From Myxococcota bacterium (GTDB taxonomy: Bacteria > Myxococcota > JACRCW01), in the NCBI GenBank assembly GCA_040752415.1, contig JBFMGU010000116.1:1-33271 (forward strand): a stretch of DNA of 33,271 nucleotides, written 5' to 3'. Shown here piece after piece: positions 1 through 33,271 of the stretch (position 1 is its first letter; each line of letters begins with the position of its first letter). Below the pieces are notes generated by a model. It was given only the letters and a program-made list of their open reading frames with translations, made no database searches and was not told the origin of the DNA. Made by a program: the position numbers and the translations under genes.

Positions 1-54
1 AAGGGCAATTTCGCCCTTGGGGCCACACCAAGCCGGGGAATGCTGGAGTCATCC

Positions 55-387
55 GTGTACGCCATCGTGAACATCAGCGGGAAACAGTACCGCGTGGCCA
101 AGGGAGACCGGATCCGCGTGGATCTGCTGGACGCCAAGGGCCCCGGTGAGAAGGGCGAGGCCGGCGCGCAGGTCACCTTCAAGGACGTGCTGCTCATTGG
201 CGGCGAGGGCGGCGTGAAGGTGGGCACCCCCGTGGTTGCGGGCGCCTCCGTCACCGCCACCGTTGCCCGCCACGGCAAGGGCCCCAAGCTGTGGGCCTTC
301 AAGCGCAAGCGTCGCAAGGGCTTCCACAAGATCCGCGGTCACCGCCAGCCCTTCACGGAGCTGGAGATCAACGGCATCAGCGGCTGA
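55..387 (+). CDS. rplU: 50S ribosomal protein L21
   Basis: Motifs YAIV..GKQYRV..GD and KRRKG.HK.RGHRQPFT. Start placed at GTG 55 behind a GGAG Shine-Dalgarno at 45-48 rather than the track start at 40. Confidence 0.96.
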   Translation: MYAIVNISGKQYRVAKGDRIRVDLLDAKGPGEKGEAGAQVTFKDVLLIGGEGGVKVGTPVVAGASVTATVARHGKGPKLWAFKRKRRKGFHKIRGHRQPFTELEINGISG

Positions 388-430
388 CGCCGCCCGTCAC
401 CACCTCGCAAAGGACTGAGAGGGTAGAAAC

Positions 431-745
431 ATGGCTCACAAAAAAGGTGCAGGAACCACCAGGAACGGGCGCGACAGCAACCCGAAGTACCGTGGCGTCA
501 AGCGTCACGACGGATGCGACGTGAACGCGGGCGAAGTGCTGGTCCGCCAGAAGGGCACGCGCGTCCACCCGGGTCGGAATGTCGGCATTGGTCGGGACTT
601 CACGCTGTTCGCGCTCGTCACCGGTAAGGTGCACTACGAGCGTCGCGGCAAGGACAAGACGCAGGTCAGCGTGTACGGGCCGGAGGAGCTGGCTCGTCGT
701 CTGGCGGCCAAGGTCGAGAAGGCCGCGGCTCCCGCCAGCGCCTGA
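431..745 (+). CDS. rpmA: 50S ribosomal protein L27
   Basis: [23 protein letters not shown] ... [22 protein letters not shown]; canonical position after rplU; ~20 aa Ala/Lys-rich C-terminal tail. Confidence 0.97.
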
Positions 746-761
746 TCCGCCAACCCCACGC

Positions 762-821
762 AACACCCCATCCGGCCCCGCGGGACCCCTTCTGGCGGTT
801 CCCCTCGGGGCCGGATGTGTT
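762..821 (+). terminator. GC-rich stem-loop between rpmA and obgE (possible partial terminator or mRNA stabiliser)
   Basis: ATCCGGCCCCG (770-780) is the exact reverse complement of CGGGGCCGGAT (806-816); AACAC/GTGTT extends it; only a weak U-tail (GTGTTT). Confidence 0.5.
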
Positions 822-836
822 TGGGCTCTCTGCTGA

Positions 837-1961
<1,125 letters not shown>

Positions 1962-1963
1962 GC

Positions 1964-4900
1964 ATGTTGAGACATGGAAGGATGGGATGGGCCGCAAACG
2001 CGTTGCCCTGGATGGCGTTGTGTACCGCGCTGGGCACCGCCTGCACCACGACGGGCACCGAGACCAGCAGCACCAGCAGCAGCAGCGGAATCATTTCGGA
2101 GTCGTCCAGCAACTCGAGCAGCAGCGGCGCCAGTGGCAGCAGCAGCGACAGCACCAGTGGCAGCAGCAGCGGTGAGTCCAGCACCTCCACGTCCAGCGGC
2201 ACGCCGGGCTCGACGAGCTCCAGCGGCACGCCCGGATCGACGAGCTCCAGCGGCACGCCCGGATCGACGAGCTCCAGCGGCGCTCCCAGCTCCTCCTCGT
2301 CGGGGAACGGGTCCAGCAGCAGCGGCGGGGGCAGCTCATCCTCGTCGGGCGGCACGCTCACCGACTGCGGCCGCGTGCTCACTCCGCCCGCCACCGGCAC
2401 CTGCACGGTGACCGCCGGCGACGGCAACCTGCTCATTGAAGGCACCATCCTCACTGAGGGCGGCGCGCTGCACGGCGGCCAGGTCCTCGTCGACACCAAC
2501 GGCACCATCCAGTGCGCCGCGTGCGACTGCTCCGCCGCCAGCGGTGCTTCCGGGGCCACCAAGCTGAGCTGCGCGCACGGCGTCATCAGCCCCGGCCTCA
2601 TCAACGCGCATGACCACCTGACCTATGACCAGCTCGCGCCCTACGTCGCCACCGACGCGGATGAGCGCTACGAGCACCGCCATGACTGGCGTCGTGGTCT
2701 GCGCGGTCACACCGAGATCGACGCTCCCAGCGACCAGGCCAACGCGCCGGTGATTGCCGAGCTGCGCCAGGTCCTGGGCGGCGCCACGTCGGTGAACGGC
2801 AGCGGCGCGGCCAATGGCCTCATGCGCAACCTGGACCGCGCGAGCAACACCGAGGGGCTGGCCGGTGACGCGGTGGAGTACCAGACCTTCCCGCTGGGCG
2901 ACTCCAACGGGACCATGGAGACCAGCGGCTGCGCCTATCCGTCCATCGACACGCCCGCGGACTTTGCTGGCGCCAGCGCTTACACGCCGCACGTCAGCGA
3001 GGGCATCGACGACGCTGCGCGCAACGAGTTCCTGTGCGTCTCCTCGACGGACAACGGCGGCCAGGACCTGGTCACCGACAAGACCGCGTTGATCCACGGC
3101 GTGGGCCTGCGCGCGGTGGACCTGGCCATCATGGGTGCGGAAGGCACCGGCCTCATCTGGAGCCCGCGCTCCAACGTGAGCCTCTACGGCCACACCGCGC
3201 AGGTGACGCTGGCCCGCGCGCTGGGCGTGGAGATTGCGCTGGGCACGGACTGGACGCCCTCGGGCTCCATGAACGTGCTGCGTGAGCTTGCCTGCGCGGA
3301 CCAGCTCAATCAGAACAACTACGGCGGCGCCTTCTCCGACGAGGAGCTGTGGCGCATGGCCACCATCAGCGGCGCGCGCCTGCTGGGCGCCGGCGACCAG
3401 ATTGGCAGCCTGGCCAACGGCAAGAAGGCCGACATCACCGTCTTCCGCGGCGACGATCCCGCCGGAAGCGGCACCCGCAAGGACTGGCGCGCGGTCATCA
3501 CCGCGGAGCCCGCGGACGTGGTGCTGGTGCTGCGCGGCGGCGACGCCCTCACCGGCGACACCGAGGTCATGAACGCCCTGCCCGACACCGGTACCGGGTG
3601 TGAGACGCTGGACGTGTGCGGGACGCAGAAGAAGGTGTGCGCGCAGCGTGAGACGGGCAAGACGGTCTCCCAGATCACCAGCGGCGCACCGGACTACGCG
3701 TTGTTCTTCTGCAGCACGCCCCAGGATGAGCCCAGCTGCGTGCCCGTCCGTCCCGACGGCAACAGCTTTGCGTTCACCCCGGCGGGCGCCAATGACGCCG
3801 ACGGCGACGGCGTGCTCGACGGCGACGACAACTGTCCCACCGTCTTCAATCCCATCCGTCCGCTGGATGACGCCGCGCAAGCCGACCACGACGGCGACGG
3901 CGCGGGCGACGTGTGCGACGTGTGTCCGCTGGACCCCAACAGCACCACCTGCACGCCGCCGGACCCCAATGACCAGGACGGCGACGGCGTGCCCAACGGG
4001 ACCGACAACTGTCCCTCCGACTCCAACCCCAACCAGGAGGACAACGACACCGACGGGAAGGGCAACGTGTGCGACCCGTGCCCCGACGCCTCCAACCCCG
4101 GCACGGCGGCCTGCCCGGCCACGGTCTACGAGGTGAAGCAGGGCACCGCGACCGGCCCGGTGGCGCTGAGCAACATGCTGGTCACTGCCGTGGGGCCCAC
4201 GGGCTTCTTCGCACAGACCATCGACGGGGACCCGGACTACGACACCGTGCTGGGCGTGAACTACTCGGGCGTGTTCTTCTACACGGGCACCGGCGGCACG
4301 AATCCCGCGGTGGGTGACCGCATCAACGTCGCCACCGGGACCGCCACGGACTTCTTTGGCCAGAAGCAGGTCACCTACCCGGAGTACACCGTGGTGTCCT
4401 CAGGCAATGCGCTTCCCACGCCGGAGCTGGTGCCCAACCCCGCGGACATCGCCACGGGCGGATCCCTGGCGGGCGCGCTGGAGGCCGTGCTGGTGCGCGT
4501 CAACGACGTCACCGTCACGGAGATCATCACCACGCCCGGTGCGGGTGAGACGCTCGACCCCAAGGAGTTCGCCGTGACGGGCAACCTGCGGGTCAATGAC
4601 TACCTGTACCTCGCAGACCCCTTCCCCGCCGTGAACGAGCAGCTCACCTACGTGCAGGGCGTGCTGCGCTTCGCCAACGGGAACTCCAAGGTGGAGCCGC
4701 GCGGCGCGGAGGACCTGGGCACCACGCTGCAGGTCATCTCGCTCACTCCCGCGTTCGTGTTTGTCGACGAGGGAGCCACGGTCACCGACGCGCTCACCGT
4801 CACGCTGAACCGCCCCGCGGACTCCGCCACCGACATCAACGTGCAGTCCAGCGACGCCGCCGCCACGGTGCCCGCCACGGTGCAGGTTGCCGCGGGTCAG

Positions 4901-5839
4901 AGCACGGCGCTCATCCCGGTGACGGGAGTCTCGCAGGCTGCGTCGGTGACCATCACCGCCAGCTACGACACCTCGTCAGCGCAGGCCACGGTGCGCGTCA
5001 TTGGCGCCGCGGAGCTGCCCGTGCCGGTGTCCCTCACGCCGCAGGACCCCACCGTGCGCGTGGACACCACCCAGGACTTCACCGTCACGCTGGACATCCC
5101 GGCGCGGACCGGTGGCACCGTCGTGGATCTGGCGGTGACCGGCGTGGGCTCGGTGGGCGCGAGCGTCACCGTCCCCGAGGGTGAGCTGAGCACCACGTTC
5201 ACGTACACCGCCGGAAACACCGAGGGCGCGGCCACCATCACCGCCACCGCCAACAGCACCTCGGTCACCACCGACGTCACCGTCAGCGCCGCGCCGCTGG
5301 GCGGCCTGGTGATCAACGAGGTGGACTACGACCAGCTCAACAGCGACGTGAACGAGTTCATTGAGCTGTACAACGGGACCGGCGCGCCGCTGGACGCCTC
5401 CACGTACACGCTGGTGCTCTGCAACGGGAACGGCGGCGTTCCGTACCTGGAGTTCCCCCTCAGCGGGACCATCCCCGCCAACGGGTATCTCGTGGTGGCC
5501 ACCAACACCGTGACGGTGGATGCCGCGGCGGTGGTGATGCGCTTCGCGGCCGCGCAGGACAACATCCAGAACGGTGCTCCCGACGGCGTCGCGCTTATCG
5601 ACACCACGGGTGGGACCGTCGTGGATGCGCTGTCCTATGAGGGCTCGCTCACCTGCACCATCCCGAACTTGGGCGCGGTGAACCTGGTGGAAGGCACGGC
5701 TGCCACGGCCGCGGATGAGAACGTCGACGGGAAGAGCGTCATCCGCAATCCCAACGGCACCGACTCCGGCGATGCCTCCGCGGACTGGCGCCTCACCACC
5801 ACGGTGACGCCGGGCGCGGCCAACGTGCTCACGCCGTGA
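1964..5839 (+). CDS. Large secreted lipoprotein: metal-dependent amidohydrolase with thrombospondin type-3-like repeats, Ig-like region and C-terminal lamin-tail-like domain
   Basis: Lipobox LGTAC, then a Ser/Gly/Thr linker. Amidohydrolase motifs PGLINAHDH, HVSEG, IHGVG, LGTDW. DxDGDG...DNCP repeats. Thr/Val-rich beta segments. C-terminal LVINEVDYD...EFIELYN...GYLVVA. Confidence 0.85.
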   Translation: MLRHGRMGWAANALPWMALCTALGTACTTTGTETSSTSSSSGIISESSSNSSSSGASGSSSDSTSGSSSGESSTSTSSGTPGSTSSSGTPGSTSSSGTPGSTSSSGAPSSSSSGNGSSSSGGGSSSSSGGTLTDCGRVLTPPATGTCTVTAGDGNLLIEGTILTEGGALHGGQVLVDTNGTIQCAACDCSAASGASGATKLSCAHGVISPGLINAHDHLTYDQLAPYVATDADERYEHRHDWRRGLRGHTEIDAPSDQANAPVIAELRQVLGGATSVNGSGAANGLMRNLDRASNTEGLAGDAVEYQTFPLGDSNGTMETSGCAYPSIDTPADFAGASAYTPHVSEGIDDAARNEFLCVSSTDNGGQDLVTDKTALIHGVGLRAVDLAIMGAEGTGLIWSPRSNVSLYGHTAQVTLARALGVEIALGTDWTPSGSMNVLRELACADQLNQNNYGGAFSDEELWRMATISGARLLGAGDQIGSLANGKKADITVFRGDDPAGSGTRKDWRAVITAEPADVVLVLRGGDALTGDTEVMNALPDTGTGCETLDVCGTQKKVCAQRETGKTVSQITSGAPDYALFFCSTPQDEPSCVPVRPDGNSFAFTPAGANDADGDGVLDGDDNCPTVFNPIRPLDDAAQADHDGDGAGDVCDVCPLDPNSTTCTPPDPNDQDGDGVPNGTDNCPSDSNPNQEDNDTDGKGNVCDPCPDASNPGTAACPATVYEVKQGTATGPVALSNMLVTAVGPTGFFAQTIDGDPDYDTVLGVNYSGVFFYTGTGGTNPAVGDRINVATGTATDFFGQKQVTYPEYTVVSSGNALPTPELVPNPADIATGGSLAGALEAVLVRVNDVTVTEIITTPGAGETLDPKEFAVTGNLRVNDYLYLADPFPAVNEQLTYVQGVLRFANGNSKVEPRGAEDLGTTLQVISLTPAFVFVDEGATVTDALTVTLNRPADSATDINVQSSDAAATVPATVQVAAGQSTALIPVTGVSQAASVTITASYDTSSAQATVRVIGAAELPVPVSLTPQDPTVRVDTTQDFTVTLDIPARTGGTVVDLAVTGVGSVGASVTVPEGELSTTFTYTAGNTEGAATITATANSTSVTTDVTVSAAPLGGLVINEVDYDQLNSDVNEFIELYNGTGAPLDASTYTLVLCNGNGGVPYLEFPLSGTIPANGYLVVATNTVTVDAAAVVMRFAAAQDNIQNGAPDGVALIDTTGGTVVDALSYEGSLTCTIPNLGAVNLVEGTAATAADENVDGKSVIRNPNGTDSGDASADWRLTTTVTPGAANVLTP
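2192..2281 (+). repeat. 27-bp tandem repeat (~3.3 copies) encoding SSGTPGSTS in the linker
   Basis: TCCAGCGGCACGCC(G/C)GG(C/A)TCGACGAGC units begin at 2192, 2219 and 2246, with a partial copy at 2273. Confidence 0.9.
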
Positions 5840-5846
5840 CGACGTA

Positions 5847-5886
5847 GGAACGGGCGCTCGGTCACCACCTCACCGGGCGCCCTTCC
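5847..5886. terminator. Hairpin between convergent genes (putative terminator)
   Basis: GGGCGCTCGGT (5852-5862) pairs with ACCGGGCGCCC (5872-5882) with one G-U; GGAA/TTCC flanks. Confidence 0.55.
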
Positions 5887-5893
5887 CTCTCCC

Positions 5894-7390
5894 TCACTTG
5901 GGCGGGTGCGCCCCCTCGACAATGCGCGCCCACAGGTACGCTGGCGGCAACACCGGCCACATCAACGTCGCCACCAGCGACATCAGCCAGCGCGGGTACT
6001 GCGGCGCCTTGACCGGCGTGGGCAGCGTCTTGCCGTGGTCCGCGGCCAGCGCCTGCGCGGCCATCATGGCGGCGTACGTGGCGCTCTCCATGCCCATCAG
6101 GTCATACGGACTCTTGGCCCAGTCACACGCAAAGAACAGGTTCCCCACCGTCTTGCTGCGCGGCTTGGGCCGGTACTGCCACGACGCAATGTCGTTGATG
6201 GTCAGCGGCGCCACCACGTTGGGAATCACGTGGTACTCCTGCACGTCCGACGCGGTGATGCCCGTGAACTGCGCCAGCTCATCCATGATCGCAGTGAACT
6301 GATCCGCCTCGGAGAGGCTCTGCAGGTTGGCGCTAAGGGCCACCACCACGGAGAGCTCCGTCGTGGGCGGCGGGTTGGGCACCAGCTGCGACATGTCCAC
6401 GAACGACAGTCCCCACTTCCCGCCCTTCAGGAACACGGGGTCCTTGGGAATGTCGGTGCGCTTGGTCTTCAGCGCCAGGTGCACGCTGCCCATGGGGACG
6501 GTGCGGAGCTGCCACAGCGTCGAGGTGATGGTGTCCGCCTGCATCAGGTCCCAGCTTGCCATGGGGCGCAGGTGCTCAGGCGGGATGGCGCTGACCAGCG
6601 CGTCGGGCGTGTACGTGTGCGTGACCTGGTTGGCATCCACGGTGTCGACGGAGCTGATGCGGTTGCCGCTCACGCGGATGGCCGTGGCCCGCTCATTGAG
6701 GGACATCTTCACGCCCTTCTGCTGCGCGTAGGCCACCAGCGGATCAATGAACGTGGTCTGCATGGGACCGGGCAGCACGCTCATGAACGGGGATGGCGTG
6801 CGGCCCCAGTTGCGCATCACGTTCTGCCACGTCATGGCGCTCATGTCCGACGACGCCACCGCCGTGCCCTTCAGCATGGAGTCGGTGTCCAGGTCCAGGA
6901 TCTCCTGCGTGATGTACCACTGCCCACGCATCAGCGCGGTGCGGCCAATGCGGTCCAGCTCCGCGTTCTTCTTGAGAACCTGCCCCATGGCCCACGTCAG
7001 GAAGCGCAGGTACAGGAGCATCTGCGCCGGCGGCAGCACGCCGGAGAAGATCATCTTGAGATCCTCCAGCGGATTGAACGGGTTCTTGGGCAGGAACAGC
7101 TTCTTGGCGTTGGCCATGCCGCCGGCGGGGAGCTTGTCGACGAAGACGGACGCGTCGAAGTCCACCAGCGTGATGCCCAGCTTTTGCAGCCAGCCGCGCA
7201 GGTTGAAATAGAACGCCGGGAATCCGTGCCAGCCGTGATCCCACCAGCGGCCGTTGATGAAGTAGCTGCCTGCCTTGCCGCCGTAGCGGTCGGAGGCCTC
7301 CACCAACGTCACGTCAAAGCCCACCTCCGCCAGGGACGTGGCCGAGATCAAGCCGCCCAGACCGCCGCCCAACACCAAAACCTTGGTCAT
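5894..7390 (-). CDS. FAD-dependent oxidoreductase (amine oxidase / carotenoid desaturase-like family)
   Basis: Rossmann VLVLGGGLGGL...VEASDRYGGK, DHGWHGF motif, C-terminal NLFFACDW...MESA; GAGGAGG SD upstream. Confidence 0.8.
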   Translation of the reverse strand: MTKVLVLGGGLGGLISATSLAEVGFDVTLVEASDRYGGKAGSYFINGRWWDHGWHGFPAFYFNLRGWLQKLGITLVDFDASVFVDKLPAGGMANAKKLFLPKNPFNPLEDLKMIFSGVLPPAQMLLYLRFLTWAMGQVLKKNAELDRIGRTALMRGQWYITQEILDLDTDSMLKGTAVASSDMSAMTWQNVMRNWGRTPSPFMSVLPGPMQTTFIDPLVAYAQQKGVKMSLNERATAIRVSGNRISSVDTVDANQVTHTYTPDALVSAIPPEHLRPMASWDLMQADTITSTLWQLRTVPMGSVHLALKTKRTDIPKDPVFLKGGKWGLSFVDMSQLVPNPPPTTELSVVVALSANLQSLSEADQFTAIMDELAQFTGITASDVQEYHVIPNVVAPLTINDIASWQYRPKPRSKTVGNLFFACDWAKSPYDLMGMESATYAAMMAAQALAADHGKTLPTPVKAPQYPRWLMSLVATLMWPVLPPAYLWARIVEGAHPPK

Positions 7391-7527
7391 GCCCGTGCCT
7401 CCTCGACGCCACTCCTAGGGCAATCACGAACGCGGCACGAATTTTCCGACGAGGAAACCCGGCGCAGGATTTGCGTGACATCGTCCTGCGACGACGTCAG
7501 CGGGAGTTGGGTGGTGGTGGAGGGGTT

Positions 7528-7570
7528 GCGCTCACGGGCCATCACCGACGTGGGCGACGGCCCGGAGCGC
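7528..7570 (-). terminator. Hairpin downstream of the VOC gene
   Basis: GCGCTC/GAGCGC and CGGGCC/GGCCCG arms; the inner stem closes with G-U pairs only on the minus strand; no U tract. Confidence 0.45.
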
Positions 7571-7578
7571 GGCGTGAA

Positions 7579-8004
7579 TCAACGACGGGACTTCTTGGCG
7601 GTCTTCTTGGCGGGCTTGCGCGCGCTGGCCTTGCGGGGCGCGGCCTTGGCGGCCTCCCAGACGCCCAGCGTGGCGCCGGAGGGGTCGGTGAAGATGCCCA
7701 GCGCGCCCATGTCCGGGATGGGCTGGTAGTCGATCAGGATCTGCGCGCCCATCTTCTTGGCCTTGGCAATGGTCTTCTTCACGTCGTCAACCTGCACGTA
7801 CGGAAGCCAGTTGGAGGGCATGGGAGACATGTTCTTCTGCATGCCGCCGCCCATGTCCTTCTTGCCAAAGTCGATCATGGCATAGGTCATTCCCGGACCC
7901 AGCTTCATGTCGGAGACCTTCCACTGGAAGAGTCCCTTGTAGAACTTCTTGGCCTTGGAAACGTCGTCGGTGCTCAGCTCGATGTGAACAAACGGGTTGC
8001 CCAT
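7579..8004 (-). CDS. VOC (glyoxalase/bleomycin resistance) family protein
   Basis: PFVHIEL...AKKFYKGLFQW, WLPYVQVDDV, FTDPSGATLGVWE; GGAGG SD; basic Lys/Ala tail. Confidence 0.9.
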   Translation of the reverse strand: MGNPFVHIELSTDDVSKAKKFYKGLFQWKVSDMKLGPGMTYAMIDFGKKDMGGGMQKNMSPMPSNWLPYVQVDDVKKTIAKAKKMGAQILIDYQPIPDMGALGIFTDPSGATLGVWEAAKAAPRKASARKPAKKTAKKSRR

Positions 8005-8089
8005 GGAGATCCTCCGTGAAGGGCTGAAGAAGCGCGCGCGACCCTAGCCGCATGCGCCAGTGATCGCCATCCGCGGAAAACCGCCAGGC

Positions 8090-8965
8090 TCAACGTCGCG
8101 ACTGCTCGACCGCCCGCGTCAACAACGCCGCCGCACGCCCCGCCGCCAGCTCCAATCGCTCCCTCGCCAGACGAGACAGGGGCATGCACTTCAGCTTCTC
8201 GCGCGCGCGTGTCGTCGGAACCGGGCCGCGACACACCGCGTGCGCACCCGGCCGCGGGGAACGACACCCCAGGTCCGTGGCCAGCACCGTGGCCGCTTCC
8301 GTGTGACTCTCCAACAGTGCCTGCATGGCCACCTCCGCCGCGGTCTCGTCTTGGATTGGCGCGCGCGTGGCCTGCTCCGGCCGTGACTGCACGCACCGGT
8401 CCAGCAGATCCGTCTCGAACGCGTGGTGCACGCCCTTCCCGCCCGAGGAGAGCCCGTCATACGCGTCGGTGGCGTGCAGCGGTTGGTGCGCGTCCGCCAG
8501 GTAGTGGAGGAGATCCGCGGTCAGCGTCACCGTCGTGGCGCGGTCATTGCGGCGCAGCGCGTCGACGAGACCGGCGTACACCTCGTCCAGCGCCAGCGGC
8601 AGCGTGCCTTCCCGCGGGTGCTGCGGAGCGCGCTCACGCAACGTGGCCAGCAGCGCTTGACGACGGGAGCGCGAGACATCCGGCGCTTCGCGCTCGCGGG
8701 TGACGTCGGGGAGGGGCAGGCCCAGCGCCTCCAGGTCCAGGTAGTGACGCGGACGTTCGCCGGGGACCTCGCTGGAGCTGATGTCGGGAGCCATGATGGC
8801 GTCGACGATCTGGTCGCGCAGCGGGTCAAACACCTTGCGCGCGTCGCCGGAGAGCGCATCCAGGGTTCGTTGCGCCATCTCCCGGTGGCCGCGACCGCCC
8901 CAACCCGCTGCCACCACCGGGACGAGGACGAGCGCAACGAGCGTGAGACGTGAAAGCAGTTGCAT
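8090..8965 (-). CDS. Secreted S1/P1 nuclease / Zn-dependent phospholipase C family protein
   Basis: Signal peptide followed by the mature N-terminal W..RGH; HYLD, LLHYLADAHQPLH and VHHAFE zinc-ligand motifs. Confidence 0.8.
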   Translation of the reverse strand: MQLLSRLTLVALVLVPVVAAGWGGRGHREMAQRTLDALSGDARKVFDPLRDQIVDAIMAPDISSSEVPGERPRHYLDLEALGLPLPDVTREREAPDVSRSRRQALLATLRERAPQHPREGTLPLALDEVYAGLVDALRRNDRATTVTLTADLLHYLADAHQPLHATDAYDGLSSGGKGVHHAFETDLLDRCVQSRPEQATRAPIQDETAAEVAMQALLESHTEAATVLATDLGCRSPRPGAHAVCRGPVPTTRAREKLKCMPLSRLARERLELAAGRAAALLTRAVEQSRR

Positions 8966-9021
8966 GCAGGCAGCTCCGGTAGCAGGTTGCGCGCCCCATC
9001 AGAACCCACGCGGAGAATGCC

Positions 9022-9804
<783 letters not shown>

Positions 9805-9814
9805 TCGCAGCCGG

Positions 9815-9923
9815 GTTGTGCCCACCGTGCACAACTTGGGCCTCCAGGGCCCGGTCCGGCACAACATTCTGATTCGCCAAGCCGTTGGAATTGCTGGGTT
9901 TTCCACCTGGCCCGCGCGCTGCA
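9815..9923 (+). promoter_or_regulatory. Putative sigma54 promoter with IHF-like site and upstream palindrome
   Basis: TGGCCCGCGCGCTGCA (9908-9923, GG-N10-GC); IHF-like TTCCAACGGCTTG on the minus strand (9878-9890); palindrome GTTGTGC-N7-GCACAAC (9815-9835). Confidence 0.6.
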
Positions 9924-9968
9924 ATCCAGGCGTGCAGCCGGGCCGGAAGGCCCCCAACGGAGGCGAGC

Positions 9969-12413
9969 ATGGTGCGCAGTCCCCTCTGCAGTCTGTCCGC
10001 GGCGCTGGTGGTCCTGGGCTCCACCGCGTGTGGCGAGAACCCCGTCAACCTGGTGGCCAACGGCGTCTCGCGCTTGAGCGTGATGCAGGTGGCCATGATC
10101 ACCTCGCTGGTGAACCGCGACGAGAGCTGCGGATTCGCCAACCGCGACGTGCTGGCCTCCGCGGAGCTGAGCGGCGCGCCGGGAACGTACGGCACGGCCA
10201 CCATGCGCGTGACGGCGTGTGACATCGACCTCGGGCCCGCCAAGCAGATCATCTCGACGGACTGCAACGGACGTCACTCCATTGCCAGCGGCAAGGTGAC
10301 CGTGACGGGAACGCGCATCGTGAAGGGCTTCCTCACCGGCGACCCGACGACGCCCGTCATTCCCGAGGGCGCCGACGCCGTCACCGTGGTGATCGAGGAC
10401 GCGGAGCTGGAGCACTTTGGCGTGCACATGCTGGATAGCAAGGCGGCGCTGGTGGCCAAGAGCGGCCGCGTCTCCGCCGTGGTGCAGCCGCGCCTGGCCG
10501 CCAGCACCATGGGCCTGTGCACCGTGCCCACGCCCGTGGCCACCATCTCCAACGTGCGCCTCCACGACGTGGAAATGGACCTCACCACGGGCGGCAAGAC
10601 CGTTCCCATCACGGTGCAGGCGTCCAACCTGGATGCGCAGAACGGTCGCAAGGACCGCCTGGAGAACACGCTGATCGGCAGCATCACCATCTACGGGCAG
10701 GAGCAGCAGATCCCCGCTGGTGACGACGACGGCGGCCTCAACCCCGCCTACAACGCCGCGGACTTCATCTCGTCCTTCTCCTGCAACCAGGAGCTGCAGC
10801 AGCCGCTCAGCCACACGTGCGGCGACATCGTCCCCACCATCGCGCAGGGCACCGCGCGGCTCAGCGTGCTGACCATGGCCAGCCTGGTGCAGCTCGTCGA
10901 GAAGAACGAGGCGTGCGGGTTTGCCAGCGCGGCGGTGAAGGACAGCGTCGTCGTCACGGGGGAGCTGGGGAAGGACGGAGGCAGCGCCACGTGGACGATT
11001 GGGAGCCCGTGCGAGATCAGCATCCCCGTGGCCCAGCCGGTTTCCGCGCCGGACTGCCAGGGCAATCCCTCTGCCGCGGTGCAGGGCCGGTTCCTGGTGG
11101 TGGGTCGCAAGACGGTGCGCGGCGTCAACACCGGAGATCCCAACCAGCCCGTGGTCCCGACGAGCCGCGACCCCGCGGAGGTGCAGCTCACCGCGCTGTT
11201 GCAGGACTTCACCGTGATGCCGGCGGCGGGCAACGTGAAGCTCACCGTCGTCAACGGGGAGATCTCCGGCACCGTGCGGCCGCGCCTGGCGCAGGACACC
11301 ACGCTGGGCGTGTGCTCCGTTCCCACGCCGGTGGTGCAGCTCAGTGACATCATGTGGCGCGGCGCGCAGATGAAGCTGGCCATGGGCACGCGGAACATCA
11401 CGCTGGAGGTACCCACGTCCATGCTGCGTGCACAGGTGGGGTCCCGTGACGGCGTCACCAATGAGCTCACTGGCAACATCACGCTGGCCGGCAAGCAGTG
11501 GCCCATCCCCGTCAGCCCCGACCAGGCCGGCCTCGCGCCCAACTACGACCAGGCAGCCTTCGACGCCACGTGGATGTGTCGCGAGAACATGCGCGTGCCG
11601 CAGAGCGACGAGGACTGTTCCATCAAGCCCATGCTCGCCCGGAACGGTGCACGGCTGGTGGTGCTGATGATGGCGTCGGTGACGCGGCTCATCAACGCCA
11701 ACGAGGAATGCGGCTTTGGCGAGGAGATGGGGCCCGGAACGCTGCTGGAGATGGCGCTGAATGCGGGTGAGCCGTTCGTGCTGGAGGCGGAGGCGGAGAG
11801 CTGCCCGGTGCGTCACTCGCTGGCGGAGCCGCTGAACGAGGACTGCAACCACGACGTCACGTACGCCTCCGGCACCGCGCTGGTGACGGCCACGCGTCGT
11901 CTCACGCTGGTGGCCGCGCCGCCGGAGCTTCCCCGTCCGCTGGGTCGCGAGGCCGCGGACATCATCTACGAGAACGTGCGCATGCAGGGCATGGAGCTGC
12001 ACCTGGGCGTGCCGGGCGCCGAGGACACCGTGTCCGTGCGCATGGGCAGCGGCACGCTGTCGGGACGGGTCCATCCCATCCTGGGCGAGTCGACGGAGAC
12101 GCCGGGCCTCTTCACCGTGGTCACGCCGGTGGCCGGCTTCCACAACGTGGCGGCGCGTGGCCTCGACGTCACCCTGCACCGCGGCCCCAAGACCTTCCAC
12201 TTCACCATGGACGTCACGAACCTCAACGCCTTCAATGGCTCCTACAATGGCGTCGAGAACACGCTGTCCGCCACCGTCACCATCGACGGAGAGGAGTTCA
12301 ACATCGAGAGCATGCCGCTGGTGGAGGACTACAACCAGGCGGAGTTCGACCAGAGCTACTGCAGCTGCAACGCCGAGCTGGCGGCGTGCGTTCCGTCGGG
12401 AACTCAAGGGTGA
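9969..12413 (+). CDS. Uncharacterised lipoprotein made of three ~263-aa Cys-containing repeats
   Basis: ATG 9969 gives a signal peptide with lipobox GSTAC; repeats start at about 10038, 10824 and 11619; strong GC3 codon bias. Confidence 0.8.
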   Translation: MVRSPLCSLSAALVVLGSTACGENPVNLVANGVSRLSVMQVAMITSLVNRDESCGFANRDVLASAELSGAPGTYGTATMRVTACDIDLGPAKQIISTDCNGRHSIASGKVTVTGTRIVKGFLTGDPTTPVIPEGADAVTVVIEDAELEHFGVHMLDSKAALVAKSGRVSAVVQPRLAASTMGLCTVPTPVATISNVRLHDVEMDLTTGGKTVPITVQASNLDAQNGRKDRLENTLIGSITIYGQEQQIPAGDDDGGLNPAYNAADFISSFSCNQELQQPLSHTCGDIVPTIAQGTARLSVLTMASLVQLVEKNEACGFASAAVKDSVVVTGELGKDGGSATWTIGSPCEISIPVAQPVSAPDCQGNPSAAVQGRFLVVGRKTVRGVNTGDPNQPVVPTSRDPAEVQLTALLQDFTVMPAAGNVKLTVVNGEISGTVRPRLAQDTTLGVCSVPTPVVQLSDIMWRGAQMKLAMGTRNITLEVPTSMLRAQVGSRDGVTNELTGNITLAGKQWPIPVSPDQAGLAPNYDQAAFDATWMCRENMRVPQSDEDCSIKPMLARNGARLVVLMMASVTRLINANEECGFGEEMGPGTLLEMALNAGEPFVLEAEAESCPVRHSLAEPLNEDCNHDVTYASGTALVTATRRLTLVAAPPELPRPLGREAADIIYENVRMQGMELHLGVPGAEDTVSVRMGSGTLSGRVHPILGESTETPGLFTVVTPVAGFHNVAARGLDVTLHRGPKTFHFTMDVTNLNAFNGSYNGVENTLSATVTIDGEEFNIESMPLVEDYNQAEFDQSYCSCNAELAACVPSGTQG

Positions 12414-13396
12414 GTGAGCAATGCAGCAGCGGTGATGGCGCCGGCGGCCCCCAGGAGCAACACGCCCACGGCCGTGAACACCACCGCCACAACCCCCGAC
12501 CCGACAAGGATGGCCAGTGACCCGTAAGACGGCGTGGTGCCCTGCTGGGTCCACACTCCCAACGCCGTCACCGCCATGGCCCCGGCGATGAGGAATGCAC
12601 CTCCACCAATGAAGGTCATCCCCGCGCCCACCGTGGCCAGCGCCGTGGAGAGCACCCGAGCGGGGCCTCCCTCCGACGAGGATGCGCTGGTTGTCGTCGG
12701 GGCGGCGGTGCGCGCGGCCTTCTCCGCACGAGCCCGGGCATCCACGTACACCGAGACCGGCTCCTTCGCGTCGCCGAGACGGGCCACCGGGACACCACGC
12801 TTGTTGCGCGCCTCCAGCACCACCTCCACGCGCCCTGCCCCGCCCACGGCGTCCCACACCGCGGTGTCGGCGACCTCACCGCGCGCCTCGCGGCCAGAGG
12901 CTTCCAGCGTGAACTGCCGATAGGTCTTCTCGTCGGGGGCGCGGATGAACACCTGCACGGTGCGCACCTGCTCGGTCTTCCCGGACAGGGGCACTCGCAA
13001 CGTGGTCCCCTCGAGAATGGGCGCCTCCAGCTTCACGCCGTGCGCGCGCTGGTACGCCTCCGCTCGACGAGCGAAGAACGCGCGCAACGGCGGCGCCGTC
13101 TCCACCCGGTCCGGCTCGAACAGGGGGCGGAGCTCCAACAGCGCGTCAAGCGACTTCTCCGCGTCGTCGTGACGGCCCAACGCGTGCAGGCTGGCCGCGC
13201 GGTACCAGTGGATCTGCACCAGGTCGTCCTCGGTGATTGAGGGGGAGCGTTCCGCCTGCTCCAGCATCACCAGTGCGGCCTGCACCTCGCCGCGACCGTA
13301 GGCGGTGCGCGCAGCGTCGACGTCGGGATGGGCCTGGGCGGGAGCGGCCAGGAGAAGGACACACGCGAACATCAGCCAAGACGCGAGCCTGTGCAT
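12404..13396 (-). CDS. Hypothetical exported protein with TPR-like N-terminal domain and C-terminal transmembrane hairpin
   Basis: Start at MHRLASWLMF gives a signal peptide (AQA|H); helical YRAASLHALGRHDDAEKSLDALLELRP; two hydrophobic C-terminal segments. Confidence 0.7.
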   Translation of the reverse strand: MHRLASWLMFACVLLLAAPAQAHPDVDAARTAYGRGEVQAALVMLEQAERSPSITEDDLVQIHWYRAASLHALGRHDDAEKSLDALLELRPLFEPDRVETAPPLRAFFARRAEAYQRAHGVKLEAPILEGTTLRVPLSGKTEQVRTVQVFIRAPDEKTYRQFTLEASGREARGEVADTAVWDAVGGAGRVEVVLEARNKRGVPVARLGDAKEPVSVYVDARARAEKAARTAAPTTTSASSSEGGPARVLSTALATVGAGMTFIGGGAFLIAGAMAVTALGVWTQQGTTPSYGSLAILVGSGVVAVVFTAVGVLLLGAAGAITAAALLTHP

Positions 13397-13478
13397 GCAC
13401 GGGGGCGTAGGACATTCGCGAGGATTCGCGCAACCGGGGTGGCGCCGGGTGCTGTTTTCGGGCCAGCATTCCGCGCGC

Positions 13479-14960
13479 ATGGTGGGCGTGACGTCGGAGC
13501 TGGCGCCGGGAGAGGTCCTCCTGGGCCACCGCATCCTGGGACGACTCGGTCGTGGGGGCATGGCCGAGGTCTACCTGGCGCGCCCAGTGGCCGGACCGGA
13601 GGCCGCGCCCGTCGTCATCAAGCGCATCCGCCCGCACCTCTCCCGCGACACGATGTACCTGCAGATGTTCCAGGATGAAGCACGCGTGGCGCGGCTGCTC
13701 AGGCATCCCAACCTGGTGCGCGTCCTCGACGTGGGCCAGCAGGACGGAGAGCACGCGCTGGTCATGGAGTTCCTGGATGGTCGGGACCTGCTGGCCGTGA
13801 AGACGGCGTGTGACAAGCGTGGCGTCGACGTTCCACCTGCGCTCGTGGCGCACATCACGGCGGAGGCGTTGGCCGGTCTGCACCACATGCACGAAGCGCG
13901 CGCCGCCAACGGGACCGCGCTCCGTCTCATCCACCGGGACGTCAGCCCCGAGAACGTGGTGATCACGTACGCGGGCGAGGTGAAGGTGGTGGACTACGGC
14001 GTGGCCAAGGCGACGACGCTGGAGGGTCGCACGCAGCCCGGCATGGTGAAGGGCAAGCTGAGCTTCATGCCGCCGGAGGCGCTGCGCGGAGAGAAGCTGG
14101 ATCCCCGCGGGGACATCTTCTCCCTCGGCGTCACCATGTATGAGCTGCTGACGCGACAGCTGCCGTTCGTGGGGAAGTCGGACACGGAGCTCATCCGCGC
14201 CATCCGCACGCAGGAACCCATCCCGCCGCGCACGGTCAATCCCGCCGTGCCTTCGCTCTTGCAGTCCATCTGCCTGCGCGCGTTGGAGAAGGACCCAGGT
14301 GCGCGATTCCAGACGGCGGCGGAGATGCGGGAGCTGCTGCGGGAAGCCTTCCGCGCCGACGGGACGGAGCTCGCGCGCTTCATGGGGGACCTCTTCCCCA
14401 CGAACCACCCCGACCGCCAGAAGCTGCGCGTGATGTTGGGGGTGACGTCGGAAAGGGTCACGGATGAGCCCACGCGGCGGGTGGTGTCCAGCGGTGAGGC
14501 CACGGTGCGCACGTCGTCACCCGAGGAGGAGACGCTGCGGACCAGTGCGCCGGAGGATCAGCCGACGCAACGGGTGCCCGCGCCCACGGAGATTCCCACG
14601 CAGGTGGTGACCGCGGGCTCCGACGTCAACACGGTGCGCACGCCCCTGGCCACCGACGTGGTGACGGAGCGGGTACCTCTGCCGTCGGGTGACACCACGG
14701 TGCGCGCCCCGCAGCCCAGCGGGTTTGTCGACGTGCCCACGAAGGATGCGCGACCGCGCACGATGGTGAGCCCGATGGATGCGGCCGCCGCGTTCGCGAA
14801 TGACACGGTGCGGGAACTGGCGCTTCCCGGTGCGACGGTGGAGCCCACCGTACGCGCCCTGCTGCCCGCGGTGACGACGGAGAAGTCGCGCCGGTCGTTC
14901 ATTCCGTGGATTGCGGCGGTGGTGATGCTGGCGGCGGTGACGTGGTGGGGATTGCGCTAA
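13479..14960 (+). CDS. Hanks-type Ser/Thr protein kinase with C-terminal membrane anchor
   Basis: LGRGGMAEVYLA, VIKR, HPNLVRVLD, HRDVSPEN, DYG, MPPE, DIFSLG; terminal TM helix. Start at ATG 13479 or GTG 13488. Confidence 0.93.
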   Translation: MVGVTSELAPGEVLLGHRILGRLGRGGMAEVYLARPVAGPEAAPVVIKRIRPHLSRDTMYLQMFQDEARVARLLRHPNLVRVLDVGQQDGEHALVMEFLDGRDLLAVKTACDKRGVDVPPALVAHITAEALAGLHHMHEARAANGTALRLIHRDVSPENVVITYAGEVKVVDYGVAKATTLEGRTQPGMVKGKLSFMPPEALRGEKLDPRGDIFSLGVTMYELLTRQLPFVGKSDTELIRAIRTQEPIPPRTVNPAVPSLLQSICLRALEKDPGARFQTAAEMRELLREAFRADGTELARFMGDLFPTNHPDRQKLRVMLGVTSERVTDEPTRRVVSSGEATVRTSSPEEETLRTSAPEDQPTQRVPAPTEIPTQVVTAGSDVNTVRTPLATDVVTERVPLPSGDTTVRAPQPSGFVDVPTKDARPRTMVSPMDAAAAFANDTVRELALPGATVEPTVRALLPAVTTEKSRRSFIPWIAAVVMLAAVTWWGLR

Positions 14961-14967
14961 AGCGCTC

Positions 14968-15254
14968 TCGTTGGGGTGACACTGCTGCATTCCTTCGGGG
15001 TCGTTTGTTGCCGCCGTGGTCCGAGGGAAAGCGGCACTTCATGCCGCAGTCCGAAAGGTGCGGGCACGCTCATCTTTTGAGCGGTGATGGCCCGCACCAG
15101 GTCGACACCTCGGGGCGTGCCGGCCAACGGTCCTGCTCGTTCAACGAGGCCGGCACACTCGGACTGCGGCATGAAGTGCCGCTTTCCCTCGGACCAGCGC
15201 GGCAAGCCCGACCCCGAATGAAACCAGCGGTGCGGACCGCGGGCACCCCGACGA
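14968..15254. repeat. Long nested inverted-repeat element (REPIN/MITE-like or structured RNA)
   Basis: Perfect 38-bp inverted repeat 15017-15054 / 15159-15196, four further outer paired segments and three inner hairpins. Confidence 0.85.
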
Positions 15255-15265
15255 CGGATGGCCGC

Positions 15266-16564
15266 TCAGTCGCCCGACAGGTTCGGCGCGAGGATGCGCA
15301 GCGGACCGTGGTCGTCCTCGTCGCGGATGCGGAGCTGGCCGGGCTGGTAGCGGAGGAAGTGCGCCCCCTCTGTCAGATCCACGTGGAAGTGGTTGCGGTG
15401 CGCGGCGTTGTAGTTGGGCGTCAGGATGATGTGGAACACGCGCTCGTCATAGAGCTGGTTCACCAGGTCCCACATCCACTGCCCCGCCGCCGTCGTCGGA
15501 TTGGTCCCCTCCTCGAAGTCGTCGTTCACCGTCCAGCGACTACCGTCCACGAAGTTGAACGCCGCGAGATCAATGGCCGTCCCCAGCCCATGCTCGGAGA
15601 GCGAGCTCGTCCCGGAGATCACGCGACAGTTGTACACCCCCAGGTGCTCCACCTCGGTCACCTGCGACTCGACGAGAATCGCCGCGAACTTGTCCAGCGC
15701 CAACGCCAAGGCGCAGCTCATCAGCATCGGCGTGGCGGTGGAATTGCTGGTGTAGCGGAACGGGATGCCGCGGATGGGCCCCGTCACACGCACCGGATCC
15801 TCGATGTGACAGGTGAGCTCCGGGTGCCCGTCGGGATGCGTGTCCGTGTGCGTGGTGGGCTCGAAGGGAACACCCGCGGCCAGCAGCTCCTGGAGGCACG
15901 TTCCCTGCGGGTCCGGCTCGCCGGGGAGACAGGCGTAGCGCACCGTCTCCGGCTGGTTGTGCCGCGACAGCTCCTGGCACCCGTACCCCTCACGACACCC
16001 CGTGCCCGGGTACAGCCCGTAGTCACACCGGGAAACGCAGATGCCCGCGCTGGCGCTCACGCCACTCGGCGCGTCGACGCAGAACGTCACCGAGTTGGGC
16101 CCGTCGAGGTCGGGGCAATACAGGTCACACGACTGCGAGCATGTACCGCCGGGGAACCCCTCCGCCTCGGTGAGACAGCGGGAATCCGCGTAGGTGCAAT
16201 CCGCCGTGCTCTGGCACGCTCCGCCAATCCAGCCCTGGTTGGGCACGCCCGCGCCGGCGTCAATGGGCCCTTCCACCACGCCTGCGTCGTTGCCCTCCAC
16301 CACAATGCCCCCGTCGCGCCCCCCGGATGACGACGACGAGCTCACCGCCCCCGAGGACGTGCTGGTGCTGCTGCTGCCACCCCCGTTCGACGAGGAAGAC
16401 GTCCCCGACGACGTGCTGTTTCCCTCCGACGTCGACGATCCCGGTCCGCCGCTCGTCGAGGACGACTCCTCCACGCCGGGGTCGTCGTCGGTGGGGAACG
16501 GACAGGCCGTGGCCAGCAGGCTGAGGAGGACGGGGAAGGACCAATGCCGTGCGCGCATGGCCAT
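15266..16564 (-). CDS. Lipoprotein with Cys-rich region and C-terminal extensin-like (M15 peptidase-like fold) domain
   Basis: Lipobox LATAC and Ser-rich linker; GVYNCR, SEHGLGTAID and TPNYNAAHRNHFHVD motifs. Start at 16564 or 16558. Confidence 0.8.
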   Translation of the reverse strand: MAMRARHWSFPVLLSLLATACPFPTDDDPGVEESSSTSGGPGSSTSEGNSTSSGTSSSSNGGGSSSTSTSSGAVSSSSSSGGRDGGIVVEGNDAGVVEGPIDAGAGVPNQGWIGGACQSTADCTYADSRCLTEAEGFPGGTCSQSCDLYCPDLDGPNSVTFCVDAPSGVSASAGICVSRCDYGLYPGTGCREGYGCQELSRHNQPETVRYACLPGEPDPQGTCLQELLAAGVPFEPTTHTDTHPDGHPELTCHIEDPVRVTGPIRGIPFRYTSNSTATPMLMSCALALALDKFAAILVESQVTEVEHLGVYNCRVISGTSSLSEHGLGTAIDLAAFNFVDGSRWTVNDDFEEGTNPTTAAGQWMWDLVNQLYDERVFHIILTPNYNAAHRNHFHVDLTEGAHFLRYQPGQLRIRDEDDHGPLRILAPNLSGD

Positions 16565-16592
16565 CCCTTGTAGCACCGCGCGCGAGGGCGCA

Positions 16593-17627
16593 TCAGTCCA
16601 GCGGCCCGGCCTTCACCTTCTTGCGGTGTCGTCGCAGCGGGGTGGCTTGCAGGATGGCCAGGAAGTCCACGGGCTCATCCGGTCGCGCAACGCCGCGTGG
16701 CCGCTCCGCCACTTCGACCACCCGACGGTGGAACTCGCGCAGCACCGCGTCCGCGTCGGGAAGGTCACCGCGCACGTCGTGGGCCTGGGCGTTGAAGCGC
16801 TCCTGCGCCTTCGTCGTCATCCGGCCGCGACGCAGCAGGTCCTCCATGCTGTTGACCAGCCGACTGATGCTGTACCCGTCGTGGCGGACCATCTCCAGGC
16901 CCACGCGCACCAGGTCCCGCGCCGCCAGCACCCCGTCCTCGAACAACACCAGCGCCGCCTGGAAGTAGTTGTGCACCGGGACCACGCGCGGCCCGTACAC
17001 GTCGAATCCCGCCGTGGGGCTGCGACGATCCAGGTTGATGAAGATCCTCCGCACACTGTCGCGCGGCGTGGGGAGTTGCGGGAGCAGGGCCACGGTGCGT
17101 TTGACGTCGGAGGCGTAGGCGCCCGCGGCGGTCATCACCTCCGTGAGCTGGTCCCCGTCGACGCGACCGGCCACCACGTCGGCGTAGAGGCGGTAGATGA
17201 ACGCGTCGGCTTCCGCGTCGTCGCCAAAGCAGACCTCGTCGGCGTCAGGGGGAGAGGCCAGGCGCGCCTGGAGCAACGCGGGCAGCTTGTAGCCAACCTG
17301 CTCCCGCAGGGCCCGGAAGCGGCCGCGCAGGAGGTTCTGCAGGTTGGGCTTGAGCGTGAATCCGTCGACGCGCACGCCATCCAGCCGCAGCTTCTCCTCG
17401 AGAACCTTGCGCATCTGCGTGGGGGACCCGCTGATGAAGTCCACGCGCGCGGTGCGCTCATGACCACCCAGCGCACGCAACAGCGCCGCAGCGCCCGGCA
17501 CGGACTGCTTCTCCTCGGCGGTCTGGCGCACGGTGCGCCACAGGTCGCCGAGACGGTCGAACTCCGTGCGCAGGTACGTCTTGTCCAGGTCCCAGCGGTA
17601 GACCAGCGGGCGGCCCAGCTCCGTCAC
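16593..17627 (-). CDS. HAD-fold phosphatase, App1/phosphatidate phosphatase-like
   Basis: WDLDKT (DxDxT), FISGSP, FGDDAEADAFIY; GTGA start/stop overlap with plsX. Confidence 0.7.
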   Translation of the reverse strand: MTELGRPLVYRWDLDKTYLRTEFDRLGDLWRTVRQTAEEKQSVPGAAALLRALGGHERTARVDFISGSPTQMRKVLEEKLRLDGVRVDGFTLKPNLQNLLRGRFRALREQVGYKLPALLQARLASPPDADEVCFGDDAEADAFIYRLYADVVAGRVDGDQLTEVMTAAGAYASDVKRTVALLPQLPTPRDSVRRIFINLDRRSPTAGFDVYGPRVVPVHNYFQAALVLFEDGVLAARDLVRVGLEMVRHDGYSISRLVNSMEDLLRRGRMTTKAQERFNAQAHDVRGDLPDADAVLREFHRRVVEVAERPRGVARPDEPVDFLAILQATPLRRHRKKVKAGPLD

Positions 17628-18709
17628 CGGGTGCCCTCCAGTACCGGGTCCGTCGACGACGCGGCGGCATCACCCTGCTCCTGCAGCGCCCGCGCCTTGG
17701 CCAGCCCTTCCTTCATGGTCCCCACCAGGTCCGTGCGCACCGCCTTGTTCGCCACGCGCAGCGCGTTGGCAATGGCCCGGCGACCGCTGCGGCCGTGCGC
17801 CTTGATGCACAACGACTCGAACCCGAGGATGGGCGCGCCACCGTACTCCTGCCAGTCGGTGATCTGACGCAGCTGGCGGATGCCCCCGGCGAGGAACAAC
17901 AGGCCCACGCGCCACAGCATGCTCTCCCGGTACGCGTAGCGGCCCAGCTCCATCACCGTCTCACTGATGCCTTCCAGCATCTTGAGCACGACGTTTCCGG
18001 TGAATCCGTCGGTGACCACCACGTCGGCGGTGCCGCGCGGAAGGTCCACGCCCTCCACGTTGCCAATGAACTGCAGCGCGGGGTGCTCCAGCAGAATCTT
18101 GTGCGCCGCCACGATCTCCGGACGGCCCTTCTTGGGCTCGGTGCCGTTGGAGAGGAGCGCCACGCGGGGAGAGGCGTTCTTGCTGATGCGCGCGGCGTAG
18201 GCGGAGCCCATGACGGCGAACGCCACCAGGTCCTGCGGGCTGGCCTCCAACGTGGCGCCCACGTCGAGCATCAGCGAGAACGGGTCATCCTTGAGGCCAC
18301 GTCGACGCTCGGTGGGCAGCACGGCGGCCAGCGCGCAGCGACGCACGCCCTCCAGGCGCTTCCAATGACGGGAGCACGCCAGGATCACTGCGCCGGTGTT
18401 GCCCGCGCTCACCATGGCCTGCGCGCGCCCCTCCGCCACCAGCCGCGCCGCCACCGCCACGGAAGCGTTGGGGAACGTGTCCAGCGCCGTGCGCGGCTCC
18501 GCGTCCATGGCAATGACGTCGGGCGTGTGCTCCACGCGGAGCCGCTCCGGGTTGTGGCGGAGGCCGGCCAGCGTCTCGTTGATGCGTCGCTCGTCGCCCA
18601 CGAGGATGATCTGCGGCGCGTTCTTGTCCAGCGAAAGGTCCGCCGCTCCGGCCAACGTCTCCGTCGGCGCGTGGTCCCCGCCCATGGCATCCAAGGCCAG
18701 CGTCACCAT
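17624..18709 (-). CDS. plsX: Phosphate acyltransferase PlsX
   Basis: ALDAMGGDHAP, VSAGNTGA, FIGNVEG, DVVVTDGFTGNVVLK, EYGGAPILG, IKAHGRS; start at MVTLALD. Confidence 0.92.
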   Translation of the reverse strand: MVTLALDAMGGDHAPTETLAGAADLSLDKNAPQIILVGDERRINETLAGLRHNPERLRVEHTPDVIAMDAEPRTALDTFPNASVAVAARLVAEGRAQAMVSAGNTGAVILACSRHWKRLEGVRRCALAAVLPTERRRGLKDDPFSLMLDVGATLEASPQDLVAFAVMGSAYAARISKNASPRVALLSNGTEPKKGRPEIVAAHKILLEHPALQFIGNVEGVDLPRGTADVVVTDGFTGNVVLKMLEGISETVMELGRYAYRESMLWRVGLLFLAGGIRQLRQITDWQEYGGAPILGFESLCIKAHGRSGRRAIANALRVANKAVRTDLVGTMKEGLAKARALQEQGDAAASSTDPVLEGTR

Positions 18710-19002
18710 GCGTGCACCATACCGTGGTTCCGCCACACGACCGCGCAACACCTCCCGACGTCCACGCCTCCGCCAACGTCACCCCGCCGCATCCAGGGTC
18801 AGGATGCCCCACACAGCAGGGAAACGAGGCAAGGTGCAGCACTCAAAATAGGGCACTGACGCCATGCCGCACAAACGTTCGCCCGAATTGCCCAACTGCC
18901 AGGTGTGCGCCGGGAAACAGCACGGACCTGGGGAAAGTAATCGGGCGCCGGCCCCCCGACCCCCTGGCGCCTGACGTTCACGCGCGGATTCATGTTCAAT
19001 GA

Positions 19003-19057
19003 TTTCAATGGGTTACGAAATCCACCGGCAGTGGTTGGCGCTGGCACGCGGACTGCT
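19003..19057 (+). promoter_or_regulatory. sigma54 (-24/-12) promoter with upstream IHF-like site
   Basis: TGGCACGCGGACTGCT (19042-19057) against consensus TGGCACG-N4-TTGCW; TTTCAATGGGTTA (19003-19015) has one mismatch to WATCAA-N4-TTR and sits in an AT-rich patch. Confidence 0.8.
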
Positions 19058-19067
19058 ATATCCCGGC

Positions 19068-19133
19068 TCGCACGGGGCGACGCGCAGGCGGACTTCCCCC
19101 CCCGGTCCCCTGCGTGTCGCCCGTGCTTTTTTT
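19068..19133 (+). ncRNA. Candidate small RNA: single long hairpin with UCCCCCCCC loop and U7 tail
   Basis: Predicted +1 about 19068; 19070-19094 pairs with 19104-19126 (two bulges, two G-U); loop 19095-19103; T7 at 19127-19133. Confidence 0.65.
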
Positions 19134-19155
19134 GTGCCCTCGAAGCGGAGAAGAC

Positions 19156-19353
19156 ATGACGGCTCCGAGGACAACCCGACGCCCCCCACAGGCTCCCCGG
19201 CAGCACCGCCTCCGCGCATCGGAGGACGGAACGGCCACGCCCGAGGCCGAGTCGGAGCAGCGCCAGCTCACCGCGTTTGCGTTCATGCACCCCGGTCACG
19301 TGAAGGACCTGGTGGAGGAGCCGCGGCACCTGCTGGAAGAAACCGAGAGCTGA
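19156..19353 (+). CDS. Small hypothetical protein (65 aa)
   Basis: GCGGAG SD before ATG 19156; MTAPRTTRRPP...TAFAFMHPGHVKDLVEEPRHLLEETES; no recognised domain. Confidence 0.45.
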   Translation: MTAPRTTRRPPQAPRQHRLRASEDGTATPEAESEQRQLTAFAFMHPGHVKDLVEEPRHLLEETES

Positions 19354-19525
19354 AGGTCCCGGTCTGTCACACGTTCCAGCAGCCCTGCCCGTGCCCCTGC
19401 CCGGCTTGTGGAGTTCCGCCCCTCAGAGGTGTTGTCGGGCGGGAAACCATGCCAGTCGACGGGTCCCACAATCCGGGCACGGGCACGGCTCGCTTCGGTT
19501 GACGACGACAGACCCTGAGGCTTCA
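19351..19525. repeat. Long imperfect inverted repeat between convergent ORFs
   Basis: 19389-19411 versus 19466-19488 (21/23 complementary), GGTCTGTC/GACAGACC (19361-68/19507-14), inner TTCCGCCC/GGGCGGGA. Confidence 0.75.
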
Positions 19526-19933
19526 CAGCGCGTCGTTGCGGGCCAGGATGTCCAGCACGCGCTGTGGCAGCTGCACCAGCTTCTGATCACGGTCCAGGCA
19601 CACCATCTGGATGATGGCCTTCACCAGGGGCTGCGTGGCGCCACCGCGCCACACGCTCTGGTCGCACTGGATGCGGTAGTCGCTCTCCTTCTTCACCAGC
19701 GTGCGGATCTCCAGGCGGTCGCCGAACTTCGCGCCTTCCCGGTAGTGGATGTCCGCGCGGTACACCGCAAAGCCCACGCCGGTCTGCTTGTACATCTCGA
19801 GCAGCTCGTCGAGACCGAAGAAGTCCGAGCGCGCACGCTCAAAGTAGCGCAGGTAGTTGGCGTAGTAGACGACGCCGGAGAAGTCGGTGTCCTCGTAGAA
19901 GATGTTCACCGGGTAGATGTGCGGTTGCTGCAT
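19523..19933 (-). CDS. YbgC/FadM family acyl-CoA thioesterase
   Basis: YEDTDFSGVVYYANYLRYFERARSD hot-dog signature. Confidence 0.9.
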   Translation of the reverse strand: MQQPHIYPVNIFYEDTDFSGVVYYANYLRYFERARSDFFGLDELLEMYKQTGVGFAVYRADIHYREGAKFGDRLEIRTLVKKESDYRIQCDQSVWRGGATQPLVKAIIQMVCLDRDQKLVQLPQRVLDILARNDAL

Positions 19934-19960
19934 GATTGTACGCGCGGGCGGTGACGTGGC

Positions 19961-21913
19961 TCAGTTGTCGTCTTCGTCGCCGTCCGCCTCCTGGGCGGGG
20001 GATGCCACGTTGGCCCGGGGCACGTCCACCGCCGACTCCACCGCCGCCGCGCCATGGCTGCGCACGTCGGCCACGGCCACGCGGGTTCCGTCCGCCTGGA
20101 CCTCCACGGCGTAGATGGTGCCGATGTTCCGCACGCTGTGCAGCGTGTGGCCGCGTTGCTCCAGGAATTGCCGCGCGCTGTCCAGCATGTGCACGCCTTC
20201 ATAGGCCACGCGGTCCGGCAGGAGCTGGTGGTGGATGCGCGGCACGCCCACGGCGGAGCGCAGCGACATCTTGTGCTTGAAGCGGTTGATGAGGACCTGC
20301 GAGACGCTGGTGGGAATCATGGGTCCGCCCACGCCGCCCAGCACCAGCGCGGGACGTCCATCCTCGAGGACAATCGTGGGGCTCATGGACGAGAGCGGCG
20401 GCGCGCCGGGGAACGGCGTGTTCAGCGGTCCGTCGCTGAGGAAGTACGCGTTGGACTGACCGGGCGGGGCGCTGAAGTCATCCATGGTGTCATTGAGCAG
20501 GATGCCGGTGCCCTGACCCACCACCGCCGCACCAAAGCGGAAGTTGATGGTCATGGTGAGCGAGACCGCGTTGCCCATGGCGTCGACGACGCTGATGTGC
20601 GTGGTGCCGCCATCCTGCGGCTCCGCCTGGCGCAGTTCCGGCAACGGAATGCGACGCGCCGTGGAGATGCGGCTGGCGTGCGCCAGGATGCTGGGCTCCG
20701 CGGTGAAGACATCAAAAGGCACGTCCGCGCGCTCTCCGTCGCTGGCGTACTGCGTGCGGTCACTGAAGGACAGCCGCATGGCTTCCGCCAGGAGGTGCAT
20801 GTTCTGAGGGCGACCGTACGGCGTGGCGAGCGGGAGGTGCCGCGCCATGCGGTAGAGCTGGATGACCTGCAGGCCACCAATCGACGGAGGGCCGACGGTG
20901 AGGATGGTCTGGTTGCCGAACTGCGCATCCACCGCCGCGCTGACGCGCACGCGGTATTGCTGGAAGTCCACGTCGCGCATCAGGCCGCCGCGCTCGCGAC
21001 ATCCCTCGACGATGGCCTGGCTGAGCGGCCCACCGTAGAAGGCCTGCGGCCCGTCCTTGGCAAGCAGGCGCATGCTCATGGCCAGGTCGGGTTGGTAGAG
21101 GATGTCTCCCTTGCGGAGTGGCCCGGCGCCGTCACGCAGGTAGATCTTGCGGGCGTCGGGATCCTCGTTCAGCGCGGGTTCCCGCTCCCGGATGCGCGCG
21201 GCCAGCAGGCCACCCACGACGACACCGTTCTGCGCGGCGGCAATGGCGTCGTTGAACAACGTCTCCCAGGCGAGCACGCCGCCGGCCTGGTGCAACGCCC
21301 ACAATCCCGCCGGCGCACCGGGAATGGCCACGGCGGTGCATCCCCGACGGAGCTTCAGCACCGCGGCGGCGTTGTCGGGCGTGAGCAGCGGCGCGCGCTC
21401 ACGGAAATCCAGGACCTCCGCGCCCAGGCTGCCGGCGTGATGCACCACGGCAAACCCGCCGCCGCCCAGCCCCGCGTGATACGGCTCGACGACACCAATG
21501 GTCAGCGCGGCAGCCACCGCGGCGTCCATGGCGTTGCCACCCGCGGCCAGCGCGCTCAGCGCGGCACGCGTGGCGAGGGGATGTCCCGTGGCCACCGCGC
21601 CACCATGCCCCACGGCCTCCACCACCTTGGGATACGCGGGCAGGCCCTTGGCGGCGCGTGCGGTCAGATCACGACGACGACGCTGTCCCTGCGTGCGCGT
21701 CCCCGGACGGGTGAGCGCGGGATCCGGAGCCCACGCAACACCGAGCTCCTCCGCGGTGGGCGCGGCGGCGCGCGTGGCAGGCGGCTTCTGCGTTTCCACC
21801 ACGACGGCGTTGGCGTGCGCGGAGTCCTCGCGCATCAGCAATGCCAGGGCGAGCAGACCCGCCAGGGCGGCGGCAGCGGTCAGCGGCTTCCGACGTTGCA
21901 CAAGGGTGTTCAT
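19961..21913 (-). CDS. ggt: Gamma-glutamyltransferase
   Basis: GGNAMDAAVAA, GLGGGGF, DFRERAP, autoprocessing site GG|TTHISVVD, LLNDTMDDF, LSSMSPT, PRIHHQ; N-terminal signal/TM; start uncertain (21913 or 21946). Confidence 0.92.
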   Translation of the reverse strand: MNTLVQRRKPLTAAAALAGLLALALLMREDSAHANAVVVETQKPPATRAAAPTAEELGVAWAPDPALTRPGTRTQGQRRRRDLTARAAKGLPAYPKVVEAVGHGGAVATGHPLATRAALSALAAGGNAMDAAVAAALTIGVVEPYHAGLGGGGFAVVHHAGSLGAEVLDFRERAPLLTPDNAAAVLKLRRGCTAVAIPGAPAGLWALHQAGGVLAWETLFNDAIAAAQNGVVVGGLLAARIREREPALNEDPDARKIYLRDGAGPLRKGDILYQPDLAMSMRLLAKDGPQAFYGGPLSQAIVEGCRERGGLMRDVDFQQYRVRVSAAVDAQFGNQTILTVGPPSIGGLQVIQLYRMARHLPLATPYGRPQNMHLLAEAMRLSFSDRTQYASDGERADVPFDVFTAEPSILAHASRISTARRIPLPELRQAEPQDGGTTHISVVDAMGNAVSLTMTINFRFGAAVVGQGTGILLNDTMDDFSAPPGQSNAYFLSDGPLNTPFPGAPPLSSMSPTIVLEDGRPALVLGGVGGPMIPTSVSQVLINRFKHKMSLRSAVGVPRIHHQLLPDRVAYEGVHMLDSARQFLEQRGHTLHSVRNIGTIYAVEVQADGTRVAVADVRSHGAAAVESAVDVPRANVASPAQEADGDEDDN

Positions 21914-22032
21914 CAGCCGACACGAGGGTGGGAGAACCGGGTGCACATTGTAGCCGGTCCGGCCCCGCGTCCACTTCTCTCTTTTTCATCGCGGCTCGTG
22001 TGGCCATCACGCCCACATGCGCCGGCGCCGAG

Positions 22033-22704
22033 TCAGGTGGTTCCGCTCTGGCGCAGCGTGGGATCGGTGCTCTTGTTGAAGCACGGCTTGGCCATGCCCA
22101 GTCCGGGGAGGAACGGACCCGCCACGCCACCCGCCAGCCCGCCGACGATGCCGCCCGCGGGCAGGGCCAACAGGATCAGCAGCCAGGGACTGGGCGCCTG
22201 GTCCGGGAGCGCGGGCGCAACGTTGCGAACAAGGAGCAGGTTGTAGACGCCCACCACGACGAGCGCGGCGGCGCTCAAGCCAATGGCGCCCACCGTGGCC
22301 CCCACGATCGCTCCCCCCGCCCACGACGGAAGACCCACGTTGAGAAGGCCTTGGCGACCGGAGCCCCGCTCGCGGCACTCGTCGGTCTGAACCGGCGCGG
22401 CCTCCTCGGCGGGCGGCGGAGCGGCCTGGGGCGCGGGCGCGGCCTCGGGCGTGGGCTGGGGCGCGGGCGCCGCTTCCGGCACCGGCGTGACGACGGGCGC
22501 GTTGGGATCCTGCGGCGTGGTGGCGACGGGCAGCGCGGCGGGCGGAGGCTCCTCCGGGGCGGGCGCGGCGGCGGGGGGCAGCGTGGTGTCCGCCGGGGGC
22601 GGGGTCTGCTCAGCCTCCTGGGCATTGGCGGTGTTGACGTCGATGACAGCGGCCAGCGTCGCGGCGAGCGCGGTGGCCAGGAGGGGGAACAGACGCGTGG
22701 ACAC
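22033..22704 (-). CDS. Hypothetical membrane protein with Pro/Ala/Glu-rich N-terminal region
   Basis: GTG 22704 with GGAGA SD; signal peptide, PA/PE-rich stalk, two Gly-rich hydrophobic helices. Confidence 0.6.
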   Translation of the reverse strand: MSTRLFPLLATALAATLAAVIDVNTANAQEAEQTPPPADTTLPPAAAPAPEEPPPAALPVATTPQDPNAPVVTPVPEAAPAPQPTPEAAPAPQAAPPPAEEAAPVQTDECRERGSGRQGLLNVGLPSWAGGAIVGATVGAIGLSAAALVVVGVYNLLLVRNVAPALPDQAPSPWLLILLALPAGGIVGGLAGGVAGPFLPGLGMAKPCFNKSTDPTLRQSGTT

Positions 22705-22765
22705 GGGGTGAATCTCCGCCGGGGATGGGGCCGGGAACAGACTCCGCGCGGCCGGCGGCGTCAAC

Positions 22766-23707
22766 TCACTGGGGCGTGAGGCTGAATTGCGCGCGCACCG
22801 CGGCGTGGTCGGAGCCGGCCCACCGACGGACCGTGCCTTCCTTCATCACCTCCACCGTCCCTGACACGTACTGCCCTCTGCTCGACGTCACCGCGAAGAT
22901 GTGGTCGATCGCCTCGGGGGTGCCCTGGAACGTGTAGGTAGCGTCGTCGTCGCCAGGGAGCTCGCTGGCCACGCGCAGCAGGGCGTCGCCTTCCTCCAGC
23001 GCATCAATGGGTGGGGAACCCGGGACGTCATTGAGGTCGCCACCCATCAGCACGGTGGCGTCGGGATACGTGTTGGCCACCGCCGTCATGATCTGCTTCG
23101 CCGCCTTCGCCTCGGCGAGTCGCCGACCGGGATCATCATTCGCCTTGGAACGGAAGTGCGCCGAGAAGACGATCACGCGGTGCCCCTCCAGGCCGACGTG
23201 GACCTCGAGGAACTCGCGCGAGAACCGCGTGGAGCTGCCATCCTCGCGGTAGAGCGTCTGGTCCTTGTGGGAATGCGTGGCCATCAGCGTTCCCTTGGCC
23301 ATCACCGCGGTGTCGACGGAAGCGTCCGTTCCCAGCTCCCCCAGCACCGCCACGGTGTACTCGGGCAGGCGCGTCTTGAGCGCATCCAGGCACTCCTGGG
23401 ACTCAATCTCCTGCAGCGTGACGACGTCCGCCTCGAGACCACGAATTCCGTCGGCAACCTCGTCGGCCTTGGCCTCGAACTCACTCGAGCTGAGGACCTG
23501 CTCGAAGTCGTCGGGATCACAGTTCCCGCTGTTGCAGGTCTTGTCCCAGAACAGGTGCGTGTTCCACGTGGCCATGGTGACGACGAGCGGCCCGGTGTTG
23601 CCACCCGCGTCGGGAGGTTCGTTGGTGCCGGCGTCCGCGTCGTTGCTTTGCGGCGTGGGTGAACAGGCGAGCGAGAGGAGGAGGAAGGAGATGCAGGCGT
23701 TGCGCAT
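22766..23707 (-). CDS. Endonuclease/exonuclease/phosphatase (EEP) family lipoprotein
   Basis: Lipobox SLAC; MATWNT, DVVTLQEIE, HFRSK, GDLND, IDHIF, SDH motifs. Confidence 0.9.
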   Translation of the reverse strand: MRNACISFLLLSLACSPTPQSNDADAGTNEPPDAGGNTGPLVVTMATWNTHLFWDKTCNSGNCDPDDFEQVLSSSEFEAKADEVADGIRGLEADVVTLQEIESQECLDALKTRLPEYTVAVLGELGTDASVDTAVMAKGTLMATHSHKDQTLYREDGSSTRFSREFLEVHVGLEGHRVIVFSAHFRSKANDDPGRRLAEAKAAKQIMTAVANTYPDATVLMGGDLNDVPGSPPIDALEEGDALLRVASELPGDDDATYTFQGTPEAIDHIFAVTSSRGQYVSGTVEVMKEGTVRRWAGSDHAAVRAQFSLTPQ

Positions 23708-23745
23708 GACGGCGGGCACCATGGCACAAGCCGCGGCGTCCCGCC

Positions 23746-24297
23746 TCAGCGCTTCAACGCATCCCGCGCCCTGCTGGCCAGCGCGTCCTTGGCCGCCTGG
23801 TCCAGGTCCGGGTCCTGCTGGATTCCCGAGACAATGGATCCCACGTCGACGGCAACCAGCGCGTACAGGTTGTCATCCTTGGCCAGCCAGAGGTCCATGA
23901 CGCGGGCGCCGTTCACCGCAAACGCACTGAGGCGCGCGGCCAGATCGGGCTTGGGCGGGCCGCCGGAGAGGTTGCCGCAGTTGGTCGCGCACTTGTTGAT
24001 GGCGTCGACGAGGACGTTCTTCACCTTCTCCGCCAGTTGCGACTTGGCCTGATCCACGGCATGCCGCGCCACCTCACCGGGGGCCTGGGGACGCGTGGCC
24101 TTGGCCAACGTCACCACGGCGCAGAGTCCTTCCACGTTCTTGCTGCGCATCTCCGCCTGGCAGTCGCCACCAATCCAGGAGGGATCTTTGATGAGCACCG
24201 GCGCGTCCTTGCCCCCGCGCTTGGCCAGGGCTGCGCATCCACCACCAGCCACCAGGAGGGCCATCACCAGGCCCGCCGCTCCACGACGACAATCCAT
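23746..24297 (-). CDS. Hypothetical lipoprotein (LPP20-like)
   Basis: AAAAGGAG SD; MDCRRGAAGLVMALLVAGGGC lipoprotein signal; PSWI..., A..QLAEKV, VNGARV.D.W...DNLYALV pattern. This is the 3' part of the 614-aa track ORF. Confidence 0.65.
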   Translation of the reverse strand: MDCRRGAAGLVMALLVAGGGCAALAKRGGKDAPVLIKDPSWIGGDCQAEMRSKNVEGLCAVVTLAKATRPQAPGEVARHAVDQAKSQLAEKVKNVLVDAINKCATNCGNLSGGPPKPDLAARLSAFAVNGARVMDLWLAKDDNLYALVAVDVGSIVSGIQQDPDLDQAAKDALASRARDALKR

Positions 24298-24477
24298 GTC
24301 TCCAACTCCTTTTCCCGCAAGCGCCGCGTTGGACGGCGAACGGGTGCGCCGAATTCGCGCCATCCGAGGATTCCCCCCGCACGCGCGCACGTTCCCTCGT
24401 CGTGGAGCGGCGTTCAAGCGTGCTGCGTTGGCTGCGCATTTGGAGTGCGCCATCCCCAGCCGGTAGCGTCCCATTTC

Positions 24478-25920
24478 ATGTGGCAGCGGGTGGGTCGGGT
24501 TGCGGGCGTCCTGGTGTTCCTGGGGGTGGCGTTCATCCCGTCGGGATTGCACCAGTTGGAAGGATTTGGTCGTCGGCCCGCGTACGCGGCGGCGGTGGCG
24601 GCGTGGATGGCCGTGTGGTGGCTGACGGAAGCGGTGCCCATTGCTCTCACCGCGTGTCTCCCGCTCGTCGCGTTTCCGTTGCTCGGGGTGTTCGGCAAGG
24701 GCTTTGGTGGCGACGTGATGGCGGCCGCGGAGCCGTTCGTGGACCCGTACATCTTCCTGTTCATGGGCGGCATGGCGCTGGGCGCAGCCATGGAGCAGAC
24801 CAACCTGCACCGTCGGGTGGCGTTGCACATCATGCGCGTGATTGGCACCCGGCCCAAGCAGCTCCTCCTGGGAATCCTCGTCGCCACCGCGGCCATCTCC
24901 ATGTGGATCTCCAACACCGCCACCGCGGTCATGATGATGCCCATTGGCATGGCGCTCCTGGCCCAGCTTGCCGTGACGACGGGACGAGCGCGTCTGGACT
25001 GGTTTGGCTGCTCGGTGATGCTTGCCGTGGCGTACGGCGCCAACGTCGGCGGCATTGGCACCAAGATCGGCACGGGGACCAACTCCATCTTCTGTGGCTT
25101 CGTCGCCGACGTGCTCAAGCGCGACATCGGCTTCCTCGAGTACGTGGCCATTGGCACGCCGTTCGTGGTGCTGTTCATCCCGCTTGCCTGGGCGGCGTTG
25201 TGGCGCGTGGGTCGCAAGGACCAGCTCCCCGACGTGCAGGCGGGCGAGATCATTGACGCCGAGCTGCGCAAGATGGGCGCCATGACGTCGGGAGAGCGCA
25301 CCGTGGCGACGATCTTCCTGCTCGCCGCCTTCCTCTGGATCTTCGCCGACCCCATCCGGGGCGTCGTCACACCGCTGCTCAAGTCCATGTGGCCCACGCT
25401 GAAATTCCAGGGCAAGCACTACGAGGCGGTGGTGGCCATGGGCGCGGGCCTGCTCTGCCTGGCGACGAGAACGCTCGACACGCAGGGACTCAAGCGCGTC
25501 CCGTGGAGCACGTTGCTCCTGCTGGGCGGCAGCTTTGCCATGGCGGCGGGCATGGAGGGCAGCGGGCTCTCCAGCTGGATGGCCGCGCATCTCAAGTCCA
25601 TCGTCGACATGCCCCTGATTGCGCAGCTTGCGCTCGCCAGCTTCTCCAGCGTGTTCCTGTCCGCGGTGGCGTCGAACACGGCGACGATCAACGTCCTCAT
25701 CAACGTCATGCCGCGAAACCTGCTGTTGCTGGCCGCGGCCACCATCGGCTCGTCGTGCGACTTTGCGTTGCCGGCCGGCACACCGCCCAACGCCATTGTG
25801 TTTGGGAGCGGCTACGTGCGTCTCCCCGTGATGATGCGCGCGGGTTTCGTGTTGGACCTGGTGGCCGCCGCCGTCATCACGCTCTACGCCTACCTGTACC
25901 TGCCGCTGCTCCTGGGCTGA
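24478..25920 (+). CDS. SLC13/DASS family sodium-coupled anion symporter
   Basis: WWLTEAVP, FLFMGG..LG.AME..NLHRR.AL, SMWISNTATA.MM.PI, ASNTAT, FALPAGTPPNAIVFGSG. Confidence 0.93.
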   Translation: MWQRVGRVAGVLVFLGVAFIPSGLHQLEGFGRRPAYAAAVAAWMAVWWLTEAVPIALTACLPLVAFPLLGVFGKGFGGDVMAAAEPFVDPYIFLFMGGMALGAAMEQTNLHRRVALHIMRVIGTRPKQLLLGILVATAAISMWISNTATAVMMMPIGMALLAQLAVTTGRARLDWFGCSVMLAVAYGANVGGIGTKIGTGTNSIFCGFVADVLKRDIGFLEYVAIGTPFVVLFIPLAWAALWRVGRKDQLPDVQAGEIIDAELRKMGAMTSGERTVATIFLLAAFLWIFADPIRGVVTPLLKSMWPTLKFQGKHYEAVVAMGAGLLCLATRTLDTQGLKRVPWSTLLLLGGSFAMAAGMEGSGLSSWMAAHLKSIVDMPLIAQLALASFSSVFLSAVASNTATINVLINVMPRNLLLLAAATIGSSCDFALPAGTPPNAIVFGSGYVRLPVMMRAGFVLDLVAAAVITLYAYLYLPLLLG

Positions 25921-25997
25921 CGTTCAGCTGCGACGTCCGCGCCTCAGTTGTCATGCGGTGAGGTCGTGCGTCCGCTGACGCCTCCTCAACTTTCCGA

Positions 25998-26113
25998 GGA
26001 CCGAACGGTCCGCCCCCACCGGCCGTCACGCTCGGCAACCTGTTGATCCGCCGGTGTTTTCCGCCCGGGTTTCGACTTTCACGCGCCGCGGTGTCCATTG
26101 GCATGGAACGTGA
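25998..26113 (+). promoter_or_regulatory. Possible variant sigma54 promoter with IHF-like site and palindrome
   Basis: TGGCATGGAACGTGA (GG-N10-GA, non-consensus -12); GATCAACAGGTTG on the minus strand (26036-26048, one mismatch to IHF consensus); GGACCG-AA-CGGTCC (25998-26011). Confidence 0.4.
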
Positions 26114-26159
26114 TGAAGCCGTTCGTCATCACCGCACGAAAATGCCCGTGGAGGAACCC

Positions 26160-26501
26160 ATGTCCGTTGCCCACCACCAGCGCAAGTCCGAGCGCGCGCC
26201 TTTCCGTGGAACCGTGGCGCTCTGTCGTCAGCGCACGCCCCGCCTGGTGGCCACGGAGAACATTGGCACCGACGGAATCTTCCTGCGCGTGGATGAGCAG
26301 CTCACGGAGCGCTCCCTGGTCACCTTGCGCATCAACGTGCCGGGTGAGACGGGATTCACCGTCATGGGGCGCGTGATCCATCGTGACGACGAACTGAGCG
26401 GCGTGGGCGTGGAATTCCTGGACATCCTCCCGCGCGACCGCGCCCGCATCCACGCGTACCTCACACGCGCCCGCAACAGCGACGTGGAACGCGCGGGCTG
26501 A
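26160..26501 (+). CDS. Single-domain PilZ protein
   Basis: RxxxR (RKSER) and NxGxxG (NIGTDG) motifs, GVGVEF; GGAGGA SD before ATG 26160. Confidence 0.85.
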   Translation: MSVAHHQRKSERAPFRGTVALCRQRTPRLVATENIGTDGIFLRVDEQLTERSLVTLRINVPGETGFTVMGRVIHRDDELSGVGVEFLDILPRDRARIHAYLTRARNSDVERAG

Positions 26502-26507
26502 GCCCTC

Positions 26508-28409
26508 CTACTTCGTCCACTCCAGGCTCTCCACGACGGGGAGTTGCAGCGCGCGTTCCCTCTCCAGGTCCAGGTTGCCCACGTGCAGTGAGAGCGGCGC
26601 CTGCACCCACTTGTAGATGGACTGCGTGAACATGCGGGTGAACTTCTCCACCCACTGCTTGAGCTGCGCCTCGTCGATGTCCGGGAACATGCTGCGCAGC
26701 GCGTAGACCATCTCGTCGGGAGAGAGCTTCTCCGCGGCGTAGAGGTGGAAGCAGCAGTCCAGCACGCGGAACGGCATCAGCTCGTCCTCGCCCTTCTGGT
26801 TGGCGGCCAGCTCGGGTCCCGCGGGAGCGGACAGCGTCATGCGAATGCCCTCGAAGTCGTGCTGCTCGAGGAGATACTCCAGCAGGAAGATCACCACCGT
26901 CTTGGGAACGTTGGCCAGCACCGCCAGCGCGCCTTCCAGGTCGCCGCCAATGGTGGTGTAGCCCATGGCCTTCTCACTCATGTTCCCCGTCTGCAGGAAC
27001 AACATGTTCGTGGTGTTGGCCCAGTTCCACATCCGCTGGCCACGCAGGCGGGCCTGCACGTTCTGCATGGTCACCGGCGTCAGCTCACCGCCCACCATCG
27101 TCCTCGCCGCCTCGGCCTCGCGGTTGAACGCATCCTCGATGGGCACGATCTTGAGGGGGACACCCAGCTCCTCGCAGATGCGCTGCGCGCTCCGCTGCGT
27201 GTGGTCCGACGAGAAACGCGTGGGCATGTAGAACGCCTGCAGCATCTCCCCGGTGCGCTTGCGACGCTCCGCCGCATCCACGTCGGCAAAACGCTTCTGC
27301 AGGTAACGCCAGGCCACCAGCAGCGTCAGCAGTGAGTCACGACCGCCGCTGAGCGCAATGCCCAGGCCTTTGAACGCGCGCGTCTTCTCCAGGTAGTCGC
27401 CCACGCCCAGCGCCAGCGCGTCCAGCAGGTCCTCGCAGAACTCTTCGCGCGCGCTGCGTGGCGTCGTCATGGAGGGGAGGAAGAAGCTCTTGTGGGCGGG
27501 GAACGGGTACGGCAGTTGGGTCCGGTCCGCGGTGGCGCCCTCGGCGGTGAGGACCGTGGGGATGGGGCCGTTCTCGCGCGCGTTCAGGCAGTCGTTGCGC
27601 CACGTGGTGTTCTCGGTGCGCAGCCGGCTGGTGCGGTCCAGGTCGACGACGGCCGAAGCCCAGGTCTCCTTGAAGCGCGGCGCGTCCAGTACCGGCCGCC
27701 CGTTCTGGTGGATGAAGCCGCCTCCGTCGAAGATGAGGCCGTCATTGGAGCCCACGCAGTTCACGTAGGCCAGCGTGCACTGGTTGTCCGCGGAGCGCGT
27801 GGCCAGCATCTCACGACGCGTTCCCATCACGCCCATGCGGTACGGCGAGGCGGAGAGGTTCACCACCAGCTCGGCGCCGGCGTAGCAACGTCGACGCATG
27901 GGGCCATCCGGTGTCCACACGTCCTCGCAGACCTCGACGGCGAGGTTGCCGAAATCAAACGTGAACACCAGGTCACCCAGCGGGACGCCGTGCACTTCCT
28001 CGACGTGACCGGGCCGCCCACCCGAGAAGATCCGCTGCTCGTAGAACACGTTGTAGGTGGGCAGCTTCTCCTTGGGCACCAGGCCCAGCACGCGACCGCG
28101 GTGGACCACGGCGGCGCAGTTGTAGAGATGCCCGTGCTTCTCGACGGTGAGCCCCAGCACGAACACCGTGCCCGCGTTGCGCGTGCCCTCCGCAAAACGC
28201 CTCAGCTCCCGCCACTGCGACGTCACGAACCCGCGCCACTGACTGAGGTCCTCGGCCGCGTAGCCGCCCACTACCTGCTCGGGGAAGCAGCCCACCGTGA
28301 CGTTGGCGTCGACCATCTCGTGTGCCAGCCGCAGGCACCGGTCCACGTTGGAGCGCACCGCTCCGACGGTGGGATTCACGTGACCCAGCGCCACCTTGAT
28401 CAGCCTCAT
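26508..28409 (-). CDS. nadE: Glutamine-dependent NAD+ synthetase
   Basis: Nitrilase-like domain (FPEQ, KEKLPTYNVFYE, EVCEDVW) plus synthetase domain (ALSGGRDS, QNVQARLRG, TGNMSEKAMGYTT.GGD); start MRLIKVALG at 28409. Confidence 0.93.
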   Translation of the reverse strand: MRLIKVALGHVNPTVGAVRSNVDRCLRLAHEMVDANVTVGCFPEQVVGGYAAEDLSQWRGFVTSQWRELRRFAEGTRNAGTVFVLGLTVEKHGHLYNCAAVVHRGRVLGLVPKEKLPTYNVFYEQRIFSGGRPGHVEEVHGVPLGDLVFTFDFGNLAVEVCEDVWTPDGPMRRRCYAGAELVVNLSASPYRMGVMGTRREMLATRSADNQCTLAYVNCVGSNDGLIFDGGGFIHQNGRPVLDAPRFKETWASAVVDLDRTSRLRTENTTWRNDCLNARENGPIPTVLTAEGATADRTQLPYPFPAHKSFFLPSMTTPRSAREEFCEDLLDALALGVGDYLEKTRAFKGLGIALSGGRDSLLTLLVAWRYLQKRFADVDAAERRKRTGEMLQAFYMPTRFSSDHTQRSAQRICEELGVPLKIVPIEDAFNREAEAARTMVGGELTPVTMQNVQARLRGQRMWNWANTTNMLFLQTGNMSEKAMGYTTIGGDLEGALAVLANVPKTVVIFLLEYLLEQHDFEGIRMTLSAPAGPELAANQKGEDELMPFRVLDCCFHLYAAEKLSPDEMVYALRSMFPDIDEAQLKQWVEKFTRMFTQSIYKWVQAPLSLHVGNLDLERERALQLPVVESLEWTK

Positions 28410-28553
28410 CTCGCCACTTCCTTGGGCCGCGCCGGCGGCGCAGGCTCCGTCCTTCAAGCTGGAGGCCACGGACATACCGCACCACCCCGCACCAGGCACC
28501 CCCACCCCGCAACGCGGTTGCCGGACACCCCGGTGACGTCGTAGGTCGGCGCC

Positions 28554-30302
28554 ATGCCTGCGCTCAGCCTGCTCACGCTCCTGCCGCTTGCCGCGGCCGT
28601 CCTCCAACCCGCGCTCACCACCACCGCCGAGCAGACCGGGTTCCTCCGCACCGGCCGCTACGACGAGACCGTGCAGCTCTGCCACGCGTTCCAGAAGGCG
28701 CACCCGTCGTCGGTGCGGTGCATCACGTTTGGCACCACCCCGGAGGGTCGTCCCATGGTGGCGCTGGTGGCCAGTGGCGACGGAACGCTGGATGCCGCGG
28801 CCAACCGCAGGAAGGGTCGACCGGTGATCCTGTTCCAGGGTGGCATCCACGCCGGCGAGATCGACGGGAAGGACGCAGGCTTCATGCTGATGCGCGACGT
28901 GCTCGCCGGGAAGGCCGCGCCGGGCGTGCTGCAGAAGGCCACGCTGGTGTTCGTGCCGGTGTTCAACGTCGACGGGCATGAGCGTTTTGGCGCGCACAAC
29001 CGGCCCAACCAGGTGGGCCCGGCGGAGATGGGCTGGCGGACCACGTCGCACAACCTCAACCTGAACCGCGATTACGCCAAGGCCGAGGCGCCCGAGATGG
29101 CGGCCATGCTGCGCCTGCTGGAGGCGTGGGATCCCATCCTGTACCTGGACCTGCACGTCACCGACGGCGCCAAGTTCCAGCACGACGTGGCGGTGATGCT
29201 CGCGCCGCGCCTCACTGGTCCGGAGCCGCTGCGCAAGCTGGGCGACGAGATCAGCAACGCCGTGCTCAAGAAGCTCACCGCGCGCAAGCACCTGCCACTG
29301 GATTTCTATCCCGCCTTCGAAAAGGACGACGACCCGACGAGCGGATTTGCCGTGGGCGTTCCCCCGCCGCGTTTCCAGACGGTGTACTGGGCCATGCGCA
29401 ACCGCTTTGCCGTCCTCGTCGAGACGCATTCCTGGAAGGACTACGCCGCGCGCGTGCGCGCCACGTATGACACCGTGCTCTCTTTCCTGGAGCTGGCGGT
29501 GGACGGCGCGGCGAGCTGGCAGAAGACCGCGCTTTCCGTCGACACCGCGGACCTGAAGCTGCCCGGCACCGCGGTGCCGCTCGCCTTCAAGAACACCGCC
29601 AAGCAGCAGACGTTCCCGTTCCAGGGCTACAAGTACGTGCGCGAGCCGTCCGCCATCTCCGGCGCCATGCGCATCACCTACGACGAGACGAAGCCCGAAG
29701 TGTGGAACGTGCCGTACTGGCCGGAGGTGGAGCCCGCCCTGACGGTGCAGGCGCCGAGTGGCTACGTGGTGCCGCCGGGCCATGCCGCATGGATGGGTGA
29801 GAAGCTTCGGCTGCACGGTTTCAAGTTCGACGTCGTGAAGAACCCGCGTGTCGTCGACGTGGAGGTGTTCCGCGTCGCAGAGCAGAAGTTCGGGACACAG
29901 CCGTATGAGGGACGGATGACGGTGCAGGCCAGGGGCGCGTGGTCGTCGGAGAAGCGCGAGATACCCGCCGGGTCCCTCTACGTGCCCACCGGTCAGCGCG
30001 GCGGTGCGTTGCTGGTGCACCTGATGGAGCCCGGCGCGCCGGACTCGTTCTTCTCGTGGGGCTTCTTCAACGGCTGCATGGAGCAGAAGGAGTACATGGA
30101 GGCGTACGTCGCCGAGGACGTGGCGCGTGAGATGCTGGCCAGGGATCCCAAGCTCAAGGCGGAGTTCGAGCGGAAGCTGGAAACGGAGCCAGAGTTCGCC
30201 AAGGACCCCGCGGCGAGGCTGCGCTTCTTCTACCAGCGGCACCCGTCGTGGGACGTGCGCCTGGGCGTGTATCCCATCTACCGCGTGAGCACGGCGCCGT
30301 GA
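28554..30302 (+). CDS. Secreted M14 family zinc metallocarboxypeptidase
   Basis: Signal peptide; GIHAGEIDG (HxxE), NVDGHE, NLNLNRDY, DLHVTDG, LVETHSWK. Confidence 0.92.
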   Translation: MPALSLLTLLPLAAAVLQPALTTTAEQTGFLRTGRYDETVQLCHAFQKAHPSSVRCITFGTTPEGRPMVALVASGDGTLDAAANRRKGRPVILFQGGIHAGEIDGKDAGFMLMRDVLAGKAAPGVLQKATLVFVPVFNVDGHERFGAHNRPNQVGPAEMGWRTTSHNLNLNRDYAKAEAPEMAAMLRLLEAWDPILYLDLHVTDGAKFQHDVAVMLAPRLTGPEPLRKLGDEISNAVLKKLTARKHLPLDFYPAFEKDDDPTSGFAVGVPPPRFQTVYWAMRNRFAVLVETHSWKDYAARVRATYDTVLSFLELAVDGAASWQKTALSVDTADLKLPGTAVPLAFKNTAKQQTFPFQGYKYVREPSAISGAMRITYDETKPEVWNVPYWPEVEPALTVQAPSGYVVPPGHAAWMGEKLRLHGFKFDVVKNPRVVDVEVFRVAEQKFGTQPYEGRMTVQARGAWSSEKREIPAGSLYVPTGQRGGALLVHLMEPGAPDSFFSWGFFNGCMEQKEYMEAYVAEDVAREMLARDPKLKAEFERKLETEPEFAKDPAARLRFFYQRHPSWDVRLGVYPIYRVSTAP

Positions 30303-31207
30303 GCAGCGGGCAGCGTTGGCTCATCACGGGCGGGAGCGGCCTGTTGGGCTCCTGGTGTGTCCGCGCCGCGCGCGCCGCCGGTCACGACGTCACCGCGCAA
30401 CATCACACGCTGGCCGCGCTCCCGCTGGGACCGGAGATCACCTGGCGCGCGGTGGACCTCACCCGCAGCGACGACGTCACACGCCTGGTGCAGCAGACGT
30501 CTCCCGCCGTGGTCATCCACACCGCCGCCATGGCGCAGCCGCGCGACTGCGAGCTGGATCCGGAGCGGGCCCACGTCGTCAACGTGCGCGCTGCCGCGGA
30601 GCTGGCCAGCGCCACGCACGCGTGTGGCGGGAGGTTCATCCACCTGTCCTCGGACCTGGTGTTCGCGGGGGACCAGGCGCCGTACGACGAGAACGACCCA
30701 CGCACGCCCATCCACGTCTACGGTCGCACCAAGGCGCAGAGCGAGGACGAGGTGGCGGCGCGGTGTCCCAACAACGTCGTCGTGCGCACGTCGCTGCAGG
30801 TGGGGCCCAGCCCGCGTGGGAACCGCGGCATCGAGGAGGTCCTGGCCACCGCGGTGAAGCGAGGCGAAAGGCCCCAGCTGTTCACCGACGAGTTCCGGCA
30901 GCCCATGGCGTCGGAGGACCTGGCCGCCATCCTGGTGTGGCTGGGCGGGCAGCGGTACGCGGGGGTGCTGCACGTGGCTGGTCCGGAGCGGCTGAGCCGG
31001 CACGCCATTGGCGTGAAGGTGGCGGAGGCGTTCGGATTTCCGTCGTCACAGCTGGATGCGGTTCCGCTCAGCTCCGCGCCCCAGGCCTTCCCGCACCGCG
31101 CTCCCGACGTGACCCTGCGTCTGGACCGCCTGCGCGCGCTGGGACCGCCCCTGTGGCCGCGTCGCCTTTCGGACGTCCTCGCCACGCACCCGCTGGCAAA
31201 GCGTTGA
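30299..31207 (+). CDS. Extended SDR, RmlD/dTDP-4-dehydrorhamnose reductase-like
   Basis: LITGGSGLLG, IHTAA, HLSSDLVF.G, YGRTK (YxxxK), LFTDEFR.P; GTGA overlap with the M14 gene. Confidence 0.85.
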   Translation: MSSGQRWLITGGSGLLGSWCVRAARAAGHDVTAQHHTLAALPLGPEITWRAVDLTRSDDVTRLVQQTSPAVVIHTAAMAQPRDCELDPERAHVVNVRAAAELASATHACGGRFIHLSSDLVFAGDQAPYDENDPRTPIHVYGRTKAQSEDEVAARCPNNVVVRTSLQVGPSPRGNRGIEEVLATAVKRGERPQLFTDEFRQPMASEDLAAILVWLGGQRYAGVLHVAGPERLSRHAIGVKVAEAFGFPSSQLDAVPLSSAPQAFPHRAPDVTLRLDRLRALGPPLWPRRLSDVLATHPLAKR

Positions 31208-31262
31208 CGACCCAAGGGCGCCGTGCCAGCGTGCCCCGCCTTCCGCAGCAAGGAGTTGTGAC

Positions 31263-31406
31263 ATGACCTCCCCCAACAACGAGCACAAGGACGACAACTG
31301 GACCGCGCCGAAGCTGGTCTTCCTGGCCATTGCCACCCTCGCCGTGGCCTTCACGGTCATCCACATCATCTCGGACATGGGCCTGCGCGCCGCGGGCATC
31401 AAGTAA
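31263..31406 (+). CDS. 47-aa single-pass membrane microprotein
   Basis: AAGGAG SD; MTSPNNEHKDDNWTAPKLVFLAIATLAVAFTVIHIISDMGLRAAGIK*; nearly all codons end in G/C; not in the ORF track. Confidence 0.75.
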   Translation: MTSPNNEHKDDNWTAPKLVFLAIATLAVAFTVIHIISDMGLRAAGIK

Positions 31407-31446
31407 TTCCTCGTCGTCACGCGGCTTGCTGACCTCCGGAGGCGCC

Positions 31447-32706
31447 GTGGCCGGTCGCCCTCGCCTGTGCGTTGTCGCCCTGCTGGCGCTCACGCTCACA
31501 CCGGCCTGCTTCCCGGAATACCTGCGTTGTGCCGCCAACGCGGACTGCCCAGAGCCTGAATACGCCTGCGGTGATGAGGGACTGTGCGTCCGCGCCACGG
31601 ACAGCATGTCCTCGTCGTCAAGCGGCGTGAGCGTGGGCAGCTCCTCGTCCTCCTCCAGCTCCAGCAGCGCATCCTCCAGCGGCTCCAGCAGCGGGCAGTC
31701 GTCGTCGTCCACGGGGAGCACCAGCGCTTCCACGGGCAGCACCAGCGGCTCCTCGACGTCGTCCTCGGGCGCGAGCACCTCGGGCGGCTGGCAGCTCACC
31801 GCGGCGCTGGACAACGCCATCACCGCGCTGGCCGTGTCCCCCACGACGCCTGACACCGTCTACGCCGGCGTGCCCGGCTACGGGGTGTTCCGCTCCACCA
31901 ACGCCGGCGACAGCTGGACGGAATACAACGACGGGCTCATGACGGACGACGACAACGTGGTCTCCTTGGCGGCCTCGGAGGACCGGCTGTTCGTGTCCAC
32001 CACGCAGCGCATGTACCGGCGCACCCTCACCACGCCCTGGACCACCACCGGCCCCACCAGCATGCAGACCGGTGATCGCGTGGTGCTCGCAGCGGACCCG
32101 CAGAACGCCGACCTGGTCTACGCCGGGAGCGACAGGGGCAAGGTGTGGCGCTCCGACTCCGGCGCATCGTCGTGGACGGTGGCCACCGCCGGGCTCCTCG
32201 AGCTGACGCGAGTCAACTGCATTGCCGTGGGCGGGTCGAACCGCGTGTACGTGGGCGGCAATGGCGTCTTCCGCAGCGCCAGCGCGGGGGAGACGTGGCA
32301 GGACATGGAGCTGGGCCTCACCGACGTGAAGGCGCTGGCGGAAGACTCCGCGTTCCTTGGCGGGGCGCTCTACATCGTCGACGCTACCGGTGTGTACGTC
32401 TACGAGAACTTCCTTCTCACGCCGCTTGGCAACGTGCCGAGCGCATCCACGGTGGCGTTGGGACAGACCGTGAACGGCGCGCGGGTCTACGTGGGCGCCA
32501 ATGACGGAACGAATGTGCTGGTCTACACCACCACCCACGACGAGCTGCTGGGCCAGCAGACCCCATGGACTCCCACCCAGGTCCGCGGCAACGCGGGGTC
32601 CTCGTTCATCTGGGCGCTCGCGGTGGCGCCGGGGGACACCCGACGCGTCTACGCCGCGCTCAACTCCGGACTGAACGTGTATCGGACCTTCACGGGTGGA
32701 CAGTGA
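31447..32706 (+). CDS. Lipoprotein with Ser-rich linker and BNR/Asp-box beta-propeller
   Basis: GGAGG SD and GTG 31447; lipobox LTPAC; small Cys-rich module; poly-Ser; RSTNAGDSW, RSDSGASSW, RSASAGETW, RTFTGG repeats. Confidence 0.8.
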   Translation: MAGRPRLCVVALLALTLTPACFPEYLRCAANADCPEPEYACGDEGLCVRATDSMSSSSSGVSVGSSSSSSSSSSASSSGSSSGQSSSSTGSTSASTGSTSGSSTSSSGASTSGGWQLTAALDNAITALAVSPTTPDTVYAGVPGYGVFRSTNAGDSWTEYNDGLMTDDDNVVSLAASEDRLFVSTTQRMYRRTLTTPWTTTGPTSMQTGDRVVLAADPQNADLVYAGSDRGKVWRSDSGASSWTVATAGLLELTRVNCIAVGGSNRVYVGGNGVFRSASAGETWQDMELGLTDVKALAEDSAFLGGALYIVDATGVYVYENFLLTPLGNVPSASTVALGQTVNGARVYVGANDGTNVLVYTTTHDELLGQQTPWTPTQVRGNAGSSFIWALAVAPGDTRRVYAALNSGLNVYRTFTGGQ

Positions 32707-33271
32707 TTGCCGCGTGGCTGCTCGTGTCGTCGTTGTCGCTGGGTGCCACGCCGGGTCCGTCGCTGGCGGTGATGGGCATTGAGCCCAAGGGCGGCATCAC
32801 CGCCGACACCGCGGACCTGATTGCGGACGCCGTGGTGGCGGAGCTGCGGGCCAGCGGCACGTTCTCGCGCATTGCCACGTTGAAGGACCTGGAGACCGCG
32901 GTGGGGCTGGACCGACAGAAGCAGCTCATGGCGTGTGATTCCACGTCGTGCCTGGCGGAGATCGGCGGGGCGCTCAACGTGACCTATGTCATGGCGGGGA
33001 GTGTTGGCGCCGTCGGGGAGTCCATGGTGTTCACGCTGCGCGTGGTGGCCGCCGCCACCGGCAACGCGGCAGCGTCGGTGACGGAGCGCGTTCGGTCCCG
33101 GTCGCCGGACGTCCTGCTGGACCGCGTCAAGCCCATGATCAGCGAGCTGGAAGCGCAGCTGCGGGGTGCGGCGCCCACCGGGCTGCGGGAGAGCGCGCCG
33201 ACGTCGAGTGAGGACTCCGGTGGCCCCGGTCTGCTGCCGCTCGCGGGCGTGGGTGGCGTCGGGGCGGTGGG
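32703..33271 (+). CDS. Exported protein with TolB-N/CsgG-like domain (truncated by window end)
   Basis: GTGA overlap; reads MIAAWLLVSSLSLGATPGPSLAVMGIE...QKQLMACDSTSCLAEIGGALNVTYVMAGSVG with no stop before the window end. Confidence 0.7.
   Translation, partial: MIAAWLLVSSLSLGATPGPSLAVMGIEPKGGITADTADLIADAVVAELRASGTFSRIATLKDLETAVGLDRQKQLMACDSTSCLAEIGGALNVTYVMAGSVGAVGESMVFTLRVVAAATGNAAASVTERVRSRSPDVLLDRVKPMISELEAQLRGAAPTGLRESAPTSSEDSGGPGLLPLAGVGGVGAV

Follow-up and report, generated by a model that had tools for sequence, protein, structure and literature searches.

The window analysed here, the whole 33,271-nucleotide stretch of contig C20 from a Myxococcota genome, very likely contains a real gene for a 65-nt regulatory RNA, one of five copies in that genome. 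The preferred reading, to which we give a probability of about 0.7, is that of a stand-alone, sigma54-driven gene for a trans-acting small RNA (sRNA) of about 65 nt, with a poly-C loop that pairs with G-run ribosome-binding sites (RBSs). Its transcription, its activator and targets, and the role of the loop as a seed are inferred from the DNA. As judged from sequence, the family to which it belongs is conserved and uncatalogued until now, and appears to be a variant of the kind of Pxr, the best-studied regulatory RNA of social bacteria.

The genome searched has 11.0 Mb in 520 contigs and is 96.8% complete. The organism is represented by an assembly alone, and a search of public sequencing runs listed none of RNA with this stretch. 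The window has a G+C content of 68.6%. Within it, the sRNA unit stands alone in a gap of 770 bp, because the flanking genes are divergent from it upstream and convergent with it downstream (Table 1). An Extensin-like_C gene is located 2.5 kb from the element, which is also followed, at a distance of 260 nt, by another large inverted repeat.

Table 1. Features of the sRNA locus and its surroundings, in window coordinates.
Feature	Position	Strand	Basis or remark
G+C box AATCGGGCGCC, candidate activator (enhancer) site	18939..18949	+	about 100 nt 5' of the promoter
A+T-rich patch with IHF-like site (19003-19015) and 10-mer ATGATTTCAA (18999-19008)	18990..19025	+	
Sigma54-type -24/-12 promoter TGGCACGCGGACTGCT	19042-19057	+	consensus match
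Predicted primary transcript, sRNA of about 65 nt	19068..19133	+	5' end from promoter geometry, 3' end from hairpin and T7
Long hairpin, about 23 pairs, 57 nt	19070..19126	+	folding, covariation
Apical loop UCCCCCCCC, proposed seed	19095..19103	+	C8 = 19096-19103
T7 tract, intrinsic terminator tail	19127..19133	+	sequence
65-codon orphan ORF	19156..19353	+	only co-oriented frame 3' of the unit; GGAG 6 nt before ATG
plsX-type gene	17624-18751	-	divergent from the element; codon-position composition, Pfam
Thioesterase gene	19523-19933	-	convergent with the element
Gamma-glutamyltranspeptidase gene	19961-21946	-	convergent with the element

The unit begins with a sigma54-type promoter, which an earlier note on this DNA had called near-consensus. 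Read directly from the sequence, TGGCACGCGGACTGCT agrees with TGGCAC-N5-TTGCW at 10 of the 11 specified positions, so that the description stands. The start of transcription was placed by promoter geometry. With the C of the GC element (19056) taken as -12, the predicted +1 falls at about 19068, the same value as that given earlier, and two bases 5' of the hairpin stem. Promoter-like sites matching at least 10 of 11 positions number 218 genome-wide, in 22.0 million positions. A stricter regular expression for the promoter has 71 matches in the genome. A run of seven or more C follows within 90 nt after 7 of the 71, and five of these seven sites are members of the family described below.

The promoter is followed by a single hairpin. 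Folding pairs 19070-19094 with 19104-19126, which agrees with the one stem of about 23 bp, ended by seven T, that had been noticed from the letters. Its minimum free energy of -45 to -47 kcal/mol compares with -25 to -29 kcal/mol for 200 dinucleotide shuffles, which corresponds to a z score of about -6.5 to -6.8. None of the 200 shuffles folds equally well. The loop UCCCCCCCC is 9 nt long and is closed by a U.G pair. No long coding-like ORF was found over the promoter-hairpin unit, in line with the original description of a unit of about 65 nt that holds no ORF.

Further copies of the element are found in the same genome. When the region is compared with its own genome by blastn, three copies appear on contig C497, about 400 bp apart. 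A regular expression that combines the promoter with a C-run recovers these three and a diverged copy on contig C148. A covariance model built from the five genome copies (R1) has exactly five matches in the whole 11-Mb genome, with scores of 73.6-95.5 bits. The five copies are the window element, the tandem array of three on C497 (C497a, b and c) and a two-hairpin form on C148.

All five copies fold into the same hairpin. The promoter string TGGCAC-N5-CTGCTAT is identical across all of them, and the distance from the end of the promoter to the stem base GCACGG is always 12 nt. They also have in common the stem base GCACGG/CCGUGC, the apical stem GGAC/GUCC and a loop of the form U(U/C)C8. Compensatory changes are found in the middle of the stem, where a MAFFT alignment of the five copies gives 5 changed pairs out of 22. 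Each of the three C497 copies has its own promoter and its own T-run. In the C148 copy, a weak U-tract is followed by a second hairpin with the loop AUCCCCCCCC and then by U7, giving an RNA of about 150 nt. At all three places (window, C497 and C148), the first coding-like gene past the unit is read from the other strand. No activator gene (Sigma54_activat) was found adjoining any of the three loci.

These copies bear on a different explanation, already raised as the alternative in the earlier note. The hairpin and T7 could form an attenuating leader of the 65-codon ORF, in which case the sigma54 promoter would drive a gene for a small protein and the hairpin would adjust the amount of read-through. 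The ORF is on the same strand, starts 23 nt past the T-run behind a GGAG, and has a moderately coding-like composition (GC1/2/3 of 0.72/0.53/0.78 over 19114-19353). Its GC3 of 0.78 is, however, lower than that of the neighbouring genes (0.82-0.92), and it has no Pfam family. No homologue of it was found in the three relatives from the same class, where the closest hit has an E of 0.0024 and falls within a frame of 683 aa, and no counterpart follows the other family copies of this genome. Instead, at the other four genome loci and the relatives' loci examined, what comes after the hairpin is a further promoter-hairpin unit, a second C-loop hairpin with its terminator or a convergent gene. A hairpin of 23 pairs followed by T7 is also a strong terminator. 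The leader is an improbable reading on these grounds, and the ORF probably belongs outside the sRNA system. Since the unit of promoter, hairpin and U-tract is conserved, present in several copies and strand-specific, it is taken to be neither a chance hairpin nor a leader, which leads back to the stand-alone sRNA gene.

Conservation beyond this genome was followed in the class, which is represented in the collection by just three other species genomes. No further copy came up when the region was compared with 60 relatives by plain blastn, and it took the covariance model to reach the class. R1 has matches in all three of the other class genomes, with scores of 26.5-45.2 bits. In each, a sigma54-type site is located 8-16 nt 5' of the hairpin, the spacings having been read manually. 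These promoter sites are TGGCATACTCAATGCA, TGGCATGGATACTGCT, TGGCACGGTACTCGCT and TGGCATGGTGCGTGTA, of which TGGCATGGTGCGTGTA has a weaker -12 element. In genome G001 the -12 element is TGT, not TGC.

The C8 loop that had been seen in the window is kept as C8 or C9 in all first hairpins of the class, together with the closing stem GGAC/GUCC. Second hairpins have loops of C6-C8, and most of the class relatives have such a second hairpin with a terminator. Behind the hairpin of each C497 copy, and behind the last hairpin of the two-hairpin forms, there is a T-rich tail.

Evidence that the stem is kept as a structure is provided by an alignment of 13 class hairpins. A second covariance model (R2) was made from these 13. 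Changes on both sides are found at 22 of the 22 modelled pairs. Paired cells make up 93.3% of the alignment, compared with 34-45% in controls that shift the 3' partner by 1-3 columns, and none of 500 shuffles reaches any of the covariation measures. These figures lean towards structure, because the alignment came from fitting related sequences to the model, five of them paralogues from one genome. With that reading of the numbers, the check in relatives by BLASTN and covariation that had been proposed for this element came out in its favour: the family is present in three of three other class genomes, every modelled pair is compensated, and both the C-loop and the stem are kept.

The pattern of pairing also speaks to whether the element works as RNA or as DNA. 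It is palindromic and present in several copies, and there is the other large inverted repeat downstream, so that it might be a DNA-level repeat of the REP or MITE type, or else a plain terminator that lies near a sigma54-like sequence by chance. The family stems contain 33 G.U cells and 3 A.C cells. The promoter strand is thus the only one on which pairing is kept, a pattern that fits an RNA and does not fit a DNA palindrome. The covariance models are similarly one-sided, scoring the window element at 83.2 bits (R1) and 80 bits (R2) on the + strand and at 11.8 bits on the - strand. A repeat of this type is further disfavoured by the presence of only five loci, each with the promoter at its fixed distance of 12 nt, by compensatory divergence of the stems around an unchanged loop, and by the constant place of the two-hairpin form after a ferredoxin gene in four genomes. 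A plain terminator would have nothing to terminate, since the upstream gene is divergent. Taken together, a DNA repeat or chance terminator has very little left to recommend it.

The position of the two-hairpin form suggests how the family may have developed. In four of four class genomes, this form is found 3' of a 4Fe-4S ferredoxin gene. Because this position is kept, the two-hairpin form is regarded as the ancestral orthologue, and the single-hairpin copies in the window and in the C497 array would be paralogues. In genome G002, one single-hairpin copy adjoins an Extensin-like_C gene. A gene of this family is also present 2.5 kb away from the window copy, which hints that the single-hairpin paralogue may be old as well. 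With one locus in the ancestral form and four single-hairpin paralogues, three of them in tandem, the copies may serve dosage or separate inputs.

In the proposed mechanism, sigma54-RNA polymerase would transcribe the unit at 19042-19133. Because of this type of polymerase, the sRNA gene would stay silent as long as an ATP-dependent enhancer-binding activator is off. The gene for this protein is probably located elsewhere in the genome, with a probable binding site about 100-150 nt upstream of the sRNA gene, and the A+T-rich patch would aid the bending of the DNA. Once activated, this protein would remodel the sigma54-polymerase at 19042-57, giving a 65-nt RNA that ends at the U-tract. The genome encodes one rpoN and has 52 Sigma54_activat matches, about 47 of them strong.

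Candidate sites for the activator and for bending can be found upstream of several copies. A 10-11-mer of the G+C box is located at -104 in the window and is identical at -108 in the tandem copy C497a. Related boxes, CGGGCGCC and AAACCCGGGC, are found at -102 to -108 in C497b and C148. Since AATCGGGCGC occurs 14 times in the genome, the G+C box alone is weak evidence. In the A+T-rich patch, the IHF-like site TTTCAATGGGTTA agrees at 8 of 9 specified positions, by manual reading, with WATCAANNNNTTR, which we take to be the IHF consensus. A bending role for the patch and its IHF-like site is a candidate function suggested by these matches.

The 10-mer in the same patch is more restricted. Its reverse complement, TTGAAATCAT, has just 8 occurrences in the 11-Mb genome, and three of the eight are upstream of family promoters (window, C497b and C497c). 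The upstream region of C497a has the variant TTGAAATTAT. In the window this 10-mer is located at -43 and is inverted, and on C497 it is located at about -145. The upstream boxes common to the copies are short, and vary in place and orientation. Because positions and orientations are not uniform, these boxes are graded as candidate activator or bending sites only.

The resulting transcript would be nearly all one long hairpin, with eight single-stranded cytosines and a U-tract terminator. The 8-C loop would be its only long single-stranded part and its working part, which seeks G-runs. Most likely, the loop pairs with G-runs at or beside the RBSs of a few mRNAs, so as to block translation or alter stability, and does so without Hfq or ProQ. 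Neither protein has a match in the genome at its 96.8% completeness. Any helper protein would therefore be of another kind.

Seed action of C-runs is a familiar feature of the sRNAs 6C, sX13 and RsaE/RoxS. In the accounts available from PMC6486639, PMC3771888 and PMC10433868, these sRNAs use unpaired C-runs as seeds, some of them without a chaperone, and the C-rich loops of 6C (Actinobacteria) and sX13 (Xanthomonas) are described as pairing with G-rich mRNA sites (PMC6486639, PMC3771888). The window RNA likewise has an unpaired C-run in a hairpin loop. The three known systems differ from it in belonging to other phyla (Firmicutes for RsaE/RoxS), in having promoters of the sigma70 type and in having shorter C motifs, of 4-6 C, in several loops. 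None of the sequence or structure models of 6C, sX13 and RsaE/RoxS matches the window.

Possible targets were sought among the G-runs of the genome. In a rough scan, each orientation of the genome yields 503 G-runs of at least seven. With a crude gene model, a run of G7-G9 is found 3-10 nt before the ATG of a coding-like ORF in nine genes, compared with two for C-runs, which is a small excess. By Pfam, the nine genes encode a stand-alone receiver, a FIST sensor, a PAS hybrid kinase, and FHA and MshEN-domain proteins. The remaining ones encode BON, NHL and DUF7079 proteins and one protein without a Pfam family, and the nine have no single function in common. Calculated duplexes between the loop and the nine leaders range from -17.8 to -23.2 kcal/mol, and about 1% of 7193 rough start regions pair as well. 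By this modelling, G-run RBSs that fit the loop exist in the genome, and their genes are candidate targets.

The RNA could also be made as proposed and yet act on a protein. It might be a sponge or decoy for a regulator that binds C-rich RNA, or a substrate of a chaperone or RNase. An invariant poly-C loop together with the conserved GGAC/GUCC exceeds what a seed alone needs, the perfectly conserved stem base could be a protein site, and tandem copies suit an RNA that titrates. In addition, the direct targets of Pxr are described as still unconfirmed in 2025 (PMC11928866). No candidate protein has been identified. The precedents of 6C and sX13 are of loops that pair with mRNA, and this genome does have G-run RBSs with predicted duplexes of -18 to -23 kcal/mol. 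Action on a protein is an unlikely reading, to be placed well behind the pairing of the loop with RBSs.

Catalogues of known RNAs were compared with the window and related loci. At the gathering score, Rfam gives nothing in the window, and 20 related loci gave only one tRNA-Sec. When the search was relaxed to E<=10, only miRNA-type and ncS035 matches appeared, and these were judged to be noise. In the literature on sigma54-dependent sRNAs in Deltaproteobacteria and Myxococcota, and on pxr with Anaeromyxobacter, no description of the family was found; a 2014 study of how pxr originated may list, in its supplements or figures, a locus of the type found in genome G129 (see below).

An example of sRNAs with a similar gene design can be found in Vibrio. 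Qrr1-5 are encoded in multiple copies, each with its own sigma54 promoter, which is activated by a response regulator, and with an intrinsic terminator. They depend on Hfq and have a single-stranded seed rather than a poly-C loop. Another case of a sigma54-dependent sRNA is the DVU0679-controlled sRNA of Desulfovibrio vulgaris, as presented in PMC3333781. The likeness of these systems to the window RNA is in the arrangement of multi-copy sRNAs with their own sigma54 promoters and an intrinsic terminator, but there is no likeness in sequence or structure. The present family adds to them a clear instance, beyond the Qrr paradigm of Vibrio, of sRNAs with several copies and enhancer dependence, in a genome that yielded neither an Hfq nor a ProQ gene.

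The comparison with Pxr is the closest to the design of the window RNA, and a Pxr-like logic had been proposed from the beginning. Its two elements, a sigma54 promoter and a run of C, are indeed features of Pxr according to the Rfam consensus and to the accounts in PMC5684412 and PMC5568312, the run of C being in the loop of the first stem-loop (SL1). SL1 in the Rfam consensus is a hairpin with the C7 loop UUCCCCCCCA, and both this loop and UCCCCCCCC are U-flanked runs of C in the first hairpin. The promoters are nearly identical, with CTGGCACGAGGACTGCTATA before pxr in genome G035 and CTGGCACGCGGACTGCTATA here. CTGGCACGAGGACTGCTATA is among the closest matches to the window promoter. At the pxr locus L057, the sigma54-type promoter is TGGCACGAGGACTGCT.

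Other likenesses concern the phylum, the number of copies and the proteins that act with the RNA. Both RNAs are from Myxococcota. Cystobacter species have tandem pxr paralogues with a sigma54 promoter for each, according to PMC5568312, and the C497 array is likewise in tandem. M. xanthus is described as lacking hfq (PMC5684412), and none was found in this genome. The same source states that Pxr loses its function, with no drop in its level, when the fifth base of the SL1 loop is changed from C to A or when that loop is deleted (PMC5684412). Given the sigma54 promoter, the poly-C hairpin, the tandem amplification and the absence of a detected Hfq, the design in the window is that of the working module of Pxr.

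There are also clear differences. Pxr is 108-109 nt long, has three stem-loops and is processed to a short form, whereas the window RNA has about 65 nt and one much longer stem. SL2 and SL3 of Pxr, the latter with a conserved segment of 8 bp, are missing from the window RNA, which consists of a single hairpin and T7. The C148 copy and the class relatives have two C-loop hairpins, compared with three stem-loops in Pxr. Finally, Pxr is found 3' of the regulator gene pxrR/nla19, while the neighbours of the window RNA are the plsX-like and thioesterase genes, with no activator. No orthologue of the Pxr regulator stands out in this genome, where the best identity of 49-51% is at the level of an ordinary paralogue.

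Covariance models keep the two RNAs apart. The Rfam model for Pxr (RF01812, with a membership threshold of 80 bits) scores 122.8-134.8 bits in three genomes of family f11, where pxr was located via a primer printed in PMC5568312. As these genomes are of the same phylum as the window, this also confirms Myxococcota indirectly. It has no match at E<=10 in window positions 18800-19500 and none in this genome, and in one of the three class relatives it gives noise of 16.9-20.8 bits. R2 scores just 8.8 bits (E 0.57) on Pxr SL1. Its best result on pxr loci is with SL3 and the terminator, at 13-16 bits. The earlier note had not managed to align the window RNA with Pxr, and the Rfam run, which included the Pxr model, agrees with this.

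A connection between the two is provided by genome G129. Here, a single-hairpin RNA with a C8 loop, preceded by TGGCACcgcgcTTGCT 12 nt upstream, is located directly 3' of a response-regulator activator gene on the same strand. Over about 365 residues, the product of this gene shares 61-62% identity with the activator whose gene is located 5' of pxr in G035. Among the proteins of G129 it is clearly the best match of that activator, at 443 bits (the next has 320 bits), and it also scores above every paralogue in G035 (307 bits). Because the adjoining activator is the best match of the G035 pxr activator, the G129 RNA is the counterpart of pxr by position. It resembles the window RNA, not the three-stem Pxr, and the Pxr model fails to find it even at E<=10.

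Common descent of the window family and Pxr is likely on such comparisons of sequence and position, with this one locus in G129 as the best single evidence. Both halves of the original proposal, a distant Pxr relative or a new family, have thus found something in their favour: the Pxr model fails to recognise the RNA, and the counterpart in G129 ties it to Pxr.

The wider distribution of the family was followed in a phylum sample of 150 genomes, which was searched with both R2 and the Rfam Pxr model. At E<=0.01, R2 matches 19 of 151 genomes, including this genome and its three class relatives. The matches outside the class are in 15 genomes from 8 further families, for example in 9 of 18 genomes of family f4. 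In family f11, R2 matches none of 21 genomes. The Pxr model has matches in 20 of these 21 (14 of them above the cut-off) and in none of the 129 others.

Many of the more distant matches have a promoter as well. A sigma54-type site (at least 9 of 11 positions, with GG and GC fixed) is located within 260 nt upstream on the same strand in 14 of the 18 R2 matches outside the training set. The background of 12 such sites in about 98,000 positions of the same loci predicts about 0.6. The promoter-like site is absent from the other four, and these four matches may be false. Scores outside the class are 27-47 bits, and matches there may reflect convergence on a simple motif. The two loci in G129 and one genome labelled G099 have single long hairpins with C8-C9 loops and U-tracts, starting 12 nt after the promoter. 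In family f4, the RNAs have multiple hairpins with two loops of the GGUUUCCCCCCCGCC type.

This distribution suggests that Pxr is part of a much wider and older RNA family. The gene pxr is thought to originate at the base of the suborder Cystobacterineae, as stated in PMC5684412. The present family would push the origin of the sigma54 and poly-C design much deeper into Myxococcota than that single suborder. In a broader and more tentative reading, which we hold at somewhat less than even odds, Pxr would be one branch, that of Myxococcaceae, of a superfamily of sigma54-driven sRNAs that is old and extends through the phylum, and the core of which is a single hairpin with a poly-C loop. The window RNA would then be this minimal core, amplified to five loci in a deep-branching uncultured class, with a regulon of mRNAs with G-run RBSs, many of them in signal transduction, and working without Hfq or ProQ.

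The poly-C hairpin family isolates the working part of Pxr, an RNA whose mode of action was described as still open in 2025 (PMC11928866), and its members are natural variants from which covariation and targets can be predicted. Rfam 15 does not contain the family, which could enter that database as a family of its own, or as a clan together with Pxr.

Public sequence data contain a small number of further members. A scan of public genome contigs with a 19-nt stem-loop motif gave 10 loci, of which only L049 and L053 are true members by R2, with 52-57 bits over the full model. The other eight have only the motif core of 19-32 nt at 19.8-26 bits, several of them apparently inside coding sequences, and were set aside as having the look of chance. 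In metagenome contigs, the same motif gave four loci, just one of them true (L071). From these few true members, it follows that the class is rare in public data. One public DNA sequencing run contains a small share (0.04) of the words of the stretch.

At two places the neighbours of the sRNA genes recall those of Pxr, the sigma54-linked developmental sRNA of Myxococcus xanthus. The first is in genome G045 of the phylum sample, a member of family f4. Here the gene for a response-regulator sigma54 activator lies adjacent and divergent to a three-hairpin RNA, and its product is 48% identical to the activator encoded upstream of pxr. The two form a candidate cognate activator-sRNA pair.

The second is the array of three tandem copies on contig C497 of the window's own genome, G000. 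In M. xanthus, pxr adjoins a GNAT acetyltransferase gene, pxrA, which is proposed as a Pxr target (PMC11928866). A GNAT-type acetyltransferase gene is likewise found beside the C497 array. The presence of such a gene near both sRNAs may be a coincidence.

Features around the sRNA loci and the second repeated unit
Feature	Location	Strand	Remarks
Response-regulator sigma54 activator gene	L029 (G045:C1) 2-1138	-	
Three-hairpin RNA	L029 (G045:C1) about 1330-1578	+	two poly-C loops
GNAT-type acetyltransferase gene (Acetyltransf_6 / FemAB_like)	L011 (G000:C497) 2347-3564		just upstream of three tandem sRNA copies
Extensin-like_C and CitMHS family genes	window 15266-16576, 24037-25920	-, +	
tRNA-Sec gene and C8-loop hairpin RNA	L026 (G042:C14) 1352-1446 and 1501-1572	-, -	hairpin 46.9 bits (family covariance model); TGGCACCGGACTTGCT 95 nt upstream
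Imperfect inverted repeat, GCCCTGCCCGTGCCC...GGGCACGGGCACGGC	window 19389-19490		between orphan ORF and thioesterase gene 3' end
Second repeated unit, copy 1	G000 C259:10300-10473	+	sigma54-type promoter
Second repeated unit, copy 2	G000 C366:1-150	-	sigma54-type promoter

Two sRNA loci of G002 (L017 and L019), another genome of the class, adjoin genes of the Extensin-like_C and CitMHS-type transporter families, and both families recur near the window copy, a few kb away. These shared neighbours suggest that the single-hairpin paralogue is partly syntenic throughout the class. In G042, from the phylum sample, the hairpin RNA is followed about 55 nt downstream, on the same strand, by the tRNA-Sec gene.

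The large inverted repeat downstream of the window copy probably serves the convergent thioesterase gene as its terminator hairpin.

A second sigma54-linked repeated unit, unrelated to the poly-C-loop family, occurs in G000 outside the window. Direct repeats of TTCAGACA stand upstream of its promoters (TGGCACGCGCGCTGCT / TGGCATGCGGCCTGCT), and the predicted transcript downstream of them is conserved and contains runs of C7 and G6 that are able to pair. An Rfam search of the C259 locus gave no match. Since both copies lie at contig ends, further copies may exist.
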